DNA from: Kofleriaceae bacterium
Lineage (GTDB): Bacteria; Myxococcota_A; Polyangia; Haliangiales; Haliangiaceae
Direction of reading: 5' to 3'
DNA length: 64,000 nucleotides
Assembly (NCBI GenBank): GCA_046597055.1
Contig: JBKJLC010000058.1
Coordinates: forward strand, 1 to 64,000
Shown: one piece after another, positions 1 to 64,000 of the stretch
How the letters are laid out: every line of letters starts with the position of its first letter
Position numbering within the stretch: the stretch's first letter is position 1
Position numbers and translations under genes: made by a program
Notes under the pieces: generated by a model
Seen by the model: only the letters and a program-made list of their open reading frames with translations
Told to the model about the DNA's origin: nothing
Database searches by the model: none

Positions 1-1282
<1,282 letters not shown>

Positions 1283-1342
1283 TTGCAAAACAGAGCTCCT
1301 GAACTTGGATTTGCGAGGCCCTGCCGGCCGCGCAGGCGGCAA

Positions 1343-1371
1343 GAGGTACGGGAATAGCTGGCGGTTGTCAA
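1343..1371 (-). promoter_or_regulatory. Putative sigma70 promoter for rpsA
   Basis: Minus strand TTGACA (1371-1366), 17-nt spacer, imperfect -10 TACCTC. A second possible -10, TATATT, lies at 1440-1435. Confidence 0.5.
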
Positions 1372-1502
1372 CCCGGAAGGCCTGCACTGCAGCGGAAGCA
1401 CAAGCCTACCCCTCCCGGGTCCCCGCACCACCGCAATATAGGCGGCAGGCCCCGCTGCCGCCGAGCTGGCGCGCGCGCGCTCGGGGCCCGGGACGACCTG
1501 GG

Positions 1503-2159
1503 TCAGCGCAGGCGGCGCTGGACCTCTCCCTCTATAGTGTCCACCACCTGATCGAGCGTGAGGGCGGATGAATCGACCAGGACTGCGTCGTCGGCCGCGC
1601 GCATCGGGGCCACGTCGCGGCCGGCGTCCCGGGCATCGCGCTCGCGGATCTCGCGCAGGGTCTCCTCGAAGTCGCCGCCGTCCGCAAGCTCGTCCAGCCG
1701 GCGCCGGGCCCGCTTCTCATCCGAGGCGGTCAGGAAGAACTTGGCACCGGCGGTCGGGAACACCACCGTGCCGGTGTCCCGGCCCTCGACCACCACCCCA
1801 CCCCGTCCGCCCATCCGCCGCTGGAGATCGAGCAGGGCGGCCCGGACCGCGGGCAAGGCCGAGACCCGCGACGCGGCCTGTGAGGCCGCCGGGGTCCGGA
1901 TCGCCGCGGTGACGTCCTCGCCGGCCACGAGGACATGGTTGACGTCCCCTTCGAGCGCGAAGTCGATCGCGAGGTGGTCGGCGATCGCGGCCAGCGCCGC
2001 CTCGTCCTCCAGGCCGATCCCGCGGCGGAGCGCGGTCACGGCGACCGCGCGGTAGATCGCCCCGGTATCGAGGAGACGGTATCCGAGGCGGCGGGCCAGC
2101 TGCCTCGCCACCGTCGACTTGCCGGCCCCGGCAGGACCGTCGATCGTGACCACCAACAT
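1503..2159 (-). CDS. cmk: Cytidylate kinase
   Basis: TIDGPAGAGKSTVA P-loop, LDTGAIYRA, VVEGRDTGTVVFP, ERDARD; adjacent to rpsA. Confidence 0.97.
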   Translation of the reverse strand: MLVVTIDGPAGAGKSTVARQLARRLGYRLLDTGAIYRAVAVTALRRGIGLEDEAALAAIADHLAIDFALEGDVNHVLVAGEDVTAAIRTPAASQAASRVSALPAVRAALLDLQRRMGGRGGVVVEGRDTGTVVFPTAGAKFFLTASDEKRARRRLDELADGGDFEETLREIRERDARDAGRDVAPMRAADDAVLVDSSALTLDQVVDTIEGEVQRRLR

Positions 2160-2307
2160 CCGCGGACACTAGCCCGGATCATTCGCGCCGTCGACGCCCG
2201 CGCGGCCCCGGGCCACCACCCGGCCCGGTGCAGCCGCCCCCCGGCACCACGTCGCCCGCCTCGCGATGCGACGCCCGACCCGGCACGGGTCGCCCCGCTT
2301 TGCTACG

Positions 2308-3120
2308 ATGATGGCCGTGATCGACGGGGCGACCACCCAGCTGGACCTGCCGGCGCCCGGACGCTGGCGGGTCTTCGCCGACGCGGTCGCGCTCACGCTC
2401 GGCGTCAACGTGTGGCTGTCGCTGGTGCTGGTCCCGGCGATCCACGTGCGCGCGCTGGGCTCGGCCGGGCGGGTCGCGCTGGTCCTGCTCCCGCTGGCCG
2501 CGCTCGCCACCGGCGTGTGGCGGCGCAGCGAGCTGTGGCTGCTCGGCGCGTTCCCGTCGGCGCTGCTGGTCCCGATCTCGATCACGCCGGCGATCGCCTC
2601 GCCGCACCTGTACGGGCCGATCCGGTTCGCGGTGGTCGCGCTTGGCATCGTCGGGTATTTGCTGTCGGGCTCGTTCTTCGCGGCCTTCCACGAGCCGGCG
2701 CGGCCGACCAGCACCCGGTCACTGGCATCGTCGACCGCGGCACGTCCGCCGCGCTGGCGCCGGCGCGAGCGCATGTACTGGGAGCTGACCACGCTTGCCG
2801 TGGTGTGTCCGGCCCTCGGCCTCTACTGGGTCAACTTCGACGAGGGCATCACCCAGTTCCTCACGCAGATGTACCCGGGCCGGGTCGCCGGCATGCTGAC
2901 CCTGCTCAACGTCGCGGTGCTGGCGCTGTGGCTGGTGCTGTACCTCCACGTGTTCCTGGGCGCGCTCCGCCCCCACCGCACCGGGGATCGCGACGTGGTC
3001 ACCGATCTCGCGGTCGCGCGCGCCGAGGCCCAGAAGGGTCGCCCGCGGCTGCGCTTTCACCTCGCGGTGGTCAGCGCGCTCACGTTCATGGCCCTGCTCG
3101 TGTACCTCCGCCACCTCTAG
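2308..3120 (+). CDS. Hypothetical multi-pass membrane protein
   Basis: About 7 hydrophobic segments and GC3-biased codons; first gene of a tightly packed operon. Exact start uncertain (2308, 2311 or 2317). Confidence 0.75.
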   Translation: MMAVIDGATTQLDLPAPGRWRVFADAVALTLGVNVWLSLVLVPAIHVRALGSAGRVALVLLPLAALATGVWRRSELWLLGAFPSALLVPISITPAIASPHLYGPIRFAVVALGIVGYLLSGSFFAAFHEPARPTSTRSLASSTAARPPRWRRRERMYWELTTLAVVCPALGLYWVNFDEGITQFLTQMYPGRVAGMLTLLNVAVLALWLVLYLHVFLGALRPHRTGDRDVVTDLAVARAEAQKGRPRLRFHLAVVSALTFMALLVYLRHL

Positions 3121-3134
3121 TGCTCCAGGATCCC

Positions 3135-3323
3135 ATGCGCCGCTACTTCTTCGAGATCCTCGCCTTGGCGCTCATCGGCGGCAGCATGTTCTTCTTCAAG
3201 GAGGCGGTCGACTACCTGGCGCGCCGCGACTACATCGCCGCGCTGATCGTGATGGTGGTCGGCATGTCGGTGATCACGGTGGGCAAGGAGATGGCGCGCC
3301 TGGCCCTGGTCCAGCGCGATTGA
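3135..3323 (+). CDS. Small two-helix membrane protein (62 aa)
   Basis: MRRYFFEILALALIGGSMFFFKEAVDYLARRDYIAALIVMVVGMSVITVGKEMARLALVQRD; AGGA upstream; typical codon usage. Confidence 0.8.
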   Translation: MRRYFFEILALALIGGSMFFFKEAVDYLARRDYIAALIVMVVGMSVITVGKEMARLALVQRD

Positions 3324-3325
3324 CC

Positions 3326-4296
3326 ATGCGCGCCGCCGGCCTCGCCCGTGTGCTCGGCGTCCTCGGCGCGATCGCCGGCTGTGGCGACCACGCGCCCCCC
3401 CCGCCTCCGGCCGCGCCACCGCCGGTGGTCGCGTCGCTCGAGGCGCCGTCGGCCGGCCCCGCCGACGTGGTGGTCGCGCGGGTCGACGGCCGGCCGGTCT
3501 GGGGCTCCTGCGTCGCGGCCCAGGCCGCCGGTCAGCCCGACCGCCGCCGGGCCGCGCTCGACGAGTGCGTCGCGCTCGAGCTCGGCGCCCAGGAGGCCGA
3601 GCGGCGCGGGCTCGACCGCGATCCCGACGTGATCGAGCAGACCACCCGCGCGCTGGTCGCCCGCCTGGTCGACGTCGAGCTCACCGCCCGGGTGAAGACG
3701 ATCGCCGACCTGCCGCGCGACCTGGTCGACCCGGTGTTCGCCAAGCAGGCCGGGCGCATGCACCGCCCCGAGCTTCGGTCGAGCTTCTTCGTCCGCATCG
3801 AGCTGCCGGCCGGGAGCGAGGGCACGCCCGAGGACCGGGCCGCCGAGGCGGCGATCCGGGCCGCCCACGCCAGCCTGGCCGGTCGCAAGGACCTGTTCCC
3901 GGTCGACCTCGAGCGGGCGGTGAGCACGGCGGCCGGCGCGATGAAGACCCAGCGCGCCGCCCCCGACCAGCGCACGCGCGATCGGCTCCAGCCGTACTAC
4001 GGGGACGCGCTGTACGCGGTGCCGGCGGTCGGGATGGTGACGCCGCCGGTCCGCGGCCGCTACGGCTGGGACATCATCCTGTACACCGACGGCCTGCCGG
4101 CGCTCGAGACCTCGCGCGAGGACCTGATGACGCAGCTGTTCGCGCCGCTGCGGCCGGTGTACTTCGAGCGCTGGTCGAACCAGCTCGGCAAGGCGCACCA
4201 GGTCGAGGTGCTCGTCGATGCCACGACCCTGCGCGCCGCGCTCGGGGGCGACGACGATCCCGCGCCGGCCCCGGCGTCACCGGTGACGCCGCCGCG

Positions 4297-4300
<4 letters not shown>
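3326..4300 (+). CDS. Lipoprotein, SurA/PpiC (parvulin)-like foldase
   Basis: Lipobox AIAGC; VVARVDGRPV...ELGAQEAERRGLDRDPDV resembles the SurA/PrsA N-domain; GMVTPPVRGRYGWDII resembles the parvulin C-terminal motif. Confidence 0.65.
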
Positions 4301-5978
<1,678 letters not shown>

Positions 5979-5995
5979 GAACGACTGGACCCGAC

Positions 5996-8646
<2,651 letters not shown>

Positions 8647-8670
8647 TCGGCCGCGACCGGTCCGCCCCCC

Positions 8671-10041
8671 TCACCAGGTGCGCTCGGTGCGCCGGATCGC
8701 CAGCCGGTAGCTCACCGGCGGGCCGTCGGCGGGGGCGCTGAGCTCGAGCTCAACGTCGCGGTTCCAGCTCGCGTCCGAGACCATGACCGGCGACCGCAGC
8801 CGGTTGCCGCCGCTGGTGATGCGGCGGCCGCCGAGGCCAGGCTCCGCCACCGTCATCGCGGTGGCGGCGTCGAGGCCGAGCATGAACACGGGCTCGCTGC
8901 GCGGGCCGGTGCTGCCGGGGCGTGGCCCCGGGATCACGAGCACGTGACGCTCGCCCGGCGTCAGCGTGCCGGTCAGCACGCAGGCCTCCGCGCACGCCGA
9001 CACCGCCTGCGCGCTCTCGACCGTCGTGTGACCGGCGCGCTTCGCGATCGGCACCGCCGGGACGTGCACGAGCAGCAGGTCGACGCCGCCGCTGCCGGCG
9101 GACACGTCGCCAGCGTAGGTGACCAGCGTCGGCGCCTCGCCCTCGAGGATCGGGACCTCGAGCGCGGCCACGAGCGAGCCCAGACCGCCAGCGCCGGCCT
9201 GGTAGGCGATCAGATCGGCGGCCCGCCCGGCGGCGGCGAACAGCCAGAACACCGGGCGACTGGGCTCGTCGACGCCGACCGCGGACACCACCGCGATCGA
9301 GGTCGTGCCCGCGCCCGCGCGCAGCGTGTAGGTCCGGGTCTCGAACGGCGCGAGCGGACCGGTGGGGCCGCCGATCACGGCCGGGGGCCGCGCCCCGATC
9401 ACCGTCAGCGCGGTCGGCTCGGTCGCGAACGCGACCGGCGCCCCGCCGGGGCCCTGCCAGGTGATCGCGCGCGGTCCGGCGGCGGCCCCCGGCGCGATCA
9501 GCACGGTGGTGCGCGTATCGTTGGGGACCAGCGACTCGGGCAGCGCGATCAGATCGGCGCCGATCTGGAACGGGCTGCCGACGATCGACTGGTCGGGCAC
9601 CAGCGACCTGAGATCGACCTGCAGCGTGGTCCCTGCCGCGCGCGGCCCGCGGGTGGTCGCCGCCAGCGACGGGCGGATGTCGAGCGCGCCGGCGAGGACC
9701 TGGCGCTGGCCGCCGATCGTGACCGCGAGGTCGCGGGGCCCGAGCGCCGCGGTCGCCGCGATCGCGAGCGTGGCCTGGGCCTGGCCCGGGCCATCGACCA
9801 CGAGCTCGCGCACGGTCACGCCCGGGCCGGCGTCAAGCGTCATCGACCCGGTCACCCCGCCGGTCAGCGTCACCCCCACCGTGCGGGCCAGGAAGCCGAC
9901 CACCGACGTCACCTGGACCGAGCCCGGCACCACCGGACCGTCGGGACCATCGGGTGGCACGTCGACCGGCACCGCGCCGGACGGCTCGTACGCACAAGCG
10001 GCCACGACGACCCACGACAGGCACCCGGCGAGGAATCTCAT
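8671..10041 (-). CDS. Hypothetical lipoprotein with Ig-like (IPT/TIG-type) beta-sandwich domains
   Basis: MRFLAGCLSWVVVAAC lipobox; beta-rich LAIAATAALGPRDLAVT pattern typical of Ig-like repeats. Confidence 0.6.
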   Translation of the reverse strand: MRFLAGCLSWVVVAACAYEPSGAVPVDVPPDGPDGPVVPGSVQVTSVVGFLARTVGVTLTGGVTGSMTLDAGPGVTVRELVVDGPGQAQATLAIAATAALGPRDLAVTIGGQRQVLAGALDIRPSLAATTRGPRAAGTTLQVDLRSLVPDQSIVGSPFQIGADLIALPESLVPNDTRTTVLIAPGAAAGPRAITWQGPGGAPVAFATEPTALTVIGARPPAVIGGPTGPLAPFETRTYTLRAGAGTTSIAVVSAVGVDEPSRPVFWLFAAAGRAADLIAYQAGAGGLGSLVAALEVPILEGEAPTLVTYAGDVSAGSGGVDLLLVHVPAVPIAKRAGHTTVESAQAVSACAEACVLTGTLTPGERHVLVIPGPRPGSTGPRSEPVFMLGLDAATAMTVAEPGLGGRRITSGGNRLRSPVMVSDASWNRDVELELSAPADGPPVSYRLAIRRTERTW

Positions 10042-10259
10042 GGCCCCATCTGGGCACGACCGTGCCCGGCCGGTGCCGGCTCGGTCTGGCAACCCCTGGT
10101 AGCTTGCGCCCGGCGCCCGGTTGCATCACGGTCGCGCGGACCGTATACGAGGGCCGTGCGCCGACGACCATGGCCGGGCCCCCGCGTCGCCCGGCTTCCG
10201 CCTGCCGAGATCCGCCTGATCGCGCGCTCGTGCCACCGATCGTCCGGGACCGCGCGCGC

Positions 10260-11462
10260 GTGACCGCCGGTGCGCCGGGCCTCGGCCGCGGTGGCGCCGC
10301 GCTGGTCGCGATGTTCACCCTGGCCGGCTTTGTCGAGGGCGTGCTGTGGGGGCAGCTCAACGGGTTCGTCCCGCTGTACTTGCCGGAGCTCGGGATCCGC
10401 CCCGACGACGTGCCGGCCTGGACCAGCATCGCCACCCTGCTCGGCACCGGGGTTGGCCTGCTGACCCTGCCGCTGTGGGGCGCCCTCGCCGACCGCTACG
10501 CGCGCAAGCCGGTGATCGTCCGCTCGTTCGTCGTGTACGCGCTCGGCTGCGCGGTCGCGGCGCTTGCTCACGACATGCCCGGCTTCCTGGTCGGTCGCAC
10601 GCTGATGAGCCTGTCGATGGGCAACAGCGGCCTGATGATGGCCACCCTCAACGAGCGCATCCCGCCCCGCCACATCGGCCTGGCGTTCGCGCTGTTCAAC
10701 AGCGCCGGGCCGCTGGGCTCGTTCCTCGGCCCGCTGGTCGGCGGCCCGATCGTGGATGCCCACGGCGTGCGCACCCTGTTCGCGTGCGACGCCGCGCTCA
10801 TGTTCGCGCTGACGTTGCTGCTCGCCGGCGGCTACCGCGACTCGTACCAGCCGACCGACCGCCGCAGCGTGTTCGTGCTCGCCCGCGAGTCGCTCCGCGT
10901 GGTGGTGGCGTCGGCGCGCCTGCGCCGGCTGTTCCCGACCTTGTTCTGCCTGTTCGGCGGCTGGATGCTGGTCAACCTCTACCTCGCGCTGATCGTGACC
11001 GAGCGGTTCCCGACCGCCCAGCTCGCCACCCGCATCGGCTGGGTGCTCGCCAGCGGTGGCGTGGGCACGGTGGTGCTGTCGCCGCTCTTGGGCGCGCTCG
11101 GCGACCGGCTCGGCGTGTGGCGCGTGCTCGCGATCGGCGGCGCCGCCCAGACCCTGTGCTGGCCACTGCCGATGCTGGCGCCCGACTTCGTGTCGTTCAC
11201 GATCGCCTGGGCGGTCGCCAACGGGCTGGCGTCGGGGGTGTTCGCGCTCGCGTTCGCCGCGCTCGCCGAGTCGGCCCCGCCCACCGCGCGCGGCCGCGTG
11301 ATGGCGTTCGCGTACCTGCCGATGACCGGCGCCTACGCGATCGCATCGGCGATCGGCTGGCTGGCGCCCGGTCAGATCGTCGCGGTCGCCTTCCCGGCGG
11401 CCGCCGCGCTGACCGCGCTCGGCGTCGCCGGCCTGGCCTGGTCGCGACGCGCGCCGGTCTAG
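10260..11462 (+). CDS. MFS transporter
   Basis: Motif A twice (WGALADRYARKPV, LGALGDRLGVWRV); about 12 TM segments; GTG start chosen. Confidence 0.92.
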   Translation: MTAGAPGLGRGGAALVAMFTLAGFVEGVLWGQLNGFVPLYLPELGIRPDDVPAWTSIATLLGTGVGLLTLPLWGALADRYARKPVIVRSFVVYALGCAVAALAHDMPGFLVGRTLMSLSMGNSGLMMATLNERIPPRHIGLAFALFNSAGPLGSFLGPLVGGPIVDAHGVRTLFACDAALMFALTLLLAGGYRDSYQPTDRRSVFVLARESLRVVVASARLRRLFPTLFCLFGGWMLVNLYLALIVTERFPTAQLATRIGWVLASGGVGTVVLSPLLGALGDRLGVWRVLAIGGAAQTLCWPLPMLAPDFVSFTIAWAVANGLASGVFALAFAALAESAPPTARGRVMAFAYLPMTGAYAIASAIGWLAPGQIVAVAFPAAAALTALGVAGLAWSRRAPV

Positions 11463-11466
11463 CTGG

Positions 11467-15513
<4,047 letters not shown>

Positions 15514-15632
15514 TTCGGTCTGGTCTCCGAGCGGCAGGGTCGATCCCCCCTCTGACATTTGCCCGGCGCGGGAGTTCCTTACGTTTGGCCCAGATGGCAC
15601 AACCCCGCCGCTGCCGTGCTACAGACGAGGGG

Positions 15633-17336
15633 ATGCGCGGCCCTCCGCCGGGGCTCAGAACACGACCGGCCGTCGCGCTGATCGCGCTGCTCGCGCTGGC
15701 GCTGCTGCCGGTCGCGGGCCCGCTGCGGCTCACGCCGGCCGCGGCCGCGCCGACGATCACGATCAAGGCCCACACCGAGGTGCGCCTGCGCGGCGTGCGT
15801 CGCCGCGACGACGCTCAAGTCGCCGTCACCGGCCAGCTGGTCGACCGCGCCACCGGCACGGGGGTCGGCGGCCAGATCATCGTCGCGACTATCGGGGGCC
15901 GAACGCTCGCGCTGGAGACCGCGCCCGACGGCACCTTCGAGGCGACCGTGCCGGTGCCGGCTGGCTCGCCCACGCCGCTCGACGTCGCGCTCGAGTTCGC
16001 CGGCGACGGCAGCTACGATCCGGCGCGGCTGGAGGAGCGCGGGGTCGACGCGACCCGGGCCCCGGTCGACCTGACGATCACGGTGGCGGTCACCGGCGAC
16101 GGCGCGGTGGTCACGGTCGAGGCCACCGCCGACGGCGAGCGCGCCCTGCTGCCGGTGACCCTGCGGGTCTCGGCCGACGACACCGACGAGCCGCACCGCG
16201 AGCTGCCGGCGACCACCGGCCAGCCGCTCCAGCTCCGCCGCGCCGACGTGTTCGGGCCCGGCGTCAAGCGCCTGCGCGCCCGCTTCGCCGGTGACCCCGG
16301 CCGCAGCGCGGCCACCGCCGAGACCACGGTCGAGCTCACCAGCGCGACCCGCATCGACCTCGCGCTCGCCGCCGGCGAGGTCGGCTTCGAGGACACGATC
16401 CAGGCGCGCGGCCGGGTCGTCGACGAGGATGGCGCCGGCGTGCCCCGCGCCGCGGTCGCGCTCACCGCCGGTCCCCGCCGGCTCGGCGCGGTCACCACCG
16501 GCGATGACGGTCGCTGGCGGATCGACGTCAGCGCCGAGCTGCTCGGCGCCGGCCGCCACACGCTCCAGGCGGTCGCCGAGACCCGCGAGCGCTGGCGCAC
16601 TCCGTCCCGCTCGGCCCCGGCGACGGTGACGATCGGCGTGCCGCGACCGGCGCCGGTCGCGCTCACCCTTGCCGCGTTCGCCGCCACCGCCCTGGTCGCG
16701 GTCGGCTTCGTGCTGGCGCGGCGGCGGCCGTGGCAACGCCCGGCGGCCCCGGCCCCGGCGGCAGCGGTCGCGCCCGAGCCACGCGGCGGGCTCGAGCCGG
16801 GTCGGGCCAGCCTGGTGTCGACCCTGCGCCGCGCCAGCGACCACGGCTTCGCGGGGCAGGTGCGCGACGCGGTCCGGAACCGCCCGCTCGCCGGCGCCGA
16901 GGTGCTGCTGTCGACCCCGGCCACTGTCCGCCACGTCACCACCGATGACCAGGGCAACTTTGTCCTCGAGGAGCTGGCCCCGGCCGAGTGGACCGCTCGG
17001 GTCGCCGCCCCGGGCCACATCACCGAGCACTTCGCGGTCACCATCCCCCACCGCGGCGAGCTGCGCGGCGCCCGGATCGATCTGGTCCCGGTGCGCGAGA
17101 AGGTGTTCGCGCTGTACCGGCGTGCGGCCCTGCCACACCTGCCCTCGCCCGAGCTCTGGGGCATCTGGTCGCCGCGCCAGATCGTCGATCACGTACGCGC
17201 GCGTCGACCGCCCGAGGCGCTCGCCGATCTGACCGGGTTCATCGAGGAGGCGTACTTCTCGGCCCGGACGCCGGACGAGGGGATCTTGCCGACCGCCGAG
17301 TCCAAGGTCGCGGCGGCGCTCGCCGAGCGGGGGTGA
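15633..17336 (+). CDS. Membrane-anchored protein with Ig-like repeats, a carboxypeptidase-regulatory-like domain and a possible DUF4129-like C-terminus
   Basis: Signal peptide; GQLVDRATGTGVGG and GQVRDAVRNRPLAGAEV motifs; internal TM; C-terminal ALADLTGFIEEAYFS; GAGGGG upstream. Confidence 0.7.
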   Translation: MRGPPPGLRTRPAVALIALLALALLPVAGPLRLTPAAAAPTITIKAHTEVRLRGVRRRDDAQVAVTGQLVDRATGTGVGGQIIVATIGGRTLALETAPDGTFEATVPVPAGSPTPLDVALEFAGDGSYDPARLEERGVDATRAPVDLTITVAVTGDGAVVTVEATADGERALLPVTLRVSADDTDEPHRELPATTGQPLQLRRADVFGPGVKRLRARFAGDPGRSAATAETTVELTSATRIDLALAAGEVGFEDTIQARGRVVDEDGAGVPRAAVALTAGPRRLGAVTTGDDGRWRIDVSAELLGAGRHTLQAVAETRERWRTPSRSAPATVTIGVPRPAPVALTLAAFAATALVAVGFVLARRRPWQRPAAPAPAAAVAPEPRGGLEPGRASLVSTLRRASDHGFAGQVRDAVRNRPLAGAEVLLSTPATVRHVTTDDQGNFVLEELAPAEWTARVAAPGHITEHFAVTIPHRGELRGARIDLVPVREKVFALYRRAALPHLPSPELWGIWSPRQIVDHVRARRPPEALADLTGFIEEAYFSARTPDEGILPTAESKVAAALAERG

Positions 17337-17370
17337 CCACCCGCCTGGTTTGCGGTATGACGCGGGTTAG

Positions 17371-18570
17371 ATGGCTAGTGCCACCGACCTGATCACGCTG
17401 TTCGCGATCGTCGCGGCGCTCGCGATCTTCATCTTGCTGCTGCGCCGCGCCGGCGAGAAGAGCCGCGAGCGCAGCACCAAGAGCGTCCAGGAGCGGGTGC
17501 TCGGCCCCGAGCCAGTCCGCCCGCCCCGGGAGCGCAAGCGCAAGACCCAGCAGAAGCCGCCGCCGCGCCGCCCTGAGCCGGAGCCCGAAGTCGACGACGA
17601 CGATGAGCGGGCGGTGGTCGAGGCGGACCCCGAGGCGGCCGCCGCCTTCAAGGCCGGCCTCACCAAGACCCGCGGCGGCTTCGTCGCCAAGCTGGGCAAG
17701 ATCTTCGGCAAGAAGAAGATCGATCAGGACGTGCTGCCTCAGCTCGAGGAGGTCCTGTTCACCGCCGATATCGGTCCGCGCGCCGCCGACCGCATCTTCG
17801 ACTCGGTAAAGAAGAGCCTATCGAAGGACCAGCTCACCGAGCCGGCCCTCATCTGGCGCAAGATCCGCGAGACCTCCAGCCAGATCCTCGACGTCGGCGC
17901 GCCCCCGCTCGACTGGGCGGCCAAGAAGCCCCTGGTCCTGGTCGTGCTCGGCGTCAACGGCGTCGGCAAGACCACCACGATCGGCAAGCTCGCCGCGCGC
18001 CTGACCCGCGACGGCAAGCGCGTGATCCTCGCCGCCGGCGACACCTTCCGCGCCGCCGCCACCGAGCAGCTCGAGGTGTGGGGCGATCGCGCCGGGGTCC
18101 CGGTGGTCCGGGGCAAGGCCAATGGCGACCCGTCGTCCGTGATCTTCGAGGCGGTCAAGCGCGGGGTCGACGAGGGCTTCGACATCGTCATCTGTGACAC
18201 CGCCGGTCGGCTCCACACCAAGGTCGACCTGATGGACGAGCTCAAGAAGGTGCGGCGGGTGATCGACAAGGCGATGCCGGGAGCGCCCCACGAGACCTGG
18301 ATGGTCCTCGACGCGACCACCGGGCAGAACGCGATCGCCCAGGCCAAGACCTTCAAGGAAGCCATGGAGATCACCGGGATCGTCATCACCAAGCTCGACG
18401 GCTCGTCCAAGGGCGGCGTCATCCTGGGGATCTGCGACGAGCTCAAGGTGCCGGTCCGCTTCGTGGGTATCGGCGAGAAGATCGACGATCTGCGTCCGTT
18501 CGATGCGGCCGCATTCGTCGAGGGCCTCTACGCCGATGCAGACGCGTTCTCCGTCGAGGCGGCGAGCTGA
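17371..18570 (+). CDS. ftsY: Signal recognition particle receptor FtsY
   Basis: [55 protein letters not shown]-terminal TM anchor. Confidence 0.98.
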
Positions 18571-18641
18571 TCGCGTCCCCGAATGGGGCCGGGATTAGCA
18601 AGCAACCCCTGGACATGCAACGTGGAATGACCGCCGGCGTC

Positions 18642-18671
18642 TTGTGATCTGAAAATTTCACGTGATATAGT
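18642..18671 (+). promoter_or_regulatory. Putative sigma70 promoter for the OMP pair
   Basis: TTGTGA-N18-TATAGT with extended -10 TG, in an AT-rich patch; the spacer holds the inverted repeat TGAAA-A-TTTCA. Confidence 0.55.
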
Positions 18672-18842
18672 GCGCCAGGCTTCCGGGTTGGAGGGTTAAG
18701 CCCTCGGAATCTAACGGGAATTCCCGATCTGAACCGGTGGGTGTACCCACCTCGAACCCAGCGCCCCGAGGGGGGCTCAACCCCTTCGGCCGGACTGAAC
18801 GGCCACACGGTCACCCATCCTAGGCAGGGAGAAGTCGGAAGA

Positions 18843-19796
18843 ATGCGCCGCACGAGCCCCACGTCCCCACGCGGTACCAGCCTCGTAACCGTTCTCGCCC
18901 TCGGCCTCGTTGGCGCGCTCGCCACCTCTGCCACGGCCCAGCCGAAGCCGGCCAAGCCCGTGCCAGCCGAGGAAGACGAGATCGAGATGGGCGACGACCC
19001 AGCCGCTCCTGCCGATGAAGGCGAGATCGAGATGGAGGACAAGGAGCCCGAGAAGGACCTGTCCGCCGACCTCGCGGCCGACACGGACGCCGCGGTGAAG
19101 GTCGACACGACCAGCCGCGACGTCAAGCCGGTGTCCTGGCAGGACATCATCGTCGTCATGCGCAAGCCGTTCCTGAAGATCGGCCGCACGGATCTGATGC
19201 CGTTCCTGGCGACGACCATGAACGACAACATGATCCGCCACTACGCGGCGGGCGCACAGTTCAACTACTTCCTGACGGACGTGCTCTCGGTCGGCATCGA
19301 GGGCCAGTACTATACGAAGCAGTTCCGCGAGCCGTTCGACCTGGTCGGTCGTCAGGCCCGCCGGCTGCCGACGATCAACAAGTACAACTTCTCGGGCGCG
19401 CTGAACTTCAGCTACGTGCCGGTCTACGGCAAGTTCGCGATCCTCGACAAGCACCTGGTCGCCTGGGAGACGTACTTCACGGCCGGTGTCGGCGTGACCC
19501 AGAGCGAGGTGGTCCCCCGCGACCCCCGCTTCGAGGCGTTCACCAACATCCTCATCACGCCCAACATCGGCGCGTCGATGCGGTTCTTCCTCTTCAAGTG
19601 GATGACGGTCAACGTCGGCGTGCGCGACTACATCTTCCTCGACAAGTTCGAGCCGAAGGAGCGCGACGACGTGATGAACACCACCGCGGAGGCAGCGAAG
19701 GAGAACGCCGACTCGGCGCTCATCAACAACGTCATGTTCCAGCTCGGCGTGAGCTTCTGGATCCCGCCGACGTTCGAGTACACCACGTTCCGCTGA
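18843..19796 (+). CDS. Myxobacterial outer-membrane beta-barrel protein (GltA/GltB-like)
   Basis: Signal peptide, acidic N-region, [22 protein letters not shown]-terminal LGVSFWIP. Confidence 0.75.
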
Positions 19797-19827
19797 TCCC
19801 AGCACCGACGAAGCCAGGAGCCAACCG

Positions 19828-20730
19828 GTGAACCATCGCGCCCCGTCCTCCCCCGCGTCCGCCGCTGCCCGTCTGGGCACGATCGCCGCGGCCTCCGCTC
19901 TCTTGCTCGCGCTGGCCCCGTCGGTGGCCGCCGCCGACCGCGCCAACCCGCTCGACGATCAGCCCGCGGTCCGCCATCGCCTGCTGCTGGTGGCCAAGCG
20001 GTTCGAGCTGACCCCGCTGTTCGAGTCGACCCTCAACGCCGACTTCCGACACTTCCTCGGCGGGGGTCTCAAGCTCGAGTACCACCTGAGCGACATGCTC
20101 TCGATCGGCGCGCTCGGCGTGTACGCGACCTCGCTCGACACCAAGCTGGTCGACCGCCTGATGGGGTCGCTCGAGCCAGTCGACCCGTCGCAGGCGCCAG
20201 GCTCGATGGCCACCGAGGAGCAGATCCGGTCCGGCCTCAGTCGTGAGCCGTCGACGAAAGAGTTCGAGCAGCACCTGAACAAGATGCCCTTCCACGGGGC
20301 GGTCTACATCGGCGTGACGCCCTGGTACGGGAAGCTGGCGGCCTTCGGCAAGGCGTTCGTCAACTTCGACTTCTACTTCCAGGCCGGCTTCGGGTTCGCC
20401 CAGCTGACCTCGAGCTGCGACACCAACGTATGTACCGACATGGCCCCCGGCCAGGGCATGATGCCGGACGACAACCCCAACAACGACGCGCCGCTCAACA
20501 GTGGCTTTCGTCCCGGGCTTTACCTCGGCGGCGGTATCCATGTGTTCGTGAGCGACGCGATCGCGATCGACATGTCGATCCGGGACTACGCGTTCACCGA
20601 TAACCCGTCGGGCGCTGACTTCAACGCCGATCTCTACGTCGACGATAAGGACAGCCGCTTCCTGCACCACCTCTTCGCCGGCTTCGGCGTCTCGGTGATG
20701 CTGCCGTTCCAGGCCAAGCGCACCCCGTGA
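19828..20730 (+). CDS. Second myxobacterial outer-membrane beta-barrel protein (GltA/GltB-like)
   Basis: AVRHRLLLVAKRFELTP, LEYHLSD, TPWYGKLAAFG, DFYFQAGFG, FGVSVMLP; paralogous to the upstream gene; AGGAG RBS. Confidence 0.75.
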   Translation: MNHRAPSSPASAAARLGTIAAASALLLALAPSVAAADRANPLDDQPAVRHRLLLVAKRFELTPLFESTLNADFRHFLGGGLKLEYHLSDMLSIGALGVYATSLDTKLVDRLMGSLEPVDPSQAPGSMATEEQIRSGLSREPSTKEFEQHLNKMPFHGAVYIGVTPWYGKLAAFGKAFVNFDFYFQAGFGFAQLTSSCDTNVCTDMAPGQGMMPDDNPNNDAPLNSGFRPGLYLGGGIHVFVSDAIAIDMSIRDYAFTDNPSGADFNADLYVDDKDSRFLHHLFAGFGVSVMLPFQAKRTP

Positions 20731-20905
20731 CCCAGCCGGCGCGGTCGCGCTGATCGCGCCCCTGCTGGCTTGCCCGATGCCAACTGGGTTGGCAGGTTCG
20801 CAACAGGGTTGCGACGATCACGTCGAGACCGTGCGCGGCAGCGGCCCAGCGACCGAGACATCTCGGCCACCTGGGCCGCACCGCTTTTCGGACCATGGAT
20901 TGCTT

Positions 20906-21313
20906 ATGATGGCTGTCGTGGGACCCCGTCGACCAGCCACCCTCGCCACCCGCATCGTGGGCGCTGCCCTGGCCGCGCTGCTCGGGGCCGGCTGCGTCAC
21001 GCCTTCGATCCCGATCCCGCCGCCCGAGGCCGAGCTGATGACGTTCGCGATCGACACGACCGCGGGGACGGCAAGCTTCAGCTACGACAGCGAGCCGAGC
21101 TACGCCGACGCGATCGTCTACGTCTTCAACCGGACCCTGGGCTCCGGGATCATCACCACGGCGCGGCCAGATGGCAGTGTGGGCCCGACCCAGCCGTTCC
21201 CGGCGGCTCCGACCCAGAGCATCCGGATCACGTTCGAGACTGACGAGATCACCGTCGGGGCGTGTGTCGTGATCCAGGCCGACGGGACCGCGGCCCCGTT
21301 CTGCGGCCAGTAA
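20906..21313 (+). CDS. Small hypothetical lipoprotein
   Basis: Lipobox LGAGC followed by VTPSIPIPPP; small beta-rich domain with two further Cys. Confidence 0.7.
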   Translation: MMAVVGPRRPATLATRIVGAALAALLGAGCVTPSIPIPPPEAELMTFAIDTTAGTASFSYDSEPSYADAIVYVFNRTLGSGIITTARPDGSVGPTQPFPAAPTQSIRITFETDEITVGACVVIQADGTAAPFCGQ

Positions 21314-21341
21314 GGGCCCGCGAATGGGTTACCGGGTGGGC

Positions 21342-21881
21342 TCAGCGTGAGATCTCGGCGCGCCAGATGTCGAGAGGCATCGGCTCGAGCGTCATCTGCT
21401 CGGACCGGACGACCTCGCCGCGGCGGATGCCGAGCTCGACCCGCGTGCCGGGGCGACGCGAGCGGACCTGGTAGATCAGGTCTTCGGCATCGGCGATGGT
21501 CGTGCCGTCGACGCGGGTGATCACGTCGCCGGGTGCGAGGCCGTGGGCAGCCGCCGGCGAGCCCGGACGGACGACCCGGACCCACGCGCCGGTCGCGGGA
21601 CCATCGCCGCGGACGCCGACGCCGACCCACGCCGGGGTCGCGTGCACGGCGCGCGTGCAGGTCTGGTGGACCACGCGGGCTGACGAACTCGCCACCGGGA
21701 TCGATGCGAACATCGTCCCCGCCATGGCAAAGCCCAGGGCCACGCCGGCCATGGAACAAATCGTTGCGAGCGCGGCCAGGCGGCCGCGATCAGAGGTGGG
21801 ACGGAGTGCTTCGCGGTGGAGCACGGGAACGGTGGCCCCCTCGCCGCCGCCGCCGTCCTGTGATTCCGGGAGAACGGTCAT
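21342..21881 (-). CDS. Membrane-anchored PDZ domain protein
   Basis: One TM helix, then WVGVGV...VRVVRPGSPAAAHGLAPGDVITRVDG; no protease domain. Confidence 0.85.
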   Translation of the reverse strand: MTVLPESQDGGGGEGATVPVLHREALRPTSDRGRLAALATICSMAGVALGFAMAGTMFASIPVASSSARVVHQTCTRAVHATPAWVGVGVRGDGPATGAWVRVVRPGSPAAAHGLAPGDVITRVDGTTIADAEDLIYQVRSRRPGTRVELGIRRGEVVRSEQMTLEPMPLDIWRAEISR

Positions 21882-22159
21882 TGAATGCCTCGCTGTTGCG
21901 GCTGTTACTTCTTTTATGCGCGGTTCGATTCCCGCCGGCAAGCGAAACTCGATCGGCGTGCGCGGCGACGTGCGACGCGTCGCGCGATGCACGGAGTCTT
22001 CCGAGGTCGCGCGGAAGGTTGGGCTCAAACGATGGGCGCGATGAAGTCAGACCTCGCACCCCCGTTCGCTCGCCGCGACCCGGCGCGGGCAGCGACCGGT
22101 CGCACCGAGGCCTCCGACCGGGTACGACCGGCGCCCACCCCGTGCTAGCCTAGGCAGCC

Positions 22160-25100
22160 TTGGCAATCACGCGGCCCAAGGTCCGCCTGCGTCGCTGGCT
22201 GGCGGCGATCGGGCTCAGCCTCACGGTGCTGCTCAGCTCGGCGATCGCCATCGTGCGTATCGAGTTCGAGGGTCCGGATCTCGCCGAGAACATCTGCGAG
22301 ATGCTGAACACCCGCATGCGCGGCCGCATCGCGATCGCGTCGATCGAGTGGCCGATGTCGGCGCTCGGCAAGGTGGTGACCGGCGGCTGGGTGCCGGTCA
22401 CGCTGCACGGGGTCGAGGTGTGGGATGGGCGCGACGAGGACGCCGAGAGCATCCTGCGGACCGAGCGGGTCACCGCCGAGCTCGACCTGCACTCGCTGAT
22501 GGTGGGCCGCCACGACTTCGTGATCCGCAAGCTCCACGTGCATGGGGGCCGCGCGGTGCTGCGCGAGATCACCGAGCCCTATCCGCTGCACGACTACGAC
22601 CAGACGGTGTTCAGCATCATCGCGGCGTTCTACGGCGAGCGCGCGGCCGGCTTCCACGCGGGGGTGTTCGCCGCGTCCTCGCCGCTGTGGGACATCCGCG
22701 ACTACATGGTCGAGGGGCTCGAGCTCGAGATCCGGGCCAAGCCGCTCGACACCAAGGCGAACTCGTACCTGTTCCGCGCCAGCTTCCAGGACGTGTCGAC
22801 CAAGGGGTTCCTGTTCATGGACCCGTCCGACCCGCTGGTTTCCAAGTTCTACTTCTCGCTGGCCCCCAAGGGCGGGCGCGGCCAGGTCGACCTCTATTAC
22901 GAGAAGAGCCCGTCGGGCGGGTGGAAGCCCAAGGGGCTGTACTCGTTCCCGATCGAGAGCCTCGAGGTGAAGCGCCTGGCCCAGCTGCCGAGCGGCTGGC
23001 CGTCGGACCCGGTCGCCAACAGCCTCGCCTTCGACCTGTCGATCCAGTCGCTTGACGAGGCCAGGATCCGCGTGCGCGGCGCCATGATCGACTACTGGGA
23101 CACGCCCTACGGCGGCACCTGGGACGTCAACCTGTCGGTCGAGAACGGCGGCCTGCTGGTCAACCGATCGATCGATCCCGACGCGGGCGGCGACGACGTG
23201 CGCCTCGAGGCCCAGGTGAGCGGGCCGATCGTCTTCTACCCGAGCGTCGCCATCAAGGCCGCGGGCCTGACCTACGAGATCGTCGCGCTCGAGCCGCCGC
23301 TCCAGCTCGCGCTCGACACGCTGACCGGCGTGTACGACCTCGCGGTCGACGAGGGCTCGATCGACGAGTTCATCGCGCGTGGCACCGGCGCGGTCGGTGG
23401 CGAGGTGCGCATCTCGGCCAAGTTCGGCGGCGACGGCTCGGACCTGTCGCCGTTCTGGGTCGACTCCAACGTCGACATCCGCAAGCCCGTCGAAATGGAG
23501 AGCTACCTGCCGGCGCCGCTGGCGGGCGCGGTGGGCACCCGCCTCAAGGGCCAGTTCCACGCGCTGCGCCGCAAGGGCGACACCAGCTACGGCATCTCGG
23601 TCGACCAGATCGACCTGTCGCTGGGCAAGCTGACCGTGACCGACGGCCAGATCTACCTCGACAAGTCGCTCGACAAGATCCTGCTCGACAACGTGCGGCT
23701 CGCGATGCCCGGCTTCAGCGGCACCATCCGCTGCACGGTCTACACCGGCACCGACGAGCTCCGCTTCGACGACGACGACTGCACGGCGAAGGTCGAGGTC
23801 GGCAGCTTCCAGCAGCTGGCCCGCGCGTTCTCCAAGGCCCCGCCGGCGGCCCCACCCCCGCCGGCCAGGCCGCGGGCACGGGCCACCGCCCAGCCGCGAG
23901 GCGGCGCCCCGCTCCGACGGATGCGCGCGCGCCGGGTCCGCCATGCGCAGCCTGCGGCCACGCCGACCCGCGCACCCGCGACGCCGGCGGCACCACCGAC
24001 CCGGGCCACGAAGCCCAGCACCAGCGGCAAGGGCACCATCAAGATCGGCGGCAGCCTGTCCAACCCCCGGTTCGACGCCGGCCTCGACTTCGACGACGTC
24101 CCGCTGCTCGGCAAGCTGCGCGGGACCTTCCGCTACGAGGGGGACTCGGTCGTGATCGACCACGCGGTCTCGACCAGCCTGGGGGGCCGGGTCCGGATCC
24201 GCGGGCCGGTGCGGCTGGAGCCCTCGGTCCGCCTCGACGGGGTCCGGATCGACGCCACCAGCATCGATCTGGCCCGGGTCGATGCGATCCGCGGGGTGGT
24301 CGGCAAGGCGTCGGCCCAGCTGGTGCTGCGGGGCGCGCCCGAGCTCCGCCAGCTGGTGGTGTCGGGCTGGGTGTGCTCGAACCGGGTGGTCGCGCTCGGC
24401 GACGCGCTCACCGACCTCGGCGTCTGGCTCAACCGTGCGCCCGAGAAGCTGACGTGCGCGGCCGCGGCGCCGCCCGCGCGCACCGCGAGCATGGACGCCT
24501 GCCTGAAGGTCGGGGCCGCCGGCGGCCGATGCGCGATCGCGCGGGCCCGGCGCGAGGCCGGCGGCGAGGTCCTGCTGGTCGCCAGCGCCGACCGCAACCA
24601 GCGGCTCGGCGGCGAGCTGAGCCTCGAGCGGATGCCGCTGCCCGCGCTGCTGGCCCTGGCCGGCGTGCGAGCGCCGGTCGGCGCGGTGGTCGACGCCAGC
24701 AGCCTGCGCCTGGGCGGCAACCTCGACGCGCCCACCATCGACGGCACCCTGCGCATGAGCCGGACCTGGCTCGAGCGCGGCTATCTGGGCGATGGCGAGC
24801 TCACCGTGCGCGCCGATGGGCCCGGCCAGGTCCAGCTGACCGGCAGCTTCCTCGACGGCCGGGTCACCGTGACCGGCAAGCTCGCCACCCGCGCGCCCTA
24901 CGCGATCGAGCTCACCGCCGCGCTCTCGCACGTCGAGCTCGACACCTTCATCGACCCGCTGCACTTCGGGCTCCCGCGCGACGCGCACGCCTGGGTGTCG
25001 GGGCGGATCAAGGTCGCGACCCGGCTCGGCGATCCGAGCGCGCCGCTCACCGCCAACCTCGATCTCGACGACGTGGCGATCTCGGCGACGGTGCCCGGCC

Positions 25101-27106
25101 CCGACGGCCGGCCGCTGCCGCTGTCGATCCGCGCGGCGGCGCCGATCGCGCTGATCTACGACGGCACCACCGCGCGGCTGGTGCAGCCGGCGCAGCTGGC
25201 GACCCCGTTCGGCGTCATCACCGTCCAGGGCTCGGCCAGCCCGGCCCAGCTCGATCTGGCCGCGACCGGGCGCCTCGACCTGGCCAGCGCGCAGCCGCTC
25301 GGCGCGCGGCTGTTCGACCGGATGCGGGGCGGGGTCGACCTCACCGCCCGGGTCACCGGCTCGATCGTGCAGCCGCGCGCGCAGCTGAGCCTCGACCTCG
25401 ACCAGGTCGAGCTTGACCTCGCCCGCCAGGACGCGGTGCTGATCATCCCCGGCGGCCGCATCGCGCTCGACCGCGGCGCGCTGTCGATCACCGGCGTCTC
25501 GGTCGCGGTCAAGGGCGGCGACGCGGGGGCGGACCCGGACGCGGAGTCCGCGCTGTGGATCCGCGGCGGCGTGTCGCTGGACGGGCTCACCCCGATCAAC
25601 TGGGCCGTCATCATCAGCGGCGCGCTGCCGGGCGAGATGTTGCTCGCGTTCGCGCCCGAGGCGTTCTCGCAGGCGTCGGGCACCGCCGACCTGCAGATCG
25701 AGCTGGAGGGCAAAGGCCCGACGCCGCAGGTCCGCGGCGAGCTGCTGTTCGCCCGCGACCCCGACGGGCCGCGCCGGCGGCCGCTGAGCCTGCTGCCGCG
25801 CGCGCTGCGCCGCGAGGTGACCTTCGACGACGGCACGGTCTCGTTCCGCGGCGAGCGGGCCTCGGATCTGACGATCGAGCTGAGCGGGGTCACCGGCACG
25901 ATCGATCACGTCGGCCGCCTGACCGCGGTCGATGGGACCGTCGAGCTCCAGGCCGGCGCGGTCACCGCGGCCTCGCTGGTGGCCTCGGCACAGGGCCTGC
26001 CGTTCCGCATCCAGCGCACCCTCGACCTCGTGGTCGACGTCGACCAGCTCGAGGTCGAGCTGGCCAATCGCGACCTGACGCTGGCCGGGCAGATCAAGGT
26101 CGTCTCGGGACGCTACACGCGCAACTTCGACCTCGGCGCGGCGCTCATTCCGTCGGAGGCGACCGGCGTCACCGCCACGCCGTTCTGGGAGTCGTCGCCG
26201 ACGCTCGCCAACGCGCAGCTCGACCTGGCGATCGACACCCGCAAGTTCGCGGTGGTGAACAACCTCGCCAACGTCGACCTCGAGGGCAACGTCACCGTCA
26301 CCGGGACCCCCCAGGATCCGCGCTTCGACGGCGAGATCCGGGTGTCGCGCGGCACCTTCACCATCACCGGCGTGCGGGCCCGGTTCACCCGGACCACCGG
26401 CAACGTGACGTTCGAGCCGACCGTGCGGTTCCCGTCAGCGACGCCCGAGCTGAACATCCGCAGCGAGGCCGACTACCGCGATCCGAGCGGCCAGGACCAC
26501 CTGGTGACGTTGACGATCCGGGGCAACCTGACCCGGCTCTCGTGGGACCTGACCACGGCGTCCGGCTTCAACAAGGCCCAGACCCTGGTGCTGATCTTCT
26601 CCGGACGCGCGCCCGACGACGTGCGCCGCAGCCTGGGCGACAACGCGATCAGCGACCCGACCCGGATCGATCCCTCGACCAGCAGCTCGCAAGGGTTGAC
26701 CGACGAGCTGGTGAAGGACCTCGCCAGCACCCAGCTCGAGAAGTGGGTGGGCAACACGCTGCGCGATCTATCCGGCCTCGACGTCGCGCGGATCGAGCTC
26801 AACTTCGGCTCGCTGGGCGTCCACGGCGAGAAGCGCCTCCTGGAGAACGTCGGGTTGATCGGCGATCTCGAGCGCACCAACCGCGGCTCGACCGCCAGCG
26901 GCCGCCTCGAGCTGCGGCTGCCGCCCCAGGCCTTCAAGCAGTTGCCGCCGCTGCGCTGGCTCCCCGGCTGGGCGCGCGGCAACGAAAACGTCACGTCGCT
27001 GGCCGGCGAGTTCCGGTTGCTGAGCAAGAACTACGATGATGCCGCGGAACGCGATATCAACGACGTCGAGCTCAAGGCGGTGGTCCGCGTGCTGCTCGCT
27101 CGCTGA
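22160..27106 (+). CDS. TamB/AsmA-like translocation and assembly module protein
   Basis: 1648 aa, N-terminal TM anchor, long amphipathic beta-strand repeats, DUF490-like C-terminus (LEGNVTVTGTPQDPRFDGEIRVSRG); coupled to an Omp85 gene. Confidence 0.85.
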   Translation: MAITRPKVRLRRWLAAIGLSLTVLLSSAIAIVRIEFEGPDLAENICEMLNTRMRGRIAIASIEWPMSALGKVVTGGWVPVTLHGVEVWDGRDEDAESILRTERVTAELDLHSLMVGRHDFVIRKLHVHGGRAVLREITEPYPLHDYDQTVFSIIAAFYGERAAGFHAGVFAASSPLWDIRDYMVEGLELEIRAKPLDTKANSYLFRASFQDVSTKGFLFMDPSDPLVSKFYFSLAPKGGRGQVDLYYEKSPSGGWKPKGLYSFPIESLEVKRLAQLPSGWPSDPVANSLAFDLSIQSLDEARIRVRGAMIDYWDTPYGGTWDVNLSVENGGLLVNRSIDPDAGGDDVRLEAQVSGPIVFYPSVAIKAAGLTYEIVALEPPLQLALDTLTGVYDLAVDEGSIDEFIARGTGAVGGEVRISAKFGGDGSDLSPFWVDSNVDIRKPVEMESYLPAPLAGAVGTRLKGQFHALRRKGDTSYGISVDQIDLSLGKLTVTDGQIYLDKSLDKILLDNVRLAMPGFSGTIRCTVYTGTDELRFDDDDCTAKVEVGSFQQLARAFSKAPPAAPPPPARPRARATAQPRGGAPLRRMRARRVRHAQPAATPTRAPATPAAPPTRATKPSTSGKGTIKIGGSLSNPRFDAGLDFDDVPLLGKLRGTFRYEGDSVVIDHAVSTSLGGRVRIRGPVRLEPSVRLDGVRIDATSIDLARVDAIRGVVGKASAQLVLRGAPELRQLVVSGWVCSNRVVALGDALTDLGVWLNRAPEKLTCAAAAPPARTASMDACLKVGAAGGRCAIARARREAGGEVLLVASADRNQRLGGELSLERMPLPALLALAGVRAPVGAVVDASSLRLGGNLDAPTIDGTLRMSRTWLERGYLGDGELTVRADGPGQVQLTGSFLDGRVTVTGKLATRAPYAIELTAALSHVELDTFIDPLHFGLPRDAHAWVSGRIKVATRLGDPSAPLTANLDLDDVAISATVPGPDGRPLPLSIRAAAPIALIYDGTTARLVQPAQLATPFGVITVQGSASPAQLDLAATGRLDLASAQPLGARLFDRMRGGVDLTARVTGSIVQPRAQLSLDLDQVELDLARQDAVLIIPGGRIALDRGALSITGVSVAVKGGDAGADPDAESALWIRGGVSLDGLTPINWAVIISGALPGEMLLAFAPEAFSQASGTADLQIELEGKGPTPQVRGELLFARDPDGPRRRPLSLLPRALRREVTFDDGTVSFRGERASDLTIELSGVTGTIDHVGRLTAVDGTVELQAGAVTAASLVASAQGLPFRIQRTLDLVVDVDQLEVELANRDLTLAGQIKVVSGRYTRNFDLGAALIPSEATGVTATPFWESSPTLANAQLDLAIDTRKFAVVNNLANVDLEGNVTVTGTPQDPRFDGEIRVSRGTFTITGVRARFTRTTGNVTFEPTVRFPSATPELNIRSEADYRDPSGQDHLVTLTIRGNLTRLSWDLTTASGFNKAQTLVLIFSGRAPDDVRRSLGDNAISDPTRIDPSTSSSQGLTDELVKDLASTQLEKWVGNTLRDLSGLDVARIELNFGSLGVHGEKRLLENVGLIGDLERTNRGSTASGRLELRLPPQAFKQLPPLRWLPGWARGNENVTSLAGEFRLLSKNYDDAAERDINDVELKAVVRVLLAR

Positions 27107-30100
27107 TGCGTCGTCTCGCCTCCCCCGCCACCCGCGTCATGACCCGGCTCCTCGGGCTGGCGGTCGTCCTCGGGCTCGACCTCGGCGGGGCCCGGGCCCA
27201 GCCGGCCCCGCCTGCGGTGCCGGTCGCGCCGGTCGAGACCGGGGCCGCGGTACCCGAGCTGATCCCGCCGGCGCCGCCGCCGCCACAGTGGAGCGCGTGG
27301 GAGATCGCGGGGGTGTTGATCGATCCGCCCGAGCGCCTGCGCGCGATGCTCGAGCCCGAGCTGCGCCAGCGCCGGTCGCTGACCCCGACCGCGCGCACCG
27401 AGCTGGCCGCGATCGTCCGGCGGCTCGGCTACGCGCTCGACCTGCAGACCCGGCCCGCGACCCAGGGCGGCGTGCGGGTCACGTTGGTGCTCGATCCGAT
27501 CGTGGTGGTCCGCTGGATCGACGTGCGGCTCAAGCAGCGGTTGCTGGACGTGCTGCTCGACGACGAGATCCGGCGCCGGCTGCAGCTCCGGGCCGGCGCC
27601 GGGCTGCCGCCCGACCCGATCGTGCGCAAGGCGCTGATCGACGACGACATCAAGCGAGCCACCGCGTTCCTGCGCGACGAGGGCTTCTTCGAAGCCACCG
27701 TGGTGATCGCCGTCGAGCGCGTCGGTGCCTACGGCGCCGAGGTCCTGGTCGCGGTCGACCTGGGGCCCAGCTACCGGCTCGGCCGGGTCCGGGTCGTCAA
27801 CCAGACCGCGGCGACCGATCTGGCGGTGACCGAGGCCGAGATCGGCGCGGCGTTCGATCGCGGCAGCGCGTGCTTCTGGGGCCGGTGCCGCTTCACCCGC
27901 AGCCAGTTCCAGGAGGATCTCGCCGAGGTGGCCGCGCTGTTCCAGCGCCGCGGGTATCCGTCGGTGCGGGTCGAGAGTGACTTCAACCCGCTGTGGTCGT
28001 TCGATCGCCGCCGCGAGCGGGTCGATGTCACGGTCTCGATCGACCAGCGCCAGAAGCTCGACATCGTGTTCGAGGGCAACGACACCGCGCTGTTCCCCGA
28101 CGACGAGCTCCAGAAGCAGCTCACCTTCGCGGACGCCGGCGCCGCCGACGACTACGAGGTGACCGGGTCAGCCCGCGCGCTCGAGAGCTTCTACCAGTCG
28201 CGCGGCTACTTCGACGTCATCGTCACCAGCGAGCGGGTCCGGCTCGACGGCTTCGAGCGCGTGGTCTACCGGATCGAGCCGGGCCAGCAGCGCACGACCC
28301 GGTCGGTCGAGATCGCCTGCCGCGCCGACGACGGCGTCCGGCGCTGCTCGGTGCCGGTGTCCGGCCTGCTCGAGACGGTCGCCACCGAGCCGGGCGGTCG
28401 CGCGCTGTCTGGCCAGCTCACCGCCGACGTGGCAGCGCTCGAGCAGGTCTACCGCGGCCAGGGCTTCCAGCGCGCGACCGTCACGGTCGCGGTCGCGCCG
28501 ACCCCGGCCGGCTGGCGGGCCGCCGCGATCGCCGCGGCTCAGGCGGTGGCCGAGCAGCGCCCGCGCGATCTCCACGTCCGGTTCGTGGTCGACGAGGGCC
28601 CGCGCACCGTGATCGAGGCGGTCCACGTGGTGTTCGAGGGCCAGGCCGCGGGTCGGGCCAGCATCGCCGACGAGGAGCAGGTGCGGCGCCGGCTCGGGAT
28701 CGCGCCGGGCGACGACCACGTCCCCGCCAAGCTGGCCGGGGCCGCCAAGGAGCTCGAGGGCTGGTACCGCGGGCTGGGCCGGCCCCACGCGCGGGTGACG
28801 ATCGCGGAGCCCATCGCGGGCCGCGGCGTCAACACCGTGGTGCTGACGGTCACGGTCGAAGAGCGCCACGAGGTGCGGATGGGCGAGCTGATCATCCGAG
28901 GCAACTTCCGGACCCGCGAGTGGGTCGTGCGCGACGAGCTCGGCATCGTGCCGGGCTCGCTGGTGACCGACGACGTCATCGCCGGCGCGCCGCGCCGCCT
29001 GCGCGCGACCAACCTGTTCAACTCGGTCGAGGTCGAGCTGATCGGCTTCGAGGACGACCGGGCCCGCGACGTCGTCCACGGCGTGGTCCAGGTGGTCGAG
29101 CGCCAGGACGCGTTCGAAGAGCTCGAGCTCGAGCTGGGGTACTCGCTCGAGAACGGCGGGTTCGTGCGGGCCCGGCCGATCGTGCCCAACCTCGGCGGCG
29201 TCGGCATCCGGTTCGAGACCGCGCTCACGATGGGCACCCAGTACCAGGCGGTCGAGGGCTTGGCCCGGATCCCGCGCTGGATCGCGCGACGCTACCTCGG
29301 CGCAACCTTCGACACCGAGCTGGTCGGCTACGTCCGCAACCAGCTGACCGAGCGGTTCGGCGAGCTGTTCACGGCCGGCGCGTCGATCGCGGCGTTGCGC
29401 AGCTGGAACCGGCCGCGCACCGACAGCCAGGGCGCCCGGCTGGTCACCGCAGCCTTGCGCTACGACTTCCGCCTGCGCAGCCGCGACGAGGAGCTGGTGC
29501 GCCCGCCCGGCCTGGCCGGGGATCTGACCACCAACCCGATCCGGACCCGGACCGGCACGGTGGGCCTCACCCTGACCTGGGACCAGCGGCGCGGCCTCGA
29601 TGGCAACCTCAACCCGCTGGCGCCCCACCACGGGTTCCGGCTCGAGGCCGGCGCCGCGATCGCCAGCCCGTACCTCCTCGGCCAGGACACCTTCGTCAAG
29701 GTCAACGGGCTCGGCCAGGCGCTGACCACCCACGGCCGCCTGCAGCTCCGGGCCGATGTCCGGTTCGACCAGGGCTTCCCGCTGCGCGGCAGCGTGCTGC
29801 TGCCCGAGGTCGAGCGGTACTTCGCTGGCGGTGACGACACCGTGCGCGGCTTCGAGGAGGACCGGTTGGCGACCGAGATCATCGAGCATCCGGTCCCGCC
29901 CCTCGGTGAAACCACCCAGATCCGGGTCCTGCCGGCCGGCGGCAACATCCGCGCGCTGGCCTCGGTCGACGCCCAGCTGACGGTGTGGAAGGTCGGCAGC
30001 TTCCCGATCGCCTCGGCGCTGTTCGTCGACGCCGGCGTGATCACCAACCTGTGGACCTCGTTCAGTCCCGACGACATCCGGCCGGCCGCGGGCTCGGCGG

Positions 30101-30216
30101 TGCGCCTGCTCCTGCCCATCGGTGCCGCCTCGGTCGAGTACGCGGTGCCCCTGGAGCCCCGAAAAGGCGACAATCCGCGGGGTCGGCTCCATCTGGCGCT
30201 CGCCCTCCGGTATTGA
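27106..30216 (+). CDS. Omp85-family (TamA/BamA-like) protein with POTRA domains
   Basis: POTRA motifs (IIRGNFRTREWVVRDEL, LRATNLFNSV), ERYFAGGDDTVRGF lid motif, C-terminal aromatic residue. Confidence 0.92.
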   Translation: MRRLASPATRVMTRLLGLAVVLGLDLGGARAQPAPPAVPVAPVETGAAVPELIPPAPPPPQWSAWEIAGVLIDPPERLRAMLEPELRQRRSLTPTARTELAAIVRRLGYALDLQTRPATQGGVRVTLVLDPIVVVRWIDVRLKQRLLDVLLDDEIRRRLQLRAGAGLPPDPIVRKALIDDDIKRATAFLRDEGFFEATVVIAVERVGAYGAEVLVAVDLGPSYRLGRVRVVNQTAATDLAVTEAEIGAAFDRGSACFWGRCRFTRSQFQEDLAEVAALFQRRGYPSVRVESDFNPLWSFDRRRERVDVTVSIDQRQKLDIVFEGNDTALFPDDELQKQLTFADAGAADDYEVTGSARALESFYQSRGYFDVIVTSERVRLDGFERVVYRIEPGQQRTTRSVEIACRADDGVRRCSVPVSGLLETVATEPGGRALSGQLTADVAALEQVYRGQGFQRATVTVAVAPTPAGWRAAAIAAAQAVAEQRPRDLHVRFVVDEGPRTVIEAVHVVFEGQAAGRASIADEEQVRRRLGIAPGDDHVPAKLAGAAKELEGWYRGLGRPHARVTIAEPIAGRGVNTVVLTVTVEERHEVRMGELIIRGNFRTREWVVRDELGIVPGSLVTDDVIAGAPRRLRATNLFNSVEVELIGFEDDRARDVVHGVVQVVERQDAFEELELELGYSLENGGFVRARPIVPNLGGVGIRFETALTMGTQYQAVEGLARIPRWIARRYLGATFDTELVGYVRNQLTERFGELFTAGASIAALRSWNRPRTDSQGARLVTAALRYDFRLRSRDEELVRPPGLAGDLTTNPIRTRTGTVGLTLTWDQRRGLDGNLNPLAPHHGFRLEAGAAIASPYLLGQDTFVKVNGLGQALTTHGRLQLRADVRFDQGFPLRGSVLLPEVERYFAGGDDTVRGFEEDRLATEIIEHPVPPLGETTQIRVLPAGGNIRALASVDAQLTVWKVGSFPIASALFVDAGVITNLWTSFSPDDIRPAAGSAVRLLLPIGAASVEYAVPLEPRKGDNPRGRLHLALALRY

Positions 30217-30242
30217 CGCCGGCGCCGGGGCTTGCCAATACT
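30213..30242 (+). promoter_or_regulatory. Putative sigma70 promoter for the small basic ORF
   Basis: TTGACG-N18-AATACT, followed by an AAGGAG RBS. Confidence 0.5.
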
Positions 30243-30267
30243 CCGCGCTTCCCCAAGGAGCTACAGC

Positions 30268-30414
30268 ATGGCCCGTCGTGACAGTCGCCGTTCGTTGAAG
30301 ATGCGCCGCCGCAAGAGCCAGAACAAGCTCAAGGCCCGCATCAAGCGCAAGATCCAGGTCGCGAAGGCGGCGTCCGCGAAGAAGCCCGCGCCCGCGCCCA
30401 CCAAGAAGAAGTAG
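30268..30414 (+). CDS. Small, highly basic Lys/Arg-rich protein (48 aa)
   Basis: MARRDSRRSLKMRRRKSQNKLKARIKRKIQVAKAASAKKPAPAPTKKK; strong AAGGAG 7 nt upstream; all Lys codons are AAG. Confidence 0.8.
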   Translation: MARRDSRRSLKMRRRKSQNKLKARIKRKIQVAKAASAKKPAPAPTKKK

Positions 30415-30417
30415 TCG

Positions 30418-30906
<489 letters not shown>

Positions 30907-30931
30907 CGCCCCACAAGCCCCCGGTGAACCC

Positions 30932-31717
30932 GTGACGATCACAATGGACCTGTCGGCCTGGGGGCACCTCGAGGTCACCGGCTCCGATCGCGTACGCTTC
31001 CTGCAGGGCCTGACCACGATCAACGTCGGCGCGCTGCCGCCCGGCGGCCACGGCTGGGGCGCGATCCTCTCGCCCAAGGGCCGCGTGCTCTCGGTGGTCG
31101 AGGCGACGGTGGAGCCCGAGCGCGTGCTCCTCCACTGCGAGCCGGGGCTGGTCGACAAGACCCTCGCGCTGCTGGAGCGCTACGCCGTGATGGACGACGT
31201 GGTCTCGCGCGCGCTCGAGCTCACCGCCTACAAGCAGTGGACCTCGCCCACCGACGCATGGACCGCGCCGGTCGTGCTCGCGCCGCTGCCGGGCCCGGCC
31301 TCGTCGGCCGCCGCGCTCGAGATCGCGCGGGTCGAGGCCGGCATCCCGCGCTACGGCCAGGACGTCGACGAGGAGGTCTTCCCGTTCGAGACCCCGCTCG
31401 GCCGCTTCCTCGACTACGAGAAGGGCTGCTACATCGGCCAGGAGCCCGTCTTCCGCGTCCACGCCCAGGGCAAGGCCGCCCGCACCCTGCGCGGCCTCCT
31501 GATCTCCGGTGACACCCCCCTCGCGCGCGGCGACACCCTCTCGCACCCGACGCGCCCCATCGCCGGCACCGTCACCTCCGCCGTCGTCTCCCCCCGGCTC
31601 GGCCCGATTGCCCTCGCCTTCCTGCACCGCACCGTCTGGGACGCTGGCGGCGAGCTCACCGTCACCGCCGACGGCCGCACCGCCCACGTCGTCGACCTGC
31701 CGTTCTCGGCCGGCTGA
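30932..31717 (+). CDS. YgfZ/GcvT-like folate-binding protein
   Basis: [34 protein letters not shown] signature. Confidence 0.92.
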
Positions 31718-31797
31718 GCGGGCCCGCGCCCGCCCCGGGCTGCCGGGAATTTTTGCTCCGGCCGCGGTGCACAGCTGCCGCTCCGGCCGGCTCTCAA

Positions 31798-32226
31798 CTC
31801 CGGCTCCGGCTCCGGCTCCAGCTCCGGCTCCGGCCCTCGGCTCCGGCTCCAGCCTTCGGCTCCGGATCCAGCCTTCGGCTCCAGGCGTCGGCTCCGGCGT
31901 TCGTTCGCTCGCTCGCTCGCGCCCCACGCGCCCCAACGCGCACGCGCCGTGACAGGGCCAACCACACTCCCCATCGCCCCGTTGCCCTGGCGCGGTGCGA
32001 TGCGCGGAGGGCGCGGGGCGCGAGCGAACGAACGGCGCCCCAACGAACACCGCCTCGACGCGCGCGCACCGATGCTCGCCGCAACTCTTCCGTCGTGACA
32101 CTGTCCGCACCCCGGACAAGCGCAGCACCGAAGCTGGAGCCGGAGCCGCCGGCTGGAGCCGGAGCCGCCGGCCGGAGCCGGAGCCGGAGCCGCCGGCCGG
32201 AGCCGGAGCCGGCCGCCGCCGGAGCT
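31798..32226. repeat. Composite inverted repeat: (GGCTCC)n left arm, internal long hairpin, (GGAGCC)n right arm
   Basis: Left arm 31798-31897 and right arm 32133-32226 are reverse-complementary degenerate hexamer arrays. The inner stem 31898-32034 pairs CGTTCGTTCGCTCGC..GCCCC with GGGGCGCGAGCGAACGAACG. Confidence 0.85.
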
Positions 32227-32258
32227 CGCCAGAACCCTCGTGCTACCGTCTGCTCTTC

Positions 32259-33566
32259 GTGCCTCACCGCACATCTCTCCTCGCCGCAGCCGTCGCCGTC
32301 GCCGTCACCGTCAGCGCGTGCAGCGACACCCCGCCGATCGAAGGAGATCCTTTCCCGATCCTCCTCGACCGTGCCGACGGCGCCTTCCTCATCGACCTCC
32401 GCGAAGGCGACTCCGTCCGCCGCGCCGTCATCGACGTGCTCTCTCCCCTGACCGTCTTCGACCCCGGCCCCAACGTCCCCGCCCGCCGCCGCGCCGCCAC
32501 CTTCAGCCTCCTCGGCCACCGGTCCGACACCGATCCATCCCTCGTCGCCCGCGCCCGGCTGAGCACCACCGTCCTCGGCCTTCATCCCTGCGCGTCGCCC
32601 GATCCCGCCGAGCCCACGCCCTGCACGGTCGGCGATCCCGACGCGCCCACCACGATCGACGCCATCCTCGGCGCCGACGCCCTGCGCGGCGCGGCCATCC
32701 GCTTCGACCCGTCCGCCGACCGCATCGCCATCCTCCCTGACATCGCCGGCAGCGGCGAGGCCCGCGATCGCGCCTGCGACGCCGAAGTCCCTCGCCCCTT
32801 CTACGGCGGCGGCAACATGCTCATCGGCGGCACCGTGCTCCGCTTCGACGGGCTGCGCATCGCGCTCGGCGTGTGCCTCTCGCACGATCCCGACGCGACC
32901 ACCGCCGAACAGCGCGGCACCGACACCGCCCTCGTGCTGTCGACCGGCATCGGCATCTCGATCCTCGGCGAGACGCGCTACGAGGCGTGGCGCCGCATCA
33001 GCGGCGGTCCGGCCCTCGCCGACCTACCGCGGGCCGCGGCGCTGCTGCCGTCGGGACGGGTCGACGGCCGGCTGGCCCGCATCGACCGGCTCGCCATCGT
33101 CGGCACCTCGACCGCCCCGCGCGGCGCCTGTCGCGAGGTGTTCGCGCACCACTTCCTCACCCAGCGCGACTGCGTCGCCGAGGACACCGACTGCCCGTGC
33201 ACCGACGAGGACGACGGCTGCGCCGCCGCCGCGATCCTCGAGCTCGCACCACCGGCGCCGATCGAGGCGGTGGTCGTCAGCGACGAGCATCCGTTGCTGC
33301 AGGCGCTCCGCGCCGAGCTGCGGCCCGACCAGCCCGAGATCGACGGCATCCTCGGCGTCGACGCGCTCGCCACCGCGCAGTTCGACGTCGACTATCCCAA
33401 CAACCGGCTGCTGCTGCGCTGCGTGGGCGCCGGCTGCGTCGCACGGCCTTCGTTCCGCGAGAGCGCCGACCGGACCAACATCGAGCGCTGCCTGGCGGCG
33501 GCCCCGCCGCCGACGACCGATGCCGGGGTCGCCGACGGCGGCCCCGACGCCGCCCCGGTCCCGTGA
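32259..33566 (+). CDS. Lipoprotein with two degenerate retropepsin-like (aspartyl protease fold) domains
   Basis: Lipobox VSAC; AVIDVLSPLT...DAILGADAL...IRFD and LVLSTGIGISIL...DGILGVDAL...VDYPNNRL. Confidence 0.65.
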   Translation: MPHRTSLLAAAVAVAVTVSACSDTPPIEGDPFPILLDRADGAFLIDLREGDSVRRAVIDVLSPLTVFDPGPNVPARRRAATFSLLGHRSDTDPSLVARARLSTTVLGLHPCASPDPAEPTPCTVGDPDAPTTIDAILGADALRGAAIRFDPSADRIAILPDIAGSGEARDRACDAEVPRPFYGGGNMLIGGTVLRFDGLRIALGVCLSHDPDATTAEQRGTDTALVLSTGIGISILGETRYEAWRRISGGPALADLPRAAALLPSGRVDGRLARIDRLAIVGTSTAPRGACREVFAHHFLTQRDCVAEDTDCPCTDEDDGCAAAAILELAPPAPIEAVVVSDEHPLLQALRAELRPDQPEIDGILGVDALATAQFDVDYPNNRLLLRCVGAGCVARPSFRESADRTNIERCLAAAPPPTTDAGVADGGPDAAPVP

Positions 33567-33581
33567 TACGCTGACCGCCGC

Positions 33582-34244
33582 TTGGACTGGGACCCACTGT
33601 TCCTCTCGCTCGAGGCGGCCTCGATCGCGACGGTGGTGGCCGGCCTCGTCGGTATCGGCCTGGGCGCGCTGCTGGCGTGGCCGCGGACGCCGGGCCGCGA
33701 TCTGCTGGACGCGCTGCTGGCCGCGCCGCTGGTGATGCCGCCGACCGTGCTGGGCTACTACGTCCTGGTCTCGGTCGGTCGCAAGAGCTTCGTCGGCGGG
33801 TTGTGGCGCGACCTGTTCGGTGACGATCTGACCTTCACGTTCACCGGCGTGGTGCTCGCCGCCAGCCTGGGCGCGTTCCCCATGATCGTGAAGGCGGCCC
33901 GCACCGCGTTCCAGGGCATCGATCCGACGCTGGTCGCCGCTGCCCGCACGCTCGGCGCCGGCCCGGTCCGCGCGTTCTTCACCGTGTCGTTGCCGCTGGC
34001 GGCGCCCGGGCTGATCTCCGGCCTGATGCTCGGGTTCGCCCGCGGGCTCGGCGACTTCGGCGTCACCCTCATGATCGCCGGCGACATCCCGGGCGAGACC
34101 CAGACCGCGCCGCTGGCCATCTACGATCACGTCCAGGCCGGCCGCGAGCGCGACGCCGCGATCATGTCGATCGTGCTCACCGTCGGCGCGGTGCTCGTCC
34201 TCTACGTGGTCAACGTGATCGCGCGCCGGCGGGAAGAGGCGTGA
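33582..34244 (+). CDS. modB: Molybdate ABC transporter permease
   Basis: PLVMPPTVLGYYVL, AARTLGA, FARGLGDFGVTLMIAGDIPGETQT. Confidence 0.93.
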   Translation: MDWDPLFLSLEAASIATVVAGLVGIGLGALLAWPRTPGRDLLDALLAAPLVMPPTVLGYYVLVSVGRKSFVGGLWRDLFGDDLTFTFTGVVLAASLGAFPMIVKAARTAFQGIDPTLVAAARTLGAGPVRAFFTVSLPLAAPGLISGLMLGFARGLGDFGVTLMIAGDIPGETQTAPLAIYDHVQAGRERDAAIMSIVLTVGAVLVLYVVNVIARRREEA

Positions 34245-35017
34245 GCGACGCCGCGCAGCCGGTCGCCCTGTCGGTCCGCGCCACCGTCGCGCGGCGCGGG
34301 CCCGCGGGCGCCTTCGCGCTCGAGATCGACACCCAGTTCACGCCCGGGGTGACCTGCGTGATGGGTCCATCTGGCGCCGGCAAGAGCACGCTGCTCGGCG
34401 TGATCGCCGGCCTGGTGACCCCTGACCACGGCCGGGTCGTCCTGGGCGACGAGGTCTGGCTCGACACCGCACGCAAGGTCCGGGTCCCGGTCCACCGTCG
34501 CCACGTCGCCTACCTGTTCCAGAGCCTCGCGCTGTTCCCGCACCTGAGCGCGATCCACAACGTCGAGTACTCCATGCCGCGGGGCACGCCGCGCGCCGCG
34601 CGCCACGAGCGCGCGCGCGGGTTGCTCGATCGGCTCGGCGTCGCCCATCTCGCCCACCGGCGCCCGCGGACCTTCTCGGGTGGCGAGGCCCAGCGGGTCG
34701 CGCTCGCCCGCGCGCTCGCGATGGCGCCGCGCGTGATCTTGCTCGACGAGCCGTTCAGCGCGCTCGACCGCGAGCTCAAGATCCCGCTGATCGCGCTGGT
34801 CCGCGAGCTCGCACTCGAGACCGGGGTGCCCACGATCGCCGTGACCCACTCGATCGGCGAGGCGCGCGCGCTGGCCGATCGCGTGGTTCGCGTCGCTGGC
34901 GGTCGCATCGCCGCGGACGGCCGCCCCGACCAGCTGCTGCCGGCGCGCTCGGTCCATCACGAGCCCGACGATCGCGCCCTCGAGATCACGCCCGCGCCGG
35001 TGCTGACCCGCCGGTAG
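34241..35017 (+). CDS. modC: Molybdate ABC transporter ATP-binding protein
   Basis: GPSGAGKST, VPVHRRHVAYLFQ, FSGGEAQRVALARAL, LLDEPFSALD; follows modB. Confidence 0.85.
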   Translation: MSDAAQPVALSVRATVARRGPAGAFALEIDTQFTPGVTCVMGPSGAGKSTLLGVIAGLVTPDHGRVVLGDEVWLDTARKVRVPVHRRHVAYLFQSLALFPHLSAIHNVEYSMPRGTPRAARHERARGLLDRLGVAHLAHRRPRTFSGGEAQRVALARALAMAPRVILLDEPFSALDRELKIPLIALVRELALETGVPTIAVTHSIGEARALADRVVRVAGGRIAADGRPDQLLPARSVHHEPDDRALEITPAPVLTRR

Positions 35018-35054
35018 CGGCTACGGCGGCACGTCGCTTGCTATCGCTGGAAGC

Positions 35055-35237
35055 ATGACGGAACCGAAGAAGCCCGAGAAGGATCGCGAGCCGCCCGCGG
35101 CGCCCACCCCTACCTCGGCGCGTGACGGCGTCGAGCCCTCGAAGGATCGCCCGAGTGGACCCGGCGATACCGGTCCCGGCAGCACCGCCGACCACGCGGT
35201 CGAGATCGACAAGGCCGAGCGCGACGCGCGCGACTAG
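35055..35237 (+). CDS. Small acidic/Pro-rich hypothetical protein
   Basis: 60-aa ORF filling the gap, with plausible codon usage; weak extended -10 just upstream. Confidence 0.45.
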   Translation: MTEPKKPEKDREPPAAPTPTSARDGVEPSKDRPSGPGDTGPGSTADHAVEIDKAERDARD

Positions 35238-35279
35238 GCGCGACCGCGACCGGGCCTGGCCGCTCGCCGAGCGCGGTTG

Positions 35280-36161
35280 CTACAGCTTCTGGCCCTGCGG
35301 GTCGTACTGATAGAACCCGCGGCCCGCCTTGCGGCCGACCCAGCCCGCGGCGACGTGTTGACGGAGCAGCGGGCACGGCCGGTACTTGCCGTCGCCCAGC
35401 TCGCGATGGAGCACCTCGGCGATCGCGAGCACGGTGTCGAGGCCGATCAGATCGGCCAGCTCGAGCGGGCCCATCGGATGGTTGAGGCCGAGCTTCACGC
35501 CGGTGTCGATGTCGCCGGCCGTGCCCAGGCCCTCGTAAAGCGCGTAGCAGGCCTCGTTCAGCAGCGGGATCAGCACCCGGTTGACGATGAAGCCCGGGAT
35601 GTCGCGAGCCGCGATCGTGGTCTTGCCGAACTGCTCGGCCAGCGCGATCGTCGTGCGGTAGGTCGCGTCCGAGGTCGGCAGGCCGCGCACGATCTCGACC
35701 AGCTTCATCAGCGGGACCGGGTTCATGAAGTGCATGCCGATCACGCGATCGGGGCGCCCCGACGCCGCGGCCAGCTTGGTGATCGAGATCGACGACGTGT
35801 TCGACGCCAGGATCGCGTCGGGCCGCACGACCTGGCCCAGGCTCTTGAAGATGCCGAGCTTGAGCGGCTCGCTCTCGGGCGCCGCCTCGATCACGAAGTC
35901 GCGATCGGCGAGGTCGGCGTGGGCGCCCCCCGACGACAGCCGCGCCAGGGTCTGGTCGCGCAGGTCGCCCGCGAGCTTGCCGCGCTCGACCAGGCGATCG
36001 AGGGTGCGCTTGAGCTTACCGATCGCGCCGGCGGCGAGCTCGGGCGTGACGTCGACCAGCATCACGTCGAGGCCGGCCTGCGCCGCGACCTGGGCGATGC
36101 CCTGCCCCATCTGGCCGCCCCCGACCACGCCGAGCCGGGTCACCGCCAGGGCCACCGTCAC
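35280..36161 (-). CDS. hbd: 3-hydroxybutyryl-CoA dehydrogenase
   Basis: GVVGGGQMGQGIAQV, LASNTSSISIT, GMHFMNPVP, PGFIVNR, HPMGPLELADLIGLD; GTG overlaps the thiolase stop. Confidence 0.95.
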   Translation of the reverse strand: MTVALAVTRLGVVGGGQMGQGIAQVAAQAGLDVMLVDVTPELAAGAIGKLKRTLDRLVERGKLAGDLRDQTLARLSSGGAHADLADRDFVIEAAPESEPLKLGIFKSLGQVVRPDAILASNTSSISITKLAAASGRPDRVIGMHFMNPVPLMKLVEIVRGLPTSDATYRTTIALAEQFGKTTIAARDIPGFIVNRVLIPLLNEACYALYEGLGTAGDIDTGVKLGLNHPMGPLELADLIGLDTVLAIAEVLHRELGDGKYRPCPLLRQHVAAGWVGRKAGRGFYQYDPQGQKL

Positions 36162-37333
36162 GAGCGCTCCACCAGCAGCGCGATGCCCTCGCCGCCGCCG
36201 ATGCACAGCGAGGCGCCGCCGGTCTTGGCGCCCTGCGCGGCCATCCCGTACAGCAGCGAGACCAGCACCCGGGTGCCGGACGCGCCGATCGGATGACCGA
36301 GCGCGACCGCGCCGCCCGTCCGGTTGACCCGCGCCGGGTCGAGCCCGAGCAGCTGGTTGTTGGCGATCGACACCACCGCGAACGCCTCGTTGATCTCCCA
36401 CAAATCGACCGCGGTCGGCTTCCAGCCCGCCTTGGCACACGCCTTCTCGATCGCGGGCGCCGGCGCGGTGGTGAACCACTCGGGGGCCTGCGCGTGGTGG
36501 CCCGACGCGACGATCCGCGCCAGCACCGGCAGGCCGCGCCGGGTCGCCTCGTCGGCGCTCATCAGCACGACCGCGGCGCCGCCGTCGTTCAGCGACGACG
36601 CGTTGCCGGCGGTGACGGTGCCGTCCTTCTGGAACGCGGGGCGCAGCCCGGCCAGCTTCTCGATGTTGCCGCGGCCCGGCTCCTCGTCGGTGTCGACCTT
36701 CACGCTGCCGCCCTTGCCGGCGACCTCGACCGGCGTGATCTCGGCGGTGAACCGGCCGTCGCGCTGCGCGAGCAGCGCCCGTCGGTAGCTCTCGGCGGCG
36801 AACGCGTCCTGATCGGCGCGGCCGATGCCGCGCTCGCGGGCGCACAGCTCGGCACAGTTGCCCATGTGCTGGTTCGAGTAGACGTCCCACAGGCCGTCGT
36901 GGACCATCGAGTCGACGGTGTCGAGCGCGCCCATCTTGACGCCGCCGCGGACGCCGCGCAGGAGATGCGGGGCGTTCGACATCGACTCCATGCCGCCGGC
37001 GACCACGATGTCGGCGTCGCCGACCGCGATCGTCCGCGCGCCCTGGATGACGGTCTCCAGCCCCGAGCCGCAGACCTTGTTGACGGTCACGCACGGCACC
37101 GTCTGGGGCAGCCCGGCCGCGAGCGCGGCCTGGCGGGCCGGTGCCTGCCCGAGGCCCGCGGGCAGGACGCAGCCCATCAGGACCTGCTGGACCTCGGCCG
37201 CGGGGACCCCGGCGCGCTCGAGCGCGGCGCGGATGGCGGCGGCACCGAGCCGCGGCGCGGAGATGGACGCGAGCGCGCCCAGGAAGCTACCGATCGGCGT
37301 ACGGGCCGCCCCGACGATGACGACGTCACGCAT
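36158..37333 (-). CDS. Acetyl-CoA acetyltransferase (thiolase)
   Basis: ARTPIGSF, NKVCGSG, AGGMESMS, NEAF, GHPIGASG, CIGGGEG. Confidence 0.97.
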   Translation of the reverse strand: MRDVVIVGAARTPIGSFLGALASISAPRLGAAAIRAALERAGVPAAEVQQVLMGCVLPAGLGQAPARQAALAAGLPQTVPCVTVNKVCGSGLETVIQGARTIAVGDADIVVAGGMESMSNAPHLLRGVRGGVKMGALDTVDSMVHDGLWDVYSNQHMGNCAELCARERGIGRADQDAFAAESYRRALLAQRDGRFTAEITPVEVAGKGGSVKVDTDEEPGRGNIEKLAGLRPAFQKDGTVTAGNASSLNDGGAAVVLMSADEATRRGLPVLARIVASGHHAQAPEWFTTAPAPAIEKACAKAGWKPTAVDLWEINEAFAVVSIANNQLLGLDPARVNRTGGAVALGHPIGASGTRVLVSLLYGMAAQGAKTGGASLCIGGGEGIALLVERS

Positions 37334-37477
37334 GGAAACCTCCGACCCGGCGTGTCCGGCGGGGCGCCGAACCTCTGGTCGCCAGGGGTGCGAAGGGATA
37401 CCCTCGGGTCGATGCGGGCGTCAAGCGCGCGCCGCCGCGGTGAGCGGCAGTTCTCTCAAGCATCTTCCCGGGTTAAC

Positions 37478-39289
37478 GTGGTAGCCAGCCATCGTCCTCG
37501 CGCCCGGATCCCCTGGGCGGTCGCCGCGCTCGCGGTCACCGCCGGGTGCGGCGAGGACCTGCAGCCCGACGTGCGCTACCAGGTCGTCGGGCTGGTGCCA
37601 GCCACCGGCGGCGGATGCCCGGGCGCGGCGCCGACCGCCCCACCGGAGGTCGGGGCGAACCGGGTTCGCTTCACGTTTCTCGATCGCGTCGACCGCAGGC
37701 TGCGCTGCGACGTGGTGCTGGCGCGCAGCGCCGACGCACCGATCCTCGTGGTGCCGCGCCGCGAGGCCCCGGTCGACCTCCACGTCGAATACTTCGATGA
37801 CGCCGGCCGGCTGCTCGCGCGCGGCCAGCGCGCCGACGTGGCGCTCACCGGCGGTGGCGTGGTGACGATCCACGCCACCCGCACCGACGCGTGGACCTGT
37901 CCGCCTGGTGCGGCCGGGAGCGCGCGCGCGTTCCACAGCGCGACCCTGCTGCCGACCGGCGAGGTGCTGCTCCTCGGTGGCCTGGTCGGCGCGCCCGGCG
38001 CCGGCGACGCGCCGTTCGACCCGGCCGCCGGCGCCCACGTGACCGGCACCGCCGAGCTGTACGACCCGGTCGCCGGGCGCTTCACGCCGGTGACGATCGC
38101 CGGCCTGCAGCCGCGCGCGTTCCACGAGGTGCTGATGCTCGGCACCGACGGCGACCGCGTGCGCCTGCTGATCGTCGGCGGCATCGGCGTCGCCGGCGAT
38201 CCGGTGGCGCCCGGCAACGTCGCGGTCGGGCCGACCGGCGGCGGCGCGCCGTGGACCGGGGTCGCCGCGGATCCCGCCGCCGGCCGGGGTGGCGCGCTCG
38301 CCCTCGCGGCCGAGCTGCTCGAGTATGACCCCGCCGCCCGCACGTTCACGCGCGCCGCGGTCGGCGCGGGCCCGATCCCGCGCCGCTTCGGCACCGCGAC
38401 CGGCAGCGGTGCCCGCGTCGGTGAGGGCCTGGCGGTCGCCGGTGGGCTCGACGGCGCCGGGACGCCGATCACCGCCGCCGAGTCGGTGCGCGCTGGCGAC
38501 GGCGCGTCCGGCGGCAGCGTCGAGGGCCATGCCCGGCTCGGCGCGACCATCACCGCGGTCGGCCCGACCGAAGCGCTGGTCTGGGGCGGCGACCTGACGA
38601 CGCCCGCGATCGAGGTCCGCGCCGGCGATCGCCTGATCGCGCTCGATCAGGCGCCAGCGATCGCGCCCGGCCCGAGCGCGACCGAGGCCAACAACCGGAG
38701 CTTCCATGCCGCCGCGACGCTCGACGGCCAGGTCGCGGTGATCGGGGGCCTCGCCATCACCGAGGGCGTGGTGCTCGGCGCCGCGTTCACGCCCGTGGTG
38801 CAGCTGGTGGATCCGGCGTTGCTGACCGCGACCACGCTCGACGCGCCCGCGCTGATCGGCACCGGCTACCCGGCGGCGGTCGGGCTCCATGACGGCGACG
38901 TGTTGTTCGGCGGCGGTGTCCAGGTCGGCGCCTGCCCCAGCACCCTCGCGTGTCCGAGCATGCAGAGCGTGCGCCTGCGCCGCGGCGTCGCGGGCGAGGC
39001 GGTGCGCGCGACCCTCACCGGCGTGCCGGGCCTGGCCCGCCACGGCCACCGGCTGACGCGTTTGGGCGACGGCACTGTGCTCGTCACGGGTGGCTTCGGT
39101 GCAGCCACTGACCCCGCGCAGATCCGGGCGCTGGGCGACGCCGAGCTCTACGATCCGTACGAGGCCAAGGACGACCCGCTCGCGGGGGTCGGGCTCTCTC
39201 GCCTGCCGGGCGACGTCGCCCGCGTCGACGGTGTGCCGGTGGCGCGCTGCGAAGTGTTCGGGGCCGCAGCGCCCGATGCCGCCCCGTGA
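37478..39289 (+). CDS. Kelch/galactose-oxidase-repeat lipoprotein
   Basis: Lipobox TAGC; kelch motifs ARAFHSATLLPTGEVLLLGG, AELYDP and ARHGHRLTRLGDGTVLVTGG. Confidence 0.8.
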   Translation: MVASHRPRARIPWAVAALAVTAGCGEDLQPDVRYQVVGLVPATGGGCPGAAPTAPPEVGANRVRFTFLDRVDRRLRCDVVLARSADAPILVVPRREAPVDLHVEYFDDAGRLLARGQRADVALTGGGVVTIHATRTDAWTCPPGAAGSARAFHSATLLPTGEVLLLGGLVGAPGAGDAPFDPAAGAHVTGTAELYDPVAGRFTPVTIAGLQPRAFHEVLMLGTDGDRVRLLIVGGIGVAGDPVAPGNVAVGPTGGGAPWTGVAADPAAGRGGALALAAELLEYDPAARTFTRAAVGAGPIPRRFGTATGSGARVGEGLAVAGGLDGAGTPITAAESVRAGDGASGGSVEGHARLGATITAVGPTEALVWGGDLTTPAIEVRAGDRLIALDQAPAIAPGPSATEANNRSFHAAATLDGQVAVIGGLAITEGVVLGAAFTPVVQLVDPALLTATTLDAPALIGTGYPAAVGLHDGDVLFGGGVQVGACPSTLACPSMQSVRLRRGVAGEAVRATLTGVPGLARHGHRLTRLGDGTVLVTGGFGAATDPAQIRALGDAELYDPYEAKDDPLAGVGLSRLPGDVARVDGVPVARCEVFGAAAPDAAP

Positions 39290-39414
39290 CGTGTGCGCAT
39301 GTACGCCACGTCACGAGCGCCCGCACGCCCCAGCTGCGCTCCACCGCTCGCCGGGAGGTTACGTCATCCTCGGGCGTGGGTGCCCGGCGCAATGATTTCA
39401 GGCACGAGGAGAGG

Positions 39415-39430
39415 CGGCCCTCTGCTTGCA
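39415..39430 (+). promoter_or_regulatory. Putative sigma54 -24/-12 promoter
   Basis: CGGCCCTCTGCTTGCA (GG-N10-GC), 12 nt before the ATG at 39443. Confidence 0.5.
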
Positions 39431-39442
39431 CTCAGTCCGGGC

Positions 39443-40051
39443 ATGACTCACTCAAAGAAGCTCACGTTCGCTGCCATCATGGTGGCTGCGGCGGCCTTCC
39501 CCGCCCTCGCCATCGCTGACCACGGCCCCGATAGCCGCTGGACGAAGATCGGCGACGTCGGGACCCACGTCCACGACGACGAAGACTTCGTGCCGGTGTC
39601 GAATCAGCGCTTTGATCGACTCGAGCTCCAGGCCAGCGGCCACCCGGTCCCGATCAACGGGCTGAAGGTCCAGTTCGTCGACGGCACCAGCTACCAGGCG
39701 CGGGCCCGCGGCATGGTGCGCCCAGGCGAGCGGTTCTCGATCGACCTGCCCGCGCGCAGCGCGCCGATCAAGATGCTCGTGATCGACTACGGCAATCGCG
39801 GCCCGTTCTGGCGCGACACCGAGACCGCGCGCATCGAGGTGTTCGGCAAGAGCCCGCGCCGCGATCGGCGTGACCAGGGCTATCGCGCGGACACCACCCC
39901 GCCGCCCGCCGTGCCGCCGCCGCCGGTGCCGCCGCCGGTGGTGCAGCAGCCGGCGCCGCCCCGGGTGGTCGCGCCCGCGCGACCGACCCCGGTCCGGACC
40001 GCGCCGGTCCGCTACGAGTGGCGCGCCGGGGTCCGCGTCCGCATCAACTAG
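39443..40051 (+). CDS. Secreted hypothetical protein (possibly DUF2541-like) with Pro-rich tail
   Basis: Signal peptide; WTKIGDV...RFDRLELQA...LKVQFVDG beta-sandwich pattern. Confidence 0.6.
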   Translation: MTHSKKLTFAAIMVAAAAFPALAIADHGPDSRWTKIGDVGTHVHDDEDFVPVSNQRFDRLELQASGHPVPINGLKVQFVDGTSYQARARGMVRPGERFSIDLPARSAPIKMLVIDYGNRGPFWRDTETARIEVFGKSPRRDRRDQGYRADTTPPPAVPPPPVPPPVVQQPAPPRVVAPARPTPVRTAPVRYEWRAGVRVRIN

Positions 40052-40074
40052 TCACGCCACGAAACTAGCTTCGC

Positions 40075-41205
40075 CTACACCGCACGAGCGCGCGCGATGA
40101 TCGCCGGCATCACGGCGAGCACGCGCGCGATCTCGTCGTCGGTGGTCGCCGGTCCCAGCGAGAACCGGACGCCCTCACGGGCGCGCGCGCGCGACAGCCC
40201 GAGCGCCAGCAGAACCGGTGACGGCTGCACCGAGCCCGACGTGCACGCCGCCCCGGTCGAGACCGAGATGCCAGCGAGATCGAGGGCGATCACGACCGCC
40301 TCGCCCAGCGCACCGTCGAAGCCCAGGTTGACGGTGGTCCCGACCCGGGGCGCCTCGCCGCCGTGGACGCGGGCACCCGGAATTGTCAGGAGCCCGGCTT
40401 CGAGCCAGGCCGCGCGACCGGCGATCGCCGCCACCGCTGCCAGCTCGACCGCGCCGGCCGCCGCGGCGAAGCCGACCGCGCCGACCAGGTTCTCGGTCCC
40501 CGGGCGCCGGCCGCGCTCCTGGTGGCCAGCGCCGTGGAGCGGCGCGAGATCGACGCCGGCGGCGACACACAGGGCCCCGATTCCGGCCGGGCCGCCGAGC
40601 TTGTGGCCCGACAGCGCCAGGGTGTCGGCGAGCGCGGCGATCGGCGGCAGCGCGAGGCGCCCGGCGGCCTGGACCGCATCGACGTGCAGCCGGGTGCCGG
40701 CGGCGCGGCAGCGCGCGGCCACCGCGGGCAGGTCGGCGATCACGCCGATCTCGTGATTGACCGCCGCCACCGCCACCACCGCCGCACCGCTGGCGAGGCC
40801 GGCGTCGAGCGAGGCCAGATCGATCCGGCCAGCCGCGTCGACCGCGATCGGCACGACCGCGAAGCCCTCGCCGACGAGGGTGGCCGCGGCGCCATGGACC
40901 GCCGGGTGCTCGCTCGCCACCACCAGCACGCGGGCCGGTGCACCGGCCTGCCGCGCAGCCCGGGCCAGGCCGACCACGCCGAGGAGATCGGCCTCGGTGC
41001 CGCCGCTGGTGAAGATGACCTGGTCGGGCTCGACGCCGGCGAGCCCGGCGACGCCGGCGCGGGCCCGCTCGAGCCGGGTCCGCGCGGCCCGGCCATCGCC
41101 GTGCACCGACGACGGATTGCCCGTCGTCGCCATCACCTCGGTCATCGCCGCGCGCGCAGGCGCGGTCAGCGGCGCGGTGGCGTTGTAGTCAAGGTAGATC
41201 CGCAT
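40075..41205 (-). CDS. Cysteine desulfurase (IscS/NifS family)
   Basis: IYLDYNATAP, GNPSSVH, FTSGGTEA, HVDAVQA, SGHKLGGP, STGAACTSG. Confidence 0.95.
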   Translation of the reverse strand: MRIYLDYNATAPLTAPARAAMTEVMATTGNPSSVHGDGRAARTRLERARAGVAGLAGVEPDQVIFTSGGTEADLLGVVGLARAARQAGAPARVLVVASEHPAVHGAAATLVGEGFAVVPIAVDAAGRIDLASLDAGLASGAAVVAVAAVNHEIGVIADLPAVAARCRAAGTRLHVDAVQAAGRLALPPIAALADTLALSGHKLGGPAGIGALCVAAGVDLAPLHGAGHQERGRRPGTENLVGAVGFAAAAGAVELAAVAAIAGRAAWLEAGLLTIPGARVHGGEAPRVGTTVNLGFDGALGEAVVIALDLAGISVSTGAACTSGSVQPSPVLLALGLSRARAREGVRFSLGPATTDDEIARVLAVMPAIIARARAV

Positions 41206-41240
41206 GGGCGTTTCGTTGACACCGGTCCGGGGGAGCCGAC

Positions 41241-43937
41241 ATGATCCGTCGAGACGCCTCGCCGGTCGACCGGCAGGGTGACGGAACCAACGTGGCCGAC
41301 GATGCCGGAGCGCTGCTTGTTCGAGCGGGCCTGATCACGGCCCATCATCTTGCTGCGGCTCGCGCGGTCCAGGCCCAGGAGGGCGGGACGATCGGTGAGC
41401 ACCTGGTGACCAGCGGCGTGGTCAGCGATGACGGGCTGACCGAGTTCTACCGCAGCCGCCTGCTGGTGCCACAGGTCAACCCGAACACGCTGGCCCGGCT
41501 CCCGGCGTCGATCATCGCGGTGCTACCGCCCGACATGGCGCTCGAGTTCCGGGCGGTGCCGGTCTCGCTCGACAAGGACGGCAACCTGATGGTCGCGATG
41601 AGCGACCCCAGCGATCGCCACGCGGTCGACGAGATCGCGTTCTTCACCAGCAAGTACGTCGTGCGCGCGGTCGCGACCCAGATGCAGATCGCGTGGTGCC
41701 TCGCCCAGTACTACGGCTACGTCACCGAGCTCGGCGAACGGCTGCTGCAGCCGGTCAGCGCGCCGCCCGTGGCACCGACCGCACCGACCGCACCGACCGC
41801 ACCGACCGCACCGACCGCACCGACCCCGCCGCCCACCACGGCGCACGCGCCGCCGACGCGCGCCCACGGCGACACCGCGCGGGTCGAGGCATCGCGTCAC
41901 CGCGTGCTCGCGCCGGTGACCCGGCCGCCGCCCGTGGGGCCGCGCCCGGGCCCGCAGTCGTTGCAGCGGCCGGCGGCCGCGCCACCCGCGACCCTCGGAC
42001 CCGAGGACATCACGGCCGAGACCGACACCATGTCGATGGAGCTGGCCGTCGACGATTCCGGTGACGCCGCGCTCGCGCCACCGCCTCTCGACGCCGCGCA
42101 GGCAAGCGCGACGGCGCAGGCAAGCGCGCCGCCGGCGCCGTCCCAGCCGCCGCCGCTGGCGCGGCCCCCGGCGCCGCGGCCGCAGACCGCGCGGCCGCCG
42201 CCGGACGATCCCTTCGCGCCTTCGGTGGTGGTGTCGGCCGAGGCGACCCGACCGACCCGCCGTAAGCCGGCGCTGCCCGATCCGCCCGAGCTGGCGGCGC
42301 GGTCGGGCGAGCTCGAGGTCCACGGCACCAGCACGCCGCTCGACGCGCCACGCGAAACGGTCGAGATCCATCTCGACGACGACCCGCCGGCCGCGCCCGC
42401 AGGCTGGTCGCGTGGCTCGATCCGCGCGACCTCGCCGCCGCCGGTCGTGCTCGATGTCGACGGCGATCTGTCGCGACCCCGGCCGCTCGCCGATGTGCGC
42501 GAACTGGACGACGACGACGTGGCCTACGTCCACGACGAGGTCGACGGGACCGAGGCGCACCCGATCCTCCTCGAGCGGCCGCGGTCGCGTGGCGACGGCG
42601 CCGGGTCAGGGCCGGTGACGTCCCCGACCGCAGCTCCGGACCGGGACCCGCCGGTCAGGCGGTCCGCATCGACCGCGTCGACCGCGCCGCCGGTCTCGAC
42701 CGCGCCGTGGTCGGACCCGCCGATGGCGTCGCCGGTGCCAACGCAGGTGCTGGACGGCGCGATGCCGCGGCCGTTGCGCGACGAGCCCTCGGGGCCGGTC
42801 CTGCTGCTCGACCGCAAGAAGACCGCCGACCCCGACCCGGTCCCCGCGCGCGGCGGCCCGCCGTCGCGGCGCGTGCGCACCTCGTCGACCGGCGAGCGTC
42901 GCCGCGACAAGCACACCGTGATCGGCATCGGCGCCCTCGGGCCGATCCCGCGCTCGCACACGGCGAGCGTGCCGCCCCCGCACGGCCTGGCCGCGGCGGT
43001 CTCGCCGCAGGTGCCGCTCGCGCTCACGCGGCCGCCGCTCGCCGACGCGGTGCCGACCGCGCTGGTCGACGAGCACGCCGCGACCCGCCGGGTCGACACC
43101 CGACCGCCCTTGACGATCGACGACGACTGGGGCCCGCCCGGCACGACCATCCCACCGCCGTTCCTCGGCGCGATCACGCCGGCCGGCGATCCGGGGAGCG
43201 GGCGCATCCCGCTGGCGCTGGACGAGGTCGACTCCGCGCCGCTGCGGCTCGCCACGCCCGCGCCCCGGCCAGCACCGGCCCCGACCGCACCGGCGGCCTC
43301 GGCGCCACCGCCGTCACGGCCGAGCAACCTGCCGCCACCCGCCACTGCGAGCCCGGCCGTGCCCGCGCCATCGGCATCCCCGGCCCCCGCGGTCCACGCG
43401 CCGACCGGCCCGACCCGCCCGAGCCCGACGTCGCAGCTCCCCGACGCCAACGAGCTGGCCCGCCACCTCGAGCAGGCCTCGGTGCGCCTGGTGCAGGTGC
43501 TGCGCAGCCTCGATCAGACCGACACGCGCGATCAGGCGATCACCCGGCTGATCGACTTCGTCACCGCCAGCCACCACCGGGCCGCGTTCCTCACCGCCAA
43601 GGCCGGCGTGCTGACCGCGTTCGTGCAGGTGCCGGCGGCGCAGGGGCCCCATGCCCAGATGCAACTTGATCGCCCGTCGACCTTCCAGGACGTGATCGGC
43701 ACCCGCCTGCCCTACCGCGGGCCGATCGCGGATCCGCCCAGCCGCGAGCTGGTGAAGTCGATGTTCGGCTCGACCACCGACGAGATGCTGGCGGTGCCGG
43801 TCGCGATCCGCGAGCGCGTGATCGGCATCGTCTACGCCGACGGCCGCCACCGCGACGCGTTCGACGAGCACGTCACGATCGCCGCCCGCGCGGCCGGGCT
43901 CGCGCTCGAGCGCATCCTGCAGTCAAAGAAGAGCTAA
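41241..43937 (+). CDS. MshEN/GspE-N-like domain, long Pro-rich linker, C-terminal GAF-like domain
   Basis: GALLVRAGLIT...IGEHLVTSGVVS, AVPV...LMVAMSDPSD; C-terminal LAVPVAIRERVIGIVYAD. Start may be GTG at 41292. Confidence 0.75.
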   Translation: MIRRDASPVDRQGDGTNVADDAGALLVRAGLITAHHLAAARAVQAQEGGTIGEHLVTSGVVSDDGLTEFYRSRLLVPQVNPNTLARLPASIIAVLPPDMALEFRAVPVSLDKDGNLMVAMSDPSDRHAVDEIAFFTSKYVVRAVATQMQIAWCLAQYYGYVTELGERLLQPVSAPPVAPTAPTAPTAPTAPTAPTPPPTTAHAPPTRAHGDTARVEASRHRVLAPVTRPPPVGPRPGPQSLQRPAAAPPATLGPEDITAETDTMSMELAVDDSGDAALAPPPLDAAQASATAQASAPPAPSQPPPLARPPAPRPQTARPPPDDPFAPSVVVSAEATRPTRRKPALPDPPELAARSGELEVHGTSTPLDAPRETVEIHLDDDPPAAPAGWSRGSIRATSPPPVVLDVDGDLSRPRPLADVRELDDDDVAYVHDEVDGTEAHPILLERPRSRGDGAGSGPVTSPTAAPDRDPPVRRSASTASTAPPVSTAPWSDPPMASPVPTQVLDGAMPRPLRDEPSGPVLLLDRKKTADPDPVPARGGPPSRRVRTSSTGERRRDKHTVIGIGALGPIPRSHTASVPPPHGLAAAVSPQVPLALTRPPLADAVPTALVDEHAATRRVDTRPPLTIDDDWGPPGTTIPPPFLGAITPAGDPGSGRIPLALDEVDSAPLRLATPAPRPAPAPTAPAASAPPPSRPSNLPPPATASPAVPAPSASPAPAVHAPTGPTRPSPTSQLPDANELARHLEQASVRLVQVLRSLDQTDTRDQAITRLIDFVTASHHRAAFLTAKAGVLTAFVQVPAAQGPHAQMQLDRPSTFQDVIGTRLPYRGPIADPPSRELVKSMFGSTTDEMLAVPVAIRERVIGIVYADGRHRDAFDEHVTIAARAAGLALERILQSKKS
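41772..41825 (+). repeat. Perfect 9-bp tandem repeat (GCACCGACC)x6 encoding (APT)6
   Basis: Six identical copies read directly from the sequence. Confidence 0.95.
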
Positions 43938-43978
43938 TTCGCCCGCTGCCGGTCGGCCCGATGCACGCGAACGCCCGC

Positions 43979-45370
43979 TCACAGCGGGCAGAGCGTGGTC
44001 AGCGTGGCGTGGTTGTCGGCCGCGATCGCAGCCCGCGCCGCCTTCTCGACGTCGCCGATCGACTCGTACAGCGGGATGAGCGTCACCAGCAGGCGGCCGC
44101 ACGGCCCGCTGACCTCGCCGACGAATGGCCCGTCGCCGCCGGTGAGCAGGTCGAGGCCCTCCTCGAGCTCGCGCACCGCGACATGAACCTGGCCACGGCT
44201 CACCAGCACCTGGGCCAGGTCGAGGTAGCGGCTGGCGACGTCGTCGGGGTTGCCCTGCAGGATCGCGCTGCCGACCGCCGCGCGCAGCCGACGCTCGCCG
44301 GTCACCCGCTCGCCCGAGCCGCGCGCGAGCCGGCGGCGCGGCCCCGTCGAGACCGCATCGCGCGGACGGGGCAGCTCGATCGTCGTGACGTGGACACCGG
44401 CCGAGCCGATCGGGAACCCGAGCCGCACCGCCGGTGGGTCCACGGTACCGTCGTGAGCCTGGGCCAGGGCCTCCGCGAACTCCTCGGCGCTCGCGAACCG
44501 GTCGGCCGCCACCTTCTGCAGTGCGCGGGCGACCACGGCCTCGATCGAACGCGGGATGTTGCGCTCGGGGCTGCGCAGCGACGGCGGGATCACCACGTCG
44601 TCGAGGTGGCGAACCAGGATCTCGGCCGCGGTGCCACCGCCGAACGGGGTCGCGCCAGTCAGCAGCTCGTACAGGATCACGCCGACCGCGTAGAGATCGG
44701 CGGCCGGGGTCGGCGCTTCGCCGCGGATCACCTCGGGCGCCATGTACTCGGGCGTGCCCGAGATCAGCTGCTCGTCGCAGGGCGCGCCGGCGTCTGCATC
44801 GATCTCGAGCTCGCTGTAGTCGTCGCCGTGATCGTCGCCCCGGCACCCGATCCGGGCCAGGCCGTAGTCGACCAGCTTCACGCGCAGGGTGCCGTCGCGC
44901 GACTCCTCGACCAGGACGTTGTCGCCCTTCACGTCGGCGTGGACGATGCCAGCGGTGTGGGCTTCGCCGAGCGCGGCGAGGATCTGCGCGACCAGCTCGC
45001 TCGCGACCGGCAGCGGCAGCTCGCCGTGCTCGCGCACGAGCTGCGACAGGGTCCGCCCGCGCACGTACTCCATGACCAGGTAGGGCGTGCCCTCGTCGGA
45101 CTCGCCCCAGTCGAGCACCGCGACCGAATTGGGATGGGCCAGCCGCGCGGCGGCGATCGCCTCGGCGCGGAAGCGGCGGGCGATGCGCGGGTCGCGCAGC
45201 AGCTCCTGATGCAGCAGCTTGATCGCGACTGTGCGTGACAGGGCGCACTGCTCGGCGCGATAGACCACGCCCATCCCGCCCGCGCCGATCCGTTCCCCCA
45301 GGACGTACTTGCCGCCACCGAGCGAGGCGCCCGGCGCAAGGTAATCGTCGGAGGGATTCGCGGACATCAC
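43979..45370 (-). CDS. Ser/Thr protein kinase (Hanks type) with helical C-terminal domain
   Basis: GAGGMGVVY, VAIK, HADVKGDN, DYG, GTPEYMAPE, DLYAVG. Confidence 0.95.
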   Translation of the reverse strand: MMSANPSDDYLAPGASLGGGKYVLGERIGAGGMGVVYRAEQCALSRTVAIKLLHQELLRDPRIARRFRAEAIAAARLAHPNSVAVLDWGESDEGTPYLVMEYVRGRTLSQLVREHGELPLPVASELVAQILAALGEAHTAGIVHADVKGDNVLVEESRDGTLRVKLVDYGLARIGCRGDDHGDDYSELEIDADAGAPCDEQLISGTPEYMAPEVIRGEAPTPAADLYAVGVILYELLTGATPFGGGTAAEILVRHLDDVVIPPSLRSPERNIPRSIEAVVARALQKVAADRFASAEEFAEALAQAHDGTVDPPAVRLGFPIGSAGVHVTTIELPRPRDAVSTGPRRRLARGSGERVTGERRLRAAVGSAILQGNPDDVASRYLDLAQVLVSRGQVHVAVRELEEGLDLLTGGDGPFVGEVSGPCGRLLVTLIPLYESIGDVEKAARAAIAADNHATLTTLCPL

Positions 45371-45381
45371 CCCCGAACCAA

Positions 45382-45397
45382 AGCACGAGTTGTGCCC
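45382..45397 (-). promoter_or_regulatory. Putative sigma54 promoter of kinase 1
   Basis: Minus strand GGGCACAACTCGTGCT (GG-N10-GC), 11 nt before the GTG start. Confidence 0.55.
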
Positions 45398-45472
45398 ATC
45401 GGGGATCCGCGGGGTAAATGGCGGTTCAGCGTAAGGATTTCGGGCAGCGCGGCGACTCGCCGGGGGCGCACC

Positions 45473-46852
45473 TCACGGGCGACGAGACGGGTCCGGACCG
45501 GCGTGGGCGAGCGGTTGCGCGACGGTGCGCTCCCCCGCCGCGGCCGCCGCCCGGGTCGCCCGTGCCGGATCGCCCAGCGACTCGTAGAGCGACGACAGCA
45601 CCAGCAGGAGCCGCCGCGCCGGGCCGGTCGGGCCGACGTCCTGCCCGCGCCCGCACAGGAGGACGTCGACGCCCTCTTCCAGCTCGCGGACCGCGACCTC
45701 GGTCTGGCCGCGCTCGACAAGGCGCTCCGCGAGCCTCAGGTACCCGGCGGCGACGTCGTACGGAATTCCCCGAATCATGGCCGCGCCGATGGCGTGCCGG
45801 ATCCGGCTGACGTCGACCGGGTGATGAAGATTCGACCCGCGGGGTGCGCGCCGGCGCACGCTGCGCGATTCTGCTACGTGCGGGTCGGGTCCCCGCCAGG
45901 CCGCGGTGCTCTCGTCGCACGAGATCGCAATCGGCACCGGCTCGTCCGCACGAGCGTCGGGATGCACGTGCAGGACGCTGGCGGCCAGCGCCGCGGCGAA
46001 CGAGCCGGCCCCGTGGAAGCGCGCGCCGGCCGCCTTCTCCAGCGCCCGGGCGATCACCCGCTCGAGCGCGGGAGGGACCGCCTGGTCGTGACGGCGCAGC
46101 GAGGGCGGCACCACCGGATCCTCGAGCTGGCGGAGCAGCACCTCGCCCGGGGAGCCTCCCCCGAACGGGGTGGCGCCCGTGAGCAGCTCGTACAGGATCA
46201 CGCCGACGCCATAGAGGTCGGCGGCGGGAGTCGGCGCGCTGCCGCGGATCACCTCGGGGGCCATGTACTCCGGGGTGCCCGAGATGACGTCGCCGGCGCT
46301 CTGCGCGATCTCGCGAACCGGCTGCGCGCGCGTGACCCGCGCCAGCCCGAAGTCGACCAGCTTGACCTGCTCGACTCCCTCGACCAACTCGACCAGGACG
46401 TTGTCGCTCTTCACGTCGCCGTGGACGATGCCGACGCGGTGGGCGGCGCCGAGCGCGGACAGGATCTGCCCGACCAGGTGCGCGGCCCGGGTCACCGACA
46501 GCGACCGTTCGTCCCGCAGGATCTGCCCGAGCGCGTGGCCGCGGACGTACTCCATCACCAGGAACGGCGTGCCGTCCTCGCGCTCTCCGTAGTCGAGGAC
46601 CGCCACCGAATGAGGGTGAACCAGGCGAGCGGCCGCGATCGCCTCGATCCGGAACCGGTCGGCCACGGTCGGATCGCACGCGAGCTCGCGACGCAGGAAC
46701 TTGATCGCGACCGTGCGCGCGAGCATCGGCTGCTCGGCGCGATACACCACGCCCATCCCCCCCGAGCCGATGCAGTCTCCCAGCTGGTATTTGCCGCCGA
46801 GCAGGCTGCTCGGGCTCGGTTCCGCCACAGCCCCCGTCCCCGAGTGCCCCAT
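45473..46852 (-). CDS. Ser/Thr protein kinase, tandem paralogue
   Basis: GSGGMGVVY, VAIK, HGDVKSDN, DFG, GTPEYMAPE; colinear with the neighbouring kinase, including VAVRELEEG. Confidence 0.95.
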   Translation of the reverse strand: MGHSGTGAVAEPSPSSLLGGKYQLGDCIGSGGMGVVYRAEQPMLARTVAIKFLRRELACDPTVADRFRIEAIAAARLVHPHSVAVLDYGEREDGTPFLVMEYVRGHALGQILRDERSLSVTRAAHLVGQILSALGAAHRVGIVHGDVKSDNVLVELVEGVEQVKLVDFGLARVTRAQPVREIAQSAGDVISGTPEYMAPEVIRGSAPTPAADLYGVGVILYELLTGATPFGGGSPGEVLLRQLEDPVVPPSLRRHDQAVPPALERVIARALEKAAGARFHGAGSFAAALAASVLHVHPDARADEPVPIAISCDESTAAWRGPDPHVAESRSVRRRAPRGSNLHHPVDVSRIRHAIGAAMIRGIPYDVAAGYLRLAERLVERGQTEVAVRELEEGVDVLLCGRGQDVGPTGPARRLLLVLSSLYESLGDPARATRAAAAAGERTVAQPLAHAGPDPSRRP

Positions 46853-46864
46853 GTCGCGATCGGA

Positions 46865-46880
46865 AGCACGCTGTGTGCCG
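46865..46880 (-). promoter_or_regulatory. Putative sigma54 promoter of kinase 2
   Basis: Minus strand CGGCACACAGCGTGCT (GG-N10-GC), 12 nt before the ATG. Confidence 0.55.
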
Positions 46881-46885
46881 TGGGT

Positions 46886-47563
46886 CTAGCGGTGGCGCAG
46901 CCGTGCGCGCGCGGTCGCCAAGATGTGGGCGCCATCACCGATCCAGGCCGCCTCGATCTCGAGGCCCCAGTCTGTCACTGGCTCGACCACCACCGTGCCG
47001 CTGTCGTCGGGCCGCACCTCGACCTCCAGGAACCCGACGTAGCGGCGCAGGTGCGGATCGATCGCCTTGTAGACGGCCTCTTTGATCGCAAACGCGAGGA
47101 TCACCGCGCGGTCGCGGCCCGCGCCGTCGATGCCGCGCGCGTCGAGCGCGGTCAACTCGGCCGGCGTGAGCACCTTGTGGGCGATGTCGATCCGGCGCGG
47201 CTGATCGAGCTCGAGGTCGACGCCGATCGTCCAACCGTCGGCGGGCGCCGCCAGCGCGATCGCGAGCTCGCGCTTGTGGCTGACCGAGCCGACCGCACCG
47301 GCCGGGACCCGCGGCGCGCCGCGATCGTCGGACGGGATCGCCAGCGCGGCCAGCTCGACCGGCGCGGTCACCCCCGCCGCGATCAGCGCGCGGCGCAGCG
47401 CGCGGCGGCCGGCGACCCACTCGCGCTGCCGGATCGGCGCCAGCGCCAGGCCGCGGACGCGCTCGTCCGGATGCAGCTCGGCCCAGGCAGCGTCGTCCGG
47501 TTCGGTCACCGCGACCGCGACGGCGCGGCCGTGCGCGAGCTCGAGGACGCGGCCGGCGATCAC
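46886..47563 (-). CDS. 4'-phosphopantetheinyl transferase (EntD/Sfp-like)
   Basis: RQREWVAGRRALRRAL, GSVSHK, IGVDLE, FAIKEAVYKA. Confidence 0.9.
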   Translation of the reverse strand: MIAGRVLELAHGRAVAVAVTEPDDAAWAELHPDERVRGLALAPIRQREWVAGRRALRRALIAAGVTAPVELAALAIPSDDRGAPRVPAGAVGSVSHKRELAIALAAPADGWTIGVDLELDQPRRIDIAHKVLTPAELTALDARGIDGAGRDRAVILAFAIKEAVYKAIDPHLRRYVGFLEVEVRPDDSGTVVVEPVTDWGLEIEAAWIGDGAHILATARARLRHR

Positions 47564-47581
47564 GGGCGGGTCACGGGCGAA

Positions 47582-48946
47582 TCACGCGTCGGTGACGACG
47601 TCGAGCGTGGCACCCAGGCCGCGCATGACGTCGACGAAGCTGGGGAACGAGGTCGCGACGTTGGTGACGTCCTCGATCCGCGACCGATCGGCACCGGCCA
47701 GCGCGAGCACGGTGGCCGCCATCGCGATCCGGTGATCACCCGCGGCGTCGACCCGCGCCGGCGTGAGCGTGCGGCCGGGCTGACCGGTCACCGCCAGGCC
47801 GTCGGGCCGCGCCTCGACCTCGATGCCGAAGCCGCGCAGCATCGCGACCGTGGTCGCGATGCGGTCGGACTCCTTGACCCGCAGCTCCTCGGCGTCGCGG
47901 AAGATCGTCGTGCCCTCGGCGCGGGCGGCGACCGCGGCCAGGATCGGGATCTCGTCGATCGCGCGCACGGTGACGTCGCCGGCCACCTCGGTCGCGCGCA
48001 GCCCGGGCGCGGGCCCGCGCACGACCAGGTCGGCCACCGGCTCGCCACCGATCTGGCGCAGCTCGCGCCAGGTCACCTCGGCGCCCATCGCGGCCAGCAC
48101 GTCGAGGAAGCCGGTCCGGGTCGGGTTGACGCAGACGCCGGTGCAGACGACCTCGCCGGCGCCCGCCACCAGCGCGGCCGCGATCAGGAACGCCGACGAC
48201 GACGGATCGCCGGGCACGGTCAGGCTGCCACCGGGCAGGTCGAGCGAGCGATCCCACCCGGTCGGATCGAGCACGACCGTGCGGCCGACGGCGGTGATCG
48301 GCGCGCCCATCGCGGCCAGGAGCCGCTCGGTGTGATCGCGGCTGGGCCCGGGCTCGGTCACCCGGGTCGCACCCTCGGCCGACAGCCCGGCGAGGATCAG
48401 CGCGGTCTTCACCTGCGCCGACGCGATCGCGAGCGTGTGGTCGACACCGCGCAGGCGCGCGACCGCGGCCGAGATCCGCAGCGGGGGCACCACGTCGCCG
48501 GCGACCCCGCCCGGTCCCGGCGCGCCGTCGATCCGCGCGCCCATCGCGCGCAGCGGGTCGATCACGCGCTTCATCGGGCGCCGCGACAGCGACTCGTCAC
48601 CCGACAGCTCCGAGGTGAACGGCTGCCCCGACAGCAGCCCGGTCAGGAGCCGGATGGTGGTGCCCGAGTTGCCGCAGTCGATGCCGGCGTCGGGCGCGCG
48701 CAGGTGGCCGAGGCCGGCGCCGTGGACGACCACCACGTCACCGTCGCGCTCGACCCGGGCGCCGAGCTGGATGATCGCGCGCGCGGTGCGGCCGTTGTCG
48801 GCGCCGCCGCCGAGCCCGCTGATGCGGACCGGCGTGCGGGTGAGCAGCGAGAACAGGAGCGCGCGGTGGCCGATCGATTTGTCGCCGGGGATGGCGACCT
48901 GTCCGGTCAGCGGACGATCCGCGGGGGCGACGACGTAGGCGGTCAT
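47582..48946 (-). CDS. aroA: EPSP synthase
   Basis: PGDKSIGHR, DCGNSGTT, SAQVK, SRDHTE, PGDPSS, ELRVKESDR, DHRIAM. Confidence 0.98.
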   Translation of the reverse strand: MTAYVVAPADRPLTGQVAIPGDKSIGHRALLFSLLTRTPVRISGLGGGADNGRTARAIIQLGARVERDGDVVVVHGAGLGHLRAPDAGIDCGNSGTTIRLLTGLLSGQPFTSELSGDESLSRRPMKRVIDPLRAMGARIDGAPGPGGVAGDVVPPLRISAAVARLRGVDHTLAIASAQVKTALILAGLSAEGATRVTEPGPSRDHTERLLAAMGAPITAVGRTVVLDPTGWDRSLDLPGGSLTVPGDPSSSAFLIAAALVAGAGEVVCTGVCVNPTRTGFLDVLAAMGAEVTWRELRQIGGEPVADLVVRGPAPGLRATEVAGDVTVRAIDEIPILAAVAARAEGTTIFRDAEELRVKESDRIATTVAMLRGFGIEVEARPDGLAVTGQPGRTLTPARVDAAGDHRIAMAATVLALAGADRSRIEDVTNVATSFPSFVDVMRGLGATLDVVTDA

Positions 48947-49836
48947 AACGGGGCGACTCCTCGGTTGGCGCGAAAGCGTTCGACGGCACGGGCGAGCCGG
49001 CCGGGGCCGACGATCAGGGCGAGCCGCACGCCGCCGGCCTCGCGGCGGAGGTCGGCCTCGGCGATCGACCTCGACAGGCCGACCGTGCGGATCTCGTCGC
49101 TGCGCGCGACCCGCTGGATCATGCGCGTGATGCCGCGCAGCCAGGCCGGGCGCGCGGCGCGGACCACGGTCGGCTGCTCGTCGGCGAGCAGCGCGACCAC
49201 CGCGAGGTCATCGGCGACGTCGCCCCACAGCGACACCGCGGCCGGGGCCGCGGTCAGGCCCAGCGCGCCGGCCAGCGAGGCCTGCGCGGTGGCGTCGAGC
49301 ACGGCGGTCAGGCGCAGCGACGCGCCGTCGGCGGCCGCCGGCATCGCCCACGCGCGCACCGCCAGCAGGCGGGCATCGGTGGCGAGGCTCGGCCCGCCCC
49401 CGGCGGCGAGCACGAGCGCCGCGGTCTCACCCTCGGGCGCGAGCGCCCACACGCCGTCGCCGAGGTCGAGCCCGATGTCGGGCCGGGTGCCGCCGCTGAC
49501 CATGGTGATGGTGGCCGCCTCGGGGGTACCGACCCGGTACGCGACGAGGATCACGGTGGCGGCGTCGGCGAGCGGCGCGGCGAGCGCAGCGGGCGCGCCC
49601 GGGACCGCGGGCCCCGCCGCCAGGGTTTCGCCGATCGCGGCGCCGACCACCGGGTTGGCGCGCAGCCGCGCCAGGTCGATCTCGACCACGACCTGGGCGC
49701 CGGGCGGCAGCCGCGCCAGCAGCCGGTCGCCGGCGGTGGCCGCGCGCTCGGGCACGAACACCGGGCTCGCCGTGTCGCCCCCGCCGCACGCGGCCGCCGC
49801 GCCGGCGGCGACGAGCGCGAGCAGCGCCCTGGTCAC
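48943..49836 (-). CDS. Hypothetical lipoprotein
   Basis: VTRALLALVAAGAAAAC lipobox; translationally coupled to hisC and aroA. Confidence 0.7.
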   Translation of the reverse strand: MTRALLALVAAGAAAACGGGDTASPVFVPERAATAGDRLLARLPPGAQVVVEIDLARLRANPVVGAAIGETLAAGPAVPGAPAALAAPLADAATVILVAYRVGTPEAATITMVSGGTRPDIGLDLGDGVWALAPEGETAALVLAAGGGPSLATDARLLAVRAWAMPAAADGASLRLTAVLDATAQASLAGALGLTAAPAAVSLWGDVADDLAVVALLADEQPTVVRAARPAWLRGITRMIQRVARSDEIRTVGLSRSIAEADLRREAGGVRLALIVGPGRLARAVERFRANRGVAPL

Positions 49837-50999
49837 CCCGCGACTCCAACCGGCGACGCGCCGGCGAGCACCTCGACCAGCGCGCCGATCACGCGCGGCA
49901 GCTGCGCCTCGGCCGCGATCGACACCCGGAGACACGTCGGCAGGCCCCACGCCGACATCGGCCGCACGATCACGCCGCGGCGCAGCAGCGCGTCGTAGCT
50001 CGCCGCGGTTGGGCGCCCGGCCTCGACCAGGACGAAGTTGGCCAGCGACGGATAGACCAGCACGCCATGGGCGCCGAGCTCGGCGCACATGCGCTCGACG
50101 CCGAGCCGCCCGAGCGCGGCCGAGCGCTCGACGTGCTCGGTGTCGCCGAGCGCCGCCTGGGCCGCGACCTGGGCCAGCGAGCCGACGTGGAAGGTGCGTC
50201 CGACCCGCCCGAGCAGGTCGACCACGCCGGGGTGGGCGATGCCGTAGCCGATGCGCAGGCCAGCCAGGCCGTAGATCTTCGAGAACGTGCGCAGCACCAC
50301 CACCCGCGGGTCGCGCCGGGCCATCGCCACGCCGTCGACGTGATCGATCTCGGGCCAGCGCGCCGCATACTCGGCGTAGGCCTCGTCGATCACGAGCAGC
50401 GCGTGCTCGGGCAGCGCCGCCAGCACCTGCTCGACCGCGGCCGCGGTCCACACCGCGCCGGTCGGGTTGTTGGGGCTGCCGATGATCACCAGCCGGGTGT
50501 GGCTGGTCATCGCCGCGCACAGCGCGTCGACCTCGGCGCCGCGCGGCGTGGCCGCGGTGGTGACGAACCGGCGACCGGCGACCTGCGCCGCCAGCCGGTA
50601 GCTGAGGAAGCCGAGGTCGGGCGACAGCACCTCGTGGTCGGGCCCGACCAACGCGAGCACGAGCTGGTAGATAAGATCGTTCGAGCCGGGCGCGATCGTG
50701 ATCGCGCGATCGGACACGCCCCAGTGCGCAGCCAGCGCGCGGCGCAGCGCGAACCCGCTGGCGTCGGGATAGAGGTGCAGCCCGCCGAACATGCCCTGCA
50801 GCGCGGCGATCGCCTTGGGCGACGGCCCCAGCGGGTTCTCGTTCGACGCGACCTTGATCGCGCCGGTGATGCCGAGCTCGCGCTCGAGCTCCTCGACCGG
50901 CTTGCCGGGCTGGTAGGCATCGAGCGACCGCACGTGCGGCGGTGCCAGCTCGGACAGCCACTGGTCGAGGGTGGCCGGATCGTCCAGTCGCTTGGGCAT
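49833..50999 (-). CDS. hisC: Histidinol-phosphate aminotransferase
   Basis: YQPGKP, KVASNENPLGPSP, PNNPTG, DEAYAEY, RTFSKIYGLAGLRIGY. Confidence 0.95.
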   Translation of the reverse strand: MPKRLDDPATLDQWLSELAPPHVRSLDAYQPGKPVEELERELGITGAIKVASNENPLGPSPKAIAALQGMFGGLHLYPDASGFALRRALAAHWGVSDRAITIAPGSNDLIYQLVLALVGPDHEVLSPDLGFLSYRLAAQVAGRRFVTTAATPRGAEVDALCAAMTSHTRLVIIGSPNNPTGAVWTAAAVEQVLAALPEHALLVIDEAYAEYAARWPEIDHVDGVAMARRDPRVVVLRTFSKIYGLAGLRIGYGIAHPGVVDLLGRVGRTFHVGSLAQVAAQAALGDTEHVERSAALGRLGVERMCAELGAHGVLVYPSLANFVLVEAGRPTAASYDALLRRGVIVRPMSAWGLPTCLRVSIAAEAQLPRVIGALVEVLAGASPVGVAG

Positions 51000-51088
51000 G
51001 GTGCGGTGTGGCGGCAATCTACTATAGTCCCGGAATGCCGTGACCACCTGCGTCGGTCCGTCGTAGGCCGAACGCAGTTGCGGCGACC

Positions 51089-52498
51089 ATGACCCTCCCT
51101 CGCCTGTCCGCATCACCCCACATGCGCCCACGCGCCCGAGCCCGCGTCACCGATCGCAGGTGGGGCTGGACTGCGCTCACCCTGATCGGCCTCGCGCTGA
51201 TCGTGCTCGTGCTCACCCCGTCCGACGCCTGGGCCGGCGAGGTCGACGAGTTCGAGAAGTCGCGCTCGCAAGGCTGGCTGTGGGCGTACCTCGCCACCTT
51301 CGGCGCGGGCGTCATGACCTCGCTGACCCCGTGCGTCTATCCGATGATCCCGATCGTGGTCGGCATCTTCGGCGGGCGCGGCAAGGACGTCTCGCGCGGC
51401 CGCGCGATCCTGCTCGCCACCCTCTACGTGGTCGGCATGGGCCTCACGTTCGCGCTGCTGGGCACGCTGTTCGCGCTCATCGGCGGCTCGGCCGGCGCGC
51501 TGCTCGCCAACCCGGCCGTGATCATCCCGATCGTGATCCTCTATCTCGTGCTGGCGACCTCGATGTTCGGCGCCTTCGAGCTGCAGCTGCCGTCCGCGCT
51601 GCAGCAGAAGCTGTCGGGCGTCTCGGGCGACGGCGTCGGTGGGGCGTTCGCGATGGGCCTGGTCGGCGGCTTCACCGCCGCGCCATGCACCGGCCCGTTC
51701 CTGATCGGCATCCTCGGCTTCGTCACCAAGACCGGGTCCGTGGCGGTCGGCTCGACGCTCCTCTTCACCTACGCGATCGGCATCGGCGTCCTGTTCTGGG
51801 GCCTCGCCGCCTTCACCATCGCCATGCCCAAGAGCGGCGCATGGATGGAATGGATGAAGTCGATCGGCGGCGTCGCGCTGGTCGCGGCCGCGATCCACTT
51901 CCTGCGGCCGCTGGTGCCGTGGCTCGACGAGGCGGTGCATCCGTCGTGGTTCTTCATGGTCGGCGCCGTCCTGGCCGTCCTCGCCGGCCTCTCGCTCGGC
52001 GCGATCCACCTGTCCTTCCACGATCGCGTCGCGATCCAGGCCCGCAAGGCCCTGGCGGTCGCGGTGACCGTGGTCGCGCTGACCGCCAGCATCTCGTGGA
52101 TCCTCCACGTCGACCGCCACCTGCCGTGGGTCAAGGGCGACGAGGGCGCCGCGTTCATCCAGGCGCGGCGCGAGGGCAAGGGCGTGATGATCGACTTCTG
52201 GGCGACCTGGTGCACGCCGTGCAAAGAGCTCGAGCTGACGTTCGCCAAGTCACCGGTGTACGAGACGATCGTCGACAACTTCGTGCCGCTGAAGTTCGAC
52301 CTGACCCACCAGACCGACGCGGACGACGCCATCCTGAAGAAGTACGGGGCCGGCACGCCGACCGTCCTGTTCCTCCACGCCGACGGCACGGTGCTCGCGG
52401 ATGTGCGCGACCCCCTCGGGCCTGCCGCGTTCATGAAGGTCCTCGCGCCCGCCGCGGAGCAGATCAAGCTGCGCCGTCAGACCGCCCGCACGCCCTGA
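51089..52498 (+). CDS. dsbD: DsbD/CcdA transmembrane domain fused to a C-terminal thioredoxin
   Basis: SLTPCVYPMIP, AAPCTGP, DFWATWCTPC; start uncertain (51089 or 51122). Confidence 0.88.
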   Translation: MTLPRLSASPHMRPRARARVTDRRWGWTALTLIGLALIVLVLTPSDAWAGEVDEFEKSRSQGWLWAYLATFGAGVMTSLTPCVYPMIPIVVGIFGGRGKDVSRGRAILLATLYVVGMGLTFALLGTLFALIGGSAGALLANPAVIIPIVILYLVLATSMFGAFELQLPSALQQKLSGVSGDGVGGAFAMGLVGGFTAAPCTGPFLIGILGFVTKTGSVAVGSTLLFTYAIGIGVLFWGLAAFTIAMPKSGAWMEWMKSIGGVALVAAAIHFLRPLVPWLDEAVHPSWFFMVGAVLAVLAGLSLGAIHLSFHDRVAIQARKALAVAVTVVALTASISWILHVDRHLPWVKGDEGAAFIQARREGKGVMIDFWATWCTPCKELELTFAKSPVYETIVDNFVPLKFDLTHQTDADDAILKKYGAGTPTVLFLHADGTVLADVRDPLGPAAFMKVLAPAAEQIKLRRQTARTP

Positions 52499-52548
52499 CC
52501 CGCGCGCGCTTAGACTTCGCGGTGCCCAGCCCTCAGGATCCTGCACAC

Positions 52549-52688
52549 CTTTCCCGGTGTCCCTGAGCCAGGGCGAGCGCACGCGAGCCCGCCGCCTCCG
52601 GGCCGCCCGTCGAAGATCCCGTGCGGCACCTTGGCGCGCTGCCCTTCGACCCGGCGCCTGCGGCGCCGGCTCAGGGCCACCGGGAAAG
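52549..52688. repeat. REP/REPIN-like inverted repeat element
   Basis: CTTTCCCGGTGTCCCTGAGCC (52549-52569) is the reverse complement of 52668-52688 with one mismatch; inner GTCGAAG/CTTCGAC pair and side hairpins. Confidence 0.8.
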
Positions 52689-52724
52689 ATGAGCGCTTCC
52701 GATCACACCCGCAGCCGCTGCCAG

Positions 52725-55622
<2,898 letters not shown>

Positions 55623-55709
55623 GGCGGGAGGAAACTAGCAGGTCGCGCCGACCGCGGGGCCGCGGCGATCCGTCTCACATCCGAGATCGGCCGAGCCGCC
55701 CGAGCGTCG

Positions 55710-56216
55710 TCAGCCGCGGGTCGGCTCGCGCATGAACGCGAACAGCCGCTCGGGCGGGTCGGCCAGCTCCATCGGCGCCTGGCAGCGACCGCAGGCCATC
55801 GGCGGCGGGCGCATGGAGGCCAGCTCGGCCCGGTGCTCCTCGACGTCGAGCAGCTCGCTGCTCTCGGTGCCACAGCGCTCGCACAGATAGGGCGCGTGGA
55901 ACGAGCGGACCCGGCCGCCGCCGCGCACCGCCGGGATGAAGCACATCTGCTCGATCAAGAGCCCCGAGCACCGATCGTGGATCAACGCGGCCCCGGCGCG
56001 GACCAGCAGGGCCACGAAGTGCATCCACTCGCGGATCCCGATCGAGTTGATGAAGTCGATGCCGGCGCTGTCGAGGATGACCACCCGCGCCGCCCAGTCG
56101 TTGACGTGGAGGGTCAAGAGCGCGGTCTCGTCGAGCCGCCCCGAGATCACCAGCCAGCGCTCCTCGGTGTCGCCCGCGACGGAGACGGTGAGGCGACCGA
56201 GGGCATGCGTCGACAT
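55710..56216 (-). CDS. STAS-like domain with C-terminal CxxC...CxxC zinc ribbon
   Basis: LVISGRLDE...VILDSAGIDFINSIGIREW (STAS serine motif); YLCERCG...CGRC. Confidence 0.7.
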   Translation of the reverse strand: MSTHALGRLTVSVAGDTEERWLVISGRLDETALLTLHVNDWAARVVILDSAGIDFINSIGIREWMHFVALLVRAGAALIHDRCSGLLIEQMCFIPAVRGGGRVRSFHAPYLCERCGTESSELLDVEEHRAELASMRPPPMACGRCQAPMELADPPERLFAFMREPTRG

Positions 56217-56378
56217 CGCCGGGGAGGGTGGCGCGCCGAACCCGCCGCGTCAACGGCAACTGCGGTCGCGTCGGAGGCTGTGATTCCTTCGAATCACACC
56301 TCCCTTTCGATCGGTCGGCCGCGGCCCGGAGGCCGCGCCCGATCTGTACGGATCCAGAGGCGCCGCGCTCCGATCGGC

Positions 56379-57986
56379 TCAGTACGCGACGCCCAGGCTC
56401 GCCGACCCGCTGATCCAGCGATCGGCCGCCCCGCCGACGTCCTGGTCGGGGTCGCCGTCGCGGTTGTTGGTCTGGTTGCCGTTGCCGGTGAAGTCGTAGC
56501 CGATCAGGCAGTAGCTGCCGCGCAGGCGCAGGAGGACCATCGACGTGATCGCGACGTCGATGATGCCCTCGGCCTCGAAGCCGGTGATCTTCGCGGCGCC
56601 GTACTCGCGCTGATCCTGGATCGCGCCCGCCGACTGGAACAGCATGCCCTTGCCGACCGCGGCCAGCGCCAGCCGCTCGGTCCCGAGCGGGACCCGCAGC
56701 ATCAGCGACGGCTCGTACAGCCGGTAGTCGACGTCGGGCAGATCGAGCGCGGTGCCGTCGGGCAGCCCGCCCCGATCGACGATGAAGGCGCGCCGGCCGT
56801 AGCCGACGCCGAGCGCGATCGACGGTCGGTTGGCCTTCGACCCGAACGCGTAGCGCAGCTTGCCGCCGACCACCCAGCGCATCTGCCGGGTCGGCATCGC
56901 GACGTTCATCGCCTCGCTGGTGCGGGTGGTGAGCGAGATCACCCGGTCATACTCGAAGAACACGCCGATGCCACCGGCCACGTGCTGGGGCTTCAACAGC
57001 GCGATCGGGAAGGCCTCGACCACGAGGTGCCCGGCCGGGACCGGCGCGCCGCGGTAGCCGTTGGGCGCCTGCTGGAAGTCGTCCTGGGTGTCGAACGTCA
57101 GCCGGCGCGACATCGCGGTCGACCCGACCTCGAGCAGGACGCCGGCGCGCCGCAGCTCGCGGCCGGACCTGGCACGGCGGCGGACCCGGGGCTCGGCCTC
57201 GTCGGAGGCGGCAGCGCGGTCGTCACGCTCAGCGTCAGCGGCGTCGGCAGCTTCGTCACCGTCGGCCGCGGCCGCGCCCTCCTCGTCGTCACCCTCGGTG
57301 CCGAGCGGGTCGTCCTCGTCGTCGCGGCCACGGTCGCGGTTGCGGACCTTGGCCGGGGCTTCGTCGGCCGCGTCGGCGTCCTCGTCGTCGTCCGCGCGCG
57401 ACCCCGGCTTGGCCTTGCCCTTCCCCTTCGCCGCCTTGCCCTTGGCCTTGGCCACCACCGGGGCCTCGTCCCCCTCGGCGTCTTCGGTGTCCCCGGGCGC
57501 CGGCTTGGCCCCCTTTCCGGCGGTGCCGATCACCTGGTCGACCACGGCCAGCAGCTGCCTGGCGACCTTCTTCTTGCCCTTCGGGCCCAGGCGCGGCGCG
57601 TCGAGCGACACGCTCATCTTCTTCTTCACCTTGCCGTTCTTGCCGCGCACGCTGATCGACAGCAGGTACCCGCCGTCCTCGCGGGTCATGATGGCGTCGA
57701 GCAGCAGGTCGGCCTCGAGCGTCCGGAGCACCTTGGCGATGCCGGCCGCCGACTCCTCGTCGTCGATGCCCTCGCGCCGGGCCGCACGCTCGAACGCCTG
57801 CGATGCGACCACCGAGTGGGTGTCGTCGATCGCGTCGGCGAGGAGCTCCTCGAGCTCGCCGGTGTCGTCCCCCTTGACCGACAGGACGACGATGCGCCCC
57901 GCATCCGCGGCTTTCGGGGCGACCGCGGCCCCGATCGCGATCACGGCCAGGAGGCCGCAGGTCTTCACCAGCTTGGTTCGGTCCAT
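56379..57986 (-). CDS. Secreted protein: N-terminal alpha/beta domain, charged linker, probable outer-membrane beta-barrel
   Basis: AGGAG RBS, signal peptide, Lys- then Asp/Glu-rich linker, alternating-hydrophobic strands, C-terminal LGVAY. Confidence 0.7.
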   Translation of the reverse strand: MDRTKLVKTCGLLAVIAIGAAVAPKAADAGRIVVLSVKGDDTGELEELLADAIDDTHSVVASQAFERAARREGIDDEESAAGIAKVLRTLEADLLLDAIMTREDGGYLLSISVRGKNGKVKKKMSVSLDAPRLGPKGKKKVARQLLAVVDQVIGTAGKGAKPAPGDTEDAEGDEAPVVAKAKGKAAKGKGKAKPGSRADDDEDADAADEAPAKVRNRDRGRDDEDDPLGTEGDDEEGAAAADGDEAADAADAERDDRAAASDEAEPRVRRRARSGRELRRAGVLLEVGSTAMSRRLTFDTQDDFQQAPNGYRGAPVPAGHLVVEAFPIALLKPQHVAGGIGVFFEYDRVISLTTRTSEAMNVAMPTRQMRWVVGGKLRYAFGSKANRPSIALGVGYGRRAFIVDRGGLPDGTALDLPDVDYRLYEPSLMLRVPLGTERLALAAVGKGMLFQSAGAIQDQREYGAAKITGFEAEGIIDVAITSMVLLRLRGSYCLIGYDFTGNGNQTNNRDGDPDQDVGGAADRWISGSASLGVAY

Positions 57987-58199
57987 GAGTGCTCCTGGTC
58001 TTGATGCAAGGCAGCGGCCGACGCCGGGTCCCCGCAAATTATCGAGAATCCTTCGTGCGGCGCCAACCCCTGGGGTGCTGAGTCCCGCCCTGGCCGGCTC
58101 GGAAAATGCCCCATGCCCCCCGGCCTCGCGCCAGGCCGCGCACAGAATGGTGGCACCAGGCCCCTTGCGCTCACGCCATGGGCGTGGCGACCTCCCGAG

Positions 58200-58694
58200 G
58201 TGACCGACCCCGTCGACCGCGAGAACCTCCGCATCACCGGCAAGCACAAGGTCGTCACCGATCCGCACGTCGACGTCCAGGGCGACGTCGTCGTGGTCGT
58301 GACCCAGGCCTACGGGCCCCGCGGCGACAACCTGGTCGGGCTGTCCGAGGTCGCCTTCGACGGCAACCCGGCGGTGACGCTCAAGTTGCGCGCATCGGGC
58401 CGCGAGGGGCTGGTCCACCTGTCGCCGATTCACGGCGACACCCGCAAGGCCGGCTTCATCGACATCGCACCGGGCACGGTCTGCGAGCTGCTGTGCCCGG
58501 TGTCGGGCCAGCCGCTCGACGAGGTCGGCGACGTCGAGGACGGCGCCGGCGCCCGCTACTTCGCGCTCTACCTCACGCCGCAGCTGTCGCGCGGCTCGAT
58601 GGTGATGGTGTCAAACGTCTGGGGTCACTACCACTCGCGGATCATCGACGACTTCGAGCTGATCTCGGCGTGGGCGGCGTCGCACCCCGAGTGA
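58200..58694 (+). CDS. Hypothetical protein
   Basis: Normal codon usage; globular-looking 164 aa (FDGNPAV, LSPIHGD, ELLCPVSGQPL). Confidence 0.75.
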   Translation: MTDPVDRENLRITGKHKVVTDPHVDVQGDVVVVVTQAYGPRGDNLVGLSEVAFDGNPAVTLKLRASGREGLVHLSPIHGDTRKAGFIDIAPGTVCELLCPVSGQPLDEVGDVEDGAGARYFALYLTPQLSRGSMVMVSNVWGHYHSRIIDDFELISAWAASHPE

Positions 58695-58784
58695 ACCGGC
58701 CCCAGCACGCGGGGACGGCGCCGATCTCGGGCCTGCGCCGGCCAGCCGTCGCCTGCCGGTGATTCGCTGGTAAGGTGCCCATCA

Positions 58785-59477
58785 ATGGGCGGGTGTACCA
58801 ACTGCGGTAGCAAACCGGGCTGCGACGACCGCAAGGGCTCGATGATGGAGTCGGTTGAGGAGGCGCTCGCGCGGCTCTACCCGACCCGCACCTGGGGCGC
58901 TCGCGACGATCGCGCGGTCGGCGACGACCCGGGCGCGGCCGAAGACGCCGCCGCGATCGCCGACGAGCTGGCGGCCGAGCTCGACGCCGCCGTCATCATG
59001 CGCACCGGCGGCCCCGACGAGTACTGCGACTTCCTCTATGTGCTGTGCGTGGGCCGGCCGCCGTGCGCGGTGCAGGTCCGCGACGCCGACGTGCCGGCCC
59101 CGGCCGAGTGGCGCGGCGCACGCATCGAGGAGCACTACCTGCGGGTCGCGCTGTCGACCATCACGCGCATGGCCGCGGTCCAGGAGGTCTCGATCACCGT
59201 GGCCGACGAGGGCGACGGCTACGTGATCCGCGAGCGCGCCCGCGCCGGCGTCTACGCGGCGCCGCTGCTGCGCCGGTTCCAGCGCCTGGTCTCCATCTTC
59301 CCCGCCTACGACATCCTGCACGTCGACATGGGCGAGATCGCGGGGCCGCCGCCGGGCTTCGCCGCCGGACCCTGGCCGGACCTGTACGTCGGGGCGCCGT
59401 CGATCGCCAACTACCTCTTCTATCCGCAGCCGACCACGATGGCGGTGACGTCATGGGTACCGGCGGAGTCGACGTGA
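58785..59477 (+). CDS. Hypothetical protein with Cys-rich N-terminus
   Basis: [18 protein letters not shown], then [14 protein letters not shown]; extended -10 just upstream. Confidence 0.75.
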
Positions 59478-60166
59478 CCCTGGCTGACGACGTCCGCGAC
59501 GTCCTGGCCGAGCTGCGGACCCAGGTCGGCGCCCGGCGTGCGTCGGTGGTGCCCGACGCCGGCCACGACCCGCCGGTCGGCCCGCATGGCGGCGTGCGCG
59601 CCCTGCCGCTCGGCGGTGGCGCGCGCCTCGAGCTCGAGCTGGGCGCGATGGCCCACACCGACGACGAGGTCGACCTCGCGCTCGAGCAGGCGGTCCGCGC
59701 GCTGCGCTCGCTGGCGCGCGCCGCGGGCACCGCGCTGCCCGCGACGACCGTGATGGCCGATGCCGCCAACCGGCCGCTGCGGGTCATGGAGCGCATCCGC
59801 GGCTACCTCGAAGCGCTGGCCAACCTGCACGGCGCTCAGAACGCGATCGTGGTCGTGCGCGGCGCCGTGGTCAGCTCGGCGCGCCCGGTGCAAGCGCTCG
59901 AGGAGTCGCGGGCCGAGCTGCTGATCCGCCGCACCGGCGCCAACGCCAAGGTCGCCGGCGCCACCCACGGCGAGCTCGCCGACCAGGACGCCTTTGTCAT
60001 CACGTTCTGGTACGGCGCCGCGCTGATCGTCTACTTCGCCGGCGTCTACGCGACCGACTTCGTCCGCCACCGCGCGCGCCTGGTCGCGCGCGAGCTGTCC
60101 GAGCTGCTGCCCGACCTCGAGCCGGGCCCGGCCGCCCCGGCCGCCGCGCTCCGCCCGCCCGAGTGA
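59474..60166 (+). CDS. Hypothetical protein, C-terminal half roadblock/longin-like
   Basis: GTGA overlap with the upstream gene; helix-strand-strand-helix-strands-helix pattern in the C-terminal half. Confidence 0.6.
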   Translation: MTLADDVRDVLAELRTQVGARRASVVPDAGHDPPVGPHGGVRALPLGGGARLELELGAMAHTDDEVDLALEQAVRALRSLARAAGTALPATTVMADAANRPLRVMERIRGYLEALANLHGAQNAIVVVRGAVVSSARPVQALEESRAELLIRRTGANAKVAGATHGELADQDAFVITFWYGAALIVYFAGVYATDFVRHRARLVARELSELLPDLEPGPAAPAAALRPPE

Positions 60167-60188
60167 GCACGGCTGGCCCGCGGCCCGG

Positions 60189-61168
60189 TCACGGGCAGAA
60201 CGGAGCCAGCGACCGGTGGACGAAGCTATATTCGGACGGCAGCAGGAACCGGGTGCGCCGCCCGGCGCCCAGCCCGTCGTCCCCGACCGGATAAGCGGCC
60301 CACGCCCCGGCGTCGGTGAACAGCGCGACCCGGGTCCCGCCGGCGTCGACCAGCGCGCCCGCCAGGGTCATCGCGCCGTCGGCGGGCAGGTCGGGGATCG
60401 CCAGCTCGACCGGCGCGGCGCCGGCCCGGCTCGCGTAGATCGCGTGGTGATCGGTGGCCGGCCAGCCGCACGCGTCCGCGGTCGCGCTGGGCGTGATCCG
60501 GGTGACCAGCACCTCGGTCAGCGCCGGCTCGCCGGCGGTCGCGCGGACGTCCCACAAGGTCGCGCAGGGCGGCTCGCACTCGGCCACGGGCGTGACGTCC
60601 GCCCACGGCGCCGGCAACGGCTCCCGGGTCTCGGCGATCGCGAAGCCCCCATCGGCCTCCTCGGCAGCAAACCGACCGACCGCGGTCGGCATCACCAGCG
60701 AGCACGCGGTCGGGGGCGTGGCGACCAGCAGCAGCCACGCCCGATCGGTCGCGTCCGCGGCCGGTTCGCACCCGGTGGCGAGCGCGGACAGCTGGGTCCC
60801 CGGCCGCGGGTCGTCGAACGGCTCGGCCAGATAGCCAGTCACCCGGGCCAGGCACGGCGCCCCTCCCTCCCGCAGCAGCCACAGCTCGGCCGGCAGGGTC
60901 TCGTGGCCACGGTTGATGACCGCCGAGGGGTCGACCAGGCCCGGCTGCAGCGCCGGCACCCGGTTGCTGTCGGTCGGGTCGTCGGCCCACGCCCCGAGCG
61001 GCACGGCCCACGCCGCGGTCGGGTGAAGCTCGTCGGCGGCGCGCCACTCGGCGTAGCGAACCGCCGCCGCCGGCGGACATCCGTCAGCCGGGCCCTCGAC
61101 CCCGCGCAGCCCGCCGCCACAGGCAAGCGCTGCGGCACCCACGATCCCGGCGGCGAGGATCCGGCGCA

Positions 61169-61169
<1 letters not shown>
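60189..61169 (-). CDS. Hypothetical Cys-containing lipoprotein
   Basis: VRRILAAGIVGAAALAC lipobox; TAGTG overlap with the aspartokinase stop. Confidence 0.7.
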
Positions 61170-62413
<1,244 letters not shown>

Positions 62414-62633
62414 GCCCGCCGGAGGTTATCGATCGCGCGGCGGCGGCTCAAGCCTGGTCATCGACAACCGCCCGACGGATGCCGGTGAAGCCCACCCACG
62501 CTGCGACCTCCTTCCTGCGCAGTCTCGACCGGTCCACTTGCCAGACCGCCGGGGGGACGGCATCCTCTCCGCTCTTGCGCGCTCACCCCACAGCGTCTGA
62601 CCTCCGCCTCGCCTCCCGAAGGGCAGTCGCCGC

Positions 62634-63662
62634 ATGATCTGGTTCTGGATCGGATTCTTCGTCCTCGTCGCCGCGCTGCTCGCCCTCGATCTCGGGGTGA
62701 TGAGCCGTACGCCCAAGGAGCTGACGTTCGCGCAGGCGCTGCGCAAGACCCTGTGGTGGGTCTCGCTCGGCATCGGCTTCGCAGGCGTCGTCTACTTCAT
62801 CTACGAGTACAACTGGCTCGACGCCAACCCGGTCCGGGCCAACGGGCTCCAGATGACCGGGGCCGACGCCGCGATCACGTACCTGTCGGCCTACCTCCTC
62901 GAGGAGGCGCTGTCGGTCGACAACATCTTCGTCATCTCGCTGGTCTTCCGCTCGTTCCGGATCCCGAACAAGTACCAGCACCGGGTGCTGTTCTGGGGAA
63001 TCATGGGCGCGGTCGTGTTCCGGGTGACCATGCTCGGCGGCGGCGTCTGGCTGGTGACGAAGTTCGACTTCATCTTCTACTTCTTCGGCGCGTACCTCAT
63101 CTATTCCGGCCTCGGCATGCTGCGCGCCGAGGACGAGGACGCGGACCACATGGAGAAGAGCCTGGTGGTCCGGGTGATGCGCCGCTTCGTGCGCATCGTC
63201 GACGGTGACCACAGCGGCCACTTCATGGTCCGCGACAGCCACGGCCGCCGCGCGCTCACCACGCTGGCGGTCGCGCTGGTGGTGGTCGAGCTCACCGACG
63301 TCGTGTTCGCGCTCGACTCGATCCCGGCGGTCCTCGCGGTCAGCCAGGAGTCGTTCATCATCATCACGTCGAACATCATGGCCATCCTCGGCCTGCGCTC
63401 GCTCTACTTCATGCTCGCCGGCGCGATGGCTCAGTTCGACTACCTGAAGTACGCGCTGGCCGGGCTGCTGGTGTTCATCGGCGCCAAGATGATCGGCCAC
63501 AACCATGTCCACATCCCCAACCTGGCCTCGCTGGGGATCATCGCCGGCTTCATCACCGCCGGCGTGGTCGCCTCGATCATCGCCAACAGTCGCCGCGCGG
63601 CCGCCGCCCCACCCGACCCGGTCGCCCCGCCCCGGGCGCCCGACGATCCGCCCGCGCCATAG
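62634..63662 (+). CDS. TerC/Alx family membrane protein
   Basis: LALDLG, EALSVDNIFV, QHRVLFWGI, DVVFALDSIPA, SNIMAILGLRSLYF. Confidence 0.95.
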   Translation: MIWFWIGFFVLVAALLALDLGVMSRTPKELTFAQALRKTLWWVSLGIGFAGVVYFIYEYNWLDANPVRANGLQMTGADAAITYLSAYLLEEALSVDNIFVISLVFRSFRIPNKYQHRVLFWGIMGAVVFRVTMLGGGVWLVTKFDFIFYFFGAYLIYSGLGMLRAEDEDADHMEKSLVVRVMRRFVRIVDGDHSGHFMVRDSHGRRALTTLAVALVVVELTDVVFALDSIPAVLAVSQESFIIITSNIMAILGLRSLYFMLAGAMAQFDYLKYALAGLLVFIGAKMIGHNHVHIPNLASLGIIAGFITAGVVASIIANSRRAAAAPPDPVAPPRAPDDPPAP

Positions 63663-63698
63663 CGCGCGGGGCCGCACCCGGCCGCCGGCGCCGCCGGC

Positions 63699-64000
63699 TC
63701 AGCTGGCGTCGAGCACCTCGCGGATCCGCCGCAGGAGCCCCTCGGGCGTGAGCGGCTTGCGCAGGAACGCGATGCCGGCCTCGAGCACGCCGTGGCTCAC
63801 GATCGAGTCCTCGGTGTAGCCGGACATGAAGATCACCCGCATCGCCGGCCGGATCGGCGCGAGCCGCTCGGCCAGCTTGCGACCGCTCATGCGCGGCATG
63901 ACCACGTCGGTGAGCAGCAGCTCGATCGCGCCGTCGTGCTGCTCGCAGATCAAGAGCGCCTCGCCGGCGTTCTGCGCCTCGAGCACGCGGTAGCCGCCGC
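63699..64000 (-). CDS. C-terminal receiver domain, probably of a hybrid sensor kinase (5' end outside the window)
   Basis: GYRVLEA...[13 protein letters not shown]...VIFMSGY...FLRKP; frame is open to the window edge. Confidence 0.9.

Follow-up and report, generated by a model that had tools for sequence, protein, structure and literature searches.

The locus at 31–33 kb of the window (the whole 64,000-nt stretch analysed, from a Kofleriaceae genome of 72% GC) raises the question of why two adjacent genes should both lose G-ending codons, on one strand, towards the element that lies between them. The features on which the answer turns are the following.

30944..31717, + strand: ygfZ/GcvT-like host gene (Pfam GCV_T and GCV_T_C)
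31333..31717, + strand: short halo side, its silent sites rich in C on + and in G on - (change-point counts)
31755..32225 (~470 nt), no strand assigned: single-copy intergenic element, one long imperfect hairpin (folding, genome search)
31787..31898, + strand: left arm, interrupted (GGCTCC)n with 9 exact units
31906..32034, no strand assigned: inner inverted repeat, 29-nt arms, 83% complementary
32128..32219, - strand: right arm, interrupted (GGCTCC)n with 9 exact units, likely anchor of the long halo side
32259..33566, + strand: predicted lipoprotein gene, the second host gene (lipobox-like VSAC read from the sequence)
32259..32837, + strand: long halo side, within the 5′ portion of the lipoprotein gene and faded by ~33250 (codon profile)

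Upon recounting, G-ending codons per 60 fell from 29 (31079-31258) to 11 (31538-31717) in the ygfZ-like gene, stood at 5 (32400-32579) and then 25 (33240-33419) in the lipoprotein gene and reached 34 (33600-33779) in modB, each of the five figures exactly as the preliminary description had given it. The loss of G sits mainly at third codon positions and is mostly to C, with first and second positions normal; at four-fold sites, the ygfZ-like gene had a G/(G+C) of 13/77 over its final 110 codons and the lipoprotein gene one of 10/71 over its initial 110. The best change points fell at 31333 (39/86 G before versus 15/86 after, p=1e-4) and 32837 (18/117 G on the element side versus 62/155 beyond, p=8e-6), these p values being uncorrected for the choice of point. 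After control for codon family and next base the trough reached z=-8.4, compared to only -3.7 in the ftsY-like gene, which had been named as a possible equal, and the rest of the window never rose above |z| 4.4. We consider it confirmed that the trough is a real, strand-specific footprint.

Contigs of run X2, from another sample of the same study, covered 30681-31790 and 32183-33494 with 0 differences, a comparison of the flanks in which none of the listed pieces bridges the element interior; identical flanks in an independent assembly indicate that the trough is no assembly artefact. Strains 95-99% alike, from two other studies, have kept the C-rich state. They differ from the locus by 3-5.5% inside the halo and ~4% outside, so that the excess of variants anticipated near the element is not clear in these small numbers, and their G>C (6) and C>G (4) differences, among 34 positions, are too few to polarise. 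The ygfZ/GcvT-like gene has matches in 40 of the 41 genomes searched (its own genome among them), and orthologues of the lipoprotein gene, which a Pfam search assigned to no family, adjoin ygfZ in 13 of 15 same-genus loci; in most same-genus relatives a mere short spacer separates the two genes. Over the final 110 codons of ygfZ, 15 same-genus orthologues contain 32-60% four-fold G versus 17% here, while a sixteenth, carrying a different array, contains 72%. Codon-matched changes from consensus G to own C outnumbered the reverse by 20 to 1 inside 31304-32798, compared to 20 versus 14 elsewhere in the ygfZ, lipoprotein and thioesterase genes. Orthologues lacking the element thus show no such gradient, as the suggested tie to the element implies, and these sequence comparisons support a lineage-specific trough.

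The element folds exceptionally well on prediction, with -223.6 kcal/mol for 31718-32250 (z -14.3) and 0 of 100 shuffles equally stable. A multicopy unit was considered and rejected, as own-genome blastn and a 41-genome search gave arm or short matches only, and with a single copy there are no further copies with which troughs elsewhere could coincide, as had been proposed. The inner inverted repeat returned just weak short matches (11 of 40 other genomes), an Rfam search of the element gave no match except one at E 0.64, and a scan of metagenome contigs with the lipoprotein produced 110 pattern matches, 0 of them confirmed.

To place the trough in its genomic setting, 6,704 genes were called in the 8.4-Mb genome (G000) using a model blind to third-position G versus C, repeats were masked, and four-fold sites were scored against codon family and next base. 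This procedure returned 176 peaks at |z|>=5 and 83 at |z|>=6, among which the present trough ranks 28th of the 176. Peaks are tent-shaped, ~1 kb wide, often centred within genes and of either sign relative to gene sense, and they stand several times above the contig background skew (mean absolute 0.02). Strong peaks spanning genes on both strands kept a single DNA-strand sign in 6 of 7 cases, and the 5′ flank effect was +0.13 in sense genes (62 loci) versus +0.11 in antisense genes (36 loci; p=0.60), which supports a skew that follows the DNA strand and not gene sense. Among 18 duplicated tracts in the genome, 2 are strongly skewed, both at array-bearing peaks. The same genome contains 26 MYXO-CTERM matches, compared to 0 in 14 control genomes, which mark this soil organism as a myxobacterium.

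What recurs at the peaks is a family of hexamer arrays. Of the peaks at |z|>=6, 34/83 lie no more than 600 bp from a concordant array (random 2.4%), 3/83 are near a discordant array only and 46/83 are near none; since the motif behind this count was written after the peaks had been seen, an unbiased scan of 79 hexamer classes was run, in which five classes reached z>=5, all of them related (AGCGGC, AGAGGG, AGCGGG, AAGGAG and ATCGGC). A stricter motif gave 27 concordant and 0 discordant peaks (random 0.3%). Flanks exceeded 0.2 at 48/269 repeats of period 6, versus 7/231 repeats of period 4, 5 or 7-12 located away from hexamers. On the motif strand, hereafter Y, the 5′ side begins with a G excess of 0.23 that decays over 491+-29 bp, compared to 0.17 and 195+-28 bp on the 3′ side. 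The skew is linked to repeat orientation, as had been predicted, the 5′ flank being positive at 76 of 97 arrays; halo size tracked neither array length nor purity (rho 0.14 and 0.07, n=97), and neighbouring arrays in this fragmented assembly showed the same orientation 9 times and opposite orientations 13 times. The trough belongs to a large set of strand-specific G/C skews, on the scale of a kilobase, that flank six-base tandem repeats. The strand-asymmetric mutational footprint of the preliminary description stands as a DNA-strand effect of mutation-like character, but its anchor is the hexamer-array family; equally deep troughs elsewhere without a detectable concordant array are indeed common (49/83), so that the counter-sign named there partly holds.

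Set against this 5′-long, 3′-short shape, the element obeys the rule incompletely. Its two arms face opposite ways and yet the flanks share one sign, so that one arm departs from a simple rule. On the premise that the G-rich strand is the one reading GGCTCC, the left arm points the wrong way and hence breaks the 5′-side rule; the local shape (long in the lipoprotein gene, short in ygfZ) agrees with the right arm alone, which we infer from the genome-wide shape to be the anchor of the long side.

Halos of this kind recur in relatives, with exceptions. Sister genome G004 showed the same shape at 19 of 20 fetched array loci (5′ profile +0.27, +0.13, +0.09, +0.03; 3′ profile +0.08, +0.06, -0.02, -0.03). 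At the oxoprolinase linker, 12 orthologues divide evenly: 6 carry an array and are G-rich immediately to its 5′ side (+14 to +43), and the 6 array-less ones range from -6 to +8. One of the six had been selected for being a peak; the set excludes two fragmentary loci, its arrays were recognised by eye, and its members, being kin, are not independent of one another. The arrays consist of different hexamers in different lineages. Elsewhere, 0.8 Mb of G005 contained 33 arrays of (GGCTCC)n, the hexamer on which this element is built, with a skew of just 0.03-0.04, and 20 GGAGCC-type loci in G037 were mixed in sign. The 3′ end of Lhr was likewise mixed, with arrays lacking skew in G014 and G015 and skew lacking a visible array in G004, and where G004, G005 and G021 were sampled, the majority of their strong peaks lay away from arrays. 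Of 120 loci with (GGAGAR)n arrays in named genomes from many phyla, the 74 that entered the analysis (flanks were too short at 40, and 6 contigs of one repeat-rich bin were left out) revealed no consistent halo by a method that is weak at GC below 58%; among 13 such loci from Myxococcota/Deltaproteobacteria, 3 exceeded +0.1 and several were negative.

The substitution spectrum constrains what kind of process could leave such halos. At four-fold sites in peaks, strand Y has C down to 0.46-0.48 of expectation and G up 1.47-1.67-fold, a G/C figure inflated by peak selection (unselected 5′ flanks give odds of 1.7-2.0); T is up x1.95-2.47 at C/T sites, A is down x0.70-0.82 at A/G sites, and amino-acid usage is also shifted. 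No neighbour preference emerged, the log-odds shift being 1.0-1.6 in every 5′ and 3′ neighbour class, and the footprint of an enzymatic cytosine deaminase (APOBEC/DddA type) was rejected for want of any single-neighbour-base preference. In a four-state model fitted to 24 paralogue pairs under assumed stationarity and GC fixation bias, transitions alone shifted G/C only x1.04-1.14, and a C-to-G multiplier of 2.0-3.5 was required. Because transitions give too small a G/C shift in this model, a direct C-to-G change is needed, and the earlier idea of single-stranded DNA exposure falls short in the form of plain deamination. Mismatch-repair loss was also rejected, MutS and MutL being found in 5/5 genomes. 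Both dnaE2 and imuB are present in the genome, which also holds one reverse transcriptase gene. G002, with imuB and no dnaE2 match (possibly an assembly gap), had 0 peaks at |z|>=6 in a mere 0.4 Mb, compared to 5-35 per Mb in other genomes.

Which strand might be re-made is suggested by dnaE2 itself. An intein occupies the dnaE2 site GFPE|S in G009, G004 and G003. In the intein-less alleles of G012, G008 and G001, the sign flips precisely at this target of the intein endonuclease: G/C counts were 11/45, 8/46 and 10/44 before the site and 30/5, 27/9 and 33/6 after it (p 1e-8 to 2e-10), with no array in the dnaE2 linker of any of the three. Twelve intein-less alleles comprised 3 with a sharp switch from C-rich to G-rich, 2 with a weak one, G000 with a one-sided pattern and 6 with none, and the three sharply switching alleles may share one origin; intein-bearing alleles displayed this polarity in weaker form. 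No switch was seen at five other intein sites in G000, and sign switches counted across that genome at a low threshold (14 C|G and 22 G|C) were in excess in neither direction, none coinciding with a recognised intein site. Repair synthesis at a cut site produces the strand that leads away from the break; as the G-rich strand at the intein site runs in this direction, we take the G-rich strand to be the re-made one. The flip would then point to repair synthesis, with a polarity carried over from one site, although it also fits damage to a displaced or nascent single strand.

We tentatively favour, at just short of an even chance, the reading that the halo records an error-prone polymerase re-synthesising one strand at the repeat, again and again, during repair; among the options of the preliminary description, error-prone patch repair fits best. 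Briefly, synthesis of strand Y (here -) would stall, slip or be nicked at the repeat or hairpin, and Y would be cut back a variable distance and re-extended to and slightly through the repeat, many times over evolution, the re-made strand presumably being the G-rich one as read off the intein-site polarity. The repair polymerase would miss C opposite template G at 2-3 times the normal rate, selection would tolerate the changes at silent sites only, and A/T outcomes would mostly be lost in a 72% GC genome, so that C-to-G would dominate. ImuA-ImuB-DnaE2 is a candidate for this polymerase, put forward on the presence of dnaE2 and imuB and on the dependence of G:C-to-C:G transversions on imuB/imuC in Caulobacter (PMC3901139). 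Here, the original anchor would be the right arm, with the left arm probably added later as a fold-back copy.

Much of the same pattern could arise with no special polymerase if replication stalled at the repeat or hairpin and left Y single-stranded on the 5′ side, where cytosines would deaminate or become abasic. This alternative, which we regard as unlikely, predicts the 5′-long shape and sub-kilobase scale; in its favour stand the rise of T and fall of A on Y with no neighbour preference and the very stable hairpin of the element, and, in the fragmented assembly, the motif strand was more often leading-like where the local background is strong (37 versus 21, p=0.048). However, there was no overall replichore link in that assembly (57 versus 53), C-to-G bypass would still be required given that transitions shift G/C by at most x1.14, and CGG/GGC repeats, GGTGGC repeats, 9-mers and long stems without hexamers (7 loci) showed little or nothing. 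By the geometry of 5′ resection, furthermore, the strand that should be left single-stranded at the intein site is the C-rich one. Alternatively, the arrays themselves may be a co-product of hidden nicking or mobilisation (by TIGR02436 four-helix-bundle cassettes or REP/RAYT) that re-makes one strand, expanding hexamers and skewing the flank. Hexamer arrays do lie within 900 bp of 26 of 28 four-helix loci in five relatives, many of them (GGCTCC)n, and within 1.5 kb of 6 of the 15 four-helix matches in G000; many different hexamers act alike, long G005 arrays lack halos, and the REP-like family carries a weak oriented halo (0.06). In yeast, one study reports that a (GAA)n run expands when nicks are made on its 5′ side (PMC11626148), which we count in the same direction. 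We nevertheless find hidden nicking distinctly unlikely here: none of the genome's four-helix matches (8 by profile, 15 by tblastn) lies on this contig and neither does any of its RAYT-like genes, the mean skew of host flanks at four-helix loci stays within +-0.05, strong halos are marked by no non-coding 10-mer once the arrays are set aside, and a nuclease candidate was not found.

Transcription offers another route to a 5′ tract, in which RNA polymerase pauses at the repeat and an R-loop behind it exposes the G-rich non-template strand. In its favour, in-gene arrays on the sense strand have the strongest effect (0.18, versus 0.10 antisense and 0.08 intergenic) and 23 of the 28 deepest peaks are sense-G. 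Yet flanks in antisense genes are nearly as skewed as those in sense genes, the intein-site switch is left unexplained, and both local genes are transcribed from the C-rich strand, so that an R-loop would need unseen antisense RNA; we therefore hold this route to be very improbable. Three further explanations, namely selection on sequence (to avoid pairing with the repeat, or through codon bias linked to expression), acquisition of a foreign segment and an artefact of assembly, are together barely credible and, for this locus, largely refuted. Some broad peaks in the genome may well be foreign genes or expression bias, but T rises beside purine-only arrays (36 versus 22 expected), the opposite of what pairing avoidance predicts, the sign tracks the DNA strand, and the X2 flanks speak against an artefact. 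The halo, moreover, cuts two genes whose orthologues are ordinary, which bears out the earlier judgement that whole-gene expression bias or gene transfer fits poorly.

Silent-site composition in bacteria is usually ascribed to translational selection or replication skew; here, beside a short repeat, roughly half of the silent G/C sites of the adjacent single-copy genes have been rewritten on one strand. Such local skews are easily mistaken for horizontal transfer or expression bias. If repair synthesis by an error-prone polymerase is indeed the cause, codon-level skew would constitute a directional fossil map of break and stall sites, and the origin of the skews in GRINS would become directly testable. 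A wider and doubtful extension is that ImuABC/DnaE2 repair synthesis leaving a C-poor new strand may explain array and hairpin halos, homing-endonuclease-site switches and GRINS skews alike, with high-GC genomes serving as a genome-wide repair map; the hexamer arrays of four-helix cassettes would then be directional mutators of neighbouring genes.

Mutation is elevated near repeats in general, and no title or abstract opening in our literature search, which covered few subscription papers, describes a repeat- or intein-anchored strand skew in bacteria. Several known systems nonetheless share parts of the pattern. Genome-wide GC skew is a replication-linked strand asymmetry and, at two-fold sites, alters the G-rich strand in the same way (T up, A down), but the halos are local (<1 kb) and oriented by the repeat, not clearly by replichore. 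Strand-coordinated mutation clusters arise in yeast at double-strand breaks and in break-induced replication, with a sign switch at the break as at the dnaE2 intein site; the halos differ in being a fixed bacterial footprint with no context motif and with one sign on both sides of arrays. TIGR02436 cassettes have the same kinds of hexamer beside long hairpins, and (GGCTCC)n arms occur both here and at the cassettes of G002, G005, G006 and G016, whereas the present element lacks the four-helix gene and its core matches no cassette leader. A REP/RAYT or MITE unit would be expected in many dispersed copies, unlike this single-copy element.

For the ImuA-ImuB-DnaE2 mutasome, the available portions of the published accounts (PMC3901139, PMC7198004, PMC5285347) describe no locus- or strand-specific footprint; in Caulobacter, they report that G:C-to-C:G transversions after UV depend on imuB/imuC (PMC3901139) and that ImuABC/DnaE2 affects spontaneous mutation little (PMC7198004). 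The closest comparison is with GRINS, which the available text of PMC8256042 presents as duplicated tracts with correlated GC and TA skew, of unknown cause, for which error-prone replication has been proposed. The definition given there calls for >500 bp at >80% identity to another copy and for mean absolute GC and TA skews >0.15 that are correlated. Both flanks here match themselves alone in the genome; their mean absolute GC skews are 0.30 and 0.29, and their TA skews 0.151 and 0.103, with T exceeding A on the C-rich strand, the opposite sign. On that definition, identity as GRINS was rejected on copy number and TA skew. As far as this text goes, the two phenomena share sub-kilobase to kilobase tracts within genes, third-position skew and a shift in amino-acid usage, but the skew described here occupies single-copy DNA and is graded around a short repeat.

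The spacer downstream of ygfZ, which in the window holds the hairpin element (31755..32225), carries other palindromic or repeated inserts in three relatives (L002, L004 and L007) that are unrelated, and there is no strong trough in silent-site G/C skew there. This spacer resembles a hot spot for insertions. In a further relative (L010, genome G004), a (GGGGACGCAGAC)n array follows the ygfZ stop codon and the gene itself is G-rich (51/71 in its 3′ part and 64/95 upstream of that part), a skew opposite in sign to that of the window. Elsewhere in the window lies a small reading frame:

30269-30415, small Lys/Arg-rich ORF, start MARRDSRRSLKMRRRKSQNKLK (by-eye reading)

Among the more distant relatives, ORFs resembling it come after ygfZ.

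In four runs from soil and sediment, the depths of contigs that match the GGAGCC arm of the window element (32128-32219) add up to about 1,000-11,000, and the repeat is therefore very common in these communities. Of 28 loci with four-helix-bundle genes that have a hairpin leader (L223-L250, from genomes G002, G004, G005, G006 and G016), 26 have hexamer arrays on both sides of these genes, which are frequently paired, divergently or convergently. Scored over about 60 non-coding copies across the window's own genome, which holds 11 RAYT-like loci, a REP-like family (CCCTTCGACACGGCG) shows a halo that is weak, at about 0.06, and oriented.

Skew switches were also seen at an intein site. Three relatives (G004, G003 and G009; L286-L290) carry a dnaE2 intein between GFGEYGFPE and SHA, with a central insert that, read by eye, resembles a homing endonuclease; in the intein-less dnaE2 of G012, G008 and G001 (L274, L275 and L284), silent sites pass from C-rich to G-rich exactly at the intein insertion point. 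Such a switch is absent at the intein site near 68868 on contig C139 of the window's genome, in a gene with an intein end (ISHN, then C); relatives also bear inteins at this site.

Elsewhere in that genome, at some convergent pairs (C139 near 5400, C262 near 30950 and C66 near 12280), each of the two genes has a 3′ end that is C-rich when read in that gene's own sense, and arrays are absent; this is possibly a termination-linked effect. In G005, contig C1 bears two adjacent, near-identical Ser/Thr kinase-like tracts, near 431600 and 434500 (within L368), each strongly G-skewed. These paired tracts constitute a case like GRINS, the known skewed duplicated tracts, and lie outside polyketide genes.
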